DNA from: an uncultured Pseudobdellovibrionaceae bacterium
GTDB lineage: Bacteria > Bdellovibrionota > Bdellovibrionia > Bdellovibrionales > JAGQZY01
NCBI GenBank assembly: GCA_964588335.1
Contig: CAZPOV010000008.1
Location: forward strand, 68,918-132,917
Length of the DNA stretch: 64,000 bases
Reading direction: 5' to 3'
The position numbers were made by a program, and so were the translations under genes. Positions 1 to 64,000 of the stretch are shown piece by piece (position 1 is the first letter of the stretch; the number at the start of each line of letters is the position of its first letter). The notes under the pieces were generated by a model. That model worked only from the letters and a program-made list of their open reading frames with translations. It had not been told where the DNA came from and did no database searches.

Positions 1-58
1 CGAAGAAATGGAAGCTCTTTACAAAATCAGAAAGCAAATCGGAAACAGGACGCTATAA
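1..58 (+). CDS. 3' end of an upstream CDS (partial, function unknown)
   Basis: Frame 2 is open from the window edge (…EEMEALYKIRKQIGNRTL*). Its TAA at 56-58 overlaps the mtnA ATG (TAATG coupling). Confidence 0.3.
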   Translation, partial: EEMEALYKIRKQIGNRTL

Positions 59-1083
59 TGACCTTTGAATCTTTAAGTTTAAAAATACAAGACAATCAAC
101 TTTCAATTTTGGATCAACAGTTATTGCCGGACCAAGAGGTTTGGATCGCGGTCGAGTCCCCCGATCATATGGTCGAAATCATTAAAAATTTGAAAGTCCG
201 TGGCGCTCCCTTGATTGGTGTGGCGGCGGCCTTGTCCCTAGCCTTCTGGGCACAAGATGACGTGAACTCGCAAAACTATTTAGCGGAGGCTGAGAAACTG
301 CGAGCCTCGCGACCGACGGCCGTGAATTTGATGAATGCTTTAGATCGAATGATCGAAATAGCTAAAGTCTCAGACATGGACAAGACAGCCATTTTCGAAC
401 AAGCCATGCAAATCTGTCGAGAGGATGTGGACCTGTGCCAACAAATGGCCAACGTCGGTCAGCAATTGATTGAAGACGGCGATAGTATTCTCACCCATTG
501 CAATACCGGTGGATTGGCAACGGTTGGTGTTGGAACAGCTTTAGGGCTAATCACCGAGGCCCACCGCCGCGGTAAAAAAATCCATGTCTATGTGGATGAA
601 ACGCGTCCCCTTTTGCAGGGTGGGCGTTTGACGACTTGGGAACTGGAAAAAGCCGGTGTTCCCTACAGTCTTATTTGCGACAATATGAGTGGCAGTCTTA
701 TGGCCCAAGGCAAGGTCTCAAAAGTTTTCTTGGGAGCCGATCGGATCGCCATGAATGGTGACTTCGCAAATAAAATCGGAACCTACAATTTAGCTGTGCT
801 TTGCAACTATCACTCGGTGCCATTTTATACGGTTGCGCCTAAAACCACGATTGATCAAGATTGTAAAAATGGAGATGGCATTCCAGTGGAAATGCGTAAA
901 GATAGCGAAGTCCGTGGGGTTTTTGGAACCTTCGGAGATATTCGTTGGGCGCCAGCTTCGGCTCCCACCCATAACCCCGCCTTTGATGTTACCCCTGTGG
1001 AGCTGTTAACCGGCATGGTGGTTGATAATCAATTTTATAAAAAAGCCGACTTGCAAGCCGGCCGTTTAAAAGACTTGTTTTAA
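58..1083 (+). CDS. mtnA: Methylthioribose-1-phosphate isomerase (eIF-2B alpha/beta/delta family)
   Basis: 341-aa ORF with family motifs VRGAPLIGVAAA, HCNTGGLATVGVGTALG, VDETRPLLQGGRLT and GADRIAMNGDFANKIGTY. Confidence 0.85.
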   Translation: MTFESLSLKIQDNQLSILDQQLLPDQEVWIAVESPDHMVEIIKNLKVRGAPLIGVAAALSLAFWAQDDVNSQNYLAEAEKLRASRPTAVNLMNALDRMIEIAKVSDMDKTAIFEQAMQICREDVDLCQQMANVGQQLIEDGDSILTHCNTGGLATVGVGTALGLITEAHRRGKKIHVYVDETRPLLQGGRLTTWELEKAGVPYSLICDNMSGSLMAQGKVSKVFLGADRIAMNGDFANKIGTYNLAVLCNYHSVPFYTVAPKTTIDQDCKNGDGIPVEMRKDSEVRGVFGTFGDIRWAPASAPTHNPAFDVTPVELLTGMVVDNQFYKKADLQAGRLKDLF

Positions 1084-3929
1084 GCGTTGGTTTCGTACTC
1101 ATCCACGGGGATGCAGGAGCAAAATAAGTTTTTGTCTCCATACACGTGATCGATTCGGTTCACTGATGGCCAGAACTTTCCATCGCGCGACTCTTTTAAC
1201 GGATAGAACGCCACTTCTTTACTGTAAGAGTGGTTCCAATCGTCCATTAAGTTTTCGACCGTGTGGGGGGCTTGCACCAATGGATTGTCTTCTTTGGTCC
1301 ATGTTCCCGATTCCACCTTTTTCACTTCCTCGCGAATGGAAATCATAGCATCGCAGAAACGATCGATTTCTTCTAAGCTTTCGCTTTCTGTGGGTTCAAT
1401 CATCATGGTGTTGATCACAGGCCAAGACATGGTTGGAGCGTGAAAGCCGTAATCCATCAAGCGCTTTGCAATATCGTCGACTGTGATACCGGTGGCCTCT
1501 TTGATGGGGCGCAAATCAATAATGCACTCATGAGCCACTCGCCCTAAGCTACCTGTATAAAGAATAGGGTAGTGGTCCTTTAGCCGATTCGCGATGTAGT
1601 TGGCGTTTAGAATCGCCACCTCAGTGGCTTGTTTCAGGCCTTCGCCTCCCATCATCAGAATAAAAGCCCAGGGGATGGGGAGAATCAAAGCACTGCCCCA
1701 AGGAGCTGCACTGATATTTGCAGGTCCGGATTCGGGGCCCGCCAATTTATTCAGGTTATGGTTTGGCAAGAAAGGGCGGAGGTGTTCGGCCACGCCAATG
1801 GGTCCCACCCCGGGGCCACCACCACCGTGAGGAATACAGAATGTCTTGTGAAGATTCAAATGGCAGACGTCAGGACCAAATTGACCAGGCTGGCACAATC
1901 CGACCATGGCGTTCAGGTTGGCACCATCCATATAAACTTGCCCGCCGTGGTCATGAATAATTTCACAGATTTTTTTGACCTCGGCCTCAAACACGCCGTG
2001 CGTGGACGGGTAAGTGATCATTAAAGCCGATAGGGAGTTCTTATAGGATTTGGCTTTTTCAAGAAGATCAACAAGATCGATGTTACCTTGTTCATCGCAC
2101 TTCACAATAACAACCTTCATACCAGCCATTACCGCACTGGCGGGGTTGGTGCCATGAGCCGAGCTGGGGATTAGGCAGATATTGCGTTCCGTATTGCCAT
2201 TATGCTCGTGATATTTACGAATCGCCAAGAGACCGGCGTACTCACCTTGAGAACCGGCATTGGGTTGCAGTGAAACTTCTGCGAAGCCAGTGATCTCAGC
2301 CAAATAGGATTTCAGTTCTTTGATCATCTCTAAAGTCCCTTGGGCTTGATCCATGGGGCAGAAGGGGTGAAGGTTAGCGAACTCGGGCCATGTGATGGGC
2401 ATCAATTCAGTGGCTGCGTTTAATTTCATGGTACAAGAGCCCAGTGGAATCATGGCGTCAGCCAGAGTCAGGTCACGCTTTTCTAGTTTTTGGATATATC
2501 GCATCAACTCGGTTTCTGAATGAAAACGATTGAACACCGGATGGGTCATAAACGGTGATTCGCGAAGCTGCGAGTCTTTTAGAAATTGCGCCTCTTTCAT
2601 CAGTTTGGCTTTGGTTTCTTTAACTTCGGCAAAAATATTGGCGATGTGTTCGATATCATTATCGGTGGACGTTTCGTCCAAGGAAATTCCAATAAAGCCT
2701 TGCTCGTAGTAATTGAAGTTGAATTCAATTTTTTTACTGGCAAGGCGAATGGCTTGGACTTCATCCTCCGTGGCCTCAATAAAAAGAGTATCAAAAAACT
2801 CATGACTTAAGATTTTGTAGCCCACACTGTTCAGGGCTTGGGCCAGGCGACAAGTTTGTGAATGCACCTTTTCAGCAATCGCTTTAAGGCCTTGTGGTCC
2901 ATGATAGACTCCATACATTCCAGCCATCACCGCCAGTAAGACTTGCGCTGTGCAAATGTTGCTGGTCGCTTTTTCGCGACGAATATGCTGCTCCCGTGTT
3001 TGCAAAGCCAAGCGGTAGGCGGCACGGCCTTTAGAATCTTTTGAAACTCCAACAATTCGACCGGGAATCAATCGTTTGTGTTGATCTTTGGTGGCCAAAT
3101 AACCGGCGTGAGGTCCGCCGAATCCCATGGGCACGCCAAAGCGTTGGCTTGAGCCAACCACAATGTCGGCTCCCATCTCACCAGGGGGCTTTAAAAGACA
3201 AAGTGCCAGAAGGTCTGCTGAGACAATCGATAAGGCTTGGGAGTTGGCAATTTTCTGCTGATTGCTTTGCATGTCCTTCAGAGAGCCCAAGCCATTGGGG
3301 TACTGGCAGACAACGGCGCAGTAGTCGTCCAGGTTGCTAGGAAGCTCAGGGCCTTTTTCGACCTCAATAGCCAAAGGTTCACAGCGGGTGGCCAGGACAG
3401 CCAAGCTCTGCGAAAACATGGGTTCAAGAACAAAAATTTTGGTTTTCTTTCGCTTTTGGATTTGGAAAGCCATGGCCACGGCTTCGGCAATGGCGGTGCC
3501 CTCATCAAGTAAAGAGGCGTTGGCGATTTCCATACCGGTCAGGTCTTGAATCATGGTTTGAAAGTTGATCAGAGCTTCTAATCGGCCTTGCGAGATTTCG
3601 GGTTGATAGGGAGTGTAGGCTGTGTACCAACCCGGATTTTCTAAAATACAACGTTGGATCACGCTGGGGGTGTGGGTACCGTAATAGCCCATGCCTATGA
3701 AAGACTTAAAGACCTTATTTTGGGCGGCAAGGTCTTTGGCTTTTTTCAGTACTTCCGCTTCGCTGAGGGGGGCCGGTAAATTGAGGGGCCCTTTCTGGCG
3801 GATATTATCCGGAATGGTTTCGTAGATAAGATCGTCGAAGCTAGAAAGCTTCAATGTTTCTAGCATTTTAGACTGTTCGTCGGAATTGGGTCCAATATGG
3901 CGATGGGTAAAGCCTGGAACTGAGTTCAT
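1080..3929 (-). CDS. gcvP: Glycine dehydrogenase (decarboxylating), single-chain P-protein of the glycine cleavage system
   Basis: About 950 aa. N-terminal FTHRHIGP and PLP-region HLNLHKTFCIPHGGGGPG. ATG at 3929 with GGAGGA 7 nt upstream is preferred over the GTG at 3944 that opens the ORF. Confidence 0.95.
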   Translation of the reverse strand: MNSVPGFTHRHIGPNSDEQSKMLETLKLSSFDDLIYETIPDNIRQKGPLNLPAPLSEAEVLKKAKDLAAQNKVFKSFIGMGYYGTHTPSVIQRCILENPGWYTAYTPYQPEISQGRLEALINFQTMIQDLTGMEIANASLLDEGTAIAEAVAMAFQIQKRKKTKIFVLEPMFSQSLAVLATRCEPLAIEVEKGPELPSNLDDYCAVVCQYPNGLGSLKDMQSNQQKIANSQALSIVSADLLALCLLKPPGEMGADIVVGSSQRFGVPMGFGGPHAGYLATKDQHKRLIPGRIVGVSKDSKGRAAYRLALQTREQHIRREKATSNICTAQVLLAVMAGMYGVYHGPQGLKAIAEKVHSQTCRLAQALNSVGYKILSHEFFDTLFIEATEDEVQAIRLASKKIEFNFNYYEQGFIGISLDETSTDNDIEHIANIFAEVKETKAKLMKEAQFLKDSQLRESPFMTHPVFNRFHSETELMRYIQKLEKRDLTLADAMIPLGSCTMKLNAATELMPITWPEFANLHPFCPMDQAQGTLEMIKELKSYLAEITGFAEVSLQPNAGSQGEYAGLLAIRKYHEHNGNTERNICLIPSSAHGTNPASAVMAGMKVVIVKCDEQGNIDLVDLLEKAKSYKNSLSALMITYPSTHGVFEAEVKKICEIIHDHGGQVYMDGANLNAMVGLCQPGQFGPDVCHLNLHKTFCIPHGGGGPGVGPIGVAEHLRPFLPNHNLNKLAGPESGPANISAAPWGSALILPIPWAFILMMGGEGLKQATEVAILNANYIANRLKDHYPILYTGSLGRVAHECIIDLRPIKEATGITVDDIAKRLMDYGFHAPTMSWPVINTMMIEPTESESLEEIDRFCDAMISIREEVKKVESGTWTKEDNPLVQAPHTVENLMDDWNHSYSKEVAFYPLKESRDGKFWPSVNRIDHVYGDKNLFCSCIPVDEYETNA

Positions 3930-3976
3930 GCCTGAATCCTCCACTATTTAAAATAAGTGGAGGTTTTAGCACAGGC

Positions 3977-4483
3977 CTACTGCTTTGTCTTCTTTTTGCT
4001 GGTTTTGGTCTTCGATTTTGAGGACTTTTTCTTTGCAGCTGTGGTCTTTTTATTCGTCGTTTTTTTGGCTGCTTTTTTCTTGCTGGTTTTCTTTTTCTTT
4101 GTGGATTTTTTCTTATTGGTAGTGGTTTTGAGACCAAGGGCTTTCATTTGGCTTCGAATCAGTTTTTCAATGGACTTTTTTTGAGTTTGAGCCAGTTTTT
4201 GCAGGTCCTTGATATGAGCTTCGGCCTCATCGCGACGTTTTTTTAAGGCTTTAACCGCCGAGTTGAACTCCTTATCAAGCTCTTTTTGTTTGCCAGTGAT
4301 TTTGCGAGAAAACACGCGGTATTGCTTTTCCAATTGGTTCAAATGCTGTTGAGTCGGCTTTTGGATTTTTTTATAGGCTTCCAATTCCGTCAGTTCATTT
4401 TTAAGACGGTTTATTTCCGACTGTAAAAAGTCGGGCTGAAAAAGTTTATTCAATTCTTTTTTCAACTGATCGAAAGAAATCAT
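3977..4483 (-). CDS. Coiled-coil protein with histone H1-like lysine-rich C-terminal tail
   Basis: ATG at 4483 is preceded by GGAGGAGG, so the longer ORF start at 4522 is unlikely. The N-terminal ~120 aa have a heptad-like, K/E/Q-rich composition. The last ~50 aa are K/T/S/A low complexity (KKKSTKKKKTSKKKAAKK…). Confidence 0.7.
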   Translation of the reverse strand: MISFDQLKKELNKLFQPDFLQSEINRLKNELTELEAYKKIQKPTQQHLNQLEKQYRVFSRKITGKQKELDKEFNSAVKALKKRRDEAEAHIKDLQKLAQTQKKSIEKLIRSQMKALGLKTTTNKKKSTKKKKTSKKKAAKKTTNKKTTAAKKKSSKSKTKTSKKKTKQ

Positions 4484-4596
4484 AATGGGGCCTCCTCCAT
4501 TTTTCTGAGTCGGAGTGTACACTCTTTCTTTTAAACAATCTAGACTCTTCAGATAATCTTTTGCGATTCTTTTGGATTTGTTTTACTTCACTACTC

Positions 4597-5787
4597 ATGG
4601 ATCGAATGGAATTTATAAAACATTCATGGCTGGCCTATCCCAGTTCAGAAAAAATCCCGAAACGGGCAGTGTGTGGGCGTGTCCAAGCCATCGCATCGGA
4701 TTCCATAGAGTTACAGGGAACCGAAGCTCGACACACACTCTTCACGGCCGAAGTGACCCAAGGTCGCCACCCACTCTTGGGCGCGACTTGTGAGATTTCC
4801 CACTTGCAAGTGGGCGATTGGGTGGCTTGGTTGCCCGAATCCAAAGGACTTTTTCTATTGTCTCCTTGCCTGAGTGAAGCTCCCCCTCAGTCCTCGGTGG
4901 AGGCTGAGCAGTGGTCGATGTTTTTAACAAAAGTCGAACACTTTTTTGTTGGTCAGGGTTATCTTCATTTGCGAACGCCTTTTTTGGTGCCGTCTCCAGG
5001 TGTTGATCACCATATTGATTTTTTAAAAGTCGAAGCCAGTCGGACAAAAAGACGGTGGACACTGCCCACCAGTCCGGAAATTCATTTGAAAAAATTTTTA
5101 TGCCAAGGCTATCAAAAAATTTTTGAAATCAAGAACTGCTTTCGAGACGACCTTCCAGGGCCACAGCACAAGGTCGAATTCACCATGATTGAGTGGTACC
5201 AGAGTTTTGCCACCCTTGATGACATTATCGATGACCTCAGAAACCTGTTGTCGGAGTTGACCGACCGGTCCATGGATCTGCAAGTTAGAGATCTTGCTGA
5301 CGTTTTTGAGGAAAAAACCGGATGCGCCTTGAGTCCCAAGACCAGCCGGTCTGAACTCAGTGGTTGGGCGCAAGCTCTTGGAATTGAAACTTCAGTTGAT
5401 GATGACTGGAATGATCTCTTCTTCCGCCTTTTCATGGAAAAGGTGGAGCCTTATTTGGGGCAGGATAGACCAATTGTATTAAAAAAATTTCCGTCACAGC
5501 AGGCGTCCTTGGCTCAGATTGACGAACAAGGGTGGGCCCAGCGATTTGAACTTTACTGGCGCGGTGTCGAACTGGCTAATGCTTATTTAGAAGTCAATAG
5601 CCCAGAGGAGAATCGGGCGCGGTTCGCAAGTGAAGAGTCACTCCGTCAGCAGGCCGGGGGTGATTTGGCCCCTCTGGATCAAGACTACTTTCGATGTTTA
5701 GAGCTGGGAATGCCTCCGGCCAGTGGTATCGCCCTGGGTTTGGATCGCTTGTATTCTGTGTTAAATAATAGAGATCGTCTGTCCTGA
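4597..5787 (+). CDS. epmA: EF-P lysine ligase-like class II aminoacyl-tRNA-synthetase paralog (EpmA/GenX/PoxA-like) with an extra N-terminal domain
   Basis: Class II core motifs are present: GYLHLRTPFLV, TSPEIHLKKFL, FEIKNCFRDD, EFTMIEWY, FELYWRGVELANAY and GIALGLDRL. ATG at 4597 is preferred to TTG at 4561. About 100 aa precede the catalytic core. Confidence 0.7.
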   Translation: MDRMEFIKHSWLAYPSSEKIPKRAVCGRVQAIASDSIELQGTEARHTLFTAEVTQGRHPLLGATCEISHLQVGDWVAWLPESKGLFLLSPCLSEAPPQSSVEAEQWSMFLTKVEHFFVGQGYLHLRTPFLVPSPGVDHHIDFLKVEASRTKRRWTLPTSPEIHLKKFLCQGYQKIFEIKNCFRDDLPGPQHKVEFTMIEWYQSFATLDDIIDDLRNLLSELTDRSMDLQVRDLADVFEEKTGCALSPKTSRSELSGWAQALGIETSVDDDWNDLFFRLFMEKVEPYLGQDRPIVLKKFPSQQASLAQIDEQGWAQRFELYWRGVELANAYLEVNSPEENRARFASEESLRQQAGGDLAPLDQDYFRCLELGMPPASGIALGLDRLYSVLNNRDRLS

Positions 5788-5886
5788 TGATCTGGGGCGT
5801 TATTGGGTCAATGACTCGATAGGACTGAATTTAAAGGACCTTGCTTGCTCGCTGATTTTCTTGCATTTTTAAGGTTCGAATTTTGA

Positions 5887-7647
5887 ATGTTGGGGTACTC
5901 ATTGCAATTAGAAATGGAAAAAACCAGCCAGGTCGCACCGATGTCTGACATTTGCCGTCAATGGCAGCAAAGTGGTCAGATCGATATGGACTGGTATTTT
6001 GAGCTCGCCGAGAAATTTGGCAGCCAGAAAATCATTTTTAATTCAGTGCAAGTCGAATCGCCCCTTTTTAATCGTCTTAAAGAGAAAACCCAACAGCATC
6101 AATTGGCGCCGGTTTATGTGGTCACCGCTGAGCAGTTTCTTGAGATTGAAAAGTTGCAAGAGCATTTGAATGAAGGCGTGCATTACACCATCCTCATTTA
6201 TTCGCCACTGTCCACCGAGATGATCTGTCTGGTGGATAAAATGCAGGCTTATCTCTCGCAACTTAGTTTTGTGATTTTAGCAAGGAAGGACTGGAATGTT
6301 CGTAACTGCTATCGTTCGGTTCCGCATTTTATGCGATCGCGATTGTTCGTTGATTTTCCGGTGTCGATTCATGAGAGTGATCCTTTTTACGAGCCAGCTG
6401 AATTGACTTCAACCCGACAGAATTTTGAGAAAGATTTTCTCGACCAAGATATTCCTTCGTTCTGTCCGAACCTGGGCTTGTACAACGAGTGGGGTAAAAA
6501 AAACATCTCGCACTTTTCGAAGCCAAGAAAGCTTTTGAAAACAAAGCCGAAGGTTTCAGTCATTGCTTTGGATCCAGATAAATTAAAACCACTTTTGGAC
6601 AGCAAAGTTTTGCAGAAGTCTCCAGAAGACTTTGAAATTTTAATCACCCGGGTGGCGGGGCAGAAAACTAAAGTCATTCCTAAAATCAAAGCCGTTACTT
6701 CGACTCGGTATTGGGCGCATCCTGTGGATGCAGCGAAACCGGTTTCTGAGAAGGTACTGGCCAACTTCACCGCCAGTCAAGCCGACGGCGATATTCTTGT
6801 CTTCCTCGACTCGCAAGACGAAGACAATTTGGATGGGCTGTTTTCTGTCTTACTCGCCGGTGAGGTTAATTTTGGAAAGTTATTGATTCGAAAAAATCTC
6901 TTGGTTTTTTCAAAACAGGGCTTCTTTGCAGCCGGTGGTTTTGATGATTTACTGACCTCTTGGGAAGCCGATCGCATCCGATTGCAAAACACACTCTACT
7001 CCAGTTTATTAACTGAGGAGCAAACTAAGAATATTGGTGCCGTTCTAAAAAACGTAAAAAACTCCTGTGACCAATTGTTGCTCGCCCATCGCTTCGCCGA
7101 TCGCATCGAAGACTTTGGTTTTTTGGCAGGAGGAGCTCCTAAAACTCAAGAGTTGATGCAAAAAAAAATCTATGAAGAAGTTTTTGGATACCACAAAGAT
7201 GATTTGAAGCAGGCCCATAAAGTGATTTATCAATCTTCGGTGGGTGTGGCTGTTGAAGGGAGCCTTAAGCGATCGCTCGATTTTGTTCTGCGTTACATTC
7301 AGTTACACGCCTGGAGGTTAAGTCCTTTGCGGATCCGGCACCAGCTTCGGGTGAATTATTGGCAGTACAATATTTTTCATCACGCCTATCACTTTATTAA
7401 AATGCACGCCTGGAGAGTCAATCCTTTCTCCCATGCTTGGATCTGGTTTTTTAACCCCTGGAGCTACAAGATCACTTGGTGGCTTTGGTATTCGCCTCAA
7501 CGCCTGTATGGTTGGTGGGTTCGTGGTTACTGGCAGGCTTACCGTGTGGCTTTTCCGATTCGCAAAATTTACTACTTCCTGCATTTTCAATATGAAAAAA
7601 GAATTTTAGGACTCCATTCAAAACGTACAAAAATAAGAGAAAGTTAG
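5887..7647 (+). CDS. Hypothetical protein with a weak GT-A-like central segment and a Trp/aromatic-rich C-terminal repeat region
   Basis: 586-aa ORF, first gene of the operon. The central VSVIALDPD…ILVFLDSQDED is only weakly GT2-like. The C-terminal ~100 aa hold about a dozen Trp and a duplicated HAWR(L/V)xP motif. Confidence 0.55.
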   Translation: MLGYSLQLEMEKTSQVAPMSDICRQWQQSGQIDMDWYFELAEKFGSQKIIFNSVQVESPLFNRLKEKTQQHQLAPVYVVTAEQFLEIEKLQEHLNEGVHYTILIYSPLSTEMICLVDKMQAYLSQLSFVILARKDWNVRNCYRSVPHFMRSRLFVDFPVSIHESDPFYEPAELTSTRQNFEKDFLDQDIPSFCPNLGLYNEWGKKNISHFSKPRKLLKTKPKVSVIALDPDKLKPLLDSKVLQKSPEDFEILITRVAGQKTKVIPKIKAVTSTRYWAHPVDAAKPVSEKVLANFTASQADGDILVFLDSQDEDNLDGLFSVLLAGEVNFGKLLIRKNLLVFSKQGFFAAGGFDDLLTSWEADRIRLQNTLYSSLLTEEQTKNIGAVLKNVKNSCDQLLLAHRFADRIEDFGFLAGGAPKTQELMQKKIYEEVFGYHKDDLKQAHKVIYQSSVGVAVEGSLKRSLDFVLRYIQLHAWRLSPLRIRHQLRVNYWQYNIFHHAYHFIKMHAWRVNPFSHAWIWFFNPWSYKITWWLWYSPQRLYGWWVRGYWQAYRVAFPIRKIYYFLHFQYEKRILGLHSKRTKIRES

Positions 7648-7648
7648 A

Positions 7649-8587
7649 ATGAAGTTTTCGATTGTGATTCCAACCCACAGACGACATCAGAGTTTGATTC
7701 ATTTGCTTGAATCGATCAAAAAACAAACCTATGAGCCTTCTCTATTGGAAATCAATATTGTCACCAACCTTCCGGATCCCTTTTTTGAGTTTTCTCAGTT
7801 TCGAGAGGTTGCTGAAGGTTTGGATTGGAATGTTTATACTGTCAAAGCCTTAGGTGTGAATAAGGCTCGCAATCTCGGCATCAGGAAAGCCCAAGGTGAC
7901 CTCGTATTGCTCTTGGATGACGACTGTGAGCTGAAATCTTCAAACTACCTGTCCGAGCTTGAAGGTTGGCATCAGCGCCATCCGCGGGCGGTGGCCATCG
8001 GTGGATCGTATGCGGTCGATCACACGGCGACACCTCTGGACCGCGCCTATAATTGTGTGGCTAAGCAGTGGCAGGCTCTGGATCATTTTGGAGATTACCG
8101 ATCCAGTCGGTTGGTCGGCGGCAACGTTTGTTATAAGAAGGATTTGCTTTTGCGGTCCGGTGAGTTTTTTGATGAAGGTATTGCCTTTGGTGGTGCCGAG
8201 GCCGAGTTTCATTGGCGCTTGAATAAAAAGGGTTTCGAAACCCTTTTTATTGAGTCGCTTGAAGTTTTTCACAAGACTCAATTGCGGGTCGACGACTTGG
8301 TTCGTAAAGCTGTGTTGCAAGCGCAAGGACATTTGCGATATGAAATTGATGACGGCTTCTCCGATAAGGCCAGTCGCACTTATCAAAACAAACGACTGTT
8401 GCTGGCCCGTGAGTGCTCGCGCGATTTCGAAGAGTTCCATGAAATTGTGCATTGGATGAATTTGTTCGACTGGGCCTACAACTACACCTGTCTCCACCCG
8501 AGTGTGACGCCTAGAAAGGTGTACTCAAAATCGAAAAGATGGTCTGGTAAAAGTTCGATCAAGCCAACACTGGAGGCGAGACTTTGA
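7649..8587 (+). CDS. Glycosyltransferase family 2
   Basis: N-terminal FSIVIPTHRR…LLESIKKQTY and the DxD-type LLLDDDCEL. The start lies 1 nt after the upstream stop. Confidence 0.8.
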   Translation: MKFSIVIPTHRRHQSLIHLLESIKKQTYEPSLLEINIVTNLPDPFFEFSQFREVAEGLDWNVYTVKALGVNKARNLGIRKAQGDLVLLLDDDCELKSSNYLSELEGWHQRHPRAVAIGGSYAVDHTATPLDRAYNCVAKQWQALDHFGDYRSSRLVGGNVCYKKDLLLRSGEFFDEGIAFGGAEAEFHWRLNKKGFETLFIESLEVFHKTQLRVDDLVRKAVLQAQGHLRYEIDDGFSDKASRTYQNKRLLLARECSRDFEEFHEIVHWMNLFDWAYNYTCLHPSVTPRKVYSKSKRWSGKSSIKPTLEARL

Positions 8588-10293
8588 TTACGAAATCCTT
8601 GCACTCGTCGATTCAGCCTGATCCAACCGTGAAGTCTTATTATTGGGAGGGCACCAAGTATTATTACTTGCCCCTCTTTTCAAAGACCTTGATGAGCCCA
8701 GTTATCGAAACCGCCCTTGGTGCAAACAACCCGGTGGATCGAAATTGGCCTCAGATTCGCGAGTCTGTATTGAAAGCCACAGCCGGACACTACAGCCATA
8801 TAAAAATCCCGTTGGATCGAGTTCAAAATGAGGTCGTTAGCGAAATTGAAAATTATTTGGATATCGAAACAAACTTGGGATTGATTTACCAGGTTTGCAG
8901 CAGCTTCTTGTTTGATGATGAGTTCTACGCTTGGCTTAAAACCTTAGGCTCTGTGCGAATTGAGTGGATTCTCGATGAACGCAATAAAACAATCGATACA
9001 CGCTTACTTGAGATCTCAAAAGGCTTGGCAGAAAGCCATGTCAGCGTGGTGGTTCACCGTGATTTGGACTGGCGACAGGTTTTAGGTGGCTCGGTCTTCA
9101 AAAAATTCAAGACGATTCATCTGTATTTTAGTTACCAATTTGAATTGTCTAGTCCGTTTCTCAACTGTAAAGAAAGTCATAAAATTGTCGGGATGTTGCG
9201 AAAGAAATTCCCTCGTCATGAATTTTTACCACCGAAGGGTGTTGACCTTTGGGATCATCGCGCACGCTCTGACTTCGACATGGAACCTTTGGTCTTTCCT
9301 TGTTTTCAAACTCGAAGTCGCAACCCTGATTTGAAATACTCGGTGATTATTCCAACCTACAACAATCAAAACCATCTGCGAGTGGTTCTCAAACATCTTT
9401 ACAAGCAGAATGTCGGTTTGGATCAATTCGAAGTGATTGTTGTTGATGACGGCGGCACCGATCAAACTCAACCCCTAGTCATTGAGCTTCTCAATAGTTT
9501 TCCTGAACCCATGAATTTTAAGTACGTCTTCTTTCAAAGACACCGCAAAAGAGTGATGGGTGATTCTCAGTACCGAGCCGGAATTTCAAGAAATGTAGGT
9601 GTTAAAAATAGCGACGCAGAAATTCTTTGTTTTCTAGATTCCGATATCATTACGCCCGCAGATTATTTGCAAAAGGTAGGTGAGGGGCTGCAAGAGTATG
9701 ATGCTTTGCAGGCCAAACGCATCAACCTGAGCCAGTATGCTAGCAACCTGGATTTTGAATACGGTAGTGTCGATGAAGAAAAGGACTGCATACCCGATGA
9801 AAGTTACTGGGAAGAATTCATTGCCAACACCACGCAATGGGATCAGCTCCCTTATAATTGGAAATATGTCTGCACCCATAGTTTTTCATTACGCAAAGAC
9901 CTGTTTTGGAAAGTCGGTGGACTGAAGAAGAATTATATATTCTACGGATTTGAAGACACTGACTTGGGTTACCGTCTGGTTAAAGGCGGCTTCAGGCTGC
10001 ACCTTCTGGATGCGAAAGTCTATCATATGTTCCATGAGAACACTCGATCAGAGTTTATGAACTTGAAGTCGTTAAGACACAGTCTCCTGAGTCGTACTGC
10101 CCAAATTTTCTACCTCCATCATTTGGATGAGGATATTTTTGAAAACCTCTTGGGTTTTATGGAGCCTGAACCGACTTTCCAACGAGTGATCAATCGCATA
10201 TTTAAAACAATGAGTTTGCAATTTTTGTGGCGCCCTAGGCCCATGGTTTATCGAAGTGTCGGTCGGGCTGCTAAGGTGGCCTATGAAAATTGA
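8584..10293 (+). CDS. Two-domain protein: unknown N-terminal ~250 aa plus a C-terminal family 2 glycosyltransferase
   Basis: TTG start overlaps the upstream TGA (TTGA), with GGAGG 6 nt upstream. GT2 motifs YSVIIPTYNN, VIVVDDGGTDQT and FLDSDII sit in the C-terminal half. Confidence 0.8.
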   Translation: MITKSLHSSIQPDPTVKSYYWEGTKYYYLPLFSKTLMSPVIETALGANNPVDRNWPQIRESVLKATAGHYSHIKIPLDRVQNEVVSEIENYLDIETNLGLIYQVCSSFLFDDEFYAWLKTLGSVRIEWILDERNKTIDTRLLEISKGLAESHVSVVVHRDLDWRQVLGGSVFKKFKTIHLYFSYQFELSSPFLNCKESHKIVGMLRKKFPRHEFLPPKGVDLWDHRARSDFDMEPLVFPCFQTRSRNPDLKYSVIIPTYNNQNHLRVVLKHLYKQNVGLDQFEVIVVDDGGTDQTQPLVIELLNSFPEPMNFKYVFFQRHRKRVMGDSQYRAGISRNVGVKNSDAEILCFLDSDIITPADYLQKVGEGLQEYDALQAKRINLSQYASNLDFEYGSVDEEKDCIPDESYWEEFIANTTQWDQLPYNWKYVCTHSFSLRKDLFWKVGGLKKNYIFYGFEDTDLGYRLVKGGFRLHLLDAKVYHMFHENTRSEFMNLKSLRHSLLSRTAQIFYLHHLDEDIFENLLGFMEPEPTFQRVINRIFKTMSLQFLWRPRPMVYRSVGRAAKVAYEN

Positions 10294-11557
10294 CGATCTT
10301 AATGAATCAAAAACATTCTGTGTCTTGCCATTTATCCACGCCGCGACTTTGACGGATGGGCAAACGCCCCTGTGTTGCGTTTCTGAGGAGCGGTCCGGGG
10401 TCAACCTCAACAAAGGGACCATCGCCGACCACTGGAACAGTCGTTATATGAAAAACATCCGTCAACAGATGTTAAAAGGCAAGCCCGTAAAAGACTGTCG
10501 CCGTTGTTATGAGGAAGAGAAAAATGGTTACCGCAGCCATCGTGTTATCGAAAACAAAGCGTGGCGAGAGAAATTGGGCGAACAGGCCATCGAGGAAATT
10601 GTTGGTCGAGTCGAGGCCAGTGGGGAAACCAAACAAGGGGTTATCGCCATAGACTTGCGCTTGGGCAACACCTGTAACTTGCAATGTGTGATGTGCCAAC
10701 CTCGGGAAAGCTCAAAATGGAAGGGTGCCGGTCAAAAATTCCTGACCGAACTTCGCGACCATGGTTTAAAAAAAGAGTGGCGCTATAAAAATGACATAAA
10801 AGTCGAGCAGTTTGAATGGTACCGCAACGCCAAGTTCTGGGAGAATTTAAAAACCTTTTTGCCGACTCTTCGAGAAATCATCATTGGTGGCGGCGAACCG
10901 ATGCTGATCAAAGAGCATTTGAAATTTATAAAAGAAACCGCAGAATCGGGCGAGGCCAGTCACATCCATTTGCGTTACCATACCAATATGACTGTTTTTC
11001 CAGAGGAGATGGTGCCTTATTGGGAGAAATTCGAACGGGTTGAATTCTTTTCCAGCATAGATGGCATGGAAGATATCGGCCATTATGTCCGCTATCCTGC
11101 AAAATGGGATATTGTCGAAAAAAATATCCGTAAAATTGACAAGCTTGGCGACAATATCCTTTTGCGGCTTCTGTATAGTGTGAGTGCTATGAACGTGCAT
11201 CACTTACCCGACTTCATACGTTGGGTTCGCTCAGAAAATTTTAGCAAGTACGAGCATTTTTCCAGTATGCAAGCTTTTGTCCATCCGGGCTTGGTGCATT
11301 GGCCACAGTATTTGAATGTCAAAGTTTTACCCCAGGAATACAAACAGGCTGTAACAGAGGAGTTTGATCGACTCAGAGAAGAGCTTTCTGATGAGCCTTT
11401 TGACAAGTACGAGGGTATTGTCAATTTTATGAACTCCCAAGATTGGAGCGAAAAGCTGCCACAGTTTAATGATTACGTCAGAGTGTTGGATAAAACCAGG
11501 GGCACTGATTTTTACTCCGTCTTCCCGGATCTGAGCGAGTCGGTTTTAAGCGTTTGA
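10283..11557 (+). CDS. Radical SAM enzyme with an N-terminal SPASM/twitch-like Cys-rich domain (paralog 1)
   Basis: ATG at 10283 follows AAGGTGG. The N-terminal region reads FCVLPF…DGQTPLCC…WNS…CRRCY. The core has GNTCNLQCVMC (CX3CX2C) and IIGGGEPML. Confidence 0.85.
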   Translation: MKIDDLNESKTFCVLPFIHAATLTDGQTPLCCVSEERSGVNLNKGTIADHWNSRYMKNIRQQMLKGKPVKDCRRCYEEEKNGYRSHRVIENKAWREKLGEQAIEEIVGRVEASGETKQGVIAIDLRLGNTCNLQCVMCQPRESSKWKGAGQKFLTELRDHGLKKEWRYKNDIKVEQFEWYRNAKFWENLKTFLPTLREIIIGGGEPMLIKEHLKFIKETAESGEASHIHLRYHTNMTVFPEEMVPYWEKFERVEFFSSIDGMEDIGHYVRYPAKWDIVEKNIRKIDKLGDNILLRLLYSVSAMNVHHLPDFIRWVRSENFSKYEHFSSMQAFVHPGLVHWPQYLNVKVLPQEYKQAVTEEFDRLREELSDEPFDKYEGIVNFMNSQDWSEKLPQFNDYVRVLDKTRGTDFYSVFPDLSESVLSV

Positions 11558-11567
11558 GAGAGATGAA

Positions 11568-12953
11568 ATGAAAGAATATTCGAAGACATTTTGTGTTTAC
11601 CCATGGATTCAGCAGCAAACGACGCCAACCGGGAAAATTAATTTCTGTTGTATCTCAATGCACACTTTTGTGCCGCGTGAAGATGGCAAGCCCATGATGC
11701 TTGATAAAGAGACGTTTAAAGATGCTTGGAACTCTGGCTACATGAAAGATATCCGCAAAAAAATGGTTAACGGTGAAGCTGTTACCGGGTGTGAAACCTG
11801 TTACGAGCAAGAAAAGGTCGGTAAACGCAGCTATCGTCAAGCCCACAACGAGGAATGGTCGAAGAAATTGGGAGCCAGAAAAATCGAATCCTTAGTCAAT
11901 CGATCCATCGACAACGATTTTTTTGTCGACCAGCCGCCGGCTTACCTGGATCTGCGATTAGGAAACCTGTGCAATTTAAAGTGCCGGATGTGCAATCCCT
12001 ATAATAGTGTTCAGATTCAAAAAGAATGGGAAAAGTTGGATAAGAAGTCTGACAATCAGTATTCCAAGTTTTGGAACAAGTATGGTTTGGAGTTTGGAAC
12101 CTGTACCCCCTGGTATGAGAGTGATCAATTTTGGACCGGTGTCGAGGAGAACATCCCGTATTTGAAAAAAGTCTATATGACTGGTGGTGAGCCGACCCTG
12201 ATTGAGGGTAACTATCGGTTTTTAAATAAATGCCGCGAAATGGGCTACGCCAATAAGATTGAACTCTTTTTCAATATCAATTTTACCAATTTAAAAGATG
12301 ATTTCATTGCGCAACTGAACGATTTTCATTGGGCCAGTGTGAATGCAAGTCTTGATGGCTACGGCATCGTTAATGAGTACATTCGTGCCCCGAGCCGCTG
12401 GGATGTAATCGATAAGAATTTTAGGAAATTGGCTAAGCAGGGTGGGCGTCGAGTGGCGCTTGGTATCAGTCCCGTCATTCAGATTTACAATATTTTAAAT
12501 ATCGTCGATCTGCTGGAGTACGCGGAAGAGGTTATGGAAGAGTTTAATCGCGATATTATTATCGATTTTCTTTTCTGTTTGCATCCGGACTTCCTTGATA
12601 TCATCCACTTACCGGACAATATAAAAATAGAAGCTTTGGCTCGTCTTGAGGAATTCAAGATGTCGTCCCAGACCTATGCAAAGAAAACCGACAAATCTTT
12701 CTTTTTGAGAAATGGTGTGGACAGCACGATCACGCGTCTTGAAAAATCAATGGGGCAGGAAAACCCAGAAATGATTAAAGACTTTATCCGCTACAGTCGA
12801 ACCCTGGATCAAGAGCGCCGCCAAAGCATGCGTGACTGTCTCCCAGAGTTGGTCTTTCTCTTGGAAGAGGCGGGCTACAGCTATGACGACCAACCATCTA
12901 TGGTGGAGATGGCGGGGCAAGCCAAGGAGGTTGAGAGTGTCAGACACCCATAA
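11568..12953 (+). CDS. Radical SAM enzyme with an N-terminal SPASM/twitch-like Cys-rich domain (paralog 2)
   Basis: Same layout as paralog 1: FCVYPW…INFCC…WNS…CETCY, then GNLCNLKCRMC and MTGGEPTL. Confidence 0.85.
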   Translation: MKEYSKTFCVYPWIQQQTTPTGKINFCCISMHTFVPREDGKPMMLDKETFKDAWNSGYMKDIRKKMVNGEAVTGCETCYEQEKVGKRSYRQAHNEEWSKKLGARKIESLVNRSIDNDFFVDQPPAYLDLRLGNLCNLKCRMCNPYNSVQIQKEWEKLDKKSDNQYSKFWNKYGLEFGTCTPWYESDQFWTGVEENIPYLKKVYMTGGEPTLIEGNYRFLNKCREMGYANKIELFFNINFTNLKDDFIAQLNDFHWASVNASLDGYGIVNEYIRAPSRWDVIDKNFRKLAKQGGRRVALGISPVIQIYNILNIVDLLEYAEEVMEEFNRDIIIDFLFCLHPDFLDIIHLPDNIKIEALARLEEFKMSSQTYAKKTDKSFFLRNGVDSTITRLEKSMGQENPEMIKDFIRYSRTLDQERRQSMRDCLPELVFLLEEAGYSYDDQPSMVEMAGQAKEVESVRHP

Positions 12954-13962
12954 GTCGATCACTTTGGTCAATTATGAGGGCGATGCTCTGGCCCTTTCAG
13001 CCGAAGAGGCCATGATTAAAAAATACAACTCTTGGCAAGGGTGGCAATGCTCGGCAGGGGCCGAAAATGTTTTTATTGATGCCGATGGATACGTCTACGT
13101 GGCGGCTTGCAAAGTCAAAGGCAAACAGGGTAACGTTTTTCAAAATCAATGGGAGCTGGATGAGCAGTGGACGACGTGTCCTGCCAAATGGTGCATGTGT
13201 GGCCAGGATATGCAGTTGCGGAAGGTTCGCGATGAATCCTTCTTTTCCCTTCTCGATTATCCACCGGCAAGTAACGTCGACGAGATGGACCGTGTCGATT
13301 GGGTTGTCCCCCATTACTACCACGGCTTTGTGACGCATCCGCGATTTGTGACTTGGGACCTGGGGCGCCGCTGCAACTACTCTTGTAGCTATTGTCATCC
13401 CCTGATTTCCAATCAAACGGATCCGCTGCGCACCGAGGACGAGTTGATGGCTGCGGTCGACCTTATCGAAAAGCGCTTCACCAAAAACAATAAGGCCAAA
13501 TGGATTTTTACGGGCGGGGAACCGACAATCATTCCCTCCTACATGAAAATGATAAAAAGCCTTCGCGGTAAGGGGCATGACCTGCATACTCAGACCAACG
13601 GTAGTCGAAATCCCGATTATCATCGCGAATTGATTGGTTACAGTTTTGTTGGCGTCAGCGTTCATCTTGAGTTTGCCAATGACGATCGATTGTTAAAAAA
13701 CTTCGAAGCCATCATTGATGAAAAACATAAAAACAAAACGGCTGGTTATAACTGGTTCGGCGTTCGGATCATGGTGGGCCCTGGCAATCTTCAGCGGGCC
13801 TTAGAATTAAAGACACGAACCCAGGGTATCAAACACTTCAGTAAACATGGACATATTACTTTGAGTCCTCTTTACGAAAACAATACCACGGACCCAACTC
13901 ACCATGGCCGAATGCTGACTTACGACCCGGAAGAGTTCAAACAAATCCTATCCCACGCCTAA
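12937..13962 (+). CDS. Radical SAM enzyme with an N-terminal Cys-rich domain (paralog 3, divergent)
   Basis: GTG at 12937 lies 6 nt after AGGAGG, and the 12832 ORF start is an overlap artefact. The N-terminal region reads WQCSAG…IDADGYVYVAAC…GN…CPAKWCMC. The core has GRRCNYSCSYC and FTGGEPTI. Confidence 0.8.
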   Translation: MSDTHKSITLVNYEGDALALSAEEAMIKKYNSWQGWQCSAGAENVFIDADGYVYVAACKVKGKQGNVFQNQWELDEQWTTCPAKWCMCGQDMQLRKVRDESFFSLLDYPPASNVDEMDRVDWVVPHYYHGFVTHPRFVTWDLGRRCNYSCSYCHPLISNQTDPLRTEDELMAAVDLIEKRFTKNNKAKWIFTGGEPTIIPSYMKMIKSLRGKGHDLHTQTNGSRNPDYHRELIGYSFVGVSVHLEFANDDRLLKNFEAIIDEKHKNKTAGYNWFGVRIMVGPGNLQRALELKTRTQGIKHFSKHGHITLSPLYENNTTDPTHHGRMLTYDPEEFKQILSHA

Positions 13963-14110
13963 AACAACCGCCGCACCATATACCCAGAAGGTGCCAGGCA
14001 CGTTTCGGGTAAAACAAACGCCGCACCATATACCCAGAAGGTGCCAGGCACGTTTCGGGTAAAACAAACGCCGCACCATATACCCAGAAGGTGCCAGGCA
14101 CGTTGCGGGT
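13961..14110. repeat. Tandem direct repeat, 3 copies of a 50-bp unit
   Basis: The unit is aaaacaaacgccgcaccatatacccagaaggtgccaggcacgtttcgggt, at 13961-14010, 14011-14060 and 14061-14110. Copy 1 has one substitution (13968), and so does copy 3 (14105). The repeat starts inside the stop codon of the last radical-SAM gene. Confidence 0.95.
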
Positions 14111-14303
14111 ACACGGTGCGGCACGGTTCTGTGGTTAAGAGTCGTTTCTTAGCTTTCTTACCTCGACATATTTTGATAGGTGGTTATGATAAAATCTACT
14201 GTCTCGATCTTCGCTTATTGCCTCTATAAATATTTTCAGGGTTTTTATTCTCAACATATTTAAATACTATCAGTCCTTGAGTTCGCAACACTGTGGCTCA
14301 GTT

Positions 14304-15524
14304 ATGACGGGTGAAAATTTGGAAACGCAACGACTGGAATCGAATGTTCAAAAAGTTTTCTGGCTGAATGGCTCCTTTAGCTTCATGGTCTTGATGCCCA
14401 TCATCGTGCCGTTTTTCCAGAGTCGTGGATTGGATATGAGAAACGTCTACGAGCTGCAGGCGATTTTCGCCGGTTGTGTGCTTTTACTTGAGGTTCCATC
14501 CGGGTACTTTTCTGATCTGGTGGGGCGTAAGGGAACTCTAATTATTGCGTCTTTATTTCATTGCTTGGGATTTTTAGTTATGGCCTTGGCGCCTGGTTAT
14601 GCCGAATTGGTGGTGTCCGAGGTTCTGTTGGCATTAGCGATCAGTTTATTTTCAGGCACCGACCTGTCGTTGCTGTACGACTCCTTAGAGGCTTTGGGTA
14701 GTAAAAAAGCGACCATAAAAATAGTCGGGAGAACTGTTTTTTTTCGCAACACAGGGGAAAGTTTTGCCGGACTCTTGGGAGGTTGGCTTTTGCTATGGCA
14801 TTTCGAAGCGCCAGCCATTGCGCAAGCGGCTGTCGGTTTGCTGCCCCTGTGTATTTCGCTCACTCTTTACGAGCCGCCTCGCAAAAAAATGTCGGCCAAA
14901 GAACACCGAGAGAACTTGCAGTACATTTGGAAGGCTTTGTTCGGACACTCTAATTTACTGACACTGATAATCTTAACGGGTGTGTTTTATAGTTTTGTCA
15001 CGTTGGCAGCGGTGTGGATGTTTCAAGAGTATTGGCAGACACTGGGTGTGAGTCTTACCCTGTTCGGGTACTTGTGGTTTGCAATTAATATTGCGGTGGC
15101 AATCACCGGACGGTTTGCCCACAAAATTGAAAAAGTACTGGGCAGTGAGGGGGTGTTGTTGCTTATGGGGACCCTGCCTGTTCTGGGTTTTTTAGGAATG
15201 GGTTTTGTCGGCAGTCTATGGGGACTTTTGTTCTGCTTTTGCTTTCAAGTTTGTCGAGGATTGACGTCCGTGGTGATGCCCGATGCCCTTAATAAAAGAG
15301 TGGCTGGGGATATGCGTGCCACCGCCAACTCGATAATGAGCTTAGGGACACGAATACTGATGGTTGGGCTCGGCCCCGTCATAGGAGCTGTGATTGACCG
15401 CCAAGGGCTGCCCACGGCCATGACCAGTCTGGGTTATTTGTATGTCGGTGTATTTTTTGTTCTCTTGTTGCCACTCCTGGCTTTGAGAAAACAATTTGAT
15501 CCGATTCCCCGTCGTTCATCATGA
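14304..15524 (+). CDS. MFS-type transporter
   Basis: About 12 hydrophobic segments and an MFS loop motif (GYFSDLVGRKG). The start is uncertain: ATG at 14304 or TTG at 14277. Confidence 0.8.
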   Translation: MTGENLETQRLESNVQKVFWLNGSFSFMVLMPIIVPFFQSRGLDMRNVYELQAIFAGCVLLLEVPSGYFSDLVGRKGTLIIASLFHCLGFLVMALAPGYAELVVSEVLLALAISLFSGTDLSLLYDSLEALGSKKATIKIVGRTVFFRNTGESFAGLLGGWLLLWHFEAPAIAQAAVGLLPLCISLTLYEPPRKKMSAKEHRENLQYIWKALFGHSNLLTLIILTGVFYSFVTLAAVWMFQEYWQTLGVSLTLFGYLWFAINIAVAITGRFAHKIEKVLGSEGVLLLMGTLPVLGFLGMGFVGSLWGLLFCFCFQVCRGLTSVVMPDALNKRVAGDMRATANSIMSLGTRILMVGLGPVIGAVIDRQGLPTAMTSLGYLYVGVFFVLLLPLLALRKQFDPIPRRSS

Positions 15525-15585
15525 GAAGAAGGTTCATTAGTCAAGAGGCCGACTGCCTCGATGTCGGGGATTTTTAGTTTTCATG

Positions 15586-16674
15586 TTATCCAAGAATTCC
15601 GGTGGACACATCTTGCTTTTCAGGGCGCCCTTGGTACATGGAAGTGAGCTGGCCACAGGCTGCAAAGATATCGCGCCCCATGGTCTTACGAATCGTCACA
15701 TGAAATCCCTTGTCGAGAAGGTAACGCTGGAAATTGAAGACACGGCTGCGAGGCGGCCGTTGGTAGCCGGCGTCCGGGTGTTCGTTGAAAGGAATCAAAT
15801 TTATTTTACAAGGAACCGTTCGCAATAACTTGGCCACTTGTTTGGCGTGATCGATGTGATCGGTAACATCCTTAAGCATGACATATTCAAATGTCACTCG
15901 ATCGTTGGTCGCTTCAGCGTGGGCGCGGCTGGCTTCGATAAGTTCGCTTAAAGGATACTTGCGATTGATCGGCATAATTTCATTGCGGACCTCATCATTA
16001 GGAGCATTGAGGCTGACTGCTAAGCGTGTTCCCGATTGCGTGATCAATGGAATTTGCGGCACCAATCCAGAAGTTGAGACGGTGATTTTTTTTCTTCCAA
16101 TGTTGAGGCCGAAATCCGATTTGAAAATATCAATGGCATCAAAAACAGCCTCAGTATTGTCGAGAGGCTCACCCATGCCCATGAAAACAATATTGCTGAT
16201 ACGAGTGTCGTTCATATCCATTTTAACTTGCAGGAACTGACCAACGATTTCACCAGCGGTGAGTCGACGCTTCAATTTTTGTTTTCCTGTGAAGCAAAAT
16301 TTGCAAGCTAAGTTACAGCCCACTTCAGAGGATAAACACAAAGTGGTGCGTTCCCCAGAGGGAATCATCACGGCTTCAACGGTTTGCCCTTCACCAATAT
16401 CAAACAAATATTTTCGGGTGCCATCGACGCTGACTCTTCGGTCCACCATTTTCGGAAGTTCAAAGCTGAAGCGATTCCACAAGGCGTGACGAAAATCTTT
16501 CGAAAGATTTGTCATCAGTTCAGGATTGGTCACCTGTTTTTCGTACACCCACTTGAAGAGCTGTTGAGCACGAAACTTTTCTTTCCCCAGGCCCACAAGA
16601 ACCTTTTCTAGCTTCGCTAGAGGGTAGGAGTAAAAATCAAAAACTTCAGCGTTTTCCATGGTTTCAGGTACCAT
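15586..16674 (-). CDS. rlmN: 23S rRNA/tRNA (adenine-C2)-methyltransferase, radical SAM
   Basis: Motifs FRAQQLFKWVY, VGCNLACKFCFTG, NIVFMGMGEPLDN, ITVSTSG and a C-terminal CGQL. Confidence 0.9.
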   Translation of the reverse strand: MVPETMENAEVFDFYSYPLAKLEKVLVGLGKEKFRAQQLFKWVYEKQVTNPELMTNLSKDFRHALWNRFSFELPKMVDRRVSVDGTRKYLFDIGEGQTVEAVMIPSGERTTLCLSSEVGCNLACKFCFTGKQKLKRRLTAGEIVGQFLQVKMDMNDTRISNIVFMGMGEPLDNTEAVFDAIDIFKSDFGLNIGRKKITVSTSGLVPQIPLITQSGTRLAVSLNAPNDEVRNEIMPINRKYPLSELIEASRAHAEATNDRVTFEYVMLKDVTDHIDHAKQVAKLLRTVPCKINLIPFNEHPDAGYQRPPRSRVFNFQRYLLDKGFHVTIRKTMGRDIFAACGQLTSMYQGRPEKQDVSTGILG

Positions 16675-16788
16675 AAATGAGGCAGGTAAGCCATCCCACC
16701 CTATAAAAAGGTAATGATTGTGCGAATTCTAACAGTCCGGAAATGGTGGCGAGAGTGGCTTGGCTCTCAATGTGGCGTCAGACGGCGT

Positions 16789-17790
16789 TTAGTGGCTTTC
16801 CAGATACTCTTGTAGCTCTTTGAGCGTGCAGGCGACAGCACCCACATGTCCGACCACCACTCCAGCGGCCATGTTGGCCAGAAACGCGGTTTTCTTAAGG
16901 TCCCAGTCGGCGGCCATACCCAGAGAAAAGGCGGCAATCACTGTGTCGCCAGCGCCGGTCACATCAAATACATTGCGGGCGAAGGTGGGAAGGTGGCTAA
17001 TCTCTGAGCCTTCAAAAACTTTGACCCCTTCAGCTCCAAGAGTGATCACCATGCGTGGTGATTGAATTTGCTGCATGAGTGCGGAGCCAATTTTGTCCAC
17101 ATCTTGCCAGATTTCAGGCTGAGGAATTTGTTTTGCTAACTCCATGGCTTCGTCGCGATTGGGGGTCATAAACTCAGCCCCCTTGTAATAGCTTAGTGGG
17201 GTTGAGCGGTAGGGATCGACCAAAACCTTTTTGCCATGTTTCTTAGCTAATCCAATAATCCACTGCGCCGACTCGGATCCAATTTGACCTTTGGCGTAGT
17301 CTTGGATGATGACGGCATCGCACTCGGCGATACCGCTTTCCACTGCTTTGGCGTAATTGTTTAAAGTGGCTTGGGCCACAGCGTTGCGAGTTTCGAAGTC
17401 GACTCGAACAACGTGGTGCTGTCCGGACATCACCCGAAGTTTGGTGGTGGTTTTTCGACTAGCGTCGGTCATCAAGTGATCGGTAGGGATGTCGTTCTCT
17501 TGTAAAAGCTCTTTTAAATGAGAGGCGTTAGCGTCGTCTCCAACCAGGGAAAACAACCAGGGCTCACCACCGAGAGAGCGCACATTGGCTGCCACGTTTC
17601 CAGAAAGCCCAAGTTTCTTTGTTGATTCTTTAACATCCACCACCGGCACCGGAGCCTCGGGACTGATGCGAGTCACGTCACCACGCACGTACTCATCGAT
17701 TCCGATGTCGCCGAAAATGAAGATTTTGCGACCCTTCAGTTGGCTGACATCTTGGCTTAATTGACGGCTCAAATCCTTTAAATTCGACAT
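16789..17790 (-). CDS. hldA: D-glycero-beta-D-manno-heptose-7-phosphate kinase (RfaE domain I type, PfkB family)
   Basis: Motifs FGDIGIDEYVRGDVTRISPEAPVPVV and DVTGAGDTVIAAF. At 333 aa this is the kinase domain only. Confidence 0.8.
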   Translation of the reverse strand: MSNLKDLSRQLSQDVSQLKGRKIFIFGDIGIDEYVRGDVTRISPEAPVPVVDVKESTKKLGLSGNVAANVRSLGGEPWLFSLVGDDANASHLKELLQENDIPTDHLMTDASRKTTTKLRVMSGQHHVVRVDFETRNAVAQATLNNYAKAVESGIAECDAVIIQDYAKGQIGSESAQWIIGLAKKHGKKVLVDPYRSTPLSYYKGAEFMTPNRDEAMELAKQIPQPEIWQDVDKIGSALMQQIQSPRMVITLGAEGVKVFEGSEISHLPTFARNVFDVTGAGDTVIAAFSLGMAADWDLKKTAFLANMAAGVVVGHVGAVACTLKELQEYLESH

Positions 17791-17940
17791 AAGGTCTGTA
17801 TAGCTTTTTCAGGCTTTAAATGCGAAGAAATATCTGGATAATTTGAATGACGCGTAATAGATACTCTGCGCAATCGGTTGAGATCGACAGGGGCCGGGGT
17901 AATGTTGTACTAGGATCGTCAATATAAATATAGGCCGGTC

Positions 17941-19215
17941 TTGCTGGAGGCTATTGTGGAAAATGTGACTTCGGGTCCACTGTTTAAAAACGTCATGCAT
18001 GCGTTGGATAATGCTGCAAATCTTATCAACTGCGACCCTAATGTTCTGGTTCGATTAAAACAACCTCGTCGATCGCTGATCTTTAGTATCCCGGTGCGAA
18101 TGGATGACGGTAACGTAAAAGTCTTCCCCGGGTATCGAGTGCAATACTCGTCATCGCTGGGACCATTCAAGGGTGGTATTCGTTATCACCAAGATGTCAA
18201 TTTAAGTGAGGTTGCTGGTCTGGCGGCCCTGATGACTTTCAAAACATCTCTTTTGAATTTACCTTTAGGTGGAGCCAAAGGTGGTGTCCGTGTTAATCCC
18301 GGTGAGCTTTCGCGAACTGAAAAACAAAGTCTCACTCGTCGTTTTACCACCGAACTGGGTCCTTTTATCGGTCCCCATGAAGATATTCCGGCTCCCGACA
18401 TGGGAACCGATGGTCAAACCATGGCATGGATGATGGACACCTATTCACAGCAGACGGGTTTTGCTCAGCCTGGCGTGGTCACTGGTAAACCCATTGAAAT
18501 TGGTGGTTCCCTGGGGCGTGTGAGTTCTACGGGTCATGGTGTTATTCATATCGCCGCCAAAGCCTGCGAGTATCAAGGAAGCAGTTTTAATCAGGCCACG
18601 TTGGCGGTACAAGGTTTTGGTAATGTCGGACAGCATGCTTGCGATCTGGCTCATGAGATGGGTGCGAAAGTGATCGCCGTGAGTGATGTCAGTGGCGGCA
18701 TCTTTAAAGGCGACGGTCTCGATATTCCAGAACTGATGCGCTACGTGCAAGAAAACAAAGTCGTTAAAGGTTTTCCTGGAGCCGAGCCCATCACCAACGA
18801 AGAGCTTCTGGAACTTGAAGTGGATGTCCTCGCTCCTTGTGCTTTGGACGGAGTCATTCATTCTAAAAATGCAGAGAACGTAAAAGCAAAAATTATTGTT
18901 GAAGGTGCCAACGGTCCAACAACCGCAGAGGCCGATGAGATTCTCCACAAAAAAGGAATTGTTGTGGTTCCTGATATTTTAGCCAACGGTGGTGGTGTGA
19001 TCGTTAGTTATTTCGAGTGGGTGCAAGACGTTCAAAACTATTACTGGGATCTTGAAGCTGTTGAGCAGAACATGAAAAAAACGATCATTAAGGCTTACAC
19101 AAAAGTTCACCAGTTTGCTGAAGAGGAAAAAGTCAGTACCCGAGCCGCTGCAATGGCCGTTTCGGTGAAACATTTAGAAAAAGCCATGTTGCTTCGAGGC
19201 TTGTATCCTCGATGA
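17941..19215 (+). CDS. gdh: Glutamate dehydrogenase (Glu/Leu/Phe/Val dehydrogenase family)
   Basis: Motifs FKGGIRYH, MTFKTSLLNLPLGGAKGG and the Rossmann GFGNVG. The exact start is uncertain (TTG 17941, GTG 17956 or GTG 17965). Confidence 0.85.
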   Translation: MLEAIVENVTSGPLFKNVMHALDNAANLINCDPNVLVRLKQPRRSLIFSIPVRMDDGNVKVFPGYRVQYSSSLGPFKGGIRYHQDVNLSEVAGLAALMTFKTSLLNLPLGGAKGGVRVNPGELSRTEKQSLTRRFTTELGPFIGPHEDIPAPDMGTDGQTMAWMMDTYSQQTGFAQPGVVTGKPIEIGGSLGRVSSTGHGVIHIAAKACEYQGSSFNQATLAVQGFGNVGQHACDLAHEMGAKVIAVSDVSGGIFKGDGLDIPELMRYVQENKVVKGFPGAEPITNEELLELEVDVLAPCALDGVIHSKNAENVKAKIIVEGANGPTTAEADEILHKKGIVVVPDILANGGGVIVSYFEWVQDVQNYYWDLEAVEQNMKKTIIKAYTKVHQFAEEEKVSTRAAAMAVSVKHLEKAMLLRGLYPR

Positions 19216-20222
19216 GTAAAAAAAAGAAGGGAGTTCTTACGCGACCCTGGTTGTGGTTTTCTTCGCAACTGGCTCACGATTTGGCTCCCTACAGCTTGCC
19301 TCTTCTGGGCAAGGTTTTGTCTGTTTCTAATCCTCAATACCGATCCTTTCAATGGCGAGGCCTTGAGTTTCGCAATCCCTTAGGTGTGGCTGGTGGTGTC
19401 GACAAAACCGGGAGAGCCCTGGCGGCTTGGCAAGAGCTGGGCGCTGGTTTTTTAGAGGTGGGTACAGTGACTCCAGAGCCCCAGGGCCCCAATCCTGGAA
19501 AAATCATGGATCGTGATTTAGAGCATGAGGCTTTGTGGAACAAAATGGGTTTTCCAAACCCAGGTATGCAGGCTTTGTCGGAAAAGTTGGAAGCTTTCAC
19601 GCAGCGAAAAGTTCCCTTGTTTATCAACATTGGTAAAAACCGATGGACCGACAATCAGCAGGCCTATCAAGATTATAGTCAGTGTTTTTCCCATCTCCAC
19701 AAATACGCCGATGTTTTTGTGGCCAACCTCAGCAGTCCCAACACCAAAGGGCTTCGAGACCTGTTGACTCAAGAACATCTGAAGACCTTTTTAACAAAAC
19801 TAAAGGAAAAGGCTTTAGATGTGGCGCCCAATAAACCTCTTTTATTGAAACTCAGCCCCGATATGGATGAAGACACTTTGCGAATGGCACTGAGCGAGTC
19901 GGGTGAAATGGTCGATGGTTGGATTTTAACGAACACCACCAAAAGTCGTTATCCGGGCTCGCCTTTTCCGGCCGACCAAGGTGGGGTGTCGGGTGAGCCT
20001 CTCAAAGGCCTATCAAGGCAGGCCTTGAAGGTCGCTGCTCAATACAAAAAGCAAGACCCGGGGAAACTTCTGATCTCAGTGGGGGGAATTGGCAGTCCCG
20101 CTGAGGTGGCCCTACGCTTGGATATGGGAGCTGATCTTGTGCAATTCTACTCGGCCCTCGTTATCCAGGGTCCTCGGTTTTTTGCTCGGACCTTATCTCG
20201 ATTGCAGAACGATTTTTCTTAA
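19212..20222 (+). CDS. pyrD: Dihydroorotate dehydrogenase (quinone), class 2
   Basis: Motifs FRNPLGVAGGVDK, GFLEVGTVTP, NKMGFPN and NLSSPNT. The ATG overlaps the gdh stop (ATGA). Confidence 0.9.
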   Translation: MSKKKKGVLTRPWLWFSSQLAHDLAPYSLPLLGKVLSVSNPQYRSFQWRGLEFRNPLGVAGGVDKTGRALAAWQELGAGFLEVGTVTPEPQGPNPGKIMDRDLEHEALWNKMGFPNPGMQALSEKLEAFTQRKVPLFINIGKNRWTDNQQAYQDYSQCFSHLHKYADVFVANLSSPNTKGLRDLLTQEHLKTFLTKLKEKALDVAPNKPLLLKLSPDMDEDTLRMALSESGEMVDGWILTNTTKSRYPGSPFPADQGGVSGEPLKGLSRQALKVAAQYKKQDPGKLLISVGGIGSPAEVALRLDMGADLVQFYSALVIQGPRFFARTLSRLQNDFS

Positions 20223-20238
20223 AAAACTTTAATGGTTC

Positions 20239-20697
20239 ATGAGTCAATCAATGACAGGTCAGGGGAGCTGTAATACTCTGAAAAACATGGCTTCGAAAAG
20301 ACCGACCTGGATTCCAGTAGTGACCGCGATGATCCGTAAGGGTCCTTACGTTCTCGTTGGCCAGCGGCCGGAAGGGCATACGCTGGCGGGACAGTGGGAG
20401 TTCCCGGGCGGCAAAATTGAAATTGGCGAATCCCCCGAGCAAGCTCTGGCGCGTGAGCTGCAAGAAGAGCTCGGTATTGAGGCCGAGATTGGTCAGGTGA
20501 AAATGGCGTGCACCCACAGCTATCCCGATGTGGGGATCTTTCTGGTCTTCTTTGAAGTTCAATACTGGAAGGGGGAGCCGAAACCGGTTCACCATTCCGA
20601 GTTGCGATGGGTTTTGCCCGAGGAATTAAAAAATATCAATATTCCAGAAGCCAACCGTAAACTTCTGCCGACAATATTGGATATATTAAGTAATTAA
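20239..20697 (+). CDS. mutT: NUDIX hydrolase, MutT-like (8-oxo-dGTP diphosphatase family)
   Basis: Nudix box GQWEFPGGKIEIGESPEQALARELQEELGI. The true start may be the internal ATG at 20287. Confidence 0.75.
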   Translation: MSQSMTGQGSCNTLKNMASKRPTWIPVVTAMIRKGPYVLVGQRPEGHTLAGQWEFPGGKIEIGESPEQALARELQEELGIEAEIGQVKMACTHSYPDVGIFLVFFEVQYWKGEPKPVHHSELRWVLPEELKNINIPEANRKLLPTILDILSN

Positions 20698-20760
20698 TGA
20701 CTCACCAGTTTGTTGCTCGCATCACTAGCCGTGAACAGCTTTTAACGCTAATATCAATTG

Positions 20761-22011
20761 ATGGCGAATAAAACGATCCCCGAAACTTTAAACATTTGCT
20801 TGGTGGCAGAAAAATTTCCAATTATTGGCCGCACCCATGCGCGTGGGTTTATTGCCCCTATTGCTCGCGGGTTGGTCAAGGCGGGGCATAAAGTTTCGGT
20901 CATCGCTTGGGACAACCCGCTGGGCGAAAAAGAAATTGAGCAAGAGGGCATTAAAACCTATTTCGTGGCGGGGGCCAACACCAGTCGAACCGAACTTTTT
21001 TCTCGACGTGTTCATCAAAAATTTTCAGAGCTCCACAGTAAAGATCCGTTTCATATTGTCCACAGTCTGACCCACTCGGCGATCCGAGTCGGTTATGAAA
21101 AAAAGAACTTGGGAATTGCTATTGCTTACGATGTCACGGCCACAAAAATGTCGGAGATTTTTTCAATCTATGGTTTAGCCGAAAACACTGTGACCAGCCA
21201 ATTGAAAACAGCCTACAGGGTGGCCACGCGATTTTTACAGACTTACTCGATTCGCGATCGCTTGGTTTTGAAAAATGCCGATGGTGTTTTCGTCCACAGT
21301 CCGCAGCAAGCCTTGGCCCTTGAAAGATATTATCTTTACCCTGAAATGAAGACTTTCAGTATACCTTACGGAATCGAAATAGAAGACCTTTCACCAAGGC
21401 AAGGTTCCGATGAGCTTCGACAGAAGTTGAAGATTCCAAAATCGGCCAAGATTGCGGTGACGGTTTCAGATATGATTGAAAAGCAAGATGTTATAAATAT
21501 CCTGCGGGCCTTTCAGCCAGTGGCGACCAAAAAGCCGTCCTCCCATTTGATTATTGTCGGGCATGGACCGGCTTTTAAAGATATCGAGTATGAAATGTTG
21601 AACCTGGCCTTAGGAAGTCATGTCACCCTGATTGGCTCTGTTCCAGCTTACGAGATTTCCTCATACATCGATCTTGCCAACGTCTATATTTATTTAGGCG
21701 GACGGGCTTCCGGCTATGATCCTAATTTGCTAGAAGCAATGATTCAGGAAAAAATAATAATTGGTTCAGAAGTGAGTCCCATTGCCACTGTCGTGGAAGA
21801 TGGCACCGACGGCTTTCTGATTCGGCCGGCTGACGTCAGTACGCTGACCCAACTTCTAATGGGATTATTTCTTGGGCAAATTTTGCCAGGAGATATGGGT
21901 AAAAATGCCCGCGCCAAAGCTTTGGATATCTTTGATACCAGTAAGATGGTGAGCGGAACCCTGAGTGCCTATGAGAAGATTTTAGGGAACAATAAGTGGG
22001 TGAAGCTTTAA
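20761..22011 (+). CDS. Glycosyltransferase, GT-B fold (group 1 / GT4-like)
   Basis: 417 aa with a C-terminal GT1 pattern (LIIVGHGP…EGFGLvLLEAM-like: GYDPNLLEAMIQEKIIIGSEV…DGTDGFL). Confidence 0.7.
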   Translation: MANKTIPETLNICLVAEKFPIIGRTHARGFIAPIARGLVKAGHKVSVIAWDNPLGEKEIEQEGIKTYFVAGANTSRTELFSRRVHQKFSELHSKDPFHIVHSLTHSAIRVGYEKKNLGIAIAYDVTATKMSEIFSIYGLAENTVTSQLKTAYRVATRFLQTYSIRDRLVLKNADGVFVHSPQQALALERYYLYPEMKTFSIPYGIEIEDLSPRQGSDELRQKLKIPKSAKIAVTVSDMIEKQDVINILRAFQPVATKKPSSHLIIVGHGPAFKDIEYEMLNLALGSHVTLIGSVPAYEISSYIDLANVYIYLGGRASGYDPNLLEAMIQEKIIIGSEVSPIATVVEDGTDGFLIRPADVSTLTQLLMGLFLGQILPGDMGKNARAKALDIFDTSKMVSGTLSAYEKILGNNKWVKL

Positions 22012-22131
22012 ATCTGTGGACATTGCCTCCACCTAGGTCGAGATGATGCTGTATTTCGTCATCTCTCAGGAGCCACTGGAAAACAATATTGGCCTGCGCT
22101 GGCCGAAAGTCGCTCGAAACTCGATAAATCC

Positions 22132-22159
22132 TTGGTCTTCTTAGCTGTATTGGTATAAT
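22132..22159 (+). promoter_or_regulatory. Putative sigma-70 promoter for the IHF/HU gene
   Basis: TTGGTC (22132-22137), a 16-nt spacer, then a perfect TATAAT (22154-22159), about 38 nt upstream of the ATG. Confidence 0.35.
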
Positions 22160-22196
22160 TTAATAAATATTCTAATAAGTTAAAGGTGTTGAAAGT

Positions 22197-22475
22197 ATGA
22201 CCAAAGCAGACCTAATTAATCATATTTCTGAAAAATCAGGCATCACGCGAGTTAAAGCTGAGACTGTTGTTAATACTATTTTTGACTCAATGGTAGAGGC
22301 CTTACTTAAAGATGATCGCATAGAGATTCGGGGCTTTGGATCTTTCACCAACAAGGCTTATGATGCTTACCAAGGTCGTAACCCACGAACTGGTGAAGTG
22401 ATTCACGTGCCTGAAAAGAAATTGCCGTTTTTTAAAGTCGGCAAAGAGCTCAAAGAAGACATTAATAAGTCGTAA
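22197..22475 (+). CDS. ihfB: Integration host factor beta-like / HU family DNA-binding protein
   Basis: 92 aa with RIEIRGFGSF and GRNPRTGEVIHVPEKKLPFFKVGKELK. Confidence 0.75.
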   Translation: MTKADLINHISEKSGITRVKAETVVNTIFDSMVEALLKDDRIEIRGFGSFTNKAYDAYQGRNPRTGEVIHVPEKKLPFFKVGKELKEDINKS

Positions 22476-22548
22476 GTAAAGGTTCTAGACTCGACCTGAG
22501 TCAAGAACATCGTCCTTTATCTCATTATATTTAGTCATTTACCGATAA

Positions 22549-23523
22549 ATGATTGTAATGAGTAAAAAGAAAAAAAAGCTGGAAGATGAGTTATTAGACC
22601 TCAAGCTCGGTGAGAGTGAAGGCAGTGCTGCGCAGTCTGAAGCTTTGGATTTAAATCTTTCAGATCTTGATCTGTCAGAAGACGACGCCGATCCATCGGA
22701 TGCAAAAACCGCGGTTGACCCAAAAGTGGCTGGCAAAGGGCAAGACAAAACCATTCGACTCATTCATACAAACACTGGAAACTTACCTCCAGCACCCCAT
22801 AAGGCACCCCCGGCACCAAAAGAAAACCACGACGAAGTTAAAGTGAGTTATGGTCTTCCTTCAAAACAACAAGTGCCAAGAACGCCGGATGAAGATTCTT
22901 TTTCCTCGGGGGGGAGTTTAAAGCAATCCGAACATTTAAGAATAGCACAGCGAAAAATCAATGACCTAGAAGACGAAGTGGCTAAGTTGCGTCGGGAAAA
23001 TGAAGACTTAGCCTCGGCGGGTGAAACCTTTAAGAAGCTCAATGACGAATACTATAGTGAGATAGAGAACCTGAAGTCGAAATTGCACGACACCAAGCAA
23101 ACCTCTTATCAAGAAATAAAACTCTTGAAGCGGATTCATCAAAGCAAGGAAAAGCAAATCACTGAGCTGAAGCAGCAAGTGGACGATTACAAATCGAGAA
23201 TCGACAATAACTTTCAGAGGGTGCGAAAAAGAGAAAAAGATCTTGAGCACCGGCTTGAGATTGCAAAAATAGAAGAAGCTGCCGTTGTAAAATCGAAAGA
23301 TCAATTGATCTTGGATCTGAAAAGACGAATTGATGAAGTTTCCAATGAGTCTGATAATTTTCGAAAAAAGAGCCAGGAAAATTACAAGGAGTTACAAAAA
23401 AAGCAACAGGTGGTGCGGGGAGTGATCCGAGCCCTGAGAATTGCTCTCACTAAGCTTGAAGGGGACGACGACAGCGATTATGGAATAGAATCCTTAGAGG
23501 GTGGGGCCGGAGATGAACAGTGA
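22549..23523 (+). CDS. Hypothetical coiled-coil protein (acidic N-terminus, long heptad region)
   Basis: 324-aa ORF that is E/K/D-rich with a coiled-coil-like region (LEDEVAKLRRENEDL…). I recognised no enzymatic motif. The start may be ATG at 22558. Confidence 0.55.
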   Translation: MIVMSKKKKKLEDELLDLKLGESEGSAAQSEALDLNLSDLDLSEDDADPSDAKTAVDPKVAGKGQDKTIRLIHTNTGNLPPAPHKAPPAPKENHDEVKVSYGLPSKQQVPRTPDEDSFSSGGSLKQSEHLRIAQRKINDLEDEVAKLRRENEDLASAGETFKKLNDEYYSEIENLKSKLHDTKQTSYQEIKLLKRIHQSKEKQITELKQQVDDYKSRIDNNFQRVRKREKDLEHRLEIAKIEEAAVVKSKDQLILDLKRRIDEVSNESDNFRKKSQENYKELQKKQQVVRGVIRALRIALTKLEGDDDSDYGIESLEGGAGDEQ

Positions 23524-24823
23524 TCTCAAAGTTGCTCTACTAAATTGTTCGAAGCTCACAGAACAATTCGAAGTTTTCTCTCAGTGGTTGTACCAGGTGA
23601 ATTCTCCAAAAGATCTCGTTCGACTTCTTATTGAAAAAGACGTGGATCTTGTGGTTGCTTCCGGACCGGAGTCGATGGTGGGGAAATGGCGAAAAGTTTC
23701 TCAGGCTTATCAGGTGCCATTTCTGATTTTAGGTTCAGCGGAAAAGTTTAAAAAATGTGATGATTTTGTGGTTGGATTTATTGATAAAAATAGCGATCTT
23801 GGGGCTTGTCTTCAGTCCTGTAAGGACGTTATTTTAAGGTTTCAGAGTGAACGTCAGTTATCACAAATGGAGTATGTTTTAGAGCACACAACCAACTTCA
23901 CAGACCGGGTTCTACATACAACAAAAGATCTTTTTATCTCAGATGCGAAGTCATTTTTTAAAAACTACTACAAAATGGAGAATTGCCATTGGGTTTCGGT
24001 TCGTCCATCCTCTTCGAAATTACCGGCCATTCTAAAGCTGAAGCAGGAGCTAGAAAATCAGAAAGTCGATCAGGGAGGCCTGATTCAAGATCTTGACGAT
24101 TGTGCCACTGAAATCGTCAACAATTGTCACTTTCAGATCTGGAAAACCAATAGAGGCGAGTATCTGGCTATGATTTGGATTCATGAAGAGGATCAAGCCA
24201 GTCAGTGTATTGTTCTCAACAAAATTCAGATTCGCAAAAGAACAGAGTTTCAGGCTTTTCTCGCTGCTCTTATTCCGTTTTTAAACCGCCGTTGGTCGTT
24301 ATGCCAATTGGTTGGCGAGGCTCAGAGTCAGGTCTACCGTGACAGTTTGACAGATCTTTACAACCAGAAGTTTTTAATGGAAGTGGTTGCCAAAAAAATT
24401 GAAGAATACAGAAGATATAAAACGCCATTTTCGATCCTGTTTCTTGATGTTGACCACTTCAAGAGGGTCAACGATTCCTTGGGGCATATTGTTGGTTCGG
24501 GGGTTTTGAAGAAGATGGGGGATTTGCTTATGGAGCAGATCCGTACCTCTGACTTTGCCTTTCGCTACGGTGGGGATGAATTTATTATACTGCTCAGCCA
24601 CACTGAGGGGGAGGATGCCGTTAATGTCGCAGAGAGAATCCGAAAAGAGGTTGAAAATTCTCCATTTGCTGTTAATGGTTTAAAGGTTCGAATTACGGTA
24701 AGTATTGGACTGGCCTTTTTCCCTACACACGCGGACTCTGCCGAAGACATCATTCGAATCGCTGATGAAGCCATGTATTACGGGAAGAATAAAAGTCGTA
24801 ACATAGTTTATAAAGCGAGCTAA
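23513..24823 (+). CDS. Diguanylate cyclase (GGDEF) with an unknown N-terminal sensor region
   Basis: C-terminal DVDHFKRVNDSLGH…RYGGDEFIIL…AMYYGKNKSRN. The ATG at 23513 overlaps the upstream gene by 11 nt. Confidence 0.85.
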   Translation: MNSDLKVALLNCSKLTEQFEVFSQWLYQVNSPKDLVRLLIEKDVDLVVASGPESMVGKWRKVSQAYQVPFLILGSAEKFKKCDDFVVGFIDKNSDLGACLQSCKDVILRFQSERQLSQMEYVLEHTTNFTDRVLHTTKDLFISDAKSFFKNYYKMENCHWVSVRPSSSKLPAILKLKQELENQKVDQGGLIQDLDDCATEIVNNCHFQIWKTNRGEYLAMIWIHEEDQASQCIVLNKIQIRKRTEFQAFLAALIPFLNRRWSLCQLVGEAQSQVYRDSLTDLYNQKFLMEVVAKKIEEYRRYKTPFSILFLDVDHFKRVNDSLGHIVGSGVLKKMGDLLMEQIRTSDFAFRYGGDEFIILLSHTEGEDAVNVAERIRKEVENSPFAVNGLKVRITVSIGLAFFPTHADSAEDIIRIADEAMYYGKNKSRNIVYKAS

Positions 24824-25905
24824 TGGAAAAAAAGATAAAGATTATTGTCAGCGATATGCATCTTGGAAAAGGAAAAATCCTTGAAGATGGTGCCGTCAAT
24901 AACCTTGAAGAATTCTTTTTCGGCGAAAAGTTTGCCGAACTCCTCGACTATTACACATCTGGCCAGTATAGAGACCACGCGGTTGAGCTGATTATCAACG
25001 GTGATTTTCTTAACTTTTTACAAGTGGACTACAAAGGCCATTTTTTGACTGTTTTCACTGAAGAGGTCTCGCTTGAGATTTTGAAAGATATCGTCAAAGG
25101 ACAGCCCGAGGCGTTCAAGGCATTGCGAGATTTTGCTGCCAAGCCTAAAAACCAAGTGACTTACGTTGTCGGCAATCATGATCAAGCCATGTTATGGCCC
25201 GGACTTCGTTCTTATTTGAATGAAGTTGTCGGAGTGCCGATCCGCTATAAAAGTATTGTTCACTATTTCGATGGGATTCATGTTGAGCATGGTCATATGT
25301 ATGAGGCGGCCAATCGCATTGATCCCAAAAAGTTTTTTCTTAAGAAAGATCTACCAGTGCCGATTCTGAATCTTCCTTTTGGGTCTCACTTTTTTGTGGA
25401 TTTCGTAATGAAGATTAAAGAGAAACACCCTCATATCGACAAGGTTCGCCCGTTTCGCTTGTTAATCCGTTGGGCTGTTTTCAATGAGTTTTGGTTTACC
25501 ATTAAAAGCTTTTTCAAGCTTATCGCCTATTTTGCTGGTTCTGTTGTCGTTAAAGATCCGCGTCGGCAATTTCCTTTCAGCCGAGTGATTAAAGTTTTTC
25601 TGGAAAGTGCTATTTTCCCAGACCTCAGCGAGTCGGCGAAAAAAATTCTGTCCGATGAGCGAGTGCATACGGTGGTCTTCGGTCACACCCATGTGTACCA
25701 ATATCGCCAGTGGGGCAAGAATCGAGAGTATTTCAATACTGGGACATGGACTGAATTAACTTCACTGGACGTCAGTTCCCTTGGAAAGATCACCAAACTC
25801 ACTTATGTACTTGTGGAGTATCCCGAAAAAGCCAATCGTCCGTTTTGCCGACTGAAAGAGTGGAAGGGATATCATCGTATTGAAGAAGATGTTGTTATAG
25901 CTTAG
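24823..25905 (+). CDS. Calcineurin-like metallophosphoesterase
   Basis: Motifs VSDMHLG, NGDFLNF, GNHD, HGH and GHTH appear in the canonical order. The start overlaps the upstream stop (TAATG). Confidence 0.75.
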   Translation: MEKKIKIIVSDMHLGKGKILEDGAVNNLEEFFFGEKFAELLDYYTSGQYRDHAVELIINGDFLNFLQVDYKGHFLTVFTEEVSLEILKDIVKGQPEAFKALRDFAAKPKNQVTYVVGNHDQAMLWPGLRSYLNEVVGVPIRYKSIVHYFDGIHVEHGHMYEAANRIDPKKFFLKKDLPVPILNLPFGSHFFVDFVMKIKEKHPHIDKVRPFRLLIRWAVFNEFWFTIKSFFKLIAYFAGSVVVKDPRRQFPFSRVIKVFLESAIFPDLSESAKKILSDERVHTVVFGHTHVYQYRQWGKNREYFNTGTWTELTSLDVSSLGKITKLTYVLVEYPEKANRPFCRLKEWKGYHRIEEDVVIA

Positions 25906-25919
25906 GTGAAGGAGAAAAA

Positions 25920-27146
25920 ATGTGGTCTTTACAAAGTCCCCGTGAAATTTCCGACCAGACTCAAGCGCTGGCTCAAGAAGCGACCAAAAGCTTCCTTAAT
26001 CGTAAGGATTTGGGTTTTTTTCGGCCCCAGACCATTTCGCAAGCAAAACGTGAGTGTGAGGGCCTGAAAGGCCTTCTTAACAGCTTCGAGGAGTTGGTGG
26101 TGATTGGCCTAGGCGGAAGTTCTTTGGGGGCCCAGACATTGCTGGATGCCCTGTTACCGACCAAGAAACGAAGCCAGCTTCATTTTCTTGATAATGTCGA
26201 TGCCTTCACTTTCGAGCAATGGATCCGGGAGATCGATTGTGATAAAAAAACTGGATGGATCATTTGTTCCAAGAGTGGTGGAACCATTGAGGCCCTGGCT
26301 CTTTATGACTACAGCTGCCAGTGGCTTTTGGAGAATAATAATATTGATATCCGTCGGTCAACGGTGGTGATCAGTGAAGATAAGGACAGCCTAGTCACAG
26401 AGTTTGCAAAAAAAAATGATTGTCCACAGCTGACGATCCCTTTAGATGTCGGCGGGCGGTTTTCAGTCTTTACTCCGGTTGGTTTGGCGCCAGCCCAGTT
26501 CGCAAACCTTGACTTACAAGCTTTTGAAGAAGGCTGTCTGTGGGCGTTAGATAACACCACTCTTGTGACCGAAATGGTGGCGCAACTTTGGACGTCGCAT
26601 TTGGCCAATGAATCCATTCTTTATACCTTTCAATACTGCGATCGTTTGCAAAGTTTTGGTTTGTGGTTGCAGCAGTTGTGGAGCGAGTCTCTGGGCAAAG
26701 CTCAAAAAAGAAATCAAGCTCAGGCGGAACCAGTTGCCACAATGGTTCCTTGTCGAGGAGCCTCCGATCAGCATTCTGTTCTTCAGCAGATTATAGAAGG
26801 TCGAGAGAAGAAGATGGTGTGTTTCCACCGTGTTGATGAGTCAGAGAAAGGGCAGCAGACACTTTCAAAAAGTCAGTTTGCAAAGTCTTTGATGGTACAA
26901 AAAAAGTTGGGTGAGCTGTTGGGTGTACAAGCTGATGCCACTGAAAAGGCCATCTCTCAGTCTCAGGCCGGTACAATGGTCCTAAAAACTTCGCATTTAA
27001 ATGAAAAATCGATGGCCAGCCTGATGATGCTCTGGATGCTTGTGACGGGTGTTTTGGGGGAATTATTGGATATTGATGCCTTCAACCAGCCTGGGGTCGA
27101 GTCCGGAAAAGTTATCACCCGTCGTGTTTTGAGTCAGGTCGATTGA
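25920..27146 (+). CDS. pgi: Glucose-6-phosphate isomerase (short bacterial type)
   Basis: Motifs GLGGSSLGAQ, SKSGGTIE, GGRFSVFTPVG and a C-terminal NQPGVE. Confidence 0.8.
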   Translation: MWSLQSPREISDQTQALAQEATKSFLNRKDLGFFRPQTISQAKRECEGLKGLLNSFEELVVIGLGGSSLGAQTLLDALLPTKKRSQLHFLDNVDAFTFEQWIREIDCDKKTGWIICSKSGGTIEALALYDYSCQWLLENNNIDIRRSTVVISEDKDSLVTEFAKKNDCPQLTIPLDVGGRFSVFTPVGLAPAQFANLDLQAFEEGCLWALDNTTLVTEMVAQLWTSHLANESILYTFQYCDRLQSFGLWLQQLWSESLGKAQKRNQAQAEPVATMVPCRGASDQHSVLQQIIEGREKKMVCFHRVDESEKGQQTLSKSQFAKSLMVQKKLGELLGVQADATEKAISQSQAGTMVLKTSHLNEKSMASLMMLWMLVTGVLGELLDIDAFNQPGVESGKVITRRVLSQVD

Positions 27147-27178
27147 GTTAAGCTTGAAAACTCTTTAAAATTAAGTCT

Positions 27179-28141
27179 ATGGGTGACAATAAGAAACTTG
27201 AAGAGTTCTTTGACGATTTTGAAACCAACACCGAAGAGAAAACTTCGATTGTGCAAGGTGGTACGTTCTCCAAGAGAATGCAAGACGCTGAAAAAGTGCC
27301 GCCAAGTCTAGTGTTATTAATGGGGCCAGCGGGTTATGTCAGTCGGCAATGGACCATTGATAACTCAGATATTATTATCGGGCGTTCGATGACTTCTTCA
27401 ATTTTTATTGATGACCGCAGTGTTTCGAAATCCCATGCCAAATTGACAATTTCTTTTGGTGAAGTGGCAATCATTGATTTAGATTCCACTAATAAAACAG
27501 TGATCAATGGCTCTGCCATACCCCCTTTTGTTCCCAAAAAACTGAAGAATAACGACCAAGTTAAGATTGGTAATGTATTGTTTAAGTTTCTTGAAGAGGG
27601 AAGTATCGAGGCAGCCGCTCATCAAAACCTACAATTGAAAAGTGAAAAAGACTCATTAACGAAAATTTGGAATAAAGGGGCACTTCTTCTTAAGGGGCCT
27701 GAATTCTTTAAAAGAGCCAAATTGTTAGAAGTTCCTTTAAGCCTTTTAATTTTTGATCTGGATCATTTCAAGAGAGTGAATGATAACTTTAGTCATCAGG
27801 CTGGAGACTATGTTTTGACCGAAACAGCACAGGTTATTCAATCCAAGCTGATTCGTAATGATGATTACTTTGCTCGTTTTGGTGGTGAAGAGTTTGTTAT
27901 TCTTCTTTTTGGGTCGAATCTACAGCAAGCTGAAGAGATTGGTGAGCGTATACGTGCGACGATCGAAAAACACGAATATGTTTTTGAAGGACAAAACCTA
28001 CCAATCACGGTTTCGATCGGTATCTCTTCTCAAGAGGAGAAAATGGCTTCATTTGATGAGCTTTTCGCGAAAGCCGATTCGGCTCTTTATGCCTCGAAAA
28101 ATTCGGGACGCAACCGGGTCACTGTTCTCAAATCAGGCTGA
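27179..28141 (+). CDS. FHA-domain diguanylate cyclase (FHA + GGDEF)
   Basis: FHA region IIGRS…VSKSHAKL…DLDSTNKTVINGS. GGDEF region DLDHFKRVND…RFGGEEFVIL…ALYASKNSGRN. Confidence 0.85.
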   Translation: MGDNKKLEEFFDDFETNTEEKTSIVQGGTFSKRMQDAEKVPPSLVLLMGPAGYVSRQWTIDNSDIIIGRSMTSSIFIDDRSVSKSHAKLTISFGEVAIIDLDSTNKTVINGSAIPPFVPKKLKNNDQVKIGNVLFKFLEEGSIEAAAHQNLQLKSEKDSLTKIWNKGALLLKGPEFFKRAKLLEVPLSLLIFDLDHFKRVNDNFSHQAGDYVLTETAQVIQSKLIRNDDYFARFGGEEFVILLFGSNLQQAEEIGERIRATIEKHEYVFEGQNLPITVSIGISSQEEKMASFDELFAKADSALYASKNSGRNRVTVLKSG

Positions 28142-28444
28142 TCCTGTCTCTCCCTCTTCACTCAAATTTGAGGGCGGAAAAAGGCAGATCAGAGCTTAAT
28201 AATAAAAAATAATGAACAGTCATTAACTTAAATGATGATTTAAGCATCTAAATTTATTACATTTTTTTAATAATACTCTTTTCACCTTATACAGACTATA
28301 AAAAATCATAAGTCGACTTTCGCAGCGCAGCGCCTTAAAACCAATGAACCAGTCCAGGAAGGGCTGGAGAGGGGCATCAGGAAGGACATCTAGAATTCAT
28401 GTTGTTACGACAGCCAACTAATCCAATATATCTGGGGGGAGACG

Positions 28445-28978
28445 TTGGAAGCATTGTCAGATTTCGAGTTGGTTCAAAAAACAGTCGACGGTTACCAAGA
28501 CGCATTTTCTATTCTAGTGATGCGTTATCAGAAACCATTACACAGCTTAAGTATGCGATATGTTCGTGATGCGCAATTGGCTGAGGATATCGTCCAGGAA
28601 AGCTTTCTTAAGGCTTTTGAAAAGCTGGCCAGTTTTCAGTTTCGCTCGGCTTTCAAAAGTTGGATTTACCGTATTGTTATCAATACGGCGAAAAACTCCT
28701 TACGCAGCTCAAAACCGATGGTGGATATTGAGAAAGTCCCTTTGAAGGTGGACGATGAGTGTGAGGGCACGTTAATTGAAAAACAGCTGCTGGAACAGAC
28801 ACAAAAAATAATTGAAGCATTGCCTGAAAAACAACAACAGGCCGTCAATCTAAGAGTCTTCGAGGACTTAAGCTTCAAGGAAGTGGCGTATGAGATGGAC
28901 TGTCCCTACGATACGGCCAAGGCGAATTACCGCCATGGCCTTATTAAAATTAAGGAAAAAATGGTTATCACTTGGTAA
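28445..28978 (+). CDS. ECF-type sigma-70 family RNA polymerase sigma factor
   Basis: Region 2 (LAEDIVQESFLKAF…SWIYRIVIN) and region 4 (LPEKQQQAVNLRVFEDLSFKEVAYEM). TTG start after GGGGGGAG. Confidence 0.85.
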   Translation: MEALSDFELVQKTVDGYQDAFSILVMRYQKPLHSLSMRYVRDAQLAEDIVQESFLKAFEKLASFQFRSAFKSWIYRIVINTAKNSLRSSKPMVDIEKVPLKVDDECEGTLIEKQLLEQTQKIIEALPEKQQQAVNLRVFEDLSFKEVAYEMDCPYDTAKANYRHGLIKIKEKMVITW

Positions 28979-28990
28979 GTTTTCATCCTT

Positions 28991-29818
28991 TTAAGAATTA
29001 AGAAACTCATCGTGAAAACGAATGTGTTCCTCAATAAAAGTAGAAATGAAGTAATAGGAGTGATCAAAACCTTGGCGTTTATTAACGATCAACTCTTGCT
29101 TGGAATCATCACAAGCTTTCTCAAAATTTTCGGTCAAGAGCTGGTCAGGATAAAAGTTGTCGTCCAGACCTTGCTCAATCAAAAAAGGCTGTGGATGGAA
29201 CTTTCCAGATTTCACCAAGCAAGTGGCGTCATGCTTTTGCCACTCGGACTTGTCTTCACCGAGATAGCCCGTGAACGCTTTTTGACCCCATTGGCAAGCC
29301 ACCGGGTTGGTGATGGGTGAGAAAGCCGAAACCGAAGTAAAGCGATCGGGGTATTTCAAACCCAAGGTCAAAGCACCGTGACCACCCATCGAGTGTCCAA
29401 ACAAAGCGGTCTTACCAGACTTGTTAAATTCGTTGTGGAACAGACTCAATATTTCATCAGCGATGTAGGATTCCATTTTATAGTGGTTTGCATAACCTTC
29501 GGTTTTCGCATCAATATAAAAACCAGCACCTGACCCAAAATCGTAATCATCGTGCTCTTTGGGTAAGTCCAATCCCCGCGGAGACGTGTCAGGGCAAATA
29601 ATGGCAAGGCCGCGATCGCTCAAGCACTTTTGGGCTCCGGCTTTGGTGATAAAGTTCTCTTCATTGCAGGTCAATCCTGATAGCCAAATCAACCCACCTT
29701 TAATGGGGCTGTCAGGCAGATAAACTGAAAACTTCATTGTCGTGCCAGTTTGCTTAGAGTCATGCTCGTAAAACTGAGTCTTTCCATTGAAAGACTTGTG
29801 TGACTTCAACTGTTTCAT
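28991..29818 (-). CDS. frmB: S-formylglutathione hydrolase (esterase D family)
   Basis: Motifs LSGLTCNEENF, the nucleophile elbow GHSMGGHGA, and a C-terminal GFDHSYYFI. It lies downstream of the class III ADH gene. Confidence 0.9.
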   Translation of the reverse strand: MKQLKSHKSFNGKTQFYEHDSKQTGTTMKFSVYLPDSPIKGGLIWLSGLTCNEENFITKAGAQKCLSDRGLAIICPDTSPRGLDLPKEHDDYDFGSGAGFYIDAKTEGYANHYKMESYIADEILSLFHNEFNKSGKTALFGHSMGGHGALTLGLKYPDRFTSVSAFSPITNPVACQWGQKAFTGYLGEDKSEWQKHDATCLVKSGKFHPQPFLIEQGLDDNFYPDQLLTENFEKACDDSKQELIVNKRQGFDHSYYFISTFIEEHIRFHDEFLNS

Positions 29819-29827
29819 AGTCGTCTC

Positions 29828-31117
<1,290 letters not shown>

Positions 31118-31137
31118 CTAAATAAGTAGTCAGCTAC

Positions 31138-31542
31138 TTATGCAACGTTACGAAGAGGAAAAGAGTCGTCTTTTTTCCAGTTCTTGTTCTTTTTCAGTTT
31201 GGTGTAATGCTTACGGCCAGAGACAACAGCTTTGTTGTAGTCACGCTCATACTTGTTGAACTGCTTGTCTAACCAGCTGTAGTAAGATTTGTAAAGGTGG
31301 TTGGACATGAACTTTCTGTAAAAAGTAACAGGTGCTTTAGCGGTCAAACCAAATCTTTTGGTGAAAGATTTAATTTCTTTATTCATAAGGGTCCACCATT
31401 TATTGGCTTCTGTTTTGTGAATAAAATTTCCAACGAAAACAGGGTGCTTGCCAAAGTGAAAACCAACTTCCCAACCTTTGCCAGCAGCTTTAAGGTAGGC
31501 TTTGCATGTGTGAGGACCATACTTATAAACTTTCTTTTTCAT
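31138..31542 (-). CDS. Hypothetical small basic, aromatic-rich protein
   Basis: 134 aa, with ATG at 31542 after AAAGGA. It has its own terminator. No motif recognised. Confidence 0.5.
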   Translation of the reverse strand: MKKKVYKYGPHTCKAYLKAAGKGWEVGFHFGKHPVFVGNFIHKTEANKWWTLMNKEIKSFTKRFGLTAKAPVTFYRKFMSNHLYKSYYSWLDKQFNKYERDYNKAVVSGRKHYTKLKKNKNWKKDDSFPLRNVA

Positions 31543-31670
31543 TACTTTGTCCTTTCTTAAGGTGTTGTTATGAATGAACCTCTTCATCGGAGCGAAAAAC
31601 CAAAACTTTGAGTCCTGATAGAATATATTTTGGATAGGGAAGACGATGGTCTGATTTTAGCAATCGATTT

Positions 31671-32729
31671 TCATAATGACTCGATGATTTTTTTTAACTG
31701 AGCCTCTGGATTTTCAGCGGACTCCAACTCTTTTAGTTTGTTAAAAACCTTCATGAAATCGCGATCATAGTGATTGGCCAAGGCCTCGAGTTCGGAAAAA
31801 TCACTGTTGTACAGTTCAAGCAGTAATAAAAAAGCATTGTTGAACTTTTTCTTTGGAAACCATAGATATTGTTGGGTCTTGAGTTTTGGTTGAACGCTTT
31901 CCTGAAAATTCTGTTTCATTTTGGCGAACTGTTTTTGTCGGTCTTGTATGATGTTGGGATTGTCTTGATTGTTTTTATACCATTGGCGCATTTGTTTGAG
32001 CTCTCGACTAATGAATTCTGAGAACAAGAGTTCATCGTGGGACTCATTTGAGACAATCTTCTTTAAGTCGTCGGCGCGATTCAGTTTGGCATAGTAAGCC
32101 TCAGCGCCCAGTTGCCCAAGAAAGCTGGCCACGCGCTCGTTAAATTTTGACTCGCCGGCAATGTAAAGGTTGGCGTGAACAGTTTCATGAATCAGAGTGT
32201 TCACAAACTGGTGCTCTTGCATGCGCAACATGGAAGACAGTAAAGGATCCTCAAACCACCCCAAGGTACTATAGGCAGATACACCTCGCACATAGGTGTC
32301 GAGGTTTTTCTCCTGCAGTTGTTTCGCCTCTTCTATGGCACTTTCTTCTTTAAAGTAAGCTTTGTAGGGAACTTTGCCAATAATCGGAAAGCTCCATGTG
32401 TAGGGCTTGAGATGGTTCTTTGGTGCGGCGTTGACAGCGTAGGTGACATACTTTTGTTCAAGATGAACGTAGCGAGAGTAATTATCGTCGGTATTGAGCT
32501 TGAGCTCTTCAGTCATAAATTTGCGCAGTTCAATGGCCAGCTTTATTTTTTCACGTTCGTCTTTGTTCAGTTCGTAGTGCTCTAGGGCATAGCGCAAGGG
32601 CACCCGTTGGCGCATGAGATGGGCCTGGTAATAGGCACTTTCAGCAATGTAGCCAAGTTGGCAGCCGCTCAGACCAAACAAGGCTATTATCAGCACCAAG
32701 GTGCAAAGCCGCCTGTTTAAAGAAACCAT
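31671..32729 (-). CDS. Putative zinc aminopeptidase-like lipoprotein (HExxH)
   Basis: Signal peptide plus lipobox (LFGLSGC) and the metalloprotease motif LIHETVHANLY. It resembles the predicted-aminopeptidase (COG4324-type) family. Confidence 0.5.
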   Translation of the reverse strand: MVSLNRRLCTLVLIIALFGLSGCQLGYIAESAYYQAHLMRQRVPLRYALEHYELNKDEREKIKLAIELRKFMTEELKLNTDDNYSRYVHLEQKYVTYAVNAAPKNHLKPYTWSFPIIGKVPYKAYFKEESAIEEAKQLQEKNLDTYVRGVSAYSTLGWFEDPLLSSMLRMQEHQFVNTLIHETVHANLYIAGESKFNERVASFLGQLGAEAYYAKLNRADDLKKIVSNESHDELLFSEFISRELKQMRQWYKNNQDNPNIIQDRQKQFAKMKQNFQESVQPKLKTQQYLWFPKKKFNNAFLLLLELYNSDFSELEALANHYDRDFMKVFNKLKELESAENPEAQLKKIIESL

Positions 32730-33295
32730 GATATGCCAGCGCGTCCCGCAACGTCCCAGCGTGGGTCGCGATCAATTGAATCGCTGGTCCAAGCTTCAAC
32801 TCCAACTTTGAAAGAAAGGCGATCCGTGATGCGAACCTTCATTCCAAAACCGAGACTGGGTACAAATGTTGATTCCAATTCGACAGTTTCACGAAAAAAT
32901 GGATTTGAAAACTCATAGGTGACATCTTTTTTATTAAAGTAGGCCACTCCCGCTTTCAGGTATGGAATAAAGGGCGCCTTTCTGTCGGCAAAAGTGAAGA
33001 CCAAATCCATGCCAATCAGTTCAAAGTCATAGGTGGTGCGAGAGTCAGAGGTTGAGCTGGGAACAAAGCGCTCAGATTGTCCCTTGGTGTAGCTCAATTC
33101 AGCCGCCGCCATTTCGGCAAAATAGTAGGCGAATGAACCAGTGAAAGAAACTGTAGCGTCAAAGGATTCACGAGTGGTTTCCGAGGGGAGGAATAATTTT
33201 CGATAGTTTCCGGCAAAACCCAGCTCGTAGTAAGCCGCCCGTCCAAGACTTGGAAACATCAACAACAGAGGTAAAAGAATTTTCAACATATTCAA
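32717..33295 (-). CDS. Small outer-membrane beta-barrel protein (OmpW/OprF-N-like porin-family fold)
   Basis: Signal peptide MNMLKILLPLLLMFPSLGRA, alternating amphipathic beta-strand pattern, and a C-terminal aromatic residue (…GISWFL). Confidence 0.5.
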   Translation of the reverse strand: MNMLKILLPLLLMFPSLGRAAYYELGFAGNYRKLFLPSETTRESFDATVSFTGSFAYYFAEMAAAELSYTKGQSERFVPSSTSDSRTTYDFELIGMDLVFTFADRKAPFIPYLKAGVAYFNKKDVTYEFSNPFFRETVELESTFVPSLGFGMKVRITDRLSFKVGVEAWTSDSIDRDPRWDVAGRAGISWFL

Positions 33296-33579
33296 ATTTT
33301 ATCAAATAAAAATAAGGATTTATAGAGGTTCCAAAGTCCAGAGTGCAACCCCCTATTGGGCCCGTTGGTCTAGGTCAAAAAAGAGGTTCTAAGAAGTTGT
33401 GGGTATTTGATACTGTTGTTCCATGCACAATTGTTTTCGTGATTCTCACCTGGCGAGCATATTTAACGAGTATCCTTTGCCGTAGCAGCGGCAGCTACTG
33501 TCATCTTGGATCGGTTTCTCTGCTGGCTAGACATTCTTTGCGGAGTGTTTTAAGAACATCGACAGACAAAGGATAGAGT

Positions 33580-33999
33580 ATGGACCGTCTGAAAATGCAG
33601 GAACAATATGGTGAGCTTCTAGTTGAAGTAAAACATAACAAAACTTTGTACCGAGTGGGTCTGGTTATTAGCGGAGTCCTATTTGTGGTGGCCACTCTGT
33701 TCGGAACCTACTTCACGGCGTTTCCATTGCTGGTGACTCTGGGAATTTGCGTTTCAGTGCAAACTCGACCTTGTTTTCGTCTTTATGAAAAAGCCTTTGT
33801 TGCCTTGCCGGCCATTGGTCCTTTAAAGAAGGTTTACCCCTTTGAATCTTTTGCTGATGTTCAGCTTGAAGAAAAAAAGTTGAAAATAAAGAGTGAAGGC
33901 AAGATGAAGTCTTTTGGTTTGCCAAAGGCGTTTTTAGATGGACCATCGTTGCAAGATCTGCGACAAACGGTAAAAAATCGAACCACCGGTGTGAATTAG
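33580..33999 (+). CDS. Hypothetical membrane protein
   Basis: 139 aa with two adjacent hydrophobic helices (VGLVISGVLFVVATLFGTYFTAFPLLVTLGICV). No motif recognised. Confidence 0.4.
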   Translation: MDRLKMQEQYGELLVEVKHNKTLYRVGLVISGVLFVVATLFGTYFTAFPLLVTLGICVSVQTRPCFRLYEKAFVALPAIGPLKKVYPFESFADVQLEEKKLKIKSEGKMKSFGLPKAFLDGPSLQDLRQTVKNRTTGVN

Positions 34000-34880
34000 T
34001 TGCCGCTTTGAAAGCGTATATTCGGCTGCGGTACCCAAAACACTTCGGTTTGGAACTGCAAATGAATATAGCCATTTTTATCGATCATCTCTTTTGGCGG
34101 ATTGGGAACATTTTTCACGTCTTTAAAGGAATTGATGGCCGCTTCATCAATCGACCACAAGTCGGAGAGTCGAAAAGGTTGAACTTCAAGAACTTCACCT
34201 TTTTCATTCATTATCACTTCCACGTTGGTCACCCAGGACTTGCTGACCGCGGGCGCATTATTTTCACGAATCCATTGATACAGAGCGGTTCGCACCCGAT
34301 CACCCCAAAGGGGAATAAAGCGTTGCAGGAGTCTTTGGTTGAAGCTGTAAAAGCGATGTTGGTCGGTGTTCAGAGCCGTCACATTTCCAAGGCGCACGCC
34401 GGGAGGCATCTGTTGCTGAACGTAGGCGGGAACCATGGGCTGAGAACTTGAACTGCCGTAGCCGGGAAGATGCAAAACTTCACGATCGTCTTCGGCCTTG
34501 TGAGTTCCATATTCCGTGACCTTTTCTTTCTGCTCATTGTTTTTCTTGGCTTTCCCACCTTGACCACCAGAGGCTACGGGAGCCTGGATAGGAGCCGGTT
34601 CAGGCGGTTTGGCGTAAGTTTCAAGCTCGGTTCGACGGGTGGCATTGGATTTAAACTTTACTTCGTCTTTTGGCTTTTCTTTTAAGACTTTTTGGTTGGC
34701 AGGGGCCTGCACCATCATGGTTTCTTTTGGTGGTTCGGTAAAAACGATTTCCATGGGGGTGTCTTGTTTTGAGACGCTAAAGGGGTTTTCAAAAAAGGCG
34801 ACAAGAAAGAAAAGAAGACCATGCAGGGCCAGACTGCCAAAAAATGCTATTAGAGCTTTATTTGAGTCTGAATCTTGGAT
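33996..34880 (-). CDS. TonB-like energy-transducer family protein (5' end uncertain, probably a non-canonical start)
   Basis: Pro/Lys/Glu-rich linker (KPPEPAPIQAP) and a TonB-C-like end (VTNVEVIMNEKGEVLEVQP…IDEAAINSF). The expected N-terminal anchor ALIAFFGSLALHGLLFFLVAFF is encoded in frame upstream of the first ATG (34754). Confidence 0.55.
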   Translation of the reverse strand: MQDSDSNKALIAFFGSLALHGLLFFLVAFFENPFSVSKQDTPMEIVFTEPPKETMMVQAPANQKVLKEKPKDEVKFKSNATRRTELETYAKPPEPAPIQAPVASGGQGGKAKKNNEQKEKVTEYGTHKAEDDREVLHLPGYGSSSSQPMVPAYVQQQMPPGVRLGNVTALNTDQHRFYSFNQRLLQRFIPLWGDRVRTALYQWIRENNAPAVSKSWVTNVEVIMNEKGEVLEVQPFRLSDLWSIDEAAINSFKDVKNVPNPPKEMIDKNGYIHLQFQTEVFWVPQPNIRFQSGN

Positions 34881-34960
34881 AAACCCTCCTGTTTTCTTAA
34901 GAAATGTCTAAAGTTGAGACCCCTTCCTTCCGATTGTTTTTTATAGCACAGGGAGGGGGA

Positions 34961-35476
34961 ATGAGTACAGAAGGTAAAGTATTAGCATTTCCTAAAGTAA
35001 AAAAAGACGAGTCCACCGAAAAAACGGACTCTAAGGCCAGTATCGTCGATATTGGCGCCAAAAGACAAGAAATGATCCAGGATGAGCGTCGCTCTGTACG
35101 GCGAACAATTCTGACTGAATTCATTGGTGTTCACACCATCGTTCCTGGCTCCGGTCTGCAAAAATGCGCTCTTCACGATATATCCGTGAAAGGTGTGGCC
35201 TTTGATCTGTCCAAGAAGCAAGGACACTTTAAGCCCGGTGAAGAGGTCGCAATGCGTGTCTACCTCAACCATAGAACCTACTTCCCTTTTGTGGTGCAAG
35301 TGAAATCTTCGCGCTATGTGGAAGAAGAAGGTGTCTACCGTCATGGAGCTTCGGTTTTAAAAGGAACCGTCAACCAAGAGGCTCTTAAGCACTTTATTCA
35401 ATTTATTGAAACAGTCAGTGCCAATCTAAAAACTGATCATGGTGACGTTATCGTCAGCAATCTTGATCAACCCTAA
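34961..35476 (+). CDS. PilZ-domain c-di-GMP-binding protein
   Basis: RxxxR (ERRSVRR) and DxSxxG (DISVKG) motifs at the correct spacing. ATG at 34961 follows GGAGGGGG. Confidence 0.75.
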   Translation: MSTEGKVLAFPKVKKDESTEKTDSKASIVDIGAKRQEMIQDERRSVRRTILTEFIGVHTIVPGSGLQKCALHDISVKGVAFDLSKKQGHFKPGEEVAMRVYLNHRTYFPFVVQVKSSRYVEEEGVYRHGASVLKGTVNQEALKHFIQFIETVSANLKTDHGDVIVSNLDQP

Positions 35477-35509
35477 ACATTAAAAATCACTGTCAACAGC
35501 AACAACCGC

Positions 35510-35550
35510 CGTCGAGAAGTTCTCTGCACTGCTTCTCGAGGGGTTTTTAT
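35510..35550 (+). terminator. Rho-independent terminator after the PilZ gene
   Basis: TCGAGAAG-12 nt loop-CTTCTCGA, then GGGGTTTTTATT. Confidence 0.6.
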
Positions 35551-35633
35551 TGCCAGCCCCGCTGAATTGTACTGCAATAAAGCTATCTACGGTTCGACTA
35601 ACGGAACCGAGCAGTTCTTGCAGGAGGGGTGAT

Positions 35634-36956
35634 TTGGCCAAAGGGATTAGAAAGATAGTAGTTGATACGAACGTCATTTTGTTTGATGCCTTGGCAGTCA
35701 ACAAATTCCACAAAGCTCATGTCTATGTTCCGATCTCGGTGATCGAGGAAATTGATCGATTCAAGCGCGACCCAGGTGAAAATGGACGGAACGCGCGCCA
35801 TTTCTCTCGGTTTATTGATGTTCTTCGCGAAAAGGGTAGTTTGTCAGAGGGTATTCCCGTTTCTGATGATTCTGAATCTAAAATCTTTATCACAGCCGAC
35901 CGTCGAACCGAGGACATTCCCGACGACCTTTTCGAAAACAAGGCCGACAATCGCATTTTGATGATGGCTCTTCACTTGAAGGCTGAAGATCCAGACGCTT
36001 TAGTGGAGTTGGTGACCAAAGATATCAACCTTCGAATCAAAGCCGATGTTTTTGGGATCACCGCCAAAGATTATGAGCCTGAGAAAGTTTCGTTCGAAGA
36101 AATGTACAATGGACATGTGGAAATCACCGTGACCTCCGATCTGATCAATCAGTTCTATGAAGACCGAGTCTTACCAATTCCTGATGACCAAAAATTGTTT
36201 GCGAATCAGTACATTATTGCCAAAGACTCATCCAATGAAAACCATAGTGCTATTGGGCGCTATGACGAATCCCAAAAAGCAATGATTCCGTTAATCAGCA
36301 TGAATGAAGGCATTTGGGGAATTCATCCACGTAACGTCGAACAGTCTTTTGCTTTGGATGGTTTATTAAATGATGAAATCCTTTTCTGCTCACTGGTTGG
36401 CAAAGCTGGAACCGGTAAAACTCTATTGGCGTTAGCGGCCGGGCTTTACAAAACCTTAGATGAAGGACGTTTTCAGCGTTTGCTAGTGAGTCGCCCGATT
36501 TTTCCAATGGGTCGAGACATTGGTTACTTGCCAGGGGATGTTGAACAAAAATTGAATCCATGGATGCAACCCATTTTTGACAACGTGGAATTTCTGATGG
36601 GCGCTGATAAAAAAGCAGCAGGCCGTGCGCAGGAGCTGATGAATCAAGGAATGTTAAACATTGAACCTTTGACCTATATTCGAGGCCGAAGCATTCCTAA
36701 TCAGTTTTTAATTGTTGATGAAGCACAGAACCTGACACCTCATGAGATCAAAACCATCGTGACAAGAGCTGGGTCCGGTACCAAGGTCGTATTGACGGGA
36801 GATTGTTATCAGATTGATAATCCTTACGTTGATAGTGCGACCAGTGGGCTGACTTACTCTGTAGAGCGTTTTAAAGGCCACCGGATTTCGGCGCATAACA
36901 CGCTCGTCAAGGGGGAGAGATCAGAGCTGGCTGAATTGGCTGCCAACATTCTCTAA
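35634..36956 (+). CDS. PIN-domain + PhoH-like ATPase (PhoH2/YlaK type)
   Basis: TTG at 35634 lies 6 nt after AGGAGG. PIN region VVDTNVILFD…PISVIEEID. PhoH region has Walker A GKAGTGKT, LIVDEAQN and VLTGDCYQIDNPY. Confidence 0.85.
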   Translation: MAKGIRKIVVDTNVILFDALAVNKFHKAHVYVPISVIEEIDRFKRDPGENGRNARHFSRFIDVLREKGSLSEGIPVSDDSESKIFITADRRTEDIPDDLFENKADNRILMMALHLKAEDPDALVELVTKDINLRIKADVFGITAKDYEPEKVSFEEMYNGHVEITVTSDLINQFYEDRVLPIPDDQKLFANQYIIAKDSSNENHSAIGRYDESQKAMIPLISMNEGIWGIHPRNVEQSFALDGLLNDEILFCSLVGKAGTGKTLLALAAGLYKTLDEGRFQRLLVSRPIFPMGRDIGYLPGDVEQKLNPWMQPIFDNVEFLMGADKKAAGRAQELMNQGMLNIEPLTYIRGRSIPNQFLIVDEAQNLTPHEIKTIVTRAGSGTKVVLTGDCYQIDNPYVDSATSGLTYSVERFKGHRISAHNTLVKGERSELAELAANIL

Positions 36957-37032
36957 GCATCCTCCACAAAGAGTCTTGGCTTTTTATTGGACAGGGTTCC
37001 ATAGAAAGCCAGGGACTTGATAAGGAGAGACT

Positions 37033-38133
37033 ATGGATGGGTTCAAATCTATTGTTTTAATTGTTTCAATTGCAAGTGCCTTTTACTTCGTAAGAAATAT
37101 TAAAATTTCCGTCACCGATGCCGCTGCCACTGAAGTTGTTGAATTGGCGCCGGACGCTGATAGCCAGCCTGCGGGTGACATGAGTGACGGTAACAATCCG
37201 ACTTCTGAGTCCTCCAGGCCCTCACGGCAGCCACAAAGTTTTAACCGAGAGGTTGCTGTTGATCCTTTGCAGCAGCTGGTGGCCTTTATTCAGGCCCGAC
37301 AGTTGTGCGAATTTTTAGAGTTTGCAGACCAACACAGCTTGGGAAAAAAAGATCAATTGCGAGCTTTAGGCATGAGCCTTGGTGATGAGAAATTCAGTGA
37401 ACTTTCGGTTTTTATAGATTCCGATTTCAGCCAATTCCATTCTTATAAAACCAAAGCTGCTAAAGGTTTTTTGTTAGCGCAAAACAGAGAGGCTTTTGCG
37501 AATATGAGTTTTACCGGTGGTGATGATTTCGTTAAAGGATTAAAACCGGAGCATAAAACCATACTAGAAATGATCGAGGTGGAGGCCTCCAGAGATTCTG
37601 ACAATCTGTTTTATGCGATGTTACGCAATGACATCTTTCACCGCTACAGCAACGTTGATGATGCCACCAAAGCCAAGCTTTATGATCAGGTGATGGCGAC
37701 GACTTACTATGAGAATCCGGTACAAAGTTTGTTTCGCGATCTTTATCAGCAATCGAAATCAAACGTGGTGCAATTTTATTTGGCGCAATCCATCTTTTAC
37801 AAGCAGTCGGTGGGGCTGGACGAAAACTTTATTGGTCGGAATATTTGGCGATTTTACGATGAAGGAATGCGCTATTATATTAATGGGCTTCTTGGAAAAT
37901 CTTTAGAAAACGTCAGTGATTCGGCGAAAGTCTTTGCTTATGAGACAGGCGTTTATAAAGCCTACCGGAACTCACTCCATTATTTAGAGTATGAGGCTTC
38001 AATGGATGTGGGGGCTTACGATGCCAGCAAGTCCCAGCCCACCTACGGGCAAGAGGAGCTGCGTCTCAGTTTTGAAGGAGCCTGTGACCCCGTTCAGGTG
38101 AGCGAGCTTGAAATCAAGCTAAGGGCTCTTTAA
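37033..38133 (+). CDS. Hypothetical protein with an N-terminal membrane anchor
   Basis: 366-aa ORF with an N-terminal hydrophobic helix (IVLIVSIASAFYF). No motif recognised. Confidence 0.5.
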   Translation: MDGFKSIVLIVSIASAFYFVRNIKISVTDAAATEVVELAPDADSQPAGDMSDGNNPTSESSRPSRQPQSFNREVAVDPLQQLVAFIQARQLCEFLEFADQHSLGKKDQLRALGMSLGDEKFSELSVFIDSDFSQFHSYKTKAAKGFLLAQNREAFANMSFTGGDDFVKGLKPEHKTILEMIEVEASRDSDNLFYAMLRNDIFHRYSNVDDATKAKLYDQVMATTYYENPVQSLFRDLYQQSKSNVVQFYLAQSIFYKQSVGLDENFIGRNIWRFYDEGMRYYINGLLGKSLENVSDSAKVFAYETGVYKAYRNSLHYLEYEASMDVGAYDASKSQPTYGQEELRLSFEGACDPVQVSELEIKLRAL

Positions 38134-38963
38134 AAACAATTAAAGAAGTACTGTTGATAAAGAGCTTTAATCACTTGTTCTTCATCCTCAGATTCTGCCA
38201 GTCGCAGATCATCTCTAAAGTTTTGCCCAGTATAAAACACACAACGATGGTCGTTGTTATTTAAGACACGGACCCGCGCCTCTTCGGGAGTGATGACTCC
38301 GTCGTTGCGACACATTCTCAGTTTTATCCACAGCGTGTGAAGTTCGATGTAATCCTCTTCCGACAATTCAGGATTTCGAAGATCCATGGCGTAATCAATT
38401 CCACTGTATTCAGGCAATTGATCACAGTCCTCCACTTCGGAAGGTAGAACGTCGGTGGAGATCCAAGGATTGCGTTGGTATTGAGTCAGGACATCGGCCG
38501 GTAGAATTTGGCTGAGGAAGTTGGGCATGGGAAAGACTGGAGTCTCAGGGCCCATTCCAGGATCCGGAAGACTGAGGCCCGTGGGATTGGTGGCATCGTC
38601 ATTGACCACAGGCGCAGCAGGGTCCAGGGTGATGTTGGGTTGCCAGTCCTGAATCGTGTCTTCAGGCACTGGGCGATAGTCTTCCTCAAAGTCATTATCG
38701 ATGATGGGTTCGCCAATAGGGGATCCGCCAGTGATTAAATCCATGGGAGTGGGAATTCCTGTGGGGCCTTCATAACGTCCGCCGCCTTCATTGTAGGTGG
38801 GAAGATCAGGGGCATCCCAGCCACGGGGTGAAATGGTAGGGAATGTACCAAAGTCGCTGGCGCCTCGAAGTTCGCCGCCGGGGTAACCCATACTCTGCGC
38901 ATGGGCAAAACCATGAAGACTGACAAAAGTAAAAGCGGTGATCATTTGACGAAAAAAGCTCAT
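38130..38963 (-). CDS. Hypothetical secreted protein (Pro/Gly/Asp-rich, Cys-containing C-terminal domain)
   Basis: Signal peptide MSFFRQMITAFTFVSLHGFAHA. No motif recognised. Confidence 0.5.
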   Translation of the reverse strand: MSFFRQMITAFTFVSLHGFAHAQSMGYPGGELRGASDFGTFPTISPRGWDAPDLPTYNEGGGRYEGPTGIPTPMDLITGGSPIGEPIIDNDFEEDYRPVPEDTIQDWQPNITLDPAAPVVNDDATNPTGLSLPDPGMGPETPVFPMPNFLSQILPADVLTQYQRNPWISTDVLPSEVEDCDQLPEYSGIDYAMDLRNPELSEEDYIELHTLWIKLRMCRNDGVITPEEARVRVLNNNDHRCVFYTGQNFRDDLRLAESEDEEQVIKALYQQYFFNCF

Positions 38964-39069
38964 GGGCCATCCTCTCGAACTCTATAATGAAAGAACTCTA
39001 CCAGCCCCAACAAAGACTCGATAGATCAAGTGTCAAATTTTCACAACCCACCAACACTTACACACCTCT

Positions 39070-39099
39070 TTGTGAACCAACTGTGCAAATCCCTACACT
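39070..39099 (+). promoter_or_regulatory. Putative sigma-70 promoter for the structured RNA/leader
   Basis: TTGTGA (39070-39075), an 18-nt spacer, then TACACT (39094-39099). This predicts a transcription start near 39105. Confidence 0.3.
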
Positions 39100-39104
39100 C
39101 TAAT

Positions 39105-39376
39105 CAAAAAGCGACTCTCCATAGGGCAGATATCGAAAACACAGCCACCCCAATATGACGAGACGCCTTGTCTTTTGCTAGGGAATTCAAGCAAGAACGG
39201 AGTGCCATCAGAAGGTCGCCAGTGGAACCTCGGGGGAGCGTGAAGCGTTCGCGCCAAAGGTGCAACCCCCGCAAGGGCAGGAGGCCCGGGTTCCAATGGC
39301 GATCTTCTGATGGCCCCCGCCCCCGCCGAAGGTCCCAGGGAAAAAGGATAAAAGTCGAGTTTTGTGTCTCATATTT
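39105..39376 (+). ncRNA. Candidate structured non-coding RNA or 5' leader (family unassigned; rod-like fold with a large internal loop)
   Basis: The region is GC-rich and open in several frames on both strands. It has nested helices:
- A 17-bp helix, 39204-39220 with 39298-39314, whose only non-Watson-Crick pair is G.U on the + strand (C.A on the - strand).
- A 10-bp helix, 39224-39234 with 39285-39294.
- A CCC-GCAA-GGG tetraloop hairpin at 39268-39277.
- Outer helices 39178-39184/39333-39339 and 39152-39164/39366-39375. Confidence 0.45.
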
Positions 39377-39433
39377 AAACCTTTTAGCAAAAACACCGAA
39401 TAGCTCTATGAACAAGTTTATGTAGGAGGCAGG

Positions 39434-39712
39434 ATGCTACTGCAAGGTGATTTACAAAAAGTTTTTGATGCTCTTTACCACTTAGGTGTGATTGATCCGG
39501 TTTTAGAAAAAGACTGGCAACAAGAGTTTAAAAAGATAGAGGAAAACCCAATGCCATTGGCAGAGATTCTTGGTGTTGTGAATTCCAATCTCGGTAATTA
39601 CCAAGATTTAATGAACCAGCTCAGCACTTATAACCAAGATCAATTGAGTCATTTGGCTATGGTGGTGGCAAAAGAACTTGTCGGATTTCATACGGCAAAG
39701 GTGATTCACTAA
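39434..39712 (+). CDS. Hypothetical small protein (92 aa, predicted helical)
   Basis: ATG lies 5 nt after GGAGG (39425-39429). First gene of a three-gene operon. No motif recognised. Confidence 0.5.
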   Translation: MLLQGDLQKVFDALYHLGVIDPVLEKDWQQEFKKIEENPMPLAEILGVVNSNLGNYQDLMNQLSTYNQDQLSHLAMVVAKELVGFHTAKVIH

Positions 39713-39722
39713 GGACTGTGCA

Positions 39723-40226
39723 ATGAAAGCTTTAGTATTTGTTTTATTCAGTATGATGTTAACGACTGTCGCTTACGGCGATTGGATGATTGACTTTTCT
39801 CGCCGGCAGCAAGACATGGTCGAGCTGGAAAAACAAAAACAAATTTATAAAGAAGAAAAGAAAAGTGTTCTTGATATGGTGACTGATCGACAAGAGTCTA
39901 TGCAAGACCTAGTTATCATTCATACCCAAGAGGGATATCAACCAAAACGGATTCAGGTGAAGCGTGGTCAACGTTACCGAGTTCATGTCGTCAACGTCGA
40001 TAAAAAACAAAAGAACGTCAGCTTTATGATGGATGCGTTTTCACAGCATCATGGCACTTACTTTGGGGACGAAGTGGTGTTTGAAATTGAACCTCGTAAA
40101 GAGGGACTGTTTGACTTTCAATGCCCTGAAACAAAAGCCAAAGGTCAGATTGTGGTCTACGCTTCCGATGTTCCGATTGAGTCACCCTTAGAAAACATCA
40201 AACTGCGTCGTCCGGCGTCTGAATGA
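39723..40226 (+). CDS. Secreted cupredoxin-like domain protein
   Basis: Signal peptide MKALVFVLFSMMLTTVAYG. The C-terminal beta-sandwich-like segment (YQPKRIQVKRGQRYRVHVVNVD…FDFQCPETKAKGQIVV) resembles EfeO-type cupredoxin-like domains. The assignment is tentative. Confidence 0.45.
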   Translation: MKALVFVLFSMMLTTVAYGDWMIDFSRRQQDMVELEKQKQIYKEEKKSVLDMVTDRQESMQDLVIIHTQEGYQPKRIQVKRGQRYRVHVVNVDKKQKNVSFMMDAFSQHHGTYFGDEVVFEIEPRKEGLFDFQCPETKAKGQIVVYASDVPIESPLENIKLRRPASE

Positions 40227-40234
40227 GGTAATCG

Positions 40235-41362
40235 ATGTCGAGCGGACGCGATGAAGCATTTAAGGACGCCCTCCATAATTATCTTTCTCCTGTTGTAAAA
40301 TACCTAGAGGATGCGGCAGTCACCGAGGTACTTATCAATGGACACGAAGAGGTGTTTGTTGAGACCAAAGGGAAACTCTATAAAACCGATGCGAAGTTCA
40401 GTTCTGAAGATGAATTGTTAGCTGGTATTACAGCGATTGCTAACTATGTCGGACGACGGATCACAACTGAAGATCCGCGTTTGGATGCCCGTTTGCCTGA
40501 CGGCTCAAGAATTCATGCCGTGATTAGGCCCTGTGCTCAATCGGGTCCAACGGTCGCTATTCGAAAGTTCTCACAAGTCGAAGTCGACTTTAAAAAGTAT
40601 ATTGGTTGGGGAGCCATCACTCCTGATGGGGCTCAGTTTTTAGAGCTTTGTATGTATTTGGGGAAGAACATTCTGGTCAGTGGCGGAACCGGGTCTGGTA
40701 AAACCACTCTTCTTGGTCTTCTGTGTGGTCGCATCCCTAACGGTCAACGAGTCATTGTGATCGAGGATGCTTCAGAGTTGACCATTCATTATGAACACGT
40801 GGTGCGATTCGAAACCAAGCAGGCCGATCCGGTAGGTAAGGGAGAGGTGACGATCTATGATCTTCTCAAGTCCAGCTTGCGTTTGCGTCCCGACCGAATC
40901 ATTGTTGGAGAGGTTCGTGGTGCTGAAGCCTTTGAACTGATTCAAGCGATGAATACCGGACACAAGGGCTGTCTGGGAACCATTCACTCCAATTCTGCTG
41001 AAGATGCCTTGGTTCGCCTTGAATCGCTGGCGTTGGGAGCCGGGGGTGTGAGTGAGCGAGCCTTGCAACACTCCATAGGTTCGGCGATTGATTTGGTTTT
41101 ACAAATTTCTCGCTTGCGCGATGGATCTCGAAAGGTGATGAGTATTTCTGAAGTTTTCGGAACCGATGAAAAAGGCAACTACGTCATTAAAGATATTTAC
41201 AATATTCCAAGCTTGAAGTTGCAGCAGGATGGGACTCTTAAAGGCGAACTCCAACCCACCGGTGAGCTTCCCAGTTTTATGAGTGAGATCGAGGAGAATC
41301 GCATCCCCTTCCCACGGTCAAAATTTCTGAATCCTAATAAGCCCAAGAAAAAAGCCTCTTAA
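40235..41362 (+). CDS. Type II/IV secretion-system family ATPase (CpaF/TadA/VirB11-like)
   Basis: Walker A VSGGTGSGKTTLL, Asp box VIVIEDASEL, Walker B PDRIIVGEVRGAEA and His box GHKGCLGTIHSNS. Confidence 0.85.
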   Translation: MSSGRDEAFKDALHNYLSPVVKYLEDAAVTEVLINGHEEVFVETKGKLYKTDAKFSSEDELLAGITAIANYVGRRITTEDPRLDARLPDGSRIHAVIRPCAQSGPTVAIRKFSQVEVDFKKYIGWGAITPDGAQFLELCMYLGKNILVSGGTGSGKTTLLGLLCGRIPNGQRVIVIEDASELTIHYEHVVRFETKQADPVGKGEVTIYDLLKSSLRLRPDRIIVGEVRGAEAFELIQAMNTGHKGCLGTIHSNSAEDALVRLESLALGAGGVSERALQHSIGSAIDLVLQISRLRDGSRKVMSISEVFGTDEKGNYVIKDIYNIPSLKLQQDGTLKGELQPTGELPSFMSEIEENRIPFPRSKFLNPNKPKKKAS

Positions 41363-41415
41363 GGCAAATGTTTACAAAAATTCACAATATTTTAGGTCTT
41401 TCTTTGTCAGCATTA

Positions 41416-41432
41416 GTCATTTGCCGTCATTT
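41416..41432. repeat. Two direct GTCATTT motifs at 10-bp spacing
   Basis: GTCATTTgccGTCATTT. The same hexamer forms the arms of the palindrome at 41543-41561. Confidence 0.6.
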
Positions 41433-41542
41433 ATAAGTTTTCCTAGTTTTTTCGGTGAGATAAGGCTAAGAACTCATTGGTTTTTGTTTAGCAGCTTGTG
41501 AAATTCGACGAACTCGTGGATGGGTGCTTATACCTTAAGCAC

Positions 41543-41561
41543 AATGACTGATTCAGTCATT
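41543..41561. promoter_or_regulatory. Perfect 19-bp palindrome (candidate operator)
   Basis: AATGACTGA-T-TCAGTCATT, 58 nt upstream of the ATG of the kinase-like gene. Confidence 0.4.
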
Positions 41562-41618
41562 GACTCAAGGGTAAAACATTACTTGTTTTATTTACCTATA
41601 GAGCGTTAAACAAAGACC

Positions 41619-43037
41619 ATGCAGGTCAGCTGTAAGGTCTCCTATTCAGTTCTCGTTTATGTTGAGCGTCAAGGCGCGCAATTGGAGCGTTTCTTCGAGC
41701 AATTCGATACGCCGGTGGAGCTGTTTAAAGACCCCTCAAGCAAAGTTGATGTTCCAGAAATGGAGGCTTTTTTAGACTCAGTGGCCGACTTTCTTAATGT
41801 TTCAAACCGAAGTCAGTTTTTTCGAGAAGTGGGGCAAAATAATTTCGAGCTCCGTGCCTGGGGTGTCCTCGATAGTGTTTTAAAAATGGTCGAGTCTCCC
41901 AAAGAAATTTTTGCCCAGCCCGATCGATTTTTATCTTACTTTCTGACTCCTCATCCTGAACTTTCTTTAGAAAAACACAGTGACCATCGACTGACTTTCC
42001 AGTTCTCGAGTCAGCCAGGAGCGGGCAATGTTATGGCGTACTTGATGGGTGCCGTTGAAGGTTTGCCACGCTACATGGGTATGCCGCCAGCTAAAATCAC
42101 TCAGGTTGGTGATCTTTCTTACGATGTGGTTTGGTATGACGACCAAGAAAGTCTTTTTGACGAGCAAGAGAAAAAGCGTCGCCAGTTTCATCCCGAAATT
42201 GTCCACTCTGTGATGCAGAGCTTGCAGGAGCATCAAAGCAATATCACCCAAGCCGCGCCGGTTTCTGGAAGCCCTCAGCACATCGCCAGTGAGGCCTTTG
42301 AAAAAATGGTGGCCGTGGAAGTTGAAAAGCGTCTGGAATCTTGGATAAAAAAACAAGAAGAGTTCGACGAGTCGTTTTATAAAATCAAAAACGATTTCTA
42401 CAAAATGTATGATTACTTCACGCGGGCCCAACAGATTATCACGTTGGTGAGTCCGACGGCTCGTAAAGCATCGGTGCGCGAGGCGATGCGCCGAGTGGAC
42501 TGGGAGTACGTACAAAAAGAATTTCCCAAAATGGTTGAAAGTGCCTGTGACTCAATTTTAGCCATGCAAGATGCTTTTCACATGACTGTTGAGCAAAACA
42601 CTGTCAAAGAATCGGCGGAAGAGGAGCCACGAACTCCAACCAACCTTAATGAATTGATCGACAATGTTTTAGAAGGATTATCTTTTGAAGAAAAATCTTT
42701 GAAGATTGACCGTAACCTGCATTTGGATCGTGAAGTCCTTATCGATCAACCCAGCTTTGCAAAAGCCTTGGGAGAAATCTTTCAAAGCTCAGTGGCCAAT
42801 AGTAACAAAGACGCCGAAGTCAAAGTTGTAACACGATCGACGGGTTCAAAAGTTCAAATTGAAATATCAGACAGTGGCCTTGGTTTTTCCGATGAAAAAC
42901 TAGAAAAAATCTTTGATCAAGAGGCCGATTATAATTTAAAACGAACCCAAGAAATCATAAAGCGTCATCGCGGTCAGATCTCGGTTTCAAGTCGACAGGG
43001 CGAAGGCTCCACATATTTGATCGAGTTCCCCAGCTAA
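41619..43037 (+). CDS. GHKL-ATPase (histidine-kinase-like) sensor protein, soluble, without a recognisable H-box
   Basis: The C-terminal HATPase_c has an N-box (SSVANSNK), G1 (DSGLGF) and G2 ([13 protein letters not shown]). No TM segments. The N-terminal ~170 aa sensor-like domain is of unknown type. Confidence 0.7.
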
Positions 43038-43047
43038 GGAGTCTCTG

Positions 43048-44313
43048 ATGTCCAATCTCAGTAATATTCAAGCAAGAGAAATTCTCGACAGCCGCGGTTT
43101 TCCGACTGTCGAGGTTGAAGTTAAAACTCAGTCGGGAGCCTGGGCGCGAGCGGCTGTGCCTTCGGGCGCTTCCACCGGGGCTCATGAAGCCTGCGAGCTT
43201 CGCGATGGCGACGCCTCACGCTTCCTTGGTAAGGGCGTTTCACAAGCCGTGAAAAACGTCAATACAACCATCAAGCAGAAGCTCAACGGTATGGACGTGC
43301 AAGAGTGGCAGAAAATTGATCAAGCCTTGATTGATCTTGATGGGACTAAAAATAAAACCGCATTAGGGGCCAATGCCATCTTGGGTGTGTCTTTGGCTTG
43401 CGCCAAAGCCGCCGCGGTTGAACAGGAGAAACCATTCTATCGTTGGCTTGGGGGAGATTCAGCCGTTCAGTTACCAATTCCTTTGATGAATGTTCTGAAT
43501 GGTGGAGCCCACGCGGACAATGGATTGGATGTGCAAGAATTCATGGTTGTGCCTCGACTGGACACCTTTCGACAGTCGCTTCAGGCGGGCAGCGAAATTT
43601 TTCATACATTAAAAAAACTGCTTTCTGAAAACGGCCTTACGGTTGCTGTTGGAGATGAGGGTGGTTTTGCGCCGAAACTGAAAACCAATGAAGAGGCTTT
43701 GGATTACTTGTGCCGAGCGGTTGAAAAAGCCGGCTACCAGTTGGGATCCAACGTTTATATCGCTTTGGATGTGGCAGCCACAGAATTTTTCAAAGATGGC
43801 ACCTACCTGTGGGAAGGGTCGAAAAAATCAGCCGGGGATATCGCAAAAATCTATGAGTCTTGGAAAGAAAAGGCACCTTTGATCTCTATTGAAGATGGCT
43901 TGGCGGAAGATGACTGGGACGGTTGGGCGCATCTGACTCAAGAGTTGGGAGCCACCACCCAATTGGTGGGGGACGATTTATTTGTCACCAATTATGAGCG
44001 ATTAAAAACCGGTGTAGAAAAGAAGTGCGCCAATGCCTTGCTTGTGAAGGTCAATCAGATCGGAAGTCTAAGTGAAACTCAAAAAGCTGTGAACTTTGCT
44101 CAAGAATCAGGATTTCAGACTGTGATGTCCCATCGGAGTGGAGAAACTGAAGACACAACCATCGCCGACTTGGCTGTGGCGATGAAGTGTTCGCAAATCA
44201 AAACCGGAAGCCTTTGCCGCAGTGAACGAATCGCCAAATACAATCAGCTTTTGCGTATCGAAGAAGAGTTGGGGGATAAAGCCCAATTTGCTAAACTTGA
44301 TCTTATGAATTAA
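43048..44313 (+). CDS. eno: Enolase (phosphopyruvate hydratase)
   Basis: Motifs [40 protein letters not shown] and [17 protein letters not shown]. Confidence 0.97.
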
Positions 44314-44474
44314 GCCGGCGAGGGGCTCATGATCAACGGGAGCCCTTCTTCCTGCGAACCCCTTAAAAGCCATCGCTGAGCCTCGTTTGGAAATATGAAA
44401 AATTTAATGGTTTGTAAGACTAGACCTTGGCGGGGAAGTGTTGAGAAAAACATTTCTTCTGATTAAGATAAGGT

Positions 44475-44774
44475 ATGTTTTCACGTTGGCGTGTTTTTTT
44501 TCACAGATTGCTTCATAGCCCGATGCGGGTGTTCTTGTTTGGTGTTCTCCTAACATTTGTGATGCTGATCTTCGATGGTAGCCTTTGGCGTTATTGGAGC
44601 CTGCAGCGCGGGCAAGAGGACATGCAAGATCGGATGACGGATTTGGAGGAAAAGGCTCGAAAGCTGGAATTTCAAATCCATCAGGCTGAAAAACTCACCT
44701 ACATCGAGCGTCAGGCAACCGATCAGTTTGATTACGTCCGCGAGGGCGATCTTATTTTCGTATTTTCCGAATAA
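44475..44774 (+). CDS. ftsB: Septum formation initiator (FtsB/DivIC family)
   Basis: 99 aa with an N-terminal TM helix, a coiled coil and a C-terminal YIERQATDQFDYVREGDLIF. The conserved eno-ftsB synteny is present. Confidence 0.7.
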   Translation: MFSRWRVFFHRLLHSPMRVFLFGVLLTFVMLIFDGSLWRYWSLQRGQEDMQDRMTDLEEKARKLEFQIHQAEKLTYIERQATDQFDYVREGDLIFVFSE

Positions 44775-44885
44775 TCCTTGTTCTCAAAAGTTTATTTTCA
44801 ACCTCTCTTGTTCTAGGGCGGTGCACTTGTATTGGCTCCGACCCAACATCATGCTAATTCAGTAAGACAGTCGAGAGGAAAACCT

Positions 44886-47405
44886 ATGAAAAAGCTTTAT
44901 TTAGTTGATGTGAGTTCCATGTTTTTTCGAGCCTTCTATGCCGTTCGAATGCTGAACAATTCAGCGGGAATGCCAACCAATGCAATTTATGGTTTTTTGT
45001 CGATGTCTGTGAAGCTTTTGAAAGATGTGCAACCGGATTATATGGTGTACTGCTACGATCAGCCGAAGCCCTCTTTTCGCAAAGACCTTTATGAGGACTA
45101 CAAAGCCAATCGTAGCGAAACTCCCGAAGAGCTAGTGCCGCAGATTCCCTATATTCACAAGCTGACAGAGCTTATGGGGATTCCTGGCATCGGCAAAGAA
45201 AACTACGAGGCTGACGACGTTATTGGCTCATTGGTTAAATATGGCCTCGATAATAAACTTGAAGTGGTCATTGTTAGTGGTGATAAAGATTTTGCCCAGC
45301 TTATCAATGATAAAGTGATCCTGTATGACACCATGAAAGACGTTAAATATGATGTTCAAGGTGTGATCGACAAATGGGGCGTTCATCCCGACCAGTTCAT
45401 CGATTATTTGGCGATCTGCGGAGACTCGTCGGATAACATTCCAGGCGTTAAGGGGATTGGTCCAAAGGGCGCGCAAAAGCTCCTGAGCCAATTCGAAACT
45501 TTGGATGGAATTTACGAAAATATTGAAAGTGTTCGAACACCGTCGCATGTGAAGAAGTTAAAAGAATTCAAAGAAGAGGCCTACCTATCAAAACAATTGG
45601 TGGAGATTGTGCAAGATCTTGACTTGGTGAAGGATCTTAACGACATCAGTCTTAAACCAATCAACACCGAAAAGTTGGCTGAAGTTCTTGATGAGTTGGA
45701 GTTCAGCTCTTTTAAGAAGAACCTTTTGGGAGCTTCTACCGGAAGCCAAAAGTCTTCAGCCAAAGCTGTTGAGAAACGCAAAAAGAGTTTAACTGTCAGA
45801 AACTGCGATGCTCTGGAACTGAACGACTGGCTGAGTGACCGCGATGAGATCATGGTGTGGAAAGACTCGCGCATCTTTTTTGTGGTTAAGGGCAATGAAT
45901 GCTGTGTGGTTGAAGATGAATTTCATAAGATTGGTGAAATCTTAAATGGAAAAAATCTGAAGTGGCAAGGCTTTGATGTGAAAAGTGTATGGCGTGATTT
46001 GGGAATCACCCATGGTGAAGTAACGGCCGACCTGATGCTTTCCGCATACTTATTAAAAGCGGGCTCTATAAAAAACCTAAACGAGGTGTATCAGCAGTAC
46101 GTGGGTAACACTCTTCCAGACTTTCCCGAGCCGGTGGACATCGTTGCGGCTCTAGAAGAGACGCGAGACATTGTCATCGACAAGCTCAAGGAACAGAAAA
46201 TGCTTCCTATATTGCAGACAGTGGATTTGCCACTGGTGGAAGTATTAGCGTCGATGGAAGCCAAAGGCGTCTGTCTGGACACGAAATTATTGGCCAAAGA
46301 ATCAAAAGCTTTAGAAAAAGAAATCGCGGCTCTAGAAAAAGAAATCAAAGAAATTTCGGGTGAAGAATTTAACGTCGCCAGTCCCAAACAGCTGTCGGTT
46401 ATCTTGTTCGATAAAATGGGACTCACAAAAGGTAAAAAAACAAAAACAGGATATTCGACAGCCACTGATGTTTTAGAAAAATTAATTGATGAAAGTCCAA
46501 TTGCTCAGAAGATTTTAGACTATCGAGAGTTATCAAAATTAAAGTCCACTTACGTTGATGCTTTGCCTGAATTGGTGAATGAAAAAACGGAAAGAGTGCA
46601 CACGGTTTTTAATCAAGCCCTAACCACCACTGGCCGCCTTTCAAGCAACCATCCCAATTTACAAAATATTCCGATCCGTACTGAACGCGGCAAGCAAGTG
46701 CGCGAGGCGTTTGTGGTTCCAAAGGGTTATAAAATGCTTTCGGCTGACTACAGCCAGATTGAATTGCGCGTCCTAGCCCACATCACAAAAGATCCCGGAT
46801 TGCTGGAGGCTTTTAATAATGATCGAGATATCCACTCTTGGACGGCCAGTGAAATTTTCGATACACCTCTTGATAAGGTGGATTCCGGACAGCGGCGCAT
46901 GGCGAAGGCGGTCAATTTTGGGATCGCCTACGGGCAAGGGGTTTACGGCTTGGCTGAGACCTTACAAATTCCGCGTAAAGAATCCAAAGAAATTATCGAA
47001 AACTACTTTCAAAAGTTTTCTGGGGTAAAGACCTATATGGATGAAATTGTGGAGAAGGCCAAAGATCAGGGTTACGTTGAGACTCTTTTTGGCCGACGCC
47101 GGTATCTTCCAGAGCTTAAATCGAAGAATCCCATGCAGCGAAGTTTTGGTGAACGGGCGGCGATCAATGCCCCGATTCAAGGAACAGCCAGCGACCTTGT
47201 TAAAATGGCTATGTTAGAACTTTACGAAGACTACCCCAGCGATATGCTGCTACAGGTTCATGATGAATTGATTTTTGAACTTCCGGAAAAAGGTATCGAA
47301 GACTCTGCCGCTAAGATCAAAGAAGTGATGGAGAACAACGTGAAACTTGAAGTGAAGTTGAAGGTGAACGTTGAATGGGGCGATAATTGGTCTGAGGCCC
47401 ATTAA
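44886..47405 (+). CDS. polA: DNA polymerase I
   Basis: 5' nuclease region (LVDVSSMFFRAFYA, GDKDFAQL, GDSSDNIPGVKGIGPKGA). Pol motifs A (LSADYSQIELRVLAH), B (RRMAKAVNFGIAYG) and C (QVHDELIFE). ATG at 44886 follows GAGAGGAAA. Confidence 0.95.
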   Translation: MKKLYLVDVSSMFFRAFYAVRMLNNSAGMPTNAIYGFLSMSVKLLKDVQPDYMVYCYDQPKPSFRKDLYEDYKANRSETPEELVPQIPYIHKLTELMGIPGIGKENYEADDVIGSLVKYGLDNKLEVVIVSGDKDFAQLINDKVILYDTMKDVKYDVQGVIDKWGVHPDQFIDYLAICGDSSDNIPGVKGIGPKGAQKLLSQFETLDGIYENIESVRTPSHVKKLKEFKEEAYLSKQLVEIVQDLDLVKDLNDISLKPINTEKLAEVLDELEFSSFKKNLLGASTGSQKSSAKAVEKRKKSLTVRNCDALELNDWLSDRDEIMVWKDSRIFFVVKGNECCVVEDEFHKIGEILNGKNLKWQGFDVKSVWRDLGITHGEVTADLMLSAYLLKAGSIKNLNEVYQQYVGNTLPDFPEPVDIVAALEETRDIVIDKLKEQKMLPILQTVDLPLVEVLASMEAKGVCLDTKLLAKESKALEKEIAALEKEIKEISGEEFNVASPKQLSVILFDKMGLTKGKKTKTGYSTATDVLEKLIDESPIAQKILDYRELSKLKSTYVDALPELVNEKTERVHTVFNQALTTTGRLSSNHPNLQNIPIRTERGKQVREAFVVPKGYKMLSADYSQIELRVLAHITKDPGLLEAFNNDRDIHSWTASEIFDTPLDKVDSGQRRMAKAVNFGIAYGQGVYGLAETLQIPRKESKEIIENYFQKFSGVKTYMDEIVEKAKDQGYVETLFGRRRYLPELKSKNPMQRSFGERAAINAPIQGTASDLVKMAMLELYEDYPSDMLLQVHDELIFELPEKGIEDSAAKIKEVMENNVKLEVKLKVNVEWGDNWSEAH

Positions 47406-47461
47406 TCGATGTCTAAAAACCTTTGCCTCTGTTGAAGCGAAAAAAACATCAATAGGAGTTG

Positions 47462-47863
47462 TTAAAACCGCATCGACTTGCAAGTGTCGATCAGGTCGGC
47501 GCTGAAGAAGTCTTCGCCAGAATCATCGGTGCAGTTGACTTCAAAACCCCAGGTGGCTTCTTCAATCAAGGCACACAAAATAATTTGCTCGTGTCGTTTT
47601 TCTTCAGCATCAAGAATTTGGTAGATGGACTCTGTGTTGGAAAGATAGGTTCGAGCCGATTGGTGAGAGGCTCTTAAATTTCTTTTGTCTTTCGCGTTCA
47701 ATAATGAAAGGTCGTACTCTTGGTTGACCTGTTCCCAGGAAAGACAGCCTAAATCAAAGGTGTCGTGATTTCCGGCAGATGCCAGTGCTCCAGAAAAATT
47801 CAATATTAAAGATAAAAATAGAACCCGTTTCACCCATCCACCTGCGCCAATAATGTCACTCAT
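47462..47863 (-). CDS. Hypothetical secreted protein (4 Cys)
   Basis: ATG at 47863 gives the signal peptide MSDIIGAGGWVKRVLFLSLILNFSGALASA. The longer ORF to 48010 is discounted. Confidence 0.45.
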   Translation of the reverse strand: MSDIIGAGGWVKRVLFLSLILNFSGALASAGNHDTFDLGCLSWEQVNQEYDLSLLNAKDKRNLRASHQSARTYLSNTESIYQILDAEEKRHEQIILCALIEEATWGFEVNCTDDSGEDFFSADLIDTCKSMRF

Positions 47864-48027
47864 ATTGCAAAAGATACATTCGTTCCGCTCCAATTGATAG
47901 GGGTTTTCAGTTTTCTTAAAAAGATTACATACCCGAGCGGCCGTTTTTTTGGTTTTGGCCTCGGCTGGCCAAAATCCCCGCCAGCCGGGCCTCTGGCACA
48001 GTTCTTCCAATAGGAAAGGTCGAGGTA

Positions 48028-48795
48028 ATGATGATGAGTGAGTTAATTCGAATTATTTGTTTTTTTGGGCTTGTCTTGGGTTTTAATAGCTTAGCGAAAG
48101 CGGAGATGGCCTTGGTGAATCATGGCGAAGACATTATTTATGTCGGTGTCGGGGCTCAGCAAGGTGATGAGCACACGGTTATCCACAATTACGTGAACTG
48201 TCGTCTGTTCTGTTCGCGAAGTTCCAATAGTTTTCGAGTCGCCAGCCGTGATCTGATCCGGCCGGTGGCGACTGTAACGGTGGAAACCCAAGGTGTTTTG
48301 CGCAACATTGGACGAGACGAAGTGATTCTGGGAACCGATGGAAACATCTACTTGGTTCGCGATGTTTTTGATAATGGCATGATTGCCGCCTATCGTTCTG
48401 ATATCAATCCAAACAGTCGCAATCGAGTGGCCGGTAATATTGACGCTGCCGAAGAAGATGACACTTTTATTCTCGATGTTGATGATGTTCAAGCCGTTCA
48501 GGTATCTTGTTTTCTTAATATCTGCACAGGCCAGCGCTACCATGAGATAGCAGGAATGCCTCTTTGTGATTTCGAAAGACTTCGTGGTGTTGAAGTCACT
48601 GAAGGAGTGGTCACTGGTGTGCCCAGCAATTTGGCTTGCCGTGTGGATCGCTCGGCGCCAATACATGCTGTTTTTAGTGATGGCACTTTGGCCAACGGCA
48701 ACCGCTTATTCAATCCGTTTCCGAGGACGATCAATAATTACTATCGAGTCACTGAAGCTGAAGAATTATCAGATGAAAGTTCGTCGATTTTCTAA
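48028..48795 (+). CDS. Hypothetical secreted protein
   Basis: Signal peptide …IRIICFFGLVLGFNSLAKA. No motif recognised. Confidence 0.5.
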   Translation: MMMSELIRIICFFGLVLGFNSLAKAEMALVNHGEDIIYVGVGAQQGDEHTVIHNYVNCRLFCSRSSNSFRVASRDLIRPVATVTVETQGVLRNIGRDEVILGTDGNIYLVRDVFDNGMIAAYRSDINPNSRNRVAGNIDAAEEDDTFILDVDDVQAVQVSCFLNICTGQRYHEIAGMPLCDFERLRGVEVTEGVVTGVPSNLACRVDRSAPIHAVFSDGTLANGNRLFNPFPRTINNYYRVTEAEELSDESSSIF

Positions 48796-48930
48796 AGTGG
48801 GATGGAAATTTTCACCCAATAACTCCGTTGTTTATGTTTTTGAGGTGTAAACATTTTTCGGATGCAAAGAGCGCAATCCACAGGTGTTAAACTTTTTGAC
48901 ACCTATCAAAGACTTTTTTTCATTGTAAAC

Positions 48931-48950
48931 CCTTGAAATCCCTTGAAATC
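48931..48950. repeat. Tandem 10-bp direct repeat (ccttgaaatc x2)
   Basis: Exact duplication, 24 nt upstream of the sigma-54 -24 element. Confidence 0.8.
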
Positions 48951-48973
48951 GGATATTAAAAACTGTCTCGTTT

Positions 48974-48989
48974 TGGCACATGAATCGCA
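48974..48989 (+). promoter_or_regulatory. Sigma-54 (-24/-12) promoter
   Basis: TGGCAC-atgaa-TCGCA against the consensus TGGCAC-N5-TTGCA. GG and GC are at the canonical spacing. It lies ~30 nt upstream of the ATG at 49020, with AAGGAGAG in between. Confidence 0.5.
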
Positions 48990-49019
48990 TTGTAGTGGGG
49001 TGTAAGGAGAGAGAATACA

Positions 49020-49724
49020 ATGTTTAAAAATACTATCATCATATTGGTAACCATCATGATCGCTTCGCCAGCGATGGCCAACAATCGTCCCCGTCGGCCC
49101 GCTGACCAGCAAAGTCAGGGGATGTCTCAGAAAAAAGTTCACTCCGCGGCGGTGGAGAAGAAGGCTATTCCTAAAGTGGCGCCGGTTAAAGCCACAAAAG
49201 TTGTTCACCAAAAACAGGTGAAAGCTGAATCGAGCGAAACTTCGAATCCGGTTTCTGCAACTAAGATAATTGACGTTAAAGCCGAACAAAACACCTGGCG
49301 CAAAGGTAAAAATACGGTGGTTCAACTGAAGGGGCAAGCCTCCGAGGACTCTGCCAGATGTAAAACTTTTCAGGTGCGTCTTGAGCAAGAGCTAGAGTAC
49401 CACATCGAATGCATTGGGCAGCAGATGAACGCCAAGTTTAATCTTGAGAGCAGTGCCAGTCGCACCGTTTCGCAAAAAGACGGTCACGTGACGGTCACTC
49501 AATACGGTTATTTGACTAAGAAGCCCCGAATCTCCAAAGACAAAAAATCGACTTTAAAAGTTCCGTTCGTAGAGCAGATCATCCATATTAAAAGACTCGA
49601 AGATGGCCAATTGTCCTTTTATTTTGAAAGTTTCAAAGAAGATGAGTTTGGCAGAATTGTCCAAGATGGCTTTGTTCAAGCCCATTCGTTGACCAACGAG
49701 AAGATGAAGATCAGTGCTTACTGA
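49020..49724 (+). CDS. Hypothetical secreted protein
   Basis: Signal peptide MFKNTIIILVTIMIASPAMA and a basic N-terminal region. No motif recognised. Confidence 0.55.
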   Translation: MFKNTIIILVTIMIASPAMANNRPRRPADQQSQGMSQKKVHSAAVEKKAIPKVAPVKATKVVHQKQVKAESSETSNPVSATKIIDVKAEQNTWRKGKNTVVQLKGQASEDSARCKTFQVRLEQELEYHIECIGQQMNAKFNLESSASRTVSQKDGHVTVTQYGYLTKKPRISKDKKSTLKVPFVEQIIHIKRLEDGQLSFYFESFKEDEFGRIVQDGFVQAHSLTNEKMKISAY

Positions 49725-49763
49725 AAAGCTTACAATAATAAGGGGTTTTTCCCTACTTTTCAG
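49721..49763 (+). other. Intercistronic stem-loop (possible terminator/attenuator or RNA-processing site)
   Basis: CTGAAAAG (49721-49728, includes the TGA stop) pairs perfectly with CTTTTCAG (49756-49763). An inner AGGG/CCCT stem is present. No following T run. Confidence 0.35.
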
Positions 49764-49789
49764 TAATTGCTGATAATGTTTTCGATACT

Positions 49790-50872
49790 ATGTGGAGTAA
49801 AATCAAACCCCTTAATCTTGCATTGACAGTTTTCCTTCAAGGGTTGGTTTTCCTGTATTCCCAAAGCACTATGGCCCAGGAACGTTGTTCCGACGTGATG
49901 TCTTATCAGCAGAGACTTTATAGTGCTGATTATATTCCCTACATTCAAAATCGTTTGGGAGGTCACGCCACTCGATGGTACGAAATGTTCTCTCGGTACA
50001 ATGAAAGCAATCGTAGTATCGAAGAACTGGTGATGATTGACTCCATTTTTGCCAACACCCAAGCTCGTGGATGGTTGGCGCGGCAAAGCAATGCTTTTAA
50101 GTTTGTTCGCCTGGAGTCCATTACCAAAACATTAGACCAGGTGTTAAAGCGCCAGACCGGTTTGAATCAAACCCGCCAATGGAACGAGTTAAATCTTTAC
50201 GAGAGACGGGCCTTGCTTTTAGTGACGTTTAAAAAATGGTGGTGGGAAGTCGACAGTCATCATGTTGTGGGTTTCTCCCGCTGGACGGACGTTTCTTATT
50301 TATTGAGTCGTTCATTGTCAGAGCCTTTAGCACCGGGGCGCTTGGATATGCGGTTGCACGAGCTTTTGGCGACTCCCACTCGCAATAGTTTTTTAAGCAG
50401 TCTTATTCGTAATTTTCGAAGCGAAATCCGAACCCTGGAGGCTGTTAAAAATCAACCGGAAGCTCAAGAGGTTTTAAAGCAAACTCTCGCCCACCGCGTT
50501 GACTTCCTGACCCGTCTGCGTTCGGCGTCGGGGATGCAGGGGCAGCGTCTCCGTTTGTTGAATATGCAGATATTGCGAGCCGCCGTCCTGCGCCAGATGA
50601 TGGTTGAAGGTCGCCCTCTGAAAACCGAGGAAATTGCAACTGTGGCTCGCCAGATTGATGTGAGTCCTCAGTTGGCCCGCGAGATGTTCTGGGGCCAGGT
50701 TGGAATGGGACTTATCCCCAACATGAACAGTTTTGTGAACATCGGCATCGATATCGCGATCACCTCAGCAATAGCGTTTGTCATTGGTCACTATTGGTTT
50801 GATGATCTTGAAGACGATGGAATTTATCAGGGCTCGTTTGACGAGATGTTCTCAAATTTTGAAAGCCCTTGA
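49790..50872 (+). CDS. Hypothetical secreted/membrane protein (C-terminal hydrophobic segment)
   Basis: N-terminal signal-like LNLALTVFLQGLVFLYSQSTMA and C-terminal IGIDIAITSAIAFVIGHYW. No motif recognised. Confidence 0.5.
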   Translation: MWSKIKPLNLALTVFLQGLVFLYSQSTMAQERCSDVMSYQQRLYSADYIPYIQNRLGGHATRWYEMFSRYNESNRSIEELVMIDSIFANTQARGWLARQSNAFKFVRLESITKTLDQVLKRQTGLNQTRQWNELNLYERRALLLVTFKKWWWEVDSHHVVGFSRWTDVSYLLSRSLSEPLAPGRLDMRLHELLATPTRNSFLSSLIRNFRSEIRTLEAVKNQPEAQEVLKQTLAHRVDFLTRLRSASGMQGQRLRLLNMQILRAAVLRQMMVEGRPLKTEEIATVARQIDVSPQLAREMFWGQVGMGLIPNMNSFVNIGIDIAITSAIAFVIGHYWFDDLEDDGIYQGSFDEMFSNFESP

Positions 50873-51265
50873 TTATTTCGATTCCCAGCCCACAACTTGG
50901 CCTTTTTCAAAGTAGATCACCCGTCTTTCTTTCATGTAGCCGCGAAGGGTGGGGACAGATGTTTCATAGGTCCATCTTTCAAATCCATATTTAGGATTAC
51001 CAGCCACTTCAACCAATCCGGGGCGCCCTAGATAGCGCTGGACGTTGTTTTTGTTCATGCCAAGACGCAGATTTTCAATTCCGGTGGTCTCGTAGGAGCT
51101 GCCGTAGGAGCTCTGTTGCTCAGATTGTAAAAGCATTTCTAAATTGTCCAAGTCGGAAACCACTGGTGGCAGTCTTCGCGAGGCCGGTGAGGGAGGTTGA
51201 GGTAAAAGCATGCAACCTGCTAGTAAAGGTATTGAGGCAAGAAGGATTAAGACTTTCATTATCAC
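50873..51265 (-). CDS. BamE/SmpA/OmlA-like outer-membrane lipoprotein
   Basis: Lipobox LLAGC and the SmpA_OmlA-like LRLGMNKNNVQRYLGRP…ERWTYE. Confidence 0.55.
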   Translation of the reverse strand: MIMKVLILLASIPLLAGCMLLPQPPSPASRRLPPVVSDLDNLEMLLQSEQQSSYGSSYETTGIENLRLGMNKNNVQRYLGRPGLVEVAGNPKYGFERWTYETSVPTLRGYMKERRVIYFEKGQVVGWESK

Positions 51266-51470
51266 TCCTATCGTGTTGAGCGCCGCCTATTGAATATGAG
51301 GAGACGACGACTCATCCATTTTCTTAAGTGCTCCCATAAGGGATTTCTTAAAGTTCTTCTCGGATTTTTCGTCGATTTTTTTGAGTCTAGTCCAGGTTTG
51401 TTCATGACGAATGTCTTGTCTTTGTAAAGTGGTTTAATTTAATATCGGATTCTACAATAATAGAGGAATA

Positions 51471-52340
51471 ATGGCTGACGACGACAAGAACACCGAAATT
51501 GAAAACGACGAAGCCGTCGCTGACAAAGACCAGGCCTCAGCTCAGGCCGGTGCAGAGTCAAACGCTGCGGATCCGTCCAATGAAAAGGATTCCACTGAAA
51601 CTCTTGATATCGATGAAGATTTAGCGGCAGCCCTTGGTGATGTCGAAGAGACCGATGGTGTCGATATCGATCAGGCCATCGCCGAGGCCGATCCCGATTT
51701 TAGTAAGGAAATTGAAGCCATCAATAGCGAAGACTTCAGTGGTGTGGTGATAAATAAGGAAAACCTCTCTGAAGAGGTTGATGAAAACGAAAAAGTGCCT
51801 TCTGCCTATAAAACCTTTTGGAACAATCTTCCCCAAGGTACCAAGAAACGCTATTATCTGGCCGCCGGTATTATTGCCGTTCTGATTCCCTTTGCGATTC
51901 TCATTTATATGGGAAAAATACTACCCCGCTTTGAGCTGCCTTACACTCTAAGTTTTCAGGAGCTTACCAAAGATATTTATTCGTATCCGGTTGAGGGGGT
52001 GCAAGTTCCTCTGTTTGATGACTACAGAACCCAAGCTCATACGATTCAGTTTCCGAAAACAGTGATCAATCTTCGGTCGTCGGGGGATTCTCCTTCCTAC
52101 GGTGAGTTTGAGTTTTCGTTTGTCCTGCGAGATGAAGAGTTGTCGGTCGCCATTAAAGCCAAAGAATCAGAGATTGTCGATTTGATGCAAAGGGTTTTGG
52201 AGCAAGTGACTTGGCAAGAGCTCCAAAGTCCCATTGGCAAAGAAAAAGTGAAAAAAATTATTCGTCATCGTATCAATGAGTATCTGCAAGGCAACGTCGT
52301 CATCGGTGTTTATTATCGTCACGTTGTTTTAGAAAAATAA
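51471..52340 (+). CDS. FliL-like flagellar basal-body-associated protein with a long acidic N-terminal extension
   Basis: A single TM helix (YYLAAGIIAVLIPFAILIYM) followed by a FliL-like C-terminus (VINL…EIVDLMQRVLEQVTWQELQSPIGKEKVKKIIRHRINEYL…VIGVYY). Confidence 0.5.
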   Translation: MADDDKNTEIENDEAVADKDQASAQAGAESNAADPSNEKDSTETLDIDEDLAAALGDVEETDGVDIDQAIAEADPDFSKEIEAINSEDFSGVVINKENLSEEVDENEKVPSAYKTFWNNLPQGTKKRYYLAAGIIAVLIPFAILIYMGKILPRFELPYTLSFQELTKDIYSYPVEGVQVPLFDDYRTQAHTIQFPKTVINLRSSGDSPSYGEFEFSFVLRDEELSVAIKAKESEIVDLMQRVLEQVTWQELQSPIGKEKVKKIIRHRINEYLQGNVVIGVYYRHVVLEK

Positions 52341-53624
52341 TCAGACTCGCCCCCTTTTCTTAAAATTTTTAGGATCAATTCGGTAGGCCTTCAGTTTGTC
52401 GTTGAGGGTGCTTTTCGGCATTTGCAGGTCCTCAGCCACCTTACGTTGGTTGCCAAAGTGTTTTTGTAATTTAGAAAGAATAAGATTGCGTTCGATTTCT
52501 TTTAAAGGTGGCAGCTCATCGGATTCTGAGCTTATTAAGCCTTCTTGCGGATCGACCTCACGTTCAATCAATTGTTCGAGATCTTCCTCTTGAATTCGCT
52601 TTCCTGGAAAGTAGGCTGCCGCTCGTGTGATCACATTTTTAAGTTCGCGGATGTTCCCCGGCCAACTGTGGTTTTTTAACTTTTCGATGGCGCGAAAAGA
52701 AAATCCCACTTTCTGTTCTTTTGCGAAATGATACAAAAGGGACTCAAAGTCTTCCATTCTTTGAATTAAGGGGGGTGGTGTCACGCGACAGATGTTGAGA
52801 CGATGATAAAGATCCTCGCGGAATTCTTTTTTTAGGACTTTCTGTTTTAAGTTTTTGTGAGTGGCGGCAATAATTCTTACATCCGTTTTGATGCTGCGGT
52901 CACTGCCGACGGGGCGAATTTCTTTGTTTTCAAGGGCGCGCAGCAGCTTTGGTTGCAAGGATAGAGGGAGGTCTCCGATTTCGTCTAAAAATAAGGTTCC
53001 CCCTCGGGCCGCTTCAAAAGCTCCTTTGCGATCCTCTGTGGCTCCGGTGAAGGATCCTCGCACATGTCCGAAAAGTTCACTTTCAATCAAGTTTTCGCTA
53101 AGAGCACTGCAATTGATTGTAATATAGGGCGCCTGTTTTCGATTCGAGTTGCTATGGATCCATTGACTGATGATTTCTTTGCCACAACCGGAGGGGCCGA
53201 TGACCAAAACCGTGTAGTCGGTGTTTGCGATGGCCGGTAACCTTTGTAACTGCAAGTTCCACTTTTGGTTCTCACTCTTCAAGGGATCTCGACTCTCTTT
53301 TAATTTTGAGAAAACAAAAAGACTTTCACCAACCATCACCTTGTCGTTGTTTTGCAGGTAGGCTTCAATCACTCCGGTTCCATTCAGGTAAGTTCCATTG
53401 CGACTTTGCAAATCTCGCAGCAAATAGCCTCGCATGCGTTTTTCAATTCGCATGTGGCGGCCCGATATAAAGGGATCATTGATTTGAATGGAGTTGCTCG
53501 GCTCTCGACCAATGGTGATAAAGTCGCCAACTTCATAGCTTTCTTGGCTGCTCTGGTTGATAGGGAGCAGATAGGCTTGATCCATAATAGTGTTTTGTGT
53601 GTCTCGCACCCGCTTGGTTTCCAT
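52341..53624 (-). CDS. Sigma-54-dependent transcriptional activator with an N-terminal FHA domain
   Basis: ATG at 53624 follows AAGGAGG. FHA region ITIGREPSN…ISGRHMRI…[12 protein letters not shown]+ region [27 protein letters not shown] and ESELFGH (GAFTGA-like GSFTGA). C-terminal Fis-type HTH. Confidence 0.9.
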
Positions 53625-53791
53625 AGGGCACCTCCTTTTTCGGGTGAGAGTTTCAATGTTCGTGCCACCGGAGAAACCATTCAGAACAAACAGAAACGAC
53701 AGGAGGTTTATGAAAATATGTCCGGAATCCAAGTTTTCGGATTATTTTCCAAGGAAAATCAGGTACAAGTGAGCCCATCAAGGAGAGAGTT

Positions 53792-54358
53792 GTGGGAGGA
53801 AAAGTTCAGTTTGTTCAAAGTGCAAGCCACTATGAGCAATTTCCAGCCGGATCCATGCCTGAGGTGGCCATTGCCGGTCGCTCCAATAGTGGTAAATCCT
53901 CATTTATAAACACGTTGGCGCGCCAGAAAGTGGCGAAAGTCAGTGGAACGCCTGGTAAAACCCGCCTGCTCAATATTTTTGATGTGGAAAAGAAGTTTTG
54001 GTTGGTCGATATGCCCGGATACGGCTATGCCGCTCGGTCTCATAAGGAGCGGGGGGATTGGGAGAAGATGATTGAGGCCTATCTGATGAATAGTAAAAAT
54101 CTCCGTGGTCTCATCTTGCTGATGGATGTCCGGCGTGGCTGGAGCGAGGAGGAGTCCATGCTCTTGGACTTCTGTAACGCAATGGATTTAAAAATAGTCG
54201 TAGGATTGACCAAGGGAGACAAGCTGTCGCGCTCAAAATGGAAAGCGACAGCAATGAAGTTAGAAAAGGACCTTGGCGTGCCGGTTTATGCGCTCTCATC
54301 TCTTAAAAAATGGGGAATCAGCGATATCATCGGCCATGTTCTTAAAAATTGGATTTGA
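53792..54358 (+). CDS. engB: Ribosome-biogenesis GTPase EngB/YsxC/YihA
   Basis: Motifs PEVAIAGRSNSGKSSFINTL, DMPGYGY and LTKGDKL. GTG start after AAGGAGAG. Confidence 0.85.
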   Translation: MGGKVQFVQSASHYEQFPAGSMPEVAIAGRSNSGKSSFINTLARQKVAKVSGTPGKTRLLNIFDVEKKFWLVDMPGYGYAARSHKERGDWEKMIEAYLMNSKNLRGLILLMDVRRGWSEEESMLLDFCNAMDLKIVVGLTKGDKLSRSKWKATAMKLEKDLGVPVYALSSLKKWGISDIIGHVLKNWI

Positions 54359-54433
54359 GACGAAAAAAGCCTAAAAATCATGACAACAATAAGCAGAGTT
54401 GTTATACCTCGATGATTGTTCAAACAGGAGCTT

Positions 54434-55174
54434 ATGGCTGAAGTGATCGCAGTAATACCAGTGCGGTATGGGGCCCAAAGATTTCCAGGCAAGGCCCTTG
54501 CCCCGATTCTTCAAAAACCCATGATTCAATGGGTTGTGGAAGGGGTGTCTCAAAGTCAGCTCATAAAAAAAATAATAGTAGCGACCGATGACCAAAGAAT
54601 TGCTGATACTTGTGCGCCCTGGGATGTGGAAGTTGTTATGACCGATTCTGAGTTGGCCTCTGGCAGTGACCGGGTCTATCAAGCTTGCAAGAACTCGCCC
54701 GAAGATCTTGTTATCAACATTCAAGGTGACGAACCCTTGATCACCGGAACGCTAGTCGATCAGATGGCTGAGGCCATGTTGCAAGACAGTGATTGGGACA
54801 TGTTGACTTTGGGTCGCGCCATGAACGAAGAGGCCCTTGAGAGTATGAATACAGCAAAAATTGTTCTGAATCACAAAAACCATGCTCTGTATTTCAGTCG
54901 CTTTCCGATTCCCTATTCTCGTGAAAAAAGTGGCGATGGCTATACGGCTTGCTTGAAGCACATTGGGATCTATGGTTATAAAAAATCATTCTTAAAGAAG
55001 TTTTGTGAGACGCCAGTGCAACCCATCGAAAAGATGGAAGGTTTGGAGCAGTTGCGCGCCCTCTATTTGGGGGGGCAAATAAAAGTATTGAAAGTGGATT
55101 ATGAAAGCTGGGGAGTTGACACTCCCGCAGATGTGGCCGTTGTTGAAAAAAAGTTAAGGGAGAGTCATGGCTAA
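54434..55174 (+). CDS. kdsB: 3-deoxy-manno-octulosonate cytidylyltransferase (CMP-KDO synthetase)
   Basis: Motifs [37 protein letters not shown] and LEQLRAL. Confidence 0.9.
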
Positions 55175-56906
55175 GAAAAAGAAAGCGTCAAAAAAGAAAA
55201 AGTCGGCGCGCGAATCTCGCAAAAAACCATTAACCCAAAAGTTTATTTTTGTAACAGGTGGTGTGGTTTCGTCTATTGGTAAGGGGTTGTCGGCTGCAAG
55301 CCTTGGAACCCTGCTTGAAGCCCGCGGCTACAAAGTGACTCTTATGAAGTGCGACCCCTACATCAACGTTGATCCCGGCACCATGTCGCCGTTTCAGCAT
55401 GGAGAAGTTTTTGTCACCGACGATGGTGCCGAAACCGATTTGGATTTGGGGCACTACGAGCGCTTCACATCTATTTATTTAAACAAATCCAATTCCACAA
55501 CTGCCGGGCAAATTTATGAAAGTGTGATTCGTAAAGAACGGCGCGGAGACTATTTGGGGGGGACTGTGCAAGTGATTCCCCATATCACTGATGAAATAAA
55601 ATCGCGAATTTTCGAAGCCGCTCAGGGTTCTGAAATTTGTATTGTCGAAATTGGCGGAACAATAGGTGATATTGAAGGGCTTCCGTTTATTGAAGCCATT
55701 CGCCAGATGCGTGTTGATTTAGGTGTGGAAAACACATTGTACATTCACGTGACTTACATTCCCTATATCGCTGCTGCGGGAGAGCTTAAAAGTAAACCGA
55801 CTCAACACTCTGTTAAAGCCCTGCGCGAGGTCGGTATTCAACCTGACGTTTTGATTTGTCGAAGCGAGCACAATATTCCTCATGAGACCAAATCAAAAAT
55901 TGGCTTGTTTTGTAGTATTCGACCAGAAAATGTCATCGCCGCTTATGATGCCAGTTCTATCTATGAGGTTCCATTGAAGCTCCATGAAGAAGGTTTTGAT
56001 GAGAAAGTCGTTGATCGTCTTGGTTTAGACAGCAAGGGTCCTGATATGACCCGCTGGCAAAAAATGGTGAAGACGATTCAGTCACCAAATAAAGAAGTGA
56101 ACATTGGGATCGTTGGCAAGTACACCAATTTGAAAGAAAGCTATAAATCTTTAAATGAGGCCCTGGTTCATGGTGGAATCTCTTGTGATTCGAAAGTGAA
56201 TATCACCTATATTAATTCCGAAAAAATCAACGATAAGAACGTTTCGAAAAACTTAGCGGGTGTTGATGGCATCCTAGTTCCTGGCGGCTTTGGTGAGCGT
56301 GGTGTTGATGGCAAAATGGTGGCTATTCGCTTCGCCAGAGAAAATAATATTCCGTTTTTTGGCATTTGCTACGGGATGCAACTGGCAGCCGTTGAGTTTG
56401 CGCGCAATGTGTGTGGATTGAAAAACGCATCCAGTCGTGAGTTTGCCGAGGACTTAAAAGGCCAACGCAATTTTGTCATCGATCTAATGAGTGATCAGAA
56501 AAAAGAAGGCGATAAGGGTGGAACCATGCGCTTAGGTGCGTTTCCTTGTACCTTGCAAAAAGGTTCTATCGCGAAAAAGGCTTACAAAAAATCGAAAATT
56601 CAAGAGCGTCATCGCCACCGCTTTGAATTTAACAATAAGTTTCGTGCGCTTTTTGAAAAGAACGGAATGGACCTTTCTGGTATTTGTGAAGAAAGAGATT
56701 TGGTAGAGATTATTGAGATTCCCGATCATACATTCTTTGTCGGTGTGCAATTTCACCCCGAGTTCAAATCGAAACCTTTAGATCCACATCCGTTGTTCAC
56801 CCATTTTGTGAAGGCTTCTTTGCAAAATAAATCAGTGGGTGATGTTGAATCGAAAAAAGTGTCTTCGCAAAAAGCCAGTGAAGAGTACCAAGCCAACACA
56901 ATGTAG
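55167..56906 (+). CDS. pyrG: CTP synthase with a 22-aa polybasic N-terminal extension
   Basis: Motifs [23 protein letters not shown]-like KSKPTQHS and GICYGMQ in the glutaminase domain. The ATG at 55167 (after AAGGGAGAG) is the only canonical start upstream of the conserved N-terminus. Confidence 0.95.
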
Positions 56907-56912
56907 GAATTT

Positions 56913-57881
56913 ATGAGCAGTATTGAGGAAGCCCGTCGGGTTCTTAAAATTGAAGCAGAATCGATTCTTGAGCTGATTGATCGGCTCGATGATAAATTTG
57001 AAAAAGCCGTCGATTTGGTTTGTTCTTGTGAAGGAAAACTTGTCGTCGCTGGGATGGGTAAGTCGGGCCATGTCGGGCGCAAAATAGCAGCCACCTTAAG
57101 TTCAACAGGGACCCCTGCGGTGTTTTTACATCCGGCCGAGAGCTCCCATGGCGACCTCGGGTTGGTGTCGGAAAACGATAGTTTGTTGGTGATTAGTTAT
57201 GGTGGTGGTTCGCAAGAGCTGAACGACCTGATCACCTTCGCCACTCGTAAAGGCATTCCTCTTATTGCCATGACAGGCAATCCCGAGAGCCAGCTCGCAA
57301 AAGCATCGACAGTGACTTTGGATATTTCAGTCAAACAAGAAGCCTGCCCGTTGAAGTTGGCACCCACTTCCAGTTCGACAGCCACTTTGGCTTTGGGGGA
57401 CGCGCTGGCGATGGCGGCTCTTAAGAAAAAAGGTTTTAAAGAGGAAGACTTTGCAGAGTTTCATCCGGGCGGGAAATTAGGTCGCAGACTTTTAACACGT
57501 GTGCGCGACATTATGCATGATAATGGTGGTCTGCCTGTAGTCAAAGACACCGACACCATGGTGACGGTTGTTGGAACTATGACTGGCGGCGATGTTCGTG
57601 GGGTGGCCGGAGTGACTAATTCCGATGGTCAATTGATAGGTGTGATTACAGACGGAGATATCCGAAGAAATCTAGAAAAGAATAAAAATCCTTTGGATTC
57701 CTCAGTTAAAGATCTTATGTCCTCGCAACCAAAAACGATCGACCCTAATGAATTGGCAGTGAAAGCTTTGTTTATCATGGAGCAGTTCTCCATTCAGTCG
57801 TTGTTTGTTGTTAATCCGGAAAATCAGAAGCCAGAGGGCCTGATTCATTTACAGGATTTAATTAAAGCAAAAATTCGTTAA
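56913..57881 (+). CDS. kdsD: Arabinose-5-phosphate isomerase (SIS + tandem CBS)
   Basis: Motifs GMGKSGHVGRKIAATLSSTGTPA and HPGGKLGRRL, plus a C-terminal CBS pair. Confidence 0.9.
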   Translation: MSSIEEARRVLKIEAESILELIDRLDDKFEKAVDLVCSCEGKLVVAGMGKSGHVGRKIAATLSSTGTPAVFLHPAESSHGDLGLVSENDSLLVISYGGGSQELNDLITFATRKGIPLIAMTGNPESQLAKASTVTLDISVKQEACPLKLAPTSSSTATLALGDALAMAALKKKGFKEEDFAEFHPGGKLGRRLLTRVRDIMHDNGGLPVVKDTDTMVTVVGTMTGGDVRGVAGVTNSDGQLIGVITDGDIRRNLEKNKNPLDSSVKDLMSSQPKTIDPNELAVKALFIMEQFSIQSLFVVNPENQKPEGLIHLQDLIKAKIR

Positions 57882-57968
57882 TTCTTTGGGACAGTTCTTG
57901 AATGGGTCGTAAATTTTGATGGTCTATTCAATTGCCTAAAGCCTTTTAGTAAGACATCATTTTCAGTA

Positions 57969-58418
57969 ATGAAAAGTGCTCTTTGTTTTTTGACGTTGTT
58001 TATTGCTTGCTGTGCCTCTGTAGAAACTCAGACCGTTGATACTAAGAAAGTTATTAAGCCCACCCAGTTGTGTGGAACAGAATCTTTTCTCAATCAATTT
58101 GCTATTTATCAATGCCAGTCCTTAGAGTTAGAGGAAAGCAAAATTCAGTCGGTTGAGGCGACGCCGAAACATAATGTTTCGCCTTCGAAAGCCAAGGTGG
58201 GTCAGCCCCTTTTGATTATTAACGAAGAGATTATCAATGCCCAGCCCAGGGCTCGGGATCAAGAGATTGTTTGTCAGCGCCGTTTGCAAGTGGTTTTGAA
58301 TCCAGGAGTGGGGGTTAATCAGTCTTTTCAGAAGGGGTGGCTTACCTACCAGCCGGAATGCTTTAAATTTAAAAAAGTGGGAAACAAGGGGACTTCGAAT
58401 GACAGTCGACACCAATAA
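57969..58418 (+). CDS. Putative lipoprotein (possible GltK-like)
   Basis: Signal/lipobox-like MKSALCFLTLFIACC. It sits between kdsD and kdsC and overlaps the kdsC start by 20 nt. Confidence 0.4.
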   Translation: MKSALCFLTLFIACCASVETQTVDTKKVIKPTQLCGTESFLNQFAIYQCQSLELEESKIQSVEATPKHNVSPSKAKVGQPLLIINEEIINAQPRARDQEIVCQRRLQVVLNPGVGVNQSFQKGWLTYQPECFKFKKVGNKGTSNDSRHQ

Positions 58419-58908
58419 ACTGAAAAAAATCAAAATGTTAGTTATGGACGTTGATGGCATCCTGACCGACTCACGGATCATACTGGACTCAAGTTTAGGT
58501 TGGAAAAGATTTTTTTCCGTCCGCGACGGCATCGGAATCAACCTACTTCGGCACAACAGCTACAAGACGGCCATCATCACGGGAAGCCAATCTAAAGATG
58601 TTCAAGAAAGAGCCCAACATCTTAAGATTGATTACTTTTACGAAAACCAATTAGACAAAAGTCCTGCCTACGACAAGTTGAAATTAGAGTCCGGTTTTGC
58701 TGATGAAGAGATTGCCTATATTGGCGATGATATCTTTGATATTCCACTTTTGGAGCAGGTGGGTTTTTCAGCAACTGTTCCCGAAGCCGTTGATGAAGTT
58801 CACAAGGCATGTGATTATATCACAAATCGTAGTGGAGGTTATGGAGCCGTCCGTGATCTTTGCCAATTGATACTCAAGCATGGCTACTTTAGTGGGGAGT
58901 CACAATGA
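58399..58908 (+). CDS. kdsC: KDO-8-phosphate phosphatase (HAD-IIIA)
   Basis: Motifs LVMDVDGILTD, IITGS, AYIGDDIFD and RSGGYGAVRD. Confidence 0.85.
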   Translation: MTVDTNKLKKIKMLVMDVDGILTDSRIILDSSLGWKRFFSVRDGIGINLLRHNSYKTAIITGSQSKDVQERAQHLKIDYFYENQLDKSPAYDKLKLESGFADEEIAYIGDDIFDIPLLEQVGFSATVPEAVDEVHKACDYITNRSGGYGAVRDLCQLILKHGYFSGESQ

Positions 58909-59681
58909 AATTTGCATCCATCTTAGTTTCTCTGTTTTTTAGCTGGCAGGCTGTTGCCGTAACTATTGAATTCCCAGAAGAAGAATTGGCTCGTGAATCA
59001 GTTTTGCCAGTCTTTGATAATGCTTTGGCTGTAAAATCTCGTTTGGTTCCGACAAAGGGACGCGTGGAGCTTGGTTTAGCAGCTGGTTTTGCAATGAACG
59101 AACCTTTTTTTAACACCACCCGTTTTGGTGGACACTTGGCTTATCACCTAACAGAAACCCACGGAATTGTATTAACCGGTCAACTTTATACCGATGGGCT
59201 TGGCAATAACGGAAAAGCCCTGTCGCAGTCGGATTTGATTGATGACAACCCGGACACCAATCAAGGGTTTATTCGCATGGAATACGCTCCACAGCCGACC
59301 TACCACTTTTTTGCGAACTACCAAATAACCCCTTACTACGGGAAAATATCTGTTTTCAAAGATTTCGTCATGAATTTGTCTTTGTATGGTCTTGTTGGTG
59401 TGGGTGCGATTGATATTGGCGGAGAAACTGTTCCAGCTTTGAACCTGGGTATCGGTCAGAAGTTCTATTTCTCTAAAAACTGGGGAATTCGTGCCGACCT
59501 TGGATTGATGGCCTATGAAGGTGTTAACTTTTTTGTTGGTAGTGACGGTGGGCAGACTCCTCTGTTTGATAACGTCAATAATGCCACTGATTTTGAAGCG
59601 ACCGACAAGTTACCAAGTGAGTTTGATCGTCAGATGAATTACGACATGCACTTTTCAGTAGCACTCATTATTCTAATTTAA
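58905..59681 (+). CDS. Outer-membrane beta-barrel domain protein, GltA/GltB-like (paralog 1)
   Basis: Signal peptide and the motif ITPYYGKISVF…LYGLVGVG shared with the next gene. The ATG overlaps the kdsC stop (ATGA). Confidence 0.6.
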   Translation: MKFASILVSLFFSWQAVAVTIEFPEEELARESVLPVFDNALAVKSRLVPTKGRVELGLAAGFAMNEPFFNTTRFGGHLAYHLTETHGIVLTGQLYTDGLGNNGKALSQSDLIDDNPDTNQGFIRMEYAPQPTYHFFANYQITPYYGKISVFKDFVMNLSLYGLVGVGAIDIGGETVPALNLGIGQKFYFSKNWGIRADLGLMAYEGVNFFVGSDGGQTPLFDNVNNATDFEATDKLPSEFDRQMNYDMHFSVALIILI

Positions 59682-59822
59682 GAAAAATTTGTAACATAAG
59701 TATTGTTGTTCTGGAAAACGCGAGGTGTGGCATCGGTGTTGGTCCAGTTATTCGTGGTAAGTCTACAAATATTCTCATCTTTTCTATAGTCTGGTGGGAG
59801 ACTTACCGGGTTAGGTTTTTTT

Positions 59823-60674
59823 ATGAAGTACATAATGTTTGTTATTCTTCTAAGTTGCTATTCCACTGCCTTTGCACAGGATAAGGATCCTTCAATTGAT
59901 GAAATTGAAGGACTGTTCCAAGAGGAGGCCCAACAGGATGAGAGACGTGCTGAACAAGAAGCACGCAGAAACGCTCGTCGCGCTAAGGAAAAGGAAAAAG
60001 AAGAGCAGCCCAAAGAGGTCGAAGACCTAAAAGAGTTGGAAACTTTTTCTAACATCGCGGTCATCCAAAAACGATACCTTCCAAAAACCAAACGATTTGA
60101 GTTTTATATCGCCGGTGGAACCAACTTGAACGATGCTTTTTTCGTTGGAAATGGTCTGAACTCTCGGTTGGGGTTCAATTTCTCGGAAAAGTGGGGAATT
60201 GAGGCAATGTACTCATTTATTCAAAACGACAATCGTGACGTCACCAATGAGCTTTTAGAGCGAGGAGTGACAACTGAGGGATCTGTTGCCACCGATAGCT
60301 ACTACGGAGTTGATATCAAATGGACTCCCATTTACGGGAAATACTCCTATTTTAATGAAAAGATTATTCCATTTGATCTGTATTTCTCGCTGGGCTTTGG
60401 AATGACCGATCCAAGAATTGCGGCCTCATCTGGAGGAGCCAATGTGGCCACTGTCGATTCTTCCTACACGGTGAAGTTCGGAACCGGACAAATATTTGCG
60501 ATTACCAAATGGATGGCTTTTCGATGGGATCTTTCTCTTCACATGATCCAAGCCACCACTGAGGTCAGAAATCGAAACTCAAACACACTGATAAGCGAAG
60601 ATGATTCTCTATACAACAATCTCTTTCTGAACGTCGGGCTGAGTTTCTTCTTTCCTGAAGCGAGGTACAGATGA
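59823..60674 (+). CDS. Outer-membrane beta-barrel domain protein, GltA/GltB-like (paralog 2)
   Basis: Signal peptide, a charged E/K/R linker, the motif WTPIYGKYSYF…LYFSLGFG, and a C-terminal aromatic residue (…EARYR). Confidence 0.6.
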   Translation: MKYIMFVILLSCYSTAFAQDKDPSIDEIEGLFQEEAQQDERRAEQEARRNARRAKEKEKEEQPKEVEDLKELETFSNIAVIQKRYLPKTKRFEFYIAGGTNLNDAFFVGNGLNSRLGFNFSEKWGIEAMYSFIQNDNRDVTNELLERGVTTEGSVATDSYYGVDIKWTPIYGKYSYFNEKIIPFDLYFSLGFGMTDPRIAASSGGANVATVDSSYTVKFGTGQIFAITKWMAFRWDLSLHMIQATTEVRNRNSNTLISEDDSLYNNLFLNVGLSFFFPEARYR

Positions 60675-62326
60675 GAAAAATTACGACTTTACTCATTCCC
60701 ATTTTCCTATTCTCGTCATTGGCTGAGGCTAACAGTCGTGAAATGCCTGACCTTAGCAGCGAAATTCAAACTCACTTGAATGAGCCTATTTACACGGTGG
60801 CTCAGTCGAAGAAAGTAAAAAGAGCGCGTCGTCGCCGTCGCGCTAAAATCAATACAGATCTTTTAACCAAGGCAAAAAAGCTTGCGATCGCTAAAGAGTA
60901 TGAGAAGTCCTCACAGCTCCTTTTCTCGCTCACCCGTAGTAGTCGTTACCGCCGGGAAGGTTCGCAAATCAAATACATCCTGGGCCTCATGTTAATGGAG
61001 ATGGGTTTGTATCAGGTGGCATCCTTTGTCTTCTATGATGTTATTTCAGGTGAAATTCGCACCGGACGAACCACCAAGTATCTTCGCCAAAGTTTAAGCA
61101 AGTTATCGTTTTTAAGTAACGCTCTTGATAGTGATGTCCTTTTGAAATATACGATTTCGAAAATTAAAGTGAAGGATTTCCCGAGCGAAAAGAAAGACCT
61201 GTTCTATTACCGTCTTGGAGAGTTACGGTTAAAAGAGAATCGTTTTCGGCAAGCAGCTAAGATCTTTAGCCGAGTCGACCCTAAAAGTCTTGTCTATCCA
61301 AAAGCGCTGTACAAGATGGGCTTGGCTTACTCAGAGGCTAAGCAGGGTGGAAAAGCTTTAGCCGCCTTTAATGAGCTGTACGAAATAAGTAAAAACAAAG
61401 GTGTCACCGATGAAAACCGGGTCAACGGCCTGATTTCCATGGCACGTGTTTATTATGCCAATAAAAAGTGGGACAAAGCCATTGAGTATTACCGACAAAT
61501 TCCTCGGGACACTTGGCAGTGGCATGATTCGCTTTTTGAGCAAAGTTGGGCGATGTTAAGATCCGGACGATATTTCCGTTCAGCCCTTTCAAACTTCCAC
61601 ACTCTCCACTCTGCCTACTATGACGATCGATATGCTCCTGAGTCGCTTTTGTTGCGGGGAATGGTTTATCTGTTTATCTGCCGGTATGACGAGATGGGTA
61701 AGGTTTTGAATCTGTTCGATCGAATTTACAAGCCGGTCAACTCTAGAATTCGACGCTTTTCCTCAAGTGCCTCTTCCAGAAGTTATTTGGATGAGATCAT
61801 GAAAGGTGAAGCCAACTATCAGTCTGTTCGAAACAAAGAAAAACCAGTGCATTCAACGCGATTGCCGAAGCTGGTGTTAAACGAAATTATCAGCCGTCCG
61901 GATGTTCGTCGAAATCTTAACTATGTAAAAGCACTTGAGAGTGAGATTGCACGGGTTCAAAGACTGTCTGTGGATTGGCAAACCTCGGGTATAGGCAAAT
62001 ACGCCAAGCGAGTTATCGATAAACGTCTTAAAAGCACTAAAAACGTTATCGGAAAGCAGGCGCGAAACCATCTCCGTCGTTTAAAATCAGAGTTACGAGA
62101 CTTTTTTGAGCAAAGTGATTTTCTTAAATTTGAAATGATCAGCGGTAAAAAAGAGGCTATTCGAAAAGAGATCGCCGGTAAAGGCGTCTTGAAAAAGCAA
62201 ATCACTGACGAAGAAAGTCGTGATTTCTTTATTGGAAATGGATTTGAGTACTGGCCTTTCCAAGGTGAGTACTGGTTGGATGAGCTAGGAAATTACCATT
62301 ACGTTGGTGTTCAAGCTTGTGAATAA
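60671..62326 (+). CDS. Secreted TPR-repeat protein (GltC-like)
   Basis: Signal peptide and several TPR-like units (ALYKMGLAYSEAKQGGKALAAFNELY…). The ATG overlaps the upstream stop (ATGA). Confidence 0.6.
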   Translation: MRKITTLLIPIFLFSSLAEANSREMPDLSSEIQTHLNEPIYTVAQSKKVKRARRRRRAKINTDLLTKAKKLAIAKEYEKSSQLLFSLTRSSRYRREGSQIKYILGLMLMEMGLYQVASFVFYDVISGEIRTGRTTKYLRQSLSKLSFLSNALDSDVLLKYTISKIKVKDFPSEKKDLFYYRLGELRLKENRFRQAAKIFSRVDPKSLVYPKALYKMGLAYSEAKQGGKALAAFNELYEISKNKGVTDENRVNGLISMARVYYANKKWDKAIEYYRQIPRDTWQWHDSLFEQSWAMLRSGRYFRSALSNFHTLHSAYYDDRYAPESLLLRGMVYLFICRYDEMGKVLNLFDRIYKPVNSRIRRFSSSASSRSYLDEIMKGEANYQSVRNKEKPVHSTRLPKLVLNEIISRPDVRRNLNYVKALESEIARVQRLSVDWQTSGIGKYAKRVIDKRLKSTKNVIGKQARNHLRRLKSELRDFFEQSDFLKFEMISGKKEAIRKEIAGKGVLKKQITDEESRDFFIGNGFEYWPFQGEYWLDELGNYHYVGVQACE

Positions 62327-62336
62327 GGGATTGAGT

Positions 62337-64000
62337 ATGAAAAACCTTTTAGTTGGATTACTTATACTGTCGATGCTGGGAATCAGTCCTGATGCAATGG
62401 CGCAGACAAAGCGCAAGCGTAAGCAAATGGGTAATCTTACTCTTCGTAAGCTTCGCTCAGAAGTTCCTGAAGCAAAGAAGCTTGAGAGAAAACAGGTTCG
62501 CTCAAGAAACGTGGGGCTGATTAAGCCTCCAAGCTCTAGCAAATTTTACGTTTACGACGATAATCCACTAAAAGCGGAATACAACCGTCTTGTTGATGAA
62601 GAAATCAAAAGACTCTACAAGTTATCTCGACAGTACAAGCGAAGCCGAAGCCGTGGTGAAATTTGGCTTCGATTGGGTGAGCGCTATGTTGAGAAAGCGC
62701 AGATCATCGATTTTCGCCTGCAAGATGACTACGATAAGAAACTTGAAGCCTATAACTCGGGTAAGAGTAAACGGAAGCCTCGTCCACCCAGTCGCCGTGA
62801 GGTACGAAACTATCACAAGCGCGCCATCCGTCTCTATGAATGGTTTGTCCGCGATTTTCCAAAAGATCGTAAAGTGCCTCAGGCCCTTTATTTCTTAGGT
62901 TATAACAACTTTGAGATCGGAAACTTAAAAAAAGGTGAGCAGTATTACAAGCAGCTCACAAGACGTTATCCAAAGAGTGTGTATGTCGCCGAATCACATT
63001 TCGCATTGGGTGAGTACTACTTTGAAAAAGAACAATGGCAGAAGGCTCTGCCTGAGTACAAGAACGTTGTAAAAAGAAGACGTTCAAGACTTTATAGTTT
63101 TGCGCTTTATAAGGCGGCCTGGTGTTACTACCGAATGGGCCAATATAAGACAGCTCTTTCGACTTTGATCAATGTGATTAAAATATCTCGAAGCAACGAA
63201 ACCGAAGAGACTGTTGAGGGAACTCGCGCCATCGATAAAATTCGTTTGGCGAAAGAAGCCGTGGGTGATTTCGTGTCTTTTTACGAGCAAACCGGCCGCT
63301 ATAAGCAAGCCTACGATGATTTCTATGATATCTCGCGATCGGAGCAGCGTACTTTAGATATGATTGAGCAATTGGCTTATCGCTACTCTTACTCCGGAAA
63401 CTTGAATGCCTCGGTTTACCTTTTTAAACAATTGATTGCATTGAATCCTGAAGCTCCCAAGGCTGCTAAGTTTCAATATCAAATTGTGCAGGATTATGGA
63501 ACCACAGGAAAGGTGAAGCTTTTTAGAAAAGAATTGGCGACCTGGCTTGACCAGTTTGGTGCTGGAAGTGCATGGGCCGATGCTAACAAAGGCAATCAGC
63601 AGGTTATTAAAGAAAATTTCGACCTTCAGGAGAGCACGCTTAGAAACTCAACTTTGCGATTGCATCAACAGGCTCTTAATGCTCGTACCGACTATTCAAA
63701 GAAGTTAGCGGCTGGTTCCTATAAGATGTACCTAACCTACTTTAAAGGGGCGCCGAACTACAGTGAAATGCTTTTCTTCTATGGGGAACTTCTTTACGAC
63801 TTGCAAGAGTATGATGCTGCTGCTCAACAGTATGAGCGTGTCGCATTGACCGATAAAAAGAGTAAATACTTTGAAAAAGCGGTGACCAACAACGTTCTGG
63901 CTCGAGAAAAAGGATTGCCTTCAAACAAGGTCATGGAAGCTCGGCAAAAGAACTTACCTAATAAATTGGCTAAGATTCCTTTCAGCCCAGGAGTTCAGGC
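62337..64000 (+). CDS. Large secreted TPR-repeat protein, 5' part (runs off the window; absent from the ORF track because it has no stop)
   Basis: ATG at 62337 follows AAGGGA. Signal peptide MKNLLVGLLILSMLGISPDAMA. The frame stays open for more than 550 codons to the window end. TPR units include AESHFALGEYYFEKEQWQKALPEYKNV and ALYKAAWCYYRMGQYKTA. Confidence 0.65.
   Translation, partial: MKNLLVGLLILSMLGISPDAMAQTKRKRKQMGNLTLRKLRSEVPEAKKLERKQVRSRNVGLIKPPSSSKFYVYDDNPLKAEYNRLVDEEIKRLYKLSRQYKRSRSRGEIWLRLGERYVEKAQIIDFRLQDDYDKKLEAYNSGKSKRKPRPPSRREVRNYHKRAIRLYEWFVRDFPKDRKVPQALYFLGYNNFEIGNLKKGEQYYKQLTRRYPKSVYVAESHFALGEYYFEKEQWQKALPEYKNVVKRRRSRLYSFALYKAAWCYYRMGQYKTALSTLINVIKISRSNETEETVEGTRAIDKIRLAKEAVGDFVSFYEQTGRYKQAYDDFYDISRSEQRTLDMIEQLAYRYSYSGNLNASVYLFKQLIALNPEAPKAAKFQYQIVQDYGTTGKVKLFRKELATWLDQFGAGSAWADANKGNQQVIKENFDLQESTLRNSTLRLHQQALNARTDYSKKLAAGSYKMYLTYFKGAPNYSEMLFFYGELLYDLQEYDAAAQQYERVALTDKKSKYFEKAVTNNVLAREKGLPSNKVMEARQKNLPNKLAKIPFSPGVQ

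Follow-up and report, generated by a model that had tools for sequence, protein, structure and literature searches.

In the synthesis of calditol-linked lipids, glycosyl transfer is followed by a radical SAM step (2026 review, PMC13459092). The same two kinds of enzyme are encoded side by side in a six-gene locus of the DNA analysed here (the window, a stretch of 64,000 nucleotides), and none of the six proteins has a characterised homolog in NCBIfam, the PDB or the literature. An earlier note on this DNA, made from its letters, did not recognise the combination as a characterised pathway, and these three sources hold no characterised equivalent. Our preferred interpretation, to which we assign a probability of roughly 45%, is that the locus is one transcription unit uniting a membrane-peripheral glycosyltransferase machine with a three-enzyme radical-SAM tailoring cassette, both acting on a single envelope glycoconjugate, namely a lipid-linked glycan or glycolipid.

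Six genes on the plus strand occupy positions 5887-13962, with junctions of +1, -4, -11, +10 and -17 nucleotides; these coordinates and tight junctions, as the earlier note gave them, were reproduced by the ORF listing and by direct reading. ORF1 (5887-7647) ends in TAG, one nucleotide before the ATG of ORF2 at 7649, and its own start is uncertain among candidates at 5887, 5914 and 5941, because the closest homolog starts at the residue-19 Met. ORF2 (7649-8587) and ORF3 (8584-10293) share a TTGA overlap, the TTG start of ORF3 at 8584 having GGAGG 7 nucleotides upstream. ORF3 in turn overlaps ORF4 by 11 nucleotides (ATG at 10283, AAGGTGG upstream). A 10-nucleotide gap separates the end of ORF4 at 11557 from the ATG of ORF5 at 11568, and ORF5, ending at 12953, overlaps ORF6 by 17 nucleotides (GTG at 12937, AAGGAGG 7 nucleotides upstream). 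An independent gene call on a public contig uses the same GTG, giving ORF6 341 residues. Three related Pseudobdellovibrionaceae-like genomes (L002, L017 and L004) have an identical gene order with junctions called as abutting or overlapping, which bears out the proposed six-gene operon; the L004 operon lacks ORF6 and is otherwise identical, and its overlap at the glycosyltransferase/radical SAM boundary is 4 nucleotides, as against 11 in the window. The host itself is a predatory-type, Pseudobdellovibrionaceae-like bacterium, kin of Bdellovibrio.

Promoter-like and terminator-like sites within the operon showed no excess over shuffled sequence, and the best promoter-like site lies at 14163-14190, ahead of an MFS gene that appears to form a separate transcription unit. 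The repeat-filled spacer noticed earlier before this gene consists of a 50-bp unit in three copies with 98% match (13960-14111; TRF), which begins at the ORF6 stop codon, occurs nowhere else in the window and is absent from all 252 fetched loci, close relatives included. A 196-nucleotide fold at this repeat has z = -5.4. The repeat is strain-specific, and possibly serves as a structured 3' end or terminator.

Pfam supports the earlier claim of two clear GT2 enzymes. ORF2 (312 aa) is a GT2 (GT-A) glycosyltransferase, matching PF00535 at 55 bits (cutoff 23.3), with similarity in NCBIfam at the family level only (top model EpsD, 79 bits against a cutoff of 370). ORF3 (569 aa) combines a Cys-less radical-SAM-like N-domain (residues 1-250) with a catalytic GT2 plus Glyco_transf_7C segment (residues 251-505; PF00535 69.7 bits, PF02709 30.4 bits) and a short basic/aromatic tail. 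Its N-domain is rare: among 1.8 billion cluster representatives just 20 carry it, and all 14 full sequences examined among its relatives pair the N-domain with GT2.

ORF1 (586 aa) is more obscure, having no sequence match in Pfam, NCBIfam or the PDB and homologs in only 8 clusters among 5.8 billion proteins. Its AlphaFold2 model reaches a pLDDT of about 80-90 in both folded domains, and Foldseek matches this model to GT-A structures (6p61, 3bcv, 2z86) and to TIM barrels. The weak glycosyltransferase-like core suspected in the earlier note corresponds to a degenerate GT-A-like domain (6544-7086; 6p61 at E 1.7e-4, also 3bcv), which aligns weakly with the N-terminal half of the ORF3 GT2 domain (hhalign E 0.0075). 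The family alignment of ORF1 shows no conservation at the GT2 'VDDG' and DXD positions; ORF1 is a pseudo-glycosyltransferase paralog of ORF3 that has lost its nucleotide-binding and DXD motifs. The C-terminal part (7279-7647) carries HxWRxxP-type aromatic/basic repeats, highly variable in number among homologs, and an invariant tail (P-x-RK-IYYF..FQYEKR) that also occurs on the long ORF3-like proteins P0226, P0228, P0231 and P0235. The repeats are predicted to be helical at low pLDDT; from this model and the sequence composition, we presume that the region anchors ORF1 at the membrane interface.

The N-terminal (beta/alpha) domain of ORF1 (5941-6486), which lacks CX3CX2C and whose model gives structural matches of TIM-barrel type, is homologous to the N-domain of ORF3, likewise TIM-barrel-like (hhalign 96.5%, E 1e-9). 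CX3CX2C survives at the beta1 position in four ORF3 homologs (P0228, P0230, P0235 and P0239), whereas ORF3 itself lacks it there. P0228 joins an ORF3-like half to an ORF1-like half in a natural fusion, and its second N-domain, homologous to that of ORF1, likewise keeps the motif and matches PF04055 below threshold (E 1.7e-5). Direct profile comparison of the N-domains with the ORF4 and ORF6 families gave nothing significant. By way of the sub-threshold Pfam match and a chain of profile homologies, both N-domains can be putatively traced back to radical SAM enzymes. ORF1 and ORF3 are probably partners.

The remaining three genes encode radical SAM enzymes, each matched by the Pfam Radical_SAM model and each with a CX3CX2C motif and GGEP. 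ORF4 (10283-11557; 424 aa) and ORF5 (11568-12953; 461 aa) are N-terminal-twitch enzymes that match NF033640 at 383 and 367.5 bits (cutoff 170) and are 30% identical over their full length; they typify the orthogroups that we call ORF4-type and ORF5-type. ORF4 also matches PF04055 (35.3 bits) and, over residues 22-85, PF13186 (22.9 bits), and its AlphaFold2 model (pLDDT 94.8) has as nearest solved structures generic radical SAM enzymes only, at TM 0.3-0.4, peptide-modifying ones among them. ORF6 (12937-13962; 341 aa) is distinct: it matches PF04055 at 50.5 bits, falls under the cutoff of every NCBIfam model, bears its own N-terminal five-Cys domain (13042-13224) and had full-length orthologs found in Bdellovibrionota genomes only. 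The CX3CX2C motifs lie at 10673-10696, 11967-11990 and 13372-13395, respectively, and together with GGEP are invariant in family alignments of 41 and 55 sequences. In the ORF4 family the invariant positions are C13, C31, C32, C72, C75, C131, C135, C138 and GGEP 203-206, and in the ORF6 family C38, C58, C81, C86, C88, C146, C150, C153 and GGEP 193-196. Identity of ORF4-6 to their L002 and L017 orthologs is 85-87%, the highest in the neighbourhood (EpmA 57-58%, the MFS protein 79%, ORF1 and ORF2 61-65%). Judged from these alignments, all three genes are intact and strongly constrained, with no sign of the degeneration that the earlier note had raised as a possibility. Its description of three tandem paralogs holds as to three intact enzymes with both motifs, but not as to their equivalence: there are two ancient N-terminal-twitch orthogroups and a distinct third family.

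The ORF5-type/ORF4-type pair, usually with a third radical SAM enzyme, is a portable cassette that other bacteria and 127 viral contigs also carry. At 56 of 80 viral loci an ORF5-type gene is followed by an ORF4-type gene, mostly with a radical SAM gene having an ORF6-like core after them, and the pairing recurs in L006, L009, L014 and L251. Neighbourhoods of the homologs yielded GT2, DegT, PIG-L, YdjC and sulfotransferase contexts. Thus a twitch radical SAM of L008 stands amid two sulfotransferases, a 2OG oxygenase and four GT2 genes; in L089, GT2, DegT, YdjC and PhyH accompany six radical SAMs, three of them twitch and three ORF6-type; and PIG-L, GT2 and UbiA accompany the twitch pair of L252. 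ORF3-like glycosyltransferases adjoin ORF6-type and twitch radical SAMs in L015 and L018, and in L016 (10963-12612) GT2 is fused to an ORF6-type domain that has lost its Cys motif (hhalign 98.3%). The radical SAM-GT2 linkage is recurrent beyond the host clade, fusions included. Counting against the preferred interpretation, the cassette often lacks a nearby glycosyltransferase (L006, L009, L088, L090, L251) and, for the 16 ORF6-type genome loci, GT2 lies within 10 kb in only about 4, from which it follows that glycosyltransferases are not obligate partners. At the viral cassette loci no neighbour is demonstrated to be a glycosyltransferase, which also counts against that interpretation.

In the proposed tailoring of an envelope glycoconjugate, ORF3, as the active GT2, and ORF2, as a second GT2, would transfer sugars from nucleotide-sugar donors to a membrane-associated acceptor. 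ORF1, catalytically dead, would partner ORF3 in a complex held at the inner membrane through the aromatic/basic helical repeats and the conserved tail. ORF5, ORF4 and ORF6 would cleave SAM at the CX3CX2C [4Fe-4S] cluster, each holding an auxiliary cluster in its N-terminal Cys-rich (twitch-type) domain, and would successively abstract hydrogen at unactivated C-H bonds of the sugar or aglycone, the likely reactions being oxidation, epimerisation, deoxygenation or C-C bond formation. The Cys-less N-domains of ORF1 and ORF3 may serve to bind either the common substrate or the radical SAM enzymes. Weighing against this scheme, genes for nucleotide-sugar synthesis, for a flippase or polymerase and for a polyprenyl-phosphate priming transferase are all missing from the operon.

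The radical SAM enzymes might instead modify a ribosomal peptide, or a surface or secreted protein, encoded elsewhere, by crosslinks, epimerisations or oxidations, with the GT2s then glycosylating it in a glycoprotein or glycopeptide maturation. The closest structures to the ORF4 model include the peptide- or protein-modifying twitch/SPASM enzymes SkfB, CteB and anSME, and there is weak NCBIfam similarity to the RiPP maturases HxsC, PapB and CcpM, but the likeness to RiPP enzyme structures is at the superfamily level only (TM 0.34-0.40). The Glyco_transf_7C segment of ORF3 is found in polypeptide GalNAc-transferases too; members of the Asp/Asn beta-hydroxylase family hydroxylate proteins, and genes of this family lie near the cassette in viral loci and L089; and the L014 cassette is flanked by SelO and Fic genes. 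Such a maturation is nevertheless unlikely. As the earlier note had it, no credible short precursor ORF lies in or beside the operon. Searches with Pfam and NCBIfam models detect neither a B12-binding nor an RRE/PqqD domain, nor any leader or other peptidase or ABC transporter, and homolog contexts abound in carbohydrate-modifying genes (DegT, PIG-L, YdjC, sulfotransferases, several GT2).

It is less likely again that the cassette alters acyl or alkyl chains or lipid head groups, in the manner of archaeal tetraether-lipid radical SAM enzymes, with the GT2s adding a sugar head group to give an unusual glycolipid; the radical chemistry would then fall on the lipid and not on the sugar. The calditol-linked lipids (PMC13459092) offer a precedent, and ORF1-3 end in amphipathic aromatic/basic tails, which suggests that they work at a membrane surface. 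A patatin-like phospholipase and a GDSL-lipase-like gene stand beside the cassette in L009 and L251, but these loci are syntenic relatives and therefore one observation; the weak sequence and structure matches to the tetraether synthase Tes are no stronger than those to other radical SAMs. Moreover, the operon has no lipid-synthesis genes, and lipid tailoring would be less expected in the viral contigs that carry the cassette.

That abundance in viral contigs would suit twitch enzymes that modify nucleotides or DNA or RNA bases, as viperin, MoaA and QueE act on nucleotides, with glycosylation of the product, and the structural neighbours of the ORF4 model include viperin, MoaA and BlsE. PHROG matches to QueE-like families point the same way, as do two neighbourhoods: in L252 the twitch pair lies near genes for dCMP deaminase, QueC and GATase, and on the phage-like contig L007 twitch paralogs lie near those for a nucleoside deoxyribosyltransferase and a carbamoyltransferase. 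We consider this very improbable, since the matches stay at the superfamily level under family cutoffs (viperin model 42 bits versus 180), the operon lies in a conserved chromosomal core region devoid of DNA-metabolism genes, its glycosyltransferases have membrane-type tails, and PADLOC gives no defence-system membership. Least credible of all is that functionally unrelated neighbours merely share a promoter in the host lineage, as the many genomes with a cassette and no glycosyltransferases and the ORF6-less operon of L004 might suggest, given the conserved start/stop overlap at the glycosyltransferase/radical SAM boundary, independent GT2-radical SAM co-location in at least six unrelated loci and the covalent fusion of radical-SAM-type domains to GT2.

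Tailoring of a glycan or glycolipid, which the earlier note preferred to a RiPP cluster, would fit both the homolog contexts and the radical-SAM-to-GT2 fusion. Comparison with known systems also argues against peptide maturation: whereas RiPP maturases typically carry a C-terminal SPASM domain, the auxiliary domain of the operon's radical SAM enzymes is N-terminal.

Six open reading frames on the + strand, between positions 5887 and 13962 of the window, make up the operon, as established from an ORF listing and a direct reading of every junction. ORF1 (5887-7647) ends in a TAG stop at 7645-7647 and, after a 1-nt gap, ORF2 (7649-8587) begins with ATG at 7649. The stop of ORF2 overlaps the TTG start of ORF3 (8584-10293) as TTGA at 8584-8587, with GGAGG 7 nt upstream. 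ORF4 (10283-11557) starts with the ATG at 10283, 11 nt within ORF3 (stop 10291-10293) and downstream of AAGGTGG; a 10-nt gap precedes the ATG of ORF5 (11568-12953) at 11568; and ORF6 (12937-13962) starts with GTG at 12937, 17 nt within ORF5 and downstream of AAGGAGG. The same GTG was chosen as the start in the public annotation of a short contig of identical sequence, for a protein of 341 aa; the start of ORF1 may lie at 5887, 5914 or 5941. Promoter- and terminator-like matches within the operon do not exceed the frequency seen after shuffling of the sequence. Two syntenic Pseudobdellovibrionaceae-like relatives (L002 and L017; L numbers denote fetched homologous loci from genomes, metagenome or viral contigs) carry all six genes in the same order, abutting or overlapping, and a third (L004) carries five of them in that arrangement, ORF6 being absent. 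The tightly coupled six-gene operon proposed in the earlier note is thus borne out both by its junctions and by a gene order kept in three relatives.

The three relatives also have their flanks in common, with GcvP and EpmA upstream and MFS, RlmN and PfkB downstream. The MFS gene is excluded from the operon by a 314-nt spacer, by its own promoter-like site (14163-14190, the best such site found) and by a linkage confined to the clade. A functional link to EpmA was considered because the modification of EF-P also involves a radical SAM enzyme, EpmB; it was ruled out, as EpmA adjacency is limited to the syntenic clade and absent at every other locus of the radical SAM cassette (an ORF5-type and ORF4-type pair, usually with a third, ORF6-type enzyme). 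The EpmA (EF-P lysine ligase, GenX) homologue of the window (4561-5787, + strand, 408 aa) scores 274 bits, slightly under the TIGR00462 cutoff of 287, and its match to the EpmA model begins at residue 116, leaving an N-terminal extension of about 115 residues; in the relatives EpmA is called at 397-401 aa. The repeat-filled spacer that had been noticed ahead of the MFS gene proves to be three copies of a 50-bp unit (98% match) at 13960-14111, beginning from the ORF6 stop codon. The unit has no further copy in the window and is absent from all 252 fetched loci, even from the relatives with 86-87% identity; it is a strain-specific insertion or expansion. A 196-nt region at the repeat folds far better than shuffles (z = -5.4) and possibly forms a structured 3' end. 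At L004 (GCA_041252335.1) only 143 nt separate the end of the operon from the MFS gene. Across the whole 64-kb window neither a tRNA gene nor an Rfam match reaching the gathering threshold was found.

The last three proteins of the operon all exceed the PF04055 gathering cutoff of 29.5 bits (ORF4, 35.3; ORF5, 37.0; ORF6, 50.5). ORF4 and ORF5, which are 30% identical, belong to the NCBIfam family NF033640 (N_Twi_rSAM subfamily; cutoff 170), scoring 383.4 bits over model positions 1-396 of 398 and 367.5 bits over positions 1-394 of 398, respectively. In both, a SPASM-like cysteine domain sits N-terminal to the radical SAM core; PF13186 (cutoff 21.5 bits) matches aa 22-85 of ORF4 as a SPASM/twitch-like domain at 22.9 bits and aa 9-79 of ORF5 at 19.9 bits, the latter under the cutoff. 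Across an alignment of 55 sequences C13, C31, C32, C72 and C75, the CX3CX2C cysteines C131/C135/C138 and the GGEP motif at 203-206 are invariant. The AlphaFold model of ORF4 (pLDDT 94.8) resembles solved structures at the superfamily level only (SkfB, CteB, viperin, anSME, BlsE, MoaA, Tes and DesII; TM 0.3-0.4), and PDB sequence searches with ORF1, ORF4 and ORF6 gave no significant match. The B12-binding domain PF02310 has no Pfam match in ORF4 to ORF6, which places them outside the cobalamin-dependent class B. NF033640 is a sequence-defined subfamily only, and our searches yielded no paper on it, no solved structure and no member that has been characterised; the N-terminal-twitch family comprises hundreds of clusters in public data, mostly with at least two paralogues per occurrence.

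ORF6 passes the PF04055 cutoff but falls under every NCBIfam cutoff, and its match to NF033640 (38.5 bits against 170) covers the core only, so that it is not a member. It possesses its own five-cysteine N-terminal domain, in which C38, C58, C81, C86 and C88 are invariant among 41 sequences, as are C146/C150/C153 and GGEP (193-196) of the core; this domain resembles the C-terminal portion of STM4011 family proteins (40.6 bits; cutoff 200). Among species-representative genomes, full-length ORF6 orthologues were found in Bdellovibrionota only, mostly adjoining NF033640 genes (L009, L013, L014, L016, L088, L089, L090 and L251). The one at L088, on the same contig as L004 (GCA_041252335.1), is 42% identical and lies divergent from another NF033640 gene.

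With 85-87% identity to their L002 and L017 orthologues, ORF4 to ORF6 are the most conserved proteins of the neighbourhood (MFS, 79%; ORF1 and ORF2, 61-65%; EpmA, 57-58%). Pfam and NCBIfam profile searches, a check suggested in the earlier note, place radical SAM domains in ORF4 to ORF6, GT2 domains in ORF2 and ORF3, and none in ORF1. The three radical SAM enzymes described there are intact, CX3CX2C and GGEP being invariant in their orthologues, and the concern that they might be degenerate falls away because the cluster cysteines and GGEP are invariant throughout their families and their conservation is the highest in the neighbourhood. The same reading had found two clear GT2 transferases and, in the first ORF, a weak GT-like core, both of which hold: PF00535 (cutoff 23.3 bits) is exceeded by ORF2 (55 bits, with an LLLDDDC motif) and ORF3 (69.7 bits, with VVDDGGTD and FLDSDI), and ORF1 shows a fold-level GT-A match and no Pfam match.

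D288, D289, D352 and D354 are invariant among the relatives of ORF3, whose GT2 portion, with a Glyco_transf_7C segment, stands behind a 250-residue N-domain without a family match. An exhaustive HMMER search recovered only 20 cluster representatives of this N-domain among 1.8 billion, and all of the relatives read are N-domain+GT2 proteins; a scan of metagenome contigs with an alignment of the ORF3 family was dominated by generic GT2 genes, and none of its matches covered the N-domain. Four relatives (P0228, P0230, P0235 and P0239, P numbers denoting ORF1/ORF3-related homologues) have CX3CX2C precisely at the ORF3 position 'FSKTLMSPVIET', and two further ones retain two of its three cysteines.

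ORF1 has no match in Pfam, NCBIfam, PHROGs, PADLOC or the PDB and has eight homologue clusters only. Its N-domain is homologous to that of ORF3 (hhalign 96.5%, E 1e-9), and in the predicted structure this domain resembles TIM-barrel proteins and the middle domain GT-A transferases. It is not a GT2 member: its positions equivalent to VDDG read 'ITRVAGQ', and its family conserves neither VDDG nor DXD, apart from the first Asp of the latter (D308). Its C-terminus consists of a variable number of HxWRxxP-type aromatic/basic repeats followed by an invariant tail, P-x-RK-IYYF..FQYEKR, which also terminates several long ORF3-like proteins. Across P0216, P0217, P0231 and P0228 the repeat ('LHLWKYSPVRLKHW', 'LWRLRV') is present in anything between about 3 copies and more than 15, always before the same final motif; to our knowledge, it matches no recognised repeat type.

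A natural fusion protein of 1265 aa, P0228, unites an ORF3-like with an ORF1-like half (97.9% in hhalign against the ORF1 family). Its second N-domain keeps CX3CX2C and matches Pfam Radical_SAM with E 1.7e-5 and 25.5 bits, slightly under the cutoff. The radical SAM link of the ORF1 and ORF3 N-domains runs through this protein because direct profile comparison with the ORF4 and ORF6 families is not significant (E 0.017-0.27); the best local alignments land on the CX3CX2C site. Through this chain of homologies we read both N-domains as putative Cys-less descendants of a radical SAM domain. Because of its N-domain homology, the GT-A and TIM-barrel matches of its model, its lost GT2 motifs and the P0228 fusion, we read ORF1 as a pseudo-glycosyltransferase paralogue of ORF3, and probably its partner.

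The linkage of radical SAM enzymes to glycosyltransferases recurs outside the clade of the window. ORF3-like transferases adjoin ORF6-type and twitch radical SAMs at L015 and L018; at L016 twitch-like genes number five and ORF6-like genes three or four, together with two GT2 proteins, one of which (L016:10963-12612) is a fusion of an ORF6-type N-terminal Cys domain, a radical SAM core without CX3CX2C and a GT2 domain (hhalign 98.3%). A twitch radical SAM lies amid four GT2 genes, two sulfotransferases and a 2OG oxygenase at L008; three twitch and three ORF6-type enzymes accompany GT2, DegT, YdjC, PhyH and a large Asp_Arg_Hydrox protein at L089; and PIG-L, GT2 and UbiA adjoin a twitch pair at L252. 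Glycosyltransferases are frequent partners of the cassette but not obligate ones, because it often stands alone (L006 with seven paralogues, L009, L088, L090 and L251) and a GT2 gene lies within 10 kb at only about a quarter of ORF6-type genome loci.

ORF4-type and ORF5-type enzymes are separate orthogroups that travel together, and the cassette is a portable module. The pair occurs at the bacterial loci L006, L009, L014 and L251 and in 56 of the 80 viral contigs analysed out of 127 matching IMG/VR loci. In the viruses the ORF5-type gene precedes the ORF4-type one, and in most cases a third radical SAM comes next, with an ORF6-like core (hhalign 99%) and no N-terminal Cys domain. Predicted viral structures place the fold as common in uncultured tailed phages (TM up to 0.81), and the loci also carry Asp_Arg_Hydrox cupins and a fibre-like gene. 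The contigs have no match in the isolate-phage collection, so their lineage could not be identified in that way. No annotation was obtained for the viral neighbour families c2, c3, c4, c7 and c9, none of which was confirmed as a transferase; a GT8-like identity for c3, based solely on a glycogenin match at E 0.36, is not supported.

Several of these loci have features of their own. The third viral radical SAM (L107:8232-9269 and other members of cluster c1) carries its ORF6-like core N-terminally; instead of the N-terminal Cys domain it has a C-terminal extension of about 165 residues. Because this extension is C-terminal and the ORF6 N-domain resembles a C-terminal part of STM4011, sequence comparison suggests that the auxiliary domain may have been permuted between lineages. 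The seven NF033640-like paralogues of L006 (GCA_019752925.1, 8707-18489) are clustered together, flanked by genes for NADH dehydrogenase and ATP synthase, and no glycosyltransferase lies close by. In L007, a phage-like Logan contig (SRR15377950), short ORFs run along one strand by the dozen and three twitch-type radical SAM genes are dispersed among them, their neighbours including Acb1 (anti-CBASS), a nucleoside 2-deoxyribosyltransferase and a split carbamoyltransferase. At L014 (9076-12089) genes for a SelO protein adenylyltransferase and a Fic-domain protein directly follow an ORF6/ORF5/ORF4-type trio, and at L025 (6871-8604 and 11042-12097) a twitch/ORF6-type pair lies between a B12-binding radical SAM and a type III polyketide synthase.

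We favour, at somewhat less than even odds (roughly 0.45), an envelope glycoconjugate pathway that would combine GT2 transfer, an ORF1 scaffold and tailoring by three radical SAM enzymes. We infer a glycoconjugate substrate, on which ORF3 and ORF2 would transfer sugars at the membrane, ORF1 would scaffold and anchor ORF3 in a complex, and the radical SAM enzymes, each employing its own N-terminal auxiliary cluster, would carry out successive hydrogen abstractions on the sugar or its aglycone. More tentatively, the operon may belong to an unrecognised class of glycoconjugate machinery that physically unites radical SAM chemistry with glycosyl transfer, as active fusions in some relatives and as pseudo-radical-SAM-GT scaffolds here. 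The portable ORF5-/ORF4-/ORF6-type cassette would carry out a new, multi-step functionalisation of C-H bonds in surface sugars, and predatory bacteria and large aquatic phages would both use it in remodelling cell surfaces.

Modification of a protein or peptide is an unlikely alternative. RiPP radical SAM/SPASM clusters (sactipeptides, ranthipeptides, glycocins) also have auxiliary-cluster radical SAMs and sometimes GT2-type transferases. Unlike them, the operon has its auxiliary domain N-terminal and three different radical SAMs in tandem, and it lacks a precursor, RRE, protease and exporter: there is no conserved small ORF, the only small ORFs lying within the strain-specific tandem repeat, and Pfam and NCBIfam detect no RRE/PqqD-like domain, leader protease or ABC exporter in the six proteins and their flanks. 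The earlier note had likewise seen no precursor ORF, B12 domain, peptidase or ABC gene. Somewhat less probable again is tailoring of the lipid of a glycolipid. A likeness to it is found in the calditol-linked lipid of Sulfolobus, in which, as cited in PMC13459092, glycosyl transfer is followed by the radical SAM calditol synthase, so that a glycosyltransferase product is remodelled on a membrane glycoconjugate. The parallel is one of analogy, with no sequence relationship seen, and that system, as described there, is archaeal, with one radical SAM enzyme and no twitch N-domain. Nucleotide or nucleic-acid modification is distinctly improbable: viperin is among the structures that the ORF4 model resembles, but the viperin model NF038283 scores 42 bits against a cutoff of 180, outside the range of prokaryotic viperins. 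That the transferase and radical SAM genes are merely co-located, as the solitary cassettes might suggest, is the least credible reading, given that their linkage recurs and extends to fusion.

The operon offers a tractable entry, through three intact, conserved enzymes translationally coupled to glycosyltransferases, into a large N-terminal-twitch family (hundreds of clusters, 127 viral loci) without an assigned reaction, structure or substrate. Its solution could reveal new radical sugar or lipid chemistry, give a function to the radical SAM cassettes of phage hypervariable regions and account for an envelope component of Bdellovibrio-like predators, for which the cell surface is crucial in recognising prey and in protecting themselves. 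The ORF1/ORF3 pair, bearing what appears to be a fossil radical SAM domain, would, if confirmed as a pseudo-radical-SAM/pseudo-GT scaffold, be a new case of pseudoenzymes organising a biosynthetic complex.

Among known families, NF033640 shares with ORF4 and ORF5 the N-terminal Cys-rich twitch domain, CX3CX2C, GGEP and an end-to-end match, and differs from ORF6, which lies outside it. BtrN, anSME, MoaA, SkfB and CteB, together with DesII, BlsE and viperin, are the best structural matches to the ORF4 model and, as do ORF4 to ORF6, pair a SAM-cleaving core, a partial TIM barrel, with an additional Fe-S domain ligated by cysteines; by analogy a shared logic is likely, with hydrogen abstraction and an auxiliary cluster handling electrons. 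ORF4 to ORF6 differ from these enzymes in the N-terminal (permuted) position of the auxiliary domain, the ORF4 model reaches only TM 0.3-0.4 and 12-18% sequence identity with them, and the family-specific NCBIfam models all score far under cutoff. A role in defence was rejected, since PADLOC returned weak pVip core matches with no other system component and PHROG matches are generic. O-antigen, capsule or EPS cluster genes (priming transferase, flippase/ABC transporter, polymerase/chain-length regulator, nucleotide-sugar synthesis) are absent from the six genes and the immediate flanks scanned (EpmA, MFS, RlmN, PfkB). For pelagimyophages a hypervariable fibre-gene/host-recognition cluster is reported that contains radical SAM cassettes, an Asp/Asn beta-hydroxylase and numerous glycosyltransferases (PMC7029224); the IMG/VR loci resemble it in their cassette, Asp_Arg_Hydrox cupins and fibre-like gene; those contigs differ in having no isolate-phage match and no neighbour confirmed as a glycosyltransferase, and the window differs in being a bacterial chromosomal operon with different (GT2) transferases. 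Searches of families, structures and literature turned up neither a paper nor a solved structure nor a characterised pathway that deals with the six-gene operon, the N-terminal-twitch enzymes or radical SAM-GT fusions, in agreement with the earlier note, which had not recognised the combination. That glycans or glycolipids are assembled with tailoring by radical SAM enzymes is already known, the calditol pathway (as cited in PMC13459092) being a precedent; what is new is the three-enzyme cassette, its sharing by predatory bacteria and viruses, and the pseudo-radical-SAM/pseudo-GT scaffold.

Follow-up and report, generated by a model that had tools for sequence, protein, structure and literature searches.

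Three neighbouring radical SAM genes with cysteine-rich modules N-terminal to the core in a Bdellovibrio-like genome

An apparent operon ending in three radical SAM genes

We analysed a 64,000-nucleotide stretch of DNA (the window) from an uncultured Pseudobdellovibrionaceae bacterium. This Bdellovibrio-like genome carries three neighbouring radical SAM genes on the + strand, here P1, P2 and P3, whose products each have a cysteine-rich module N-terminal to the radical SAM core. The locus contains the following features.

5887..7647, + strand: orphan protein, 586 aa, first gene of an apparent six-gene operon; no Pfam or NCBIfam match
7649..8587, + strand: GT2 family glycosyltransferase, 312 aa (Pfam Glycos_transf_2, E 1.2e-14)
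8584..10293, + strand: GT2 family glycosyltransferase, 569 aa (Pfam Glycos_transf_2, E 3.6e-19, with Glyco_transf_7C)
10283..11557, + strand: P1, radical SAM enzyme, 424 aa, family NF033640 (N_Twi_rSAM)
10319..10510, + strand: P1 twitch (truncated SPASM) module, N-terminal, aa 13-76 (C13-x12-G26-x4-C31,C32 ... C72-x2-C75)
10673..10696, + strand: P1 radical SAM cluster motif CNLQCVMC (C131, C135, C138); Pfam Radical_SAM spans aa 127-290
11568..12953, + strand: P2, radical SAM enzyme, 461 aa, second, distinct orthologous group of NF033640
11592..11804, + strand: P2 twitch module, N-terminal, aa 9-79 (C9-x12-G22-x4-C27,C28 ... C75-x2-C78)
11970..11993, + strand: P2 radical SAM cluster motif CNLKCRMC (C135, C139, C142)
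12937..13962, + strand: P3, radical SAM enzyme, 341 aa, GTG start, uncurated family
12976..13224, + strand: P3 five-cysteine module, N-terminal, aa 14-96 (N..GW.C38.AG..I..DG.V..C58..G..GN...C81....C86.C88..D...K)
13372..13395, + strand: P3 radical SAM cluster motif CNYSCSYC (C146, C150, C153)
13960..14111, no strand: 50-nt unit in three tandem copies directly 3' of the P3 stop codon (Tandem Repeats Finder score 290, 98% matches)

From 5887 to 13962, successive start and stop codons overlap or almost touch: the gene for the 312-residue glycosyltransferase begins 2 nt past the end of the orphan gene, the 3' end of the 569-residue glycosyltransferase gene overlaps the start of P1 by 11 nt, and the GTG start of P3 overlaps the 3' end of P2 by 17 nt. 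The orphan gene, both GT2 genes, P1, P2 and P3 apparently form a translationally coupled operon, with the radical SAM genes as its last three. GTG 12937 is the most likely start of P3, with AAGGAGG lying 7 nt upstream and a resulting length equal to that of a 96%-identical homologue. The 586-residue orphan protein has 8 homologues only, and its gene is kept upstream of GT2-GT2-P1-P2 in loci L001, L008, L009, L036 and L088. The 569-residue glycosyltransferase includes a 250-residue N-terminal region without domain assignment; its gene adjoins P1 in L036 and L088 too. The 50-nt repeat unit is found nowhere else in the window, and the RNA fold of 13955-14135, repeat included, reaches -80 kcal/mol (z-score -5.7); the array may give the operon a structured 3' end.

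P1 and P2 belong to a catalogued N-terminal twitch family

The N-terminal cysteines of P1 (13, 31, 32, 72 and 75) are followed by C131-x3-C135-x2-C138, those of P2 (9, 27, 28, 75 and 78) by C135/139/142 and those of P3 (38, 58, 81, 86 and 88) by C146/150/153; P1 and P3 each contain these eight cysteines only. The motifs that the preliminary description quoted for all three proteins are present where it placed them, and its central claim, that in all three an auxiliary cysteine-rich module comes before the CX3CX2C core, is borne out by the alignments. We assign the architecture and families of the three enzymes with high confidence.

P1 and P2, which had been called alignable and share 30-31% identity, are both members of NCBIfam NF033640 (twitch domain-containing radical SAM protein), scoring 383.5 bits (aa 9-419 on model positions 1-396 of 398) and 367.5 bits (aa 5-428 on model positions 1-394 of 398) against a cutoff of 170. 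They have in common with this family an N-terminal twitch region, the CX3CX2C core and a helical C-terminal region, and do not differ from it. Their layout, first taken for an oddity, is therefore not new: it is already catalogued as a curated family with hundreds of recorded homologues. In the literature searched, NF033640 has no paper, and neither it nor the P3 family has a solved structure or a reaction established by biochemistry. P1 orthologues (40-87% identity) are present in other Bdellovibrionota loci, and P2 orthologues (41-87% identity) are each paired with a P1-type gene.

Conservation of the N-terminal cysteines, a check suggested at the outset, is complete: all five are invariant across 43 N_Twi sequences (41-87% identity to P1; P2 31%), with the P2 module cysteines in invariant columns of that alignment, and the five of the P3 family are invariant across 38 sequences (26-71% identity). 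The P1 module matches Pfam SPASM (PF13186) at 22.9 bits over model positions 1-67 (gathering threshold 21.5), and the P2 module reaches 19.9 bits, just below that threshold. In the AlphaFold2 model of P1 (pLDDT 92.5, pTM 0.90), the module is predicted to form a beta-hairpin at 19-29 and then helices.

Twitch modules bind one auxiliary [4Fe-4S] cluster and SPASM modules bind two. The auxiliary domain of canonical SPASM/twitch enzymes is a C-terminal extension of the core (PMC9012708); the module is C-terminal in BtrN, MoaA, anSME, SkfB and BlsE, whereas it is N-terminal in P1, P2 and P3. P1 and P2 share with these enzymes a partial TIM-barrel core and a cysteine-rich module with a C...G....C hairpin and CxxC, but have five conserved cysteines where the canonical modules have three or four. 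The function expected of such a module is to hold one auxiliary [4Fe-4S] cluster as electron acceptor or substrate anchor (PMC9012708), and the five invariant cysteines suggest that each N-terminal module here most likely holds one. When the structure predictions are set against SPASM/twitch enzymes, a comparison that the preliminary description had proposed, the closest solved structures (BlsE, viperin, MoaA, anSME and SkfB, the last being the top Foldseek match of P1) are twitch/SPASM-type or nucleotide- or sugar-handling enzymes, though these matches are weak (TM 0.3-0.45, 12-19% identity) and reflect the common core.

P3 is a domain-order-permuted relative of other radical SAM proteins

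P3 matches no NCBIfam family above that family's own cutoff. NF033640 aligns with its core only (38.5 bits, cutoff 170), making P3 a non-member, and P3 is alignable with P1 and P2 in the core only (hhalign probability 96%, E 5e-9, P3 residues 134-228); hhalign of the modules alone gives no alignment (E 0.4). The description of three paralogues with P3 divergent thus stands for the radical SAM core and fails for the N-terminal module, and P3 itself belongs to another family. We found about 90 homologues of P3 and recovered 74 genome loci, with nearly all full-length matches in Bdellovibrionota. The AlphaFold2 model of P3 has a pLDDT of 91.5 and a pTM of 0.89.

The nearest curated model is NF038073 (STM4011 family; 40.6 bits, cutoff 200), of which P3 is not a member. 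This alignment takes in only the N-terminal module of P3, at positions 197-253 of 278, the C-terminal part of the model. STM4011-like proteins of ~300-370 residues, which are also uncharacterised, combine a core and a five-cysteine module, each homologous to its counterpart in P3, but in the opposite domain order. BLASTP of P3 against the protein P0244 gives a two-piece match in swapped order (E 4e-17 and 2e-14), P3 aa 14-96 corresponding to P0244 aa 238-320 and P3 aa 138-282 to P0244 aa 19-155; P3 is therefore related, with its domain order permuted, to radical SAM proteins whose five-cysteine module is C-terminal. The same swap relative to P3 is seen in L047. The five-cysteine module, with the same conserved pattern, is also C-terminal in many other radical SAM proteins and occurs as short entries of 76-140 residues. 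We considered P3 as a divergent third copy of P1/P2 and rejected this, its module being homologous to the STM4011-like C-terminal module and not detectably to twitch.

Descriptions of SPASM/twitch auxiliary domains usually place them at the C-terminus. The presence here of two different N-terminal cysteine modules, that of P3 representing a straight domain-order swap, implies that position in the chain is not essential.

Could these N-terminal modules instead be structural zinc-binding or disulfide motifs, in enzymes with a single cluster? Pfam SPASM matches only 1 of the 38 P3-family members, at E 0.1, and the C-x4-C-x-C spacing of P3 departs from the canonical SPASM pattern. However, Pfam SPASM aligns with P1 and P2 over its full length, and both show the twitch pattern C-x12-G-x4-C ... 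C-x2-C. A 76-residue example of the P3-type module aligns with positions 1-41, the first half, of the SPASM model (E 0.006), and the five-cysteine module was never found except joined to a radical SAM core or next to one. We therefore regard a purely structural role as very unlikely.

The three gene types remain grouped across rearrangements

To count linkage, we took the P3-family loci flanked on each side by 3 kb or more, 22 in all, and looked for N_Twi genes within 5 kb. At least two N_Twi genes lie near the P3-type gene at 12 of the 22, in support of the triplet being kept as a unit, albeit in several gene orders and with fusions; one is present at a further 3, and 7 have no strong N_Twi neighbour, 6 of these being solo P3 copies. 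P1-type and P2-type pairs occur in at least four different gene orders and orientations, and the P1-, P2- and P3-type genes remain grouped despite several rearrangements, while the neighbours other than radical SAM genes vary from lineage to lineage. STM4011-like proteins with a C-terminal five-cysteine module are encoded beside N_Twi genes in L038, L047, L050 and L053, and one locus (L088) has a P1-P2 operon without P3.

An N_Twi enzyme is fused to a five-cysteine enzyme in P0267 (798 aa) and in L048:1431-4109 (892 aa). These natural fusions show close functional coupling and fit successive steps and a complex alike. That P1, P2 and P3 work together is, in our judgement, very likely, and the recurring pairing of N_Twi and five-cysteine enzymes, fusions included, points to an uncharacterised multi-radical-SAM pathway.

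Proposed function and alternatives

The explanation that we consider reasonably probable as a whole is that three cooperating radical SAM enzymes with N-terminal clusters act on a glycan, glycolipid or nucleotide-sugar. The standard CX3CX2C site of each would carry the SAM-cleaving [4Fe-4S] cluster. Because the three gene types travel together in Bdellovibrionota and are sometimes fused, the enzymes would act on one substrate, as successive steps or as a complex. Each would abstract a hydrogen atom from an intermediate on which the glycosyltransferases also work, be it a glycan, a glycolipid or a nucleotide-sugar. Auxiliary clusters have electron-acceptor or substrate-binding roles (PMC9012708); here the cluster might take an electron from the substrate radical, in a BtrN-type oxidation, or might anchor the substrate, as in MoaA.

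The substrate class, a glycan, glycolipid or nucleotide-sugar undergoing radical modification in several steps, is a tentative part of this explanation. The GT2-GT2-P1-P2 order is retained in L036 and L088, and L082 has a lone P1-type gene amid four GT2 genes, two sulfotransferases and a 2OG oxygenase. Against it, GT2 neighbours are conserved in the close lineage only, and in other lineages the triplet adjoins a patatin-like lipase, a NifS/IscS-like cysteine desulfurase, a GDSL-like protein and nuo genes.

Some of these neighbours would suit a lipid or acyl chain as substrate (C-C coupling, methylation or desaturation), with the glycosyltransferases as a lineage-specific glycolipid add-on. A patatin-like phospholipase gene precedes the triplet in a second Bdellovibrionota lineage, overlapping the first N_Twi gene by 38 nt in L081, and L011, L012, L014 and L087 have a GDSL-lipase-like gene in the vicinity. 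The patatin and GDSL neighbours, however, fall within one broad synteny block with nuo and lon, so that adjacency may be inherited; the Tes model for tetraether lipid synthase gives weak matches of 15-23 bits, far under its cutoff of 450, and the operon in the window contains no lipid enzyme. A lipid substrate is thus improbable.

A role apart from glycans, with chemistry like that of viperin, MoaA or QueE modifying a nucleotide, nucleoside or nucleic acid, has slightly less in its favour still, and we give it a small chance. In sequence, the opening stretch of the P3 core, cluster loop included, is matched best by prokaryotic viperins (NF038283), and structural neighbours include viperin-like enzymes, TYW1, QueE, MoaA and BlsE. 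In Acidobacteriota-type loci the neighbours are QueC, GATase and a dCMP-deaminase-like gene, which also counts against the glycan reading; N_Twi pairs sit with these three in L083 and L086, the former also having QueE and PTPS, and distant N_Twi-like proteins are encoded by jumbo phages. Yet P3 scores just 42 bits against NF038283 (cutoff 180), over model positions 3-95 only, and is not a member; the PADLOC pVip match (45 bits) covers model positions 2-80 of 257. Viperins, unlike P3, are without a cysteine-rich auxiliary module. No phage homologue of P3 was found, and the operon in the window holds no nucleotide-metabolism gene and offers no defence-type context, PADLOC giving nothing beyond pVip. 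A nucleotide-sugar substrate would be compatible with both this alternative and the main explanation.

It is equally doubtful that P1-P3 are RiPP maturases installing cross-links or epimerisations on a ribosomal peptide, like many SPASM/twitch enzymes: SkfB is the best Foldseek match of P1, an MFS transporter gene lies downstream, and GT2 enzymes occur in some RiPP and mycofactocin clusters (MftF-like matches are sub-threshold), but the matches to PapB, HxsB/C, CcpM and SkfB models are weak (15-28 bits against cutoffs of 268-855), Pfam and NCBIfam detect no PqqD/RRE-type domain in P1, P2 or P3, the tightly packed operon leaves no space for a peptide gene, no 18-90-aa ORF located up to 2 kb from a radical SAM gene recurs across different synteny groups (13 loci; BLAST may miss a very divergent precursor), and no protease or ABC/peptidase partner is conserved.

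Our preferred explanation, cooperating radical SAM enzymes acting on a glycan, glycolipid or nucleotide-sugar, concerns a system of three small genes that is experimentally tractable by expression and knock-out. Since a curated entry for the N-terminal twitch layout already exists and radical SAM families awaiting characterisation abound, novelty is limited; the gain is a well-defined target and no new principle. A bolder version, which we think rather unlikely, is that a P1/P2/P3-type set is a self-contained radical machine of three enzymes modifying an envelope glycan or glycolipid characteristic of predatory Bdellovibrionota, possibly as a heteromeric complex, at which the natural fusions hint, with the P3 five-cysteine unit as a new class of auxiliary-cluster domain separate from SPASM/twitch. 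Under that version, evolution would have placed the five-cysteine unit at either end of the core and possibly left it as a separate small protein.

An operon ending in three radical SAM genes

P1, P2 and P3 are three adjacent radical SAM genes that complete a plus-strand operon whose gene boundaries overlap or almost abut. The host is an uncultured bacterium of the order Bdellovibrionales (Bdellovibrionota), and two Bdellovibrionales MAGs carry colinear contigs with ~96% protein identity at the locus.

Features of the locus
5887-13962, plus strand: operon, in the order orphan 586-aa protein, GT2, second GT2 (569 aa), P1, P2, P3
5887-7647, plus strand: orphan 586-aa protein
10283-11557, plus strand: P1, 424 aa
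11568-12953, plus strand: P2, 461 aa
12937-13962, plus strand: P3, GTG start, inside ORF 12832-13962
13960-14111: tandem repeat, three copies of a 50-nt unit (98% matches), beginning exactly at the P3 stop codon
4561-5787: EpmA/GenX-like gene

We place the P3 start at GTG 12937, so that P3 shares its first 17 nt with P2, because a 96%-identical homologue has 341 aa and AAGGAGG lies 7 nt upstream. An MFS transporter gene follows P3 after a 315-nt gap, much of which is taken up by the tandem repeat, whose unit is absent elsewhere in the window. The repeat stretch has a predicted RNA fold of -80 kcal/mol (z-score -5.7); an Rfam scan of 4000-16000 returned chance microRNA matches on the repeat and nothing else, and a promoter/terminator scan gave counts equal to those of shuffled sequence and is hence uninformative.

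The orphan protein matches no family, has only eight unnamed homologues among 5.8 billion proteins, and does not resemble the N-terminal region of the long GT2. Its last ~110 aa contain ~13-aa repeats rich in W, Y, H and R (HAWRLSPLRIRH, HAWRVNPFSH, AWIWFFNPWSY, WWLWYSPQRLY), which may bind a membrane surface. The EpmA/GenX-like gene directly upstream of the operon scores 274 bits against the EF-P lysine aminoacylase model TIGR00462, just below the cutoff of 286.9, and encodes an additional N-terminal region of ~115 aa; the same placement upstream of orphan, GT2, GT2 and radical SAM genes is kept in homologous loci L001, L008, L009, L036 and L088.

Each protein carries five invariant cysteines ahead of the core

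Every motif quoted in the preliminary description, which proposed three paralogues with an N-terminal Cys-rich module, is present in the P1, P2 and P3 ORFs. P1 has eight cysteines in all (13, 31, 32, 72, 75, 131, 135 and 138), as does P3 (38, 58, 81, 86, 88, 146, 150 and 153), and P2 has equivalents of the eight plus four extra. Conservation of the N-terminal cysteines is borne out in both alignments. C13, C31, C32, C72 and C75 are invariant, together with core C131/C135/C138, among P1, P2 and 41 homologues (41–87% identity to P1); C38, C58, C81, C86 and C88, with core C146/C150/C153, are invariant among P3 and 37 homologues (26–71% identity). With column identity averaging just 42–46% in the two alignments, the invariance reflects selective constraint beyond shared ancestry alone. 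Five invariant cysteines per module could possibly provide full four-Cys ligation with one spare.

P1 and P2 belong to a catalogued N-terminal twitch family

P1 (383.5 bits) and P2 (367.5 bits) match the entire length of NF033640 ("N_Twi_rSAM, twitch domain-containing radical SAM protein"), far above its cutoff of 170. The whole Pfam SPASM model aligns with P1 aa 13–76 (22.9 bits; gathering threshold 21.5) and P2 aa 9–79 (19.9 bits, under the same threshold), with the Radical_SAM domain starting after this match, from ~aa 127–131. Cysteine spacing in the module is C-x12-G-x4-C(C) ... C-x2-C. The full-length family match and a SPASM segment N-terminal to the core show that the layout spotted in the preliminary description is that of an existing curated family. 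This family is large, with 470 proteins at E ≤ 0.001, and NCBI already lists several under the name "twitch domain-containing radical SAM protein". A RadicalSAM.org perspective makes only the broad remark that part of the SPASM/twitch megacluster carries additional conserved cysteines N-terminal to the barrel; our literature search found no paper on the N_Twi (NF033640), N-terminal SPASM or STM4011 families. The N-terminal twitch layout of P1 and P2 was thus catalogued before and is known.

P3 belongs to a separate, domain-order-permuted family

The N-terminal Cys layout of the preliminary description is confirmed and its interpretation holds in part, but its third paralogue does not stand: P3 scores 38.5 bits against NF033640, over the core only, and we reject it as a divergent N_Twi protein. 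When full-length profiles are compared with hhalign, the sole aligned part is P3 134–228 with P1 119–242 (probability 96%, E 5e-9); the N-terminal modules alone give a non-significant E of 0.4. Pfam SPASM is not detected in the P3 family (one of 38 members at E 0.1), and the P3 N-terminal region instead matches the C-terminal part of NF038073, the STM4011-family model (positions 197–253 of 278).

An exhaustive phmmer search of 1.8 billion representatives with P3 aa 15–105, its five-Cys module, returned 440 matches. The module lies at ~aa 20–105 of ~340 in P3-like proteins and at ~aa 240–320 of 300–370 in many other radical SAM proteins; some matches are entries of just 76–140 aa, perhaps small proteins in their own right, perhaps pieces of genes. 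Whatever its position, the module follows a single pattern in 20 aligned examples, N..GW.C.AG..I..DG.V..C..GG.GN...C....C.C..D...K, with Cys 1–4 in 20/20 and the fifth in 19/20. Pairwise BLASTP of P3 with P0244, a protein of the C-terminal type, was decisive and gives two significant matches in swapped order: P3 14–96 with 238–320 (33% identity, E 4e-17) and P3 138–282 with 19–155 (27% identity, E 2e-14). A protein from a gammaproteobacterial locus shows the same two-piece swap. P3 is therefore a domain-order-permuted relative of a family whose five-Cys module is usually C-terminal, and this swap relative to the C-terminal-type proteins, demonstrable by alignment, is new here.

Weak hints suggest that the P3 module may be kin to SPASM/twitch: a 76-aa copy matches SPASM model positions 1–41 (E 0.006), and the module starts with C-x12-G-x6-C around a predicted beta-hairpin.

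Full-length P3-family genes come nearly all from Bdellovibrionota MAGs (Bdellovibrionales, Bacteriovoracaceae, Halobacteriovoraceae), often two per genome, with two distant exceptions. Also new here, then, is that P3 falls in a distinct family, uncurated and nearly restricted to Bdellovibrionota. Distant P3-type proteins in L047 (9965-11440), L046 (4055-5290) and L049 (9896-11185) have an insertion of ~70–120 aa between the halves of the five-Cys module.

Predicted structures have weak neighbours

Confident AlphaFold2 models of P1 (from the P1/P2 alignment; pLDDT 92.5, pTM 0.90) and P3 (from the P3 alignment; pLDDT 91.5, pTM 0.89) have weak top Foldseek matches in the PDB (TM 0.3–0.45). Neighbours of P1 are SkfB, anSME, BlsE, viperins and MoaA; those of P3 are BlsE (E 2e-6), a viperin-like enzyme, TYW1, SkfB, QueE and anSME. 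A sequence search of solved structures found no relatives, N_Twi family included, and anti-phage defence models gave just weak, sub-threshold viperin-like matches on the radical SAM core.

The enzyme types are linked and sometimes fused

HMMs from both alignments were run on the ORFs of every fetched locus. The three genes are largely conserved as a unit: in the 22 P3-family loci that have flanks of 3 kb or more on either side, two or more N_Twi genes lie within 5 kb in 12, one in three and none in seven. One of these seven, L004, carries two very divergent N_Twi genes under the score threshold, and the remaining six are solo P3-family copies. The partners form two orthologous groups, P1-type (40–87% identity to P1) and P2-type (41–87% to P2), with only ~28–30% identity between groups, and gene order varies.

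Gene arrangements at P3-family loci
P1-P2-P3, one strand: window, L008, L009, L036
P3, then P1, then P2: L006
P3-P2-P1: L027
P3 convergent with P2-P1: L011, L012, L014, L022, L030, L081, L087
P3 divergent from P2-P1: L031

When the remaining ORFs of these neighbourhoods were clustered, none proved common to these lineages. An N_Twi enzyme and a five-Cys enzyme (a radical SAM protein carrying a five-Cys module) are naturally fused into one polypeptide in two cases: P0267 (798 aa) has the module at its C terminus, and L048:1431-4109 (892 aa) has it ahead of the second core, as in P3. In several loci (L038, L047), five-Cys enzymes with N- and C-terminal modules stand side by side, adjoining N_Twi genes. 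Linkage kept through rearrangement, together with the fusions, is good evidence that the two enzyme types work together, as a complex or in sequence; this recurrent, sometimes fused, multi-radical-SAM set is new here.

Solo P3-family copies (L016-L019, L024, L029, L084) have ~40% identity to P3, ~335–380 aa and no nearby N_Twi gene, and the MAG nearest the window organism has one besides its three-gene set. At L084/L019, the single solo context looked at, the neighbours are carotenoid, hydrolase and queA/tgt genes and offer no functional clue.

Putative substrate class and mechanism

The order orphan-GT2-GT2-P1-P2 is kept in L036 (24–67% identity) and in L088, whose operon lacks P3 and whose P3 orthologue lies ~26 kb away beside another N_Twi pair. 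At L082, a lone P1-type gene sits amid four GT2 genes, two sulfotransferases and a 2OG oxygenase. The conserved operon and these glycan-type neighbours suggest that the substrate may be a glycan, glycolipid or nucleotide-sugar. A role in RiPP maturation is made less likely by P1, P2 and P3 themselves, in which we found no peptide-recognition domain, and by the surroundings of the radical SAM genes, where we found no conserved small ORF or precursor peptide.

By analogy with characterised twitch/SPASM enzymes, P1, P2 and P3 would each reduce SAM at the CX3CX2C cluster and take a hydrogen atom from the substrate. A putative auxiliary cluster could then accept the electron of the substrate radical, as in the two-electron oxidations of BtrN, PqqE and SuiB (PMC9012708), or bind substrate at an open iron site, as in MoaA (PMC9012708). 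The three-enzyme set is a well-defined enzymology target, not a new kind of system.

Other genomic contexts

In a second Bdellovibrionota lineage the neighbours are a patatin-like lipase, a NifS/IscS-like cysteine desulfurase, a GDSL-like protein and nuo genes. The desulfurase gene adjoins the P3-type gene (L081 12404-13621; also L011, L012, L014, L022, L030 and L087), and the patatin-like phospholipase gene precedes two N_Twi genes, overlapping the first by 38 nt in L081. At L085 (6707-16489; GCA_019752925.1), nuo genes and ATP synthase genes flank a run of seven radical SAM genes (423–527 aa), and the N-terminal twitch profile matches six of the seven. Distant full-length P1 relatives (19–22% identity, 80–98% coverage) occur in jumbo phages, namely Ralstonia phage RsoM2USA (MG752970.1, 217354-218673) and Vibrio jumbo phages K566/K567, VS1 and VS2; phage records hold no match for P3. 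Finally, L083 (a JGI metagenome contig) and L086 (an Acidobacteriota MAG) combine one or two N_Twi genes with a ~328-aa radical SAM gene, beside QueC, a class-II GATase, a dCMP-deaminase-like gene, PIG-L, an ABC protein and GT2, with QueE and PTPS in addition in L083, in what looks like a deazapurine or nucleoside-type cluster.

What the first reader, a model, noticed from the sequence alone, without database searches (positions are those of the whole stretch)
39105..39376. GC-rich, highly structured non-coding element upstream of the CpaF-like ATPase operon
This ~270-nt segment is visibly more GC-rich than its flanks. It is open in several frames on both strands, which is typical of structured RNA and not of a gene.

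Nested helices:
- A 17-bp helix (39204-39220 / 39298-39314) with 16 Watson-Crick pairs plus one G.U. That pair would be a C.A mismatch on the minus strand, so the + strand is the likely transcript.
- Inside it, a 10-bp helix with one bulge (39224-39234 / 39285-39294).
- Three small hairpins, including CCC-GCAA-GGG (a GNRA loop).
- Outside it, a large internal loop (19 nt / 18 nt, the 3' side being CCCCGCCCCCGCCGAAGG), then further helices (39178-39184 / 39333-39339; 39160-39164 / 39366-39370; 39152-39156 / 39371-39375).

The overall shape is a rod with a big central bubble, reminiscent of 6S RNA, though the apical three-hairpin junction is atypical. Seven GGA motifs are present.

A plausible sigma-70 promoter (39070-39099) would start transcription near 39105. 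The element ends ~60 nt before the ATG at 39434, so it could equally be a riboswitch-like leader.

I could not match it to RNase P, tmRNA, SRP, cobalamin, glycine, ZTP or c-di-GMP-I consensus features.
Basis: seen in the sequence. Interest (0 to 1): 0.72.

Follow-up and report, generated by a model that had tools for sequence, protein, structure and literature searches.

The report
Orphan GC-rich hairpin element, two lineages
A real, very stable 111-base GC-rich hairpin sits between two divergent genes of an uncultured Bdellovibrio-like predator, but only two sister lineages have it, it matches no known RNA family, and it lies upstream of the neighbouring operon's promoter, so it is neither a 6S RNA nor a riboswitch.

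Summary
The hairpin is real. Its core is window 39204-39314: a 26-bp imperfect inverted repeat capped by a 59-nt three-hairpin junction. It is the most GC-rich 110-nt stretch of the 64-kb window and folds far better than shuffles.

It matches no Rfam family, tRNA/tmRNA, protein family, phage or plasmid. It is single-copy in the window.

The p92-cupredoxin-ATPase operon is kept in about 90 Bdellovibrionales loci. Only one other lineage carries the element (L001/L086, 98% ATPase identity). Sisters at 93-94% ATPase identity lack it.

A conserved FliA (sigma-28)-type promoter, TTAAA-N16-CCGAAT at 39375-39401, lies downstream of the element. The element is therefore not in the conserved operon leader. 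The 6S and riboswitch readings are not supported.

The two copies are about 86% identical, while four-fold sites are 38-55% identical. This suggests constraint or recent exchange. Covariation is not significant with only two lineages.

Best reading: a young, clade-restricted palindromic insertion acting, if at all, as a folded RNA hairpin. A function-less MITE/REPIN-like palindrome is the main rival. Interest is low to moderate.

The parts
39204..39229 (.). 5' arm of the 26-nt inverted repeat (GCCATCAGAAGGTCGCCAGTGGAACC)
   Evidence: 24 of 26 positions are identical in L001.
39230..39288 (.). Apical 59-nt junction. It comprises helix 39231-39236/39266-39271 enclosing hairpins 39238-39241/39245-39248 and 39249-39255/39259-39265, plus hairpin 39275-39278/39284-39287.
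   Evidence: Minimum-energy and consensus folds. 53 of 59 positions are identical in L001. All six differences lie in loops or keep or improve a pair.
39289..39314 (.). 3' arm of the inverted repeat (GGTTCCAATGGCGATCTTCTGATGGC)
   Evidence: Only 18 of 26 positions are identical in register in L001. In L001 five pairs are lost in two clustered internal loops, one pair is compensated (U-A to C-G), and there are three changes between G.U or a mismatch and G-C.
39150..39203 (.). Left flank shared only by genomes that carry the element. It is 67% identical to L001 and includes the small hairpin-like palindrome CTAGGGAATTCAAG at 39178-39191.
   Evidence: Contigs L084 and L085 of the sister genome end exactly at the base equivalent to 39204.
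39315..39353 (.). C-rich right flank (CCCCGCCCCCGCCGAAGG...), specific to the lineages that carry the element and 79% identical to L001.
   Evidence: On the - strand it extends the stem through G.U pairs in the window only.
39354..39401 (+). Conserved promoter block of the p92 operon, not part of the element. It holds a near-invariant 39354-39383 block, the -35 TTAAA at 39375-39379, a 16-nt spacer, and the -10 CCGAAT at 39396-39401.
   Evidence: Alignment of close relatives. A CCGA(T/A)A -10 box recurs in many of 75 loci. The B. bacteriovorus FliA consensus is TTAAG-N16-CCGATA (PMC3627812).
39434..41362 (+). Downstream operon: p92 (39434-39712), cupredoxin-like p167 (39723-40226), and T2SSE/CpaF-like ATPase (40235-41362).
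38130..38963 (-). Divergent upstream gene p277. It is a fast-evolving protein with a signal peptide and no Pfam match.

Best explanation
The element is a young, clade-restricted, single-copy palindromic insertion. It has a 111-nt core and about 90 nt of lineage-specific flanks. It sits in the hypervariable spacer between the divergent gene p277 and the FliA-driven p92-cupredoxin-ATPase operon, 60 nt upstream of that operon's -35 box.

Shown:
- Its anatomy.
- Its absence from known families.
- Its restriction to two sister lineages.
- Its position outside the conserved operon leader.
- Sequence identity well above the synonymous-site level.

Inferred:
- It acts, if at all, as a folded single strand. 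The most likely form is a locally transcribed RNA hairpin: a long, RNase III-type duplex with a conserved three-hairpin cap. This could be a small stand-alone RNA or part of an occasional long transcript from a distal promoter.
- With a 59-nt spacer between the arms, cruciform extrusion in duplex DNA is kinetically unfavourable (established knowledge). Double-stranded DNA function is therefore unlikely.
- The conserved half (5' arm plus cap) would carry the sequence-specific function. The 3' arm would mainly supply pairing.
For: - Stability and uniqueness of the hairpin.
- No coding potential.
- No Rfam, tRNA, phage or plasmid match.
- The element is present only in the window and in L001/L086. 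It is absent from L002, L003, L087-L090, L096 and 75+ other syntenic loci, by nhmmer and by a covariance model run over 718 kb.
- Core identity is about 86%: 5' arm 92% and cap 90%. Four-fold sites are 38-55% identical and the spacer further left 30-55%.
- All six cap differences are in loops or preserve pairing. The stem shows one compensatory pair.
- The + strand keeps more pairs in the core.
Against: - No transcript evidence exists.
- No convincing promoter or terminator is found on either strand.
- Covariation is not significant: 156 of 500 shuffles do as well. Effectively only two lineages are available.
- In L001 five stem pairs are broken, and the 3' arm evolves about as fast as the flanks.
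- p92 next door has unusually high synonymous identity (0.81). A recombination tract could explain part of the element's conservation without selection.
- Assemblies break at the edge of the repeat, which fits a mobile or unstable DNA element.
Confidence: 0.42

Rival explanations
1. It is a selfish or neutral palindromic DNA element: a MITE-like or REPIN-like insertion, or a relic of one, with no host function. The hairpin would simply be its terminal inverted repeats. The GC-rich cap would be cargo.
For: - The architecture fits: 26-bp terminal inverted repeats, 111 bp, non-coding, intergenic, and absent from the nearest sister genomes.
- The spacer is hypervariable and assemblies repeatedly break in it. 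One MAG contig and an independent Logan contig end exactly at the first base of the repeat, as expected at an insertion/deletion breakpoint.
- The sister genome holds two 89%-identical versions of the left flank.
- The stem is decaying in L001.
Against: - There is one copy in 64 kb. No full or half copy occurs in 718 kb of related DNA.
- No match was found in metagenome, viral, phage or plasmid collections.
- No target-site duplication is visible: the flanks read GGAGT|...|CCCCG.
- No transposase is encoded within 5 kb.
- Identity of 86% in the face of saturated synonymous sites is hard to reconcile with neutral decay.
Confidence: 0.3
2. It is part of a long alternative 5' leader of the p92-ATPase operon. 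The leader would be transcribed from a distal sigma-70-like promoter near 39070-39099. The hairpin would act in cis, as an mRNA-stability or processing element or as a sensor.
For: - It has the same orientation as the operon, and the core pairs slightly better on the + strand.
- No terminator lies between the element and the operon.
- The TTGTGA-N18-TACAC(T/C) motif is kept in the sister genome's p277-proximal region.
Against: - The operon's conserved FliA-type promoter is downstream of the element.
- About 90 lineages run the operon without the element.
- In the sister genome the putative distal promoter is separated from the element by about 270 extra nt.
- The element ends 120 nt before the ATG, and no pairing with the SD is predicted.
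- No riboswitch family matches.
Confidence: 0.12
3. It is a DNA-level regulatory site: a protein-bound palindrome or supercoil-driven cruciform between the divergent promoters.
For: It lies between divergent genes, 60 nt from a -35 box. The single-strand DNA fold is also very stable.
Against: - A 59-nt spacer makes cruciform extrusion in duplex DNA unlikely (established knowledge).
- The internal hairpins and G.U-compatible changes point to a single-stranded form.
- It is absent from relatives that share the same promoters.
Confidence: 0.08
4. It is a 6S RNA or another known housekeeping RNA.
For: Only a loose rod-like appearance in one predicted fold.
Against: - No Rfam match was found.
- The bubble is not conserved.
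- The element is absent from sister genomes.
Confidence: 0.01

Closest known systems
Prokaryotic MITEs with long terminal inverted repeats that fold as RNA hairpins (e.g. Neisseria Correia elements), and REPIN doublets
   Same: About 100-150 bp, 26-bp inverted termini, non-coding, intergenic. Presence or absence varies between close relatives. The predicted long duplex would be an RNase III-type substrate if transcribed. This comparison rests on my own knowledge of these families.
   Different: Only one copy was seen in 64 kb. No target-site duplication, no partner transposase or RAYT, and no family members were found anywhere searched. The central 59 nt is a GC-rich three-hairpin junction that is better conserved than one of the arms.
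Lineage-specific small RNAs of Bdellovibrio (attack-phase sRNAs of B. bacteriovorus, PMC3627812)
   Same: Intergenic, strongly structured, located next to FliA-controlled genes, and not in Rfam.
   Different: No transcript, promoter or terminator is shown here. No sequence comparison with those sRNAs was possible with the available tools.
6S RNA (Rfam RF00013)
   Same: Size range, and a partly rod-like predicted fold in the window copy.
   Different: No covariance-model match, no conserved central bubble, an apical three-way junction, and absence from sister genomes.
Riboswitch or 5' leader elements
   Same: Structured, GC-rich, and upstream of an operon on the same strand.
   Different: It lies upstream of the conserved promoter, has no expression platform, is not co-conserved with the operon, and matches no family.

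Membership tests
6S RNA | Significant match to the 6S covariance models | tested here: not met
   cmscan of the whole window at gathering thresholds gave 0 hits. Sensitive mode on both copies gave only noise at E >= 1, with no 6S hit.
6S RNA | Conserved large central bubble flanked by closing and terminal helices | tested here: not met
   The core is a near-continuous 26-bp helix with a three-hairpin cap. The outer 19/18-nt loop is not reproduced in L001.
6S RNA | Housekeeping distribution, that is, present in related genomes | tested here: not met
   Found in 2 of about 90 syntenic lineages. Absent from sisters at 93-94% ATPase identity.
6S RNA | Binds sigma-70 RNA polymerase and templates pRNA | not testable with these tools
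   Requires biochemistry.
Riboswitch / cis-regulatory leader | Lies between the transcription start and the start codon of the regulated gene | tested here: not met
   The conserved FliA-type promoter TTAAA-N16-CCGAAT at 39375-39401 is downstream of the element. This is inferred from sequence. There is no TSS data.
Riboswitch / cis-regulatory leader | Co-conserved with the regulated operon | tested here: not met
   The operon is kept in 80+ loci, and the element in one other lineage.
Riboswitch / cis-regulatory leader | Expression platform (terminator or SD-sequestering helix) | tested here: not met
   No terminator follows the element. It ends 120 nt before the ATG and does not pair with the SD in the predicted fold.
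Riboswitch / cis-regulatory leader | Specific ligand binding | not testable with these tools
   Requires in-line probing.
MITE / REPIN-type palindromic element | Terminal inverted repeats, small size, no coding capacity | tested here: met
   26-nt arms at 92% complementarity, 111 bp in all. No conserved ORF and no protein homologue.
MITE / REPIN-type palindromic element | Multiple dispersed copies in the genome | tested here: inconclusive
   One copy in the 64-kb window. No copy or half-site in 718 kb of related loci. The rest of the genome could not be read.
MITE / REPIN-type palindromic element | Target-site duplication at the ends | tested here: not met
   The flanks read GGAGT|GCCATCAG...CTGATGGC|CCCCG in the window and GGGC|...|ACGCC in L001.
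MITE / REPIN-type palindromic element | Insertion polymorphism between close relatives | tested here: inconclusive
   The element is absent from the nearest sisters, but its flanks are absent there too, so there is no clean empty site. Two assemblies end at base 1 of the repeat.
MITE / REPIN-type palindromic element | Cognate transposase or RAYT in the genome | not tested
   Only the genes within about 5 kb were annotated, and none is a transposase.
Intrinsic terminator | GC-rich hairpin followed directly by a U-run | tested here: not met
   The hairpin is followed by CCCCGCCCCC on the + strand and ACUCCGUUCUUG on the - strand. The scan did not call it.

The most novel reading that the evidence does not exclude
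The element is a new, functional structured non-coding RNA born recently in one Pseudobdellovibrionaceae clade. It would be a long duplex with a conserved three-hairpin cap, kept by purifying selection, and tied to regulation of the attack-phase (FliA) operon or of the fast-evolving secreted protein p277 next to it.
Probability: 0.15. Interest if true: 0.5.

Novelty: new member of a known kind. Interest (0 to 1): 0.27.

Why it matters
If it is transcribed and under selection, it would be a datable example of a new structured RNA arising in a hypervariable promoter spacer of a predatory bacterium, next to a FliA-controlled attack-phase operon. If it is a palindromic insertion, it is ordinary intergenic turnover. 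Either way it does not bear on 6S RNA or riboswitch biology. A useful by-product is that the p92-cupredoxin-CpaF-like ATPase operon carries a FliA-type promoter across Bdellovibrionales.

Tried and rejected
- **Rfam.** I ran gathering and sensitive modes on both copies and found nothing.
- **tRNA/tmRNA.** ARAGORN found none.
- **Protein or pseudogene.** Pfam on the two longest ORFs gave no hit. A concatenated six-frame query against 5.8 billion proteins gave none. Frame comparison between copies shows stops and indels.
- **Repeat family.**
  - Pattern, blastn-short and covariance-model searches of the window and 86-93 loci found only the known copies.
  - A two-motif pattern scan of metagenome contigs returned three chance hits inside high-GC coding DNA.
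  - Viral contigs, phages and plasmids gave none.
- **Analogous GC-rich hairpins upstream of p92 in other lineages.** The only strong GC peak I read (L035) lies inside a gene.
- **More carriers through exact-protein look-ups.** The window's own proteins are not indexed. P0079, P0010 and P0005 lack the element. P0081 gave a contig that stops inside the spacer.
- **Ideas rejected on reading the sequence.**
  - Tn3-type inverted repeat: only a 9-nt resemblance.
  - attC site: no R'/R'' core.
  - Inverton: the spacer is too short and contains no promoter.
  - ykkC-like leader: no Rfam hit.
  - CsrA sponge: the GGA count equals expectation.
  - Small ORF 39030-39158: substitutions show no third-position bias.
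  - An 8-nt complementarity to the p277 ribosome-binding region is not conserved in the sister copy.

Full report
**What is in the sequence**

Window 39204-39314 is a 111-nt imperfect palindrome.
- The arms are 39204-39229 and 39289-39314. They form 24 Watson-Crick pairs, one G.U and one G.A mismatch.
- The 59 nt between the arms fold into a helix (CGGGGG/CCCCCG) that encloses two hairpins, next to a third hairpin, GGGC-AGGAG-GCCC.
- The region is the GC maximum of the whole 64-kb window: 0.71 against a mean of 0.451. The flanks are 39-43% GC.
- The folds are far more stable than shuffles. The 272-nt segment gives z = -5.1 (+) and -6.5 (-). The core gives z = -8.7 and -7.5 as RNA, against mononucleotide shuffles, and -9.7 as DNA.
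- The outer helices and the 'central bubble' are not reproduced in the second copy.
- The seven GGA motifs equal the composition expectation of 5.8.
- The proposed sigma-70 promoter is weak and was not called by the scan.

**What it is not**

- No Rfam family reaches its threshold anywhere in the window. Sensitive searches of both copies give only noise.
- There is no tRNA or tmRNA.
- The overlapping ORFs have no Pfam match. A six-frame query against 5.8 billion proteins found nothing. The two copies differ by indels and stops in every frame.
- Nothing similar exists in the phage or plasmid collections, or among viral contigs.
- A two-motif scan of metagenome contigs gave three chance hits inside high-GC genes.
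- The element is single-copy in the window. Neither it nor a half-site occurs in 718 kb of related DNA.

**Context and distribution**

The host is an uncultured Bdellovibrionales / Pseudobdellovibrionaceae bacterium. Downstream lies a conserved operon: p92, a cupredoxin-like protein, and a T2SSE/CpaF-like ATPase. Upstream, on the other strand, lies p277, a fast-evolving protein with a signal peptide and no Pfam match.

The operon is syntenic in 80 species-level genomes and in further contigs. The element occurs only in L001 and L086. These are two assemblies of one sister lineage with 98% ATPase identity.

Relatives at 93-94% ATPase identity have spacers of 135-278 nt with no trace of it. The most parsimonious reading is a single gain in the common ancestor of the two carrier lineages.

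**Relation to the operon**

In close relatives, the conserved part of the spacer begins at 39354. It contains TTAAA (39375-39379), a 16-nt spacer, and CCGAAT (39396-39401). The B. bacteriovorus attack-phase FliA consensus mapped from 140 start sites is TTAAG-N16-CCGATA (PMC3627812).

A CCGA(T/A)A box recurs 35-60 nt upstream of the p92 start codon in many of the 75 loci examined, often as a perfect GCCGATAA. From this I infer that the conserved transcript starts near 39408-39412, about 100 nt downstream of the element. No terminator or SD-sequestering structure follows the element. The leader or riboswitch reading is therefore not supported. It survives only as a minority possibility through an unproven distal promoter.

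**Evidence bearing on function**

The window genome and the sister genome are saturated at four-fold sites. Identity is 0.52-0.55 in three operon genes and 0.38-0.44 in p277 and p366. The spacer left of the element is 30-55% identical.

Identity of each segment to L001:

| Segment | Identity |
|---|---|
| Left flank 39150-39203 | 67% |
| 5' arm | 92% |
| Cap (59 nt) | 90% |
| 3' arm | 69% in register, 77% with gaps |
| Right flank 39315-39353 | 79% |
| Promoter block 39354-39433 | 97% |

- The core as a whole is about 86% identical.
- All six differences in the cap fall in loops or keep or improve a pair.
- The stem shows one compensatory U-A to C-G change and three changes between G.U or a mismatch and G-C.
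- The stem in L001 also carries five clustered disruptions that open two internal loops.
- Formal covariation is not significant, because there are effectively two sequences: 156 of 500 shuffles do as well.

One caveat applies. p92 itself has four-fold identity of 0.81. A recombination tract could account for part of the conservation. However, the pattern along the spacer is not monotonic, which fits a single tract boundary poorly.

Strand evidence is mixed. The core pairs better on the + strand (-73.9 vs -66.0 kcal/mol). The window's flanks extend the stem on the - strand through G.U pairs. L001 shows no preference.

**Instability of the locus**

The spacer is a recurrent assembly breakpoint.
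- A MAG contig and an independent Logan contig of the sister genome end at the first base of the inverted repeat.
- Two assemblies start at the same base 221 nt upstream of the element.
- Five Logan runs of another lineage start 141 nt upstream of p92.
- A further contig ends 90 nt upstream of p277.

The sister genome also holds two 89%-identical versions of the 211 nt to the left of the element. This fits a duplication, a strain mixture, or an insertion/deletion polymorphism whose breakpoint is the repeat terminus. I could not distinguish these without reads.

**Verdict**

The 6S and riboswitch interpretations fail their defining tests.

- The best-supported reading is a young, clade-restricted palindromic insertion that functions, if at all, as a folded RNA hairpin under some constraint (confidence about 0.4).
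- The main rival is a function-less MITE/REPIN-like palindrome (about 0.3). The tested data do not support its defining features of multi-copy distribution and target-site duplication, but the whole genome was not available.
- Novelty is that of an unclassified member of a familiar class: a lineage-specific intergenic hairpin or orphan sRNA candidate.
- Interest is low to moderate.

Noticed in passing
window 13960-14111: Three tandem copies of a 50-bp unit (96-100% identical) start at the stop codon of the ORF ending at 13962, in an intergenic region.
   Followed up: no
window 39354-39401, and the region 35-60 nt upstream of p92 in L002-L080: A FliA (sigma-28)-type promoter, TTAAA-N16-CCGAAT, is preceded by a near-invariant block, GTCGAGTTTTGTGTCTCATATTTAAACC. 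A GCCGATAA-like -10 box recurs upstream of the p92-cupredoxin-ATPase operon in many Bdellovibrionales loci. This suggests an attack-phase operon.
   Followed up: partly
window 39434-39712 (p92) compared with L001:451-729: Four-fold-site identity is 0.81 (n=31), against 0.52-0.55 in the next three genes and 0.38-0.44 in p277 and p366. This points to a recent recombination tract or to selection on synonymous sites in this small gene.
   Followed up: partly
L084:1-414, L085:1-414, L086:1-209, L001:1-209: In the sister genome, two contigs carry 89%-identical versions of the 211 nt to the left of the hairpin. One of them stops exactly at base 1 of the inverted repeat, in both a MAG assembly and a Logan assembly. 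The cause could be tandem duplication, strain mixture or an insertion/deletion polymorphism.
   Followed up: partly
L091-L095 (start 141 nt upstream of p92) and L097 (ends 90 nt upstream of p277): Contigs from several independent samples and lineages break inside this same divergent spacer. This suggests population-level hypervariability of the region.
   Followed up: no
L090:1350-1380: A CAATCTC x4 microsatellite occupies the equivalent spacer in another lineage. There the PhoH-like gene directly precedes p92, and the p366 and p277 genes are missing.
   Followed up: no
window 38130-38963 (- strand): p277 has a signal peptide, no Pfam domain, and only two homologues in 5.8 billion proteins. 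It is 75% identical to the sister genome's protein and 44% identical to that of L003, while p92 is 99% and 91% identical. It is a fast-evolving secreted protein.
   Followed up: partly
L052 (CALQIT020000007.1): The record is titled as a Streptomyces griseus MAG, but it carries the Bdellovibrionales p92-cupredoxin-ATPase operon (61% ATPase identity). It is probably mis-binned or mislabelled.
   Followed up: no
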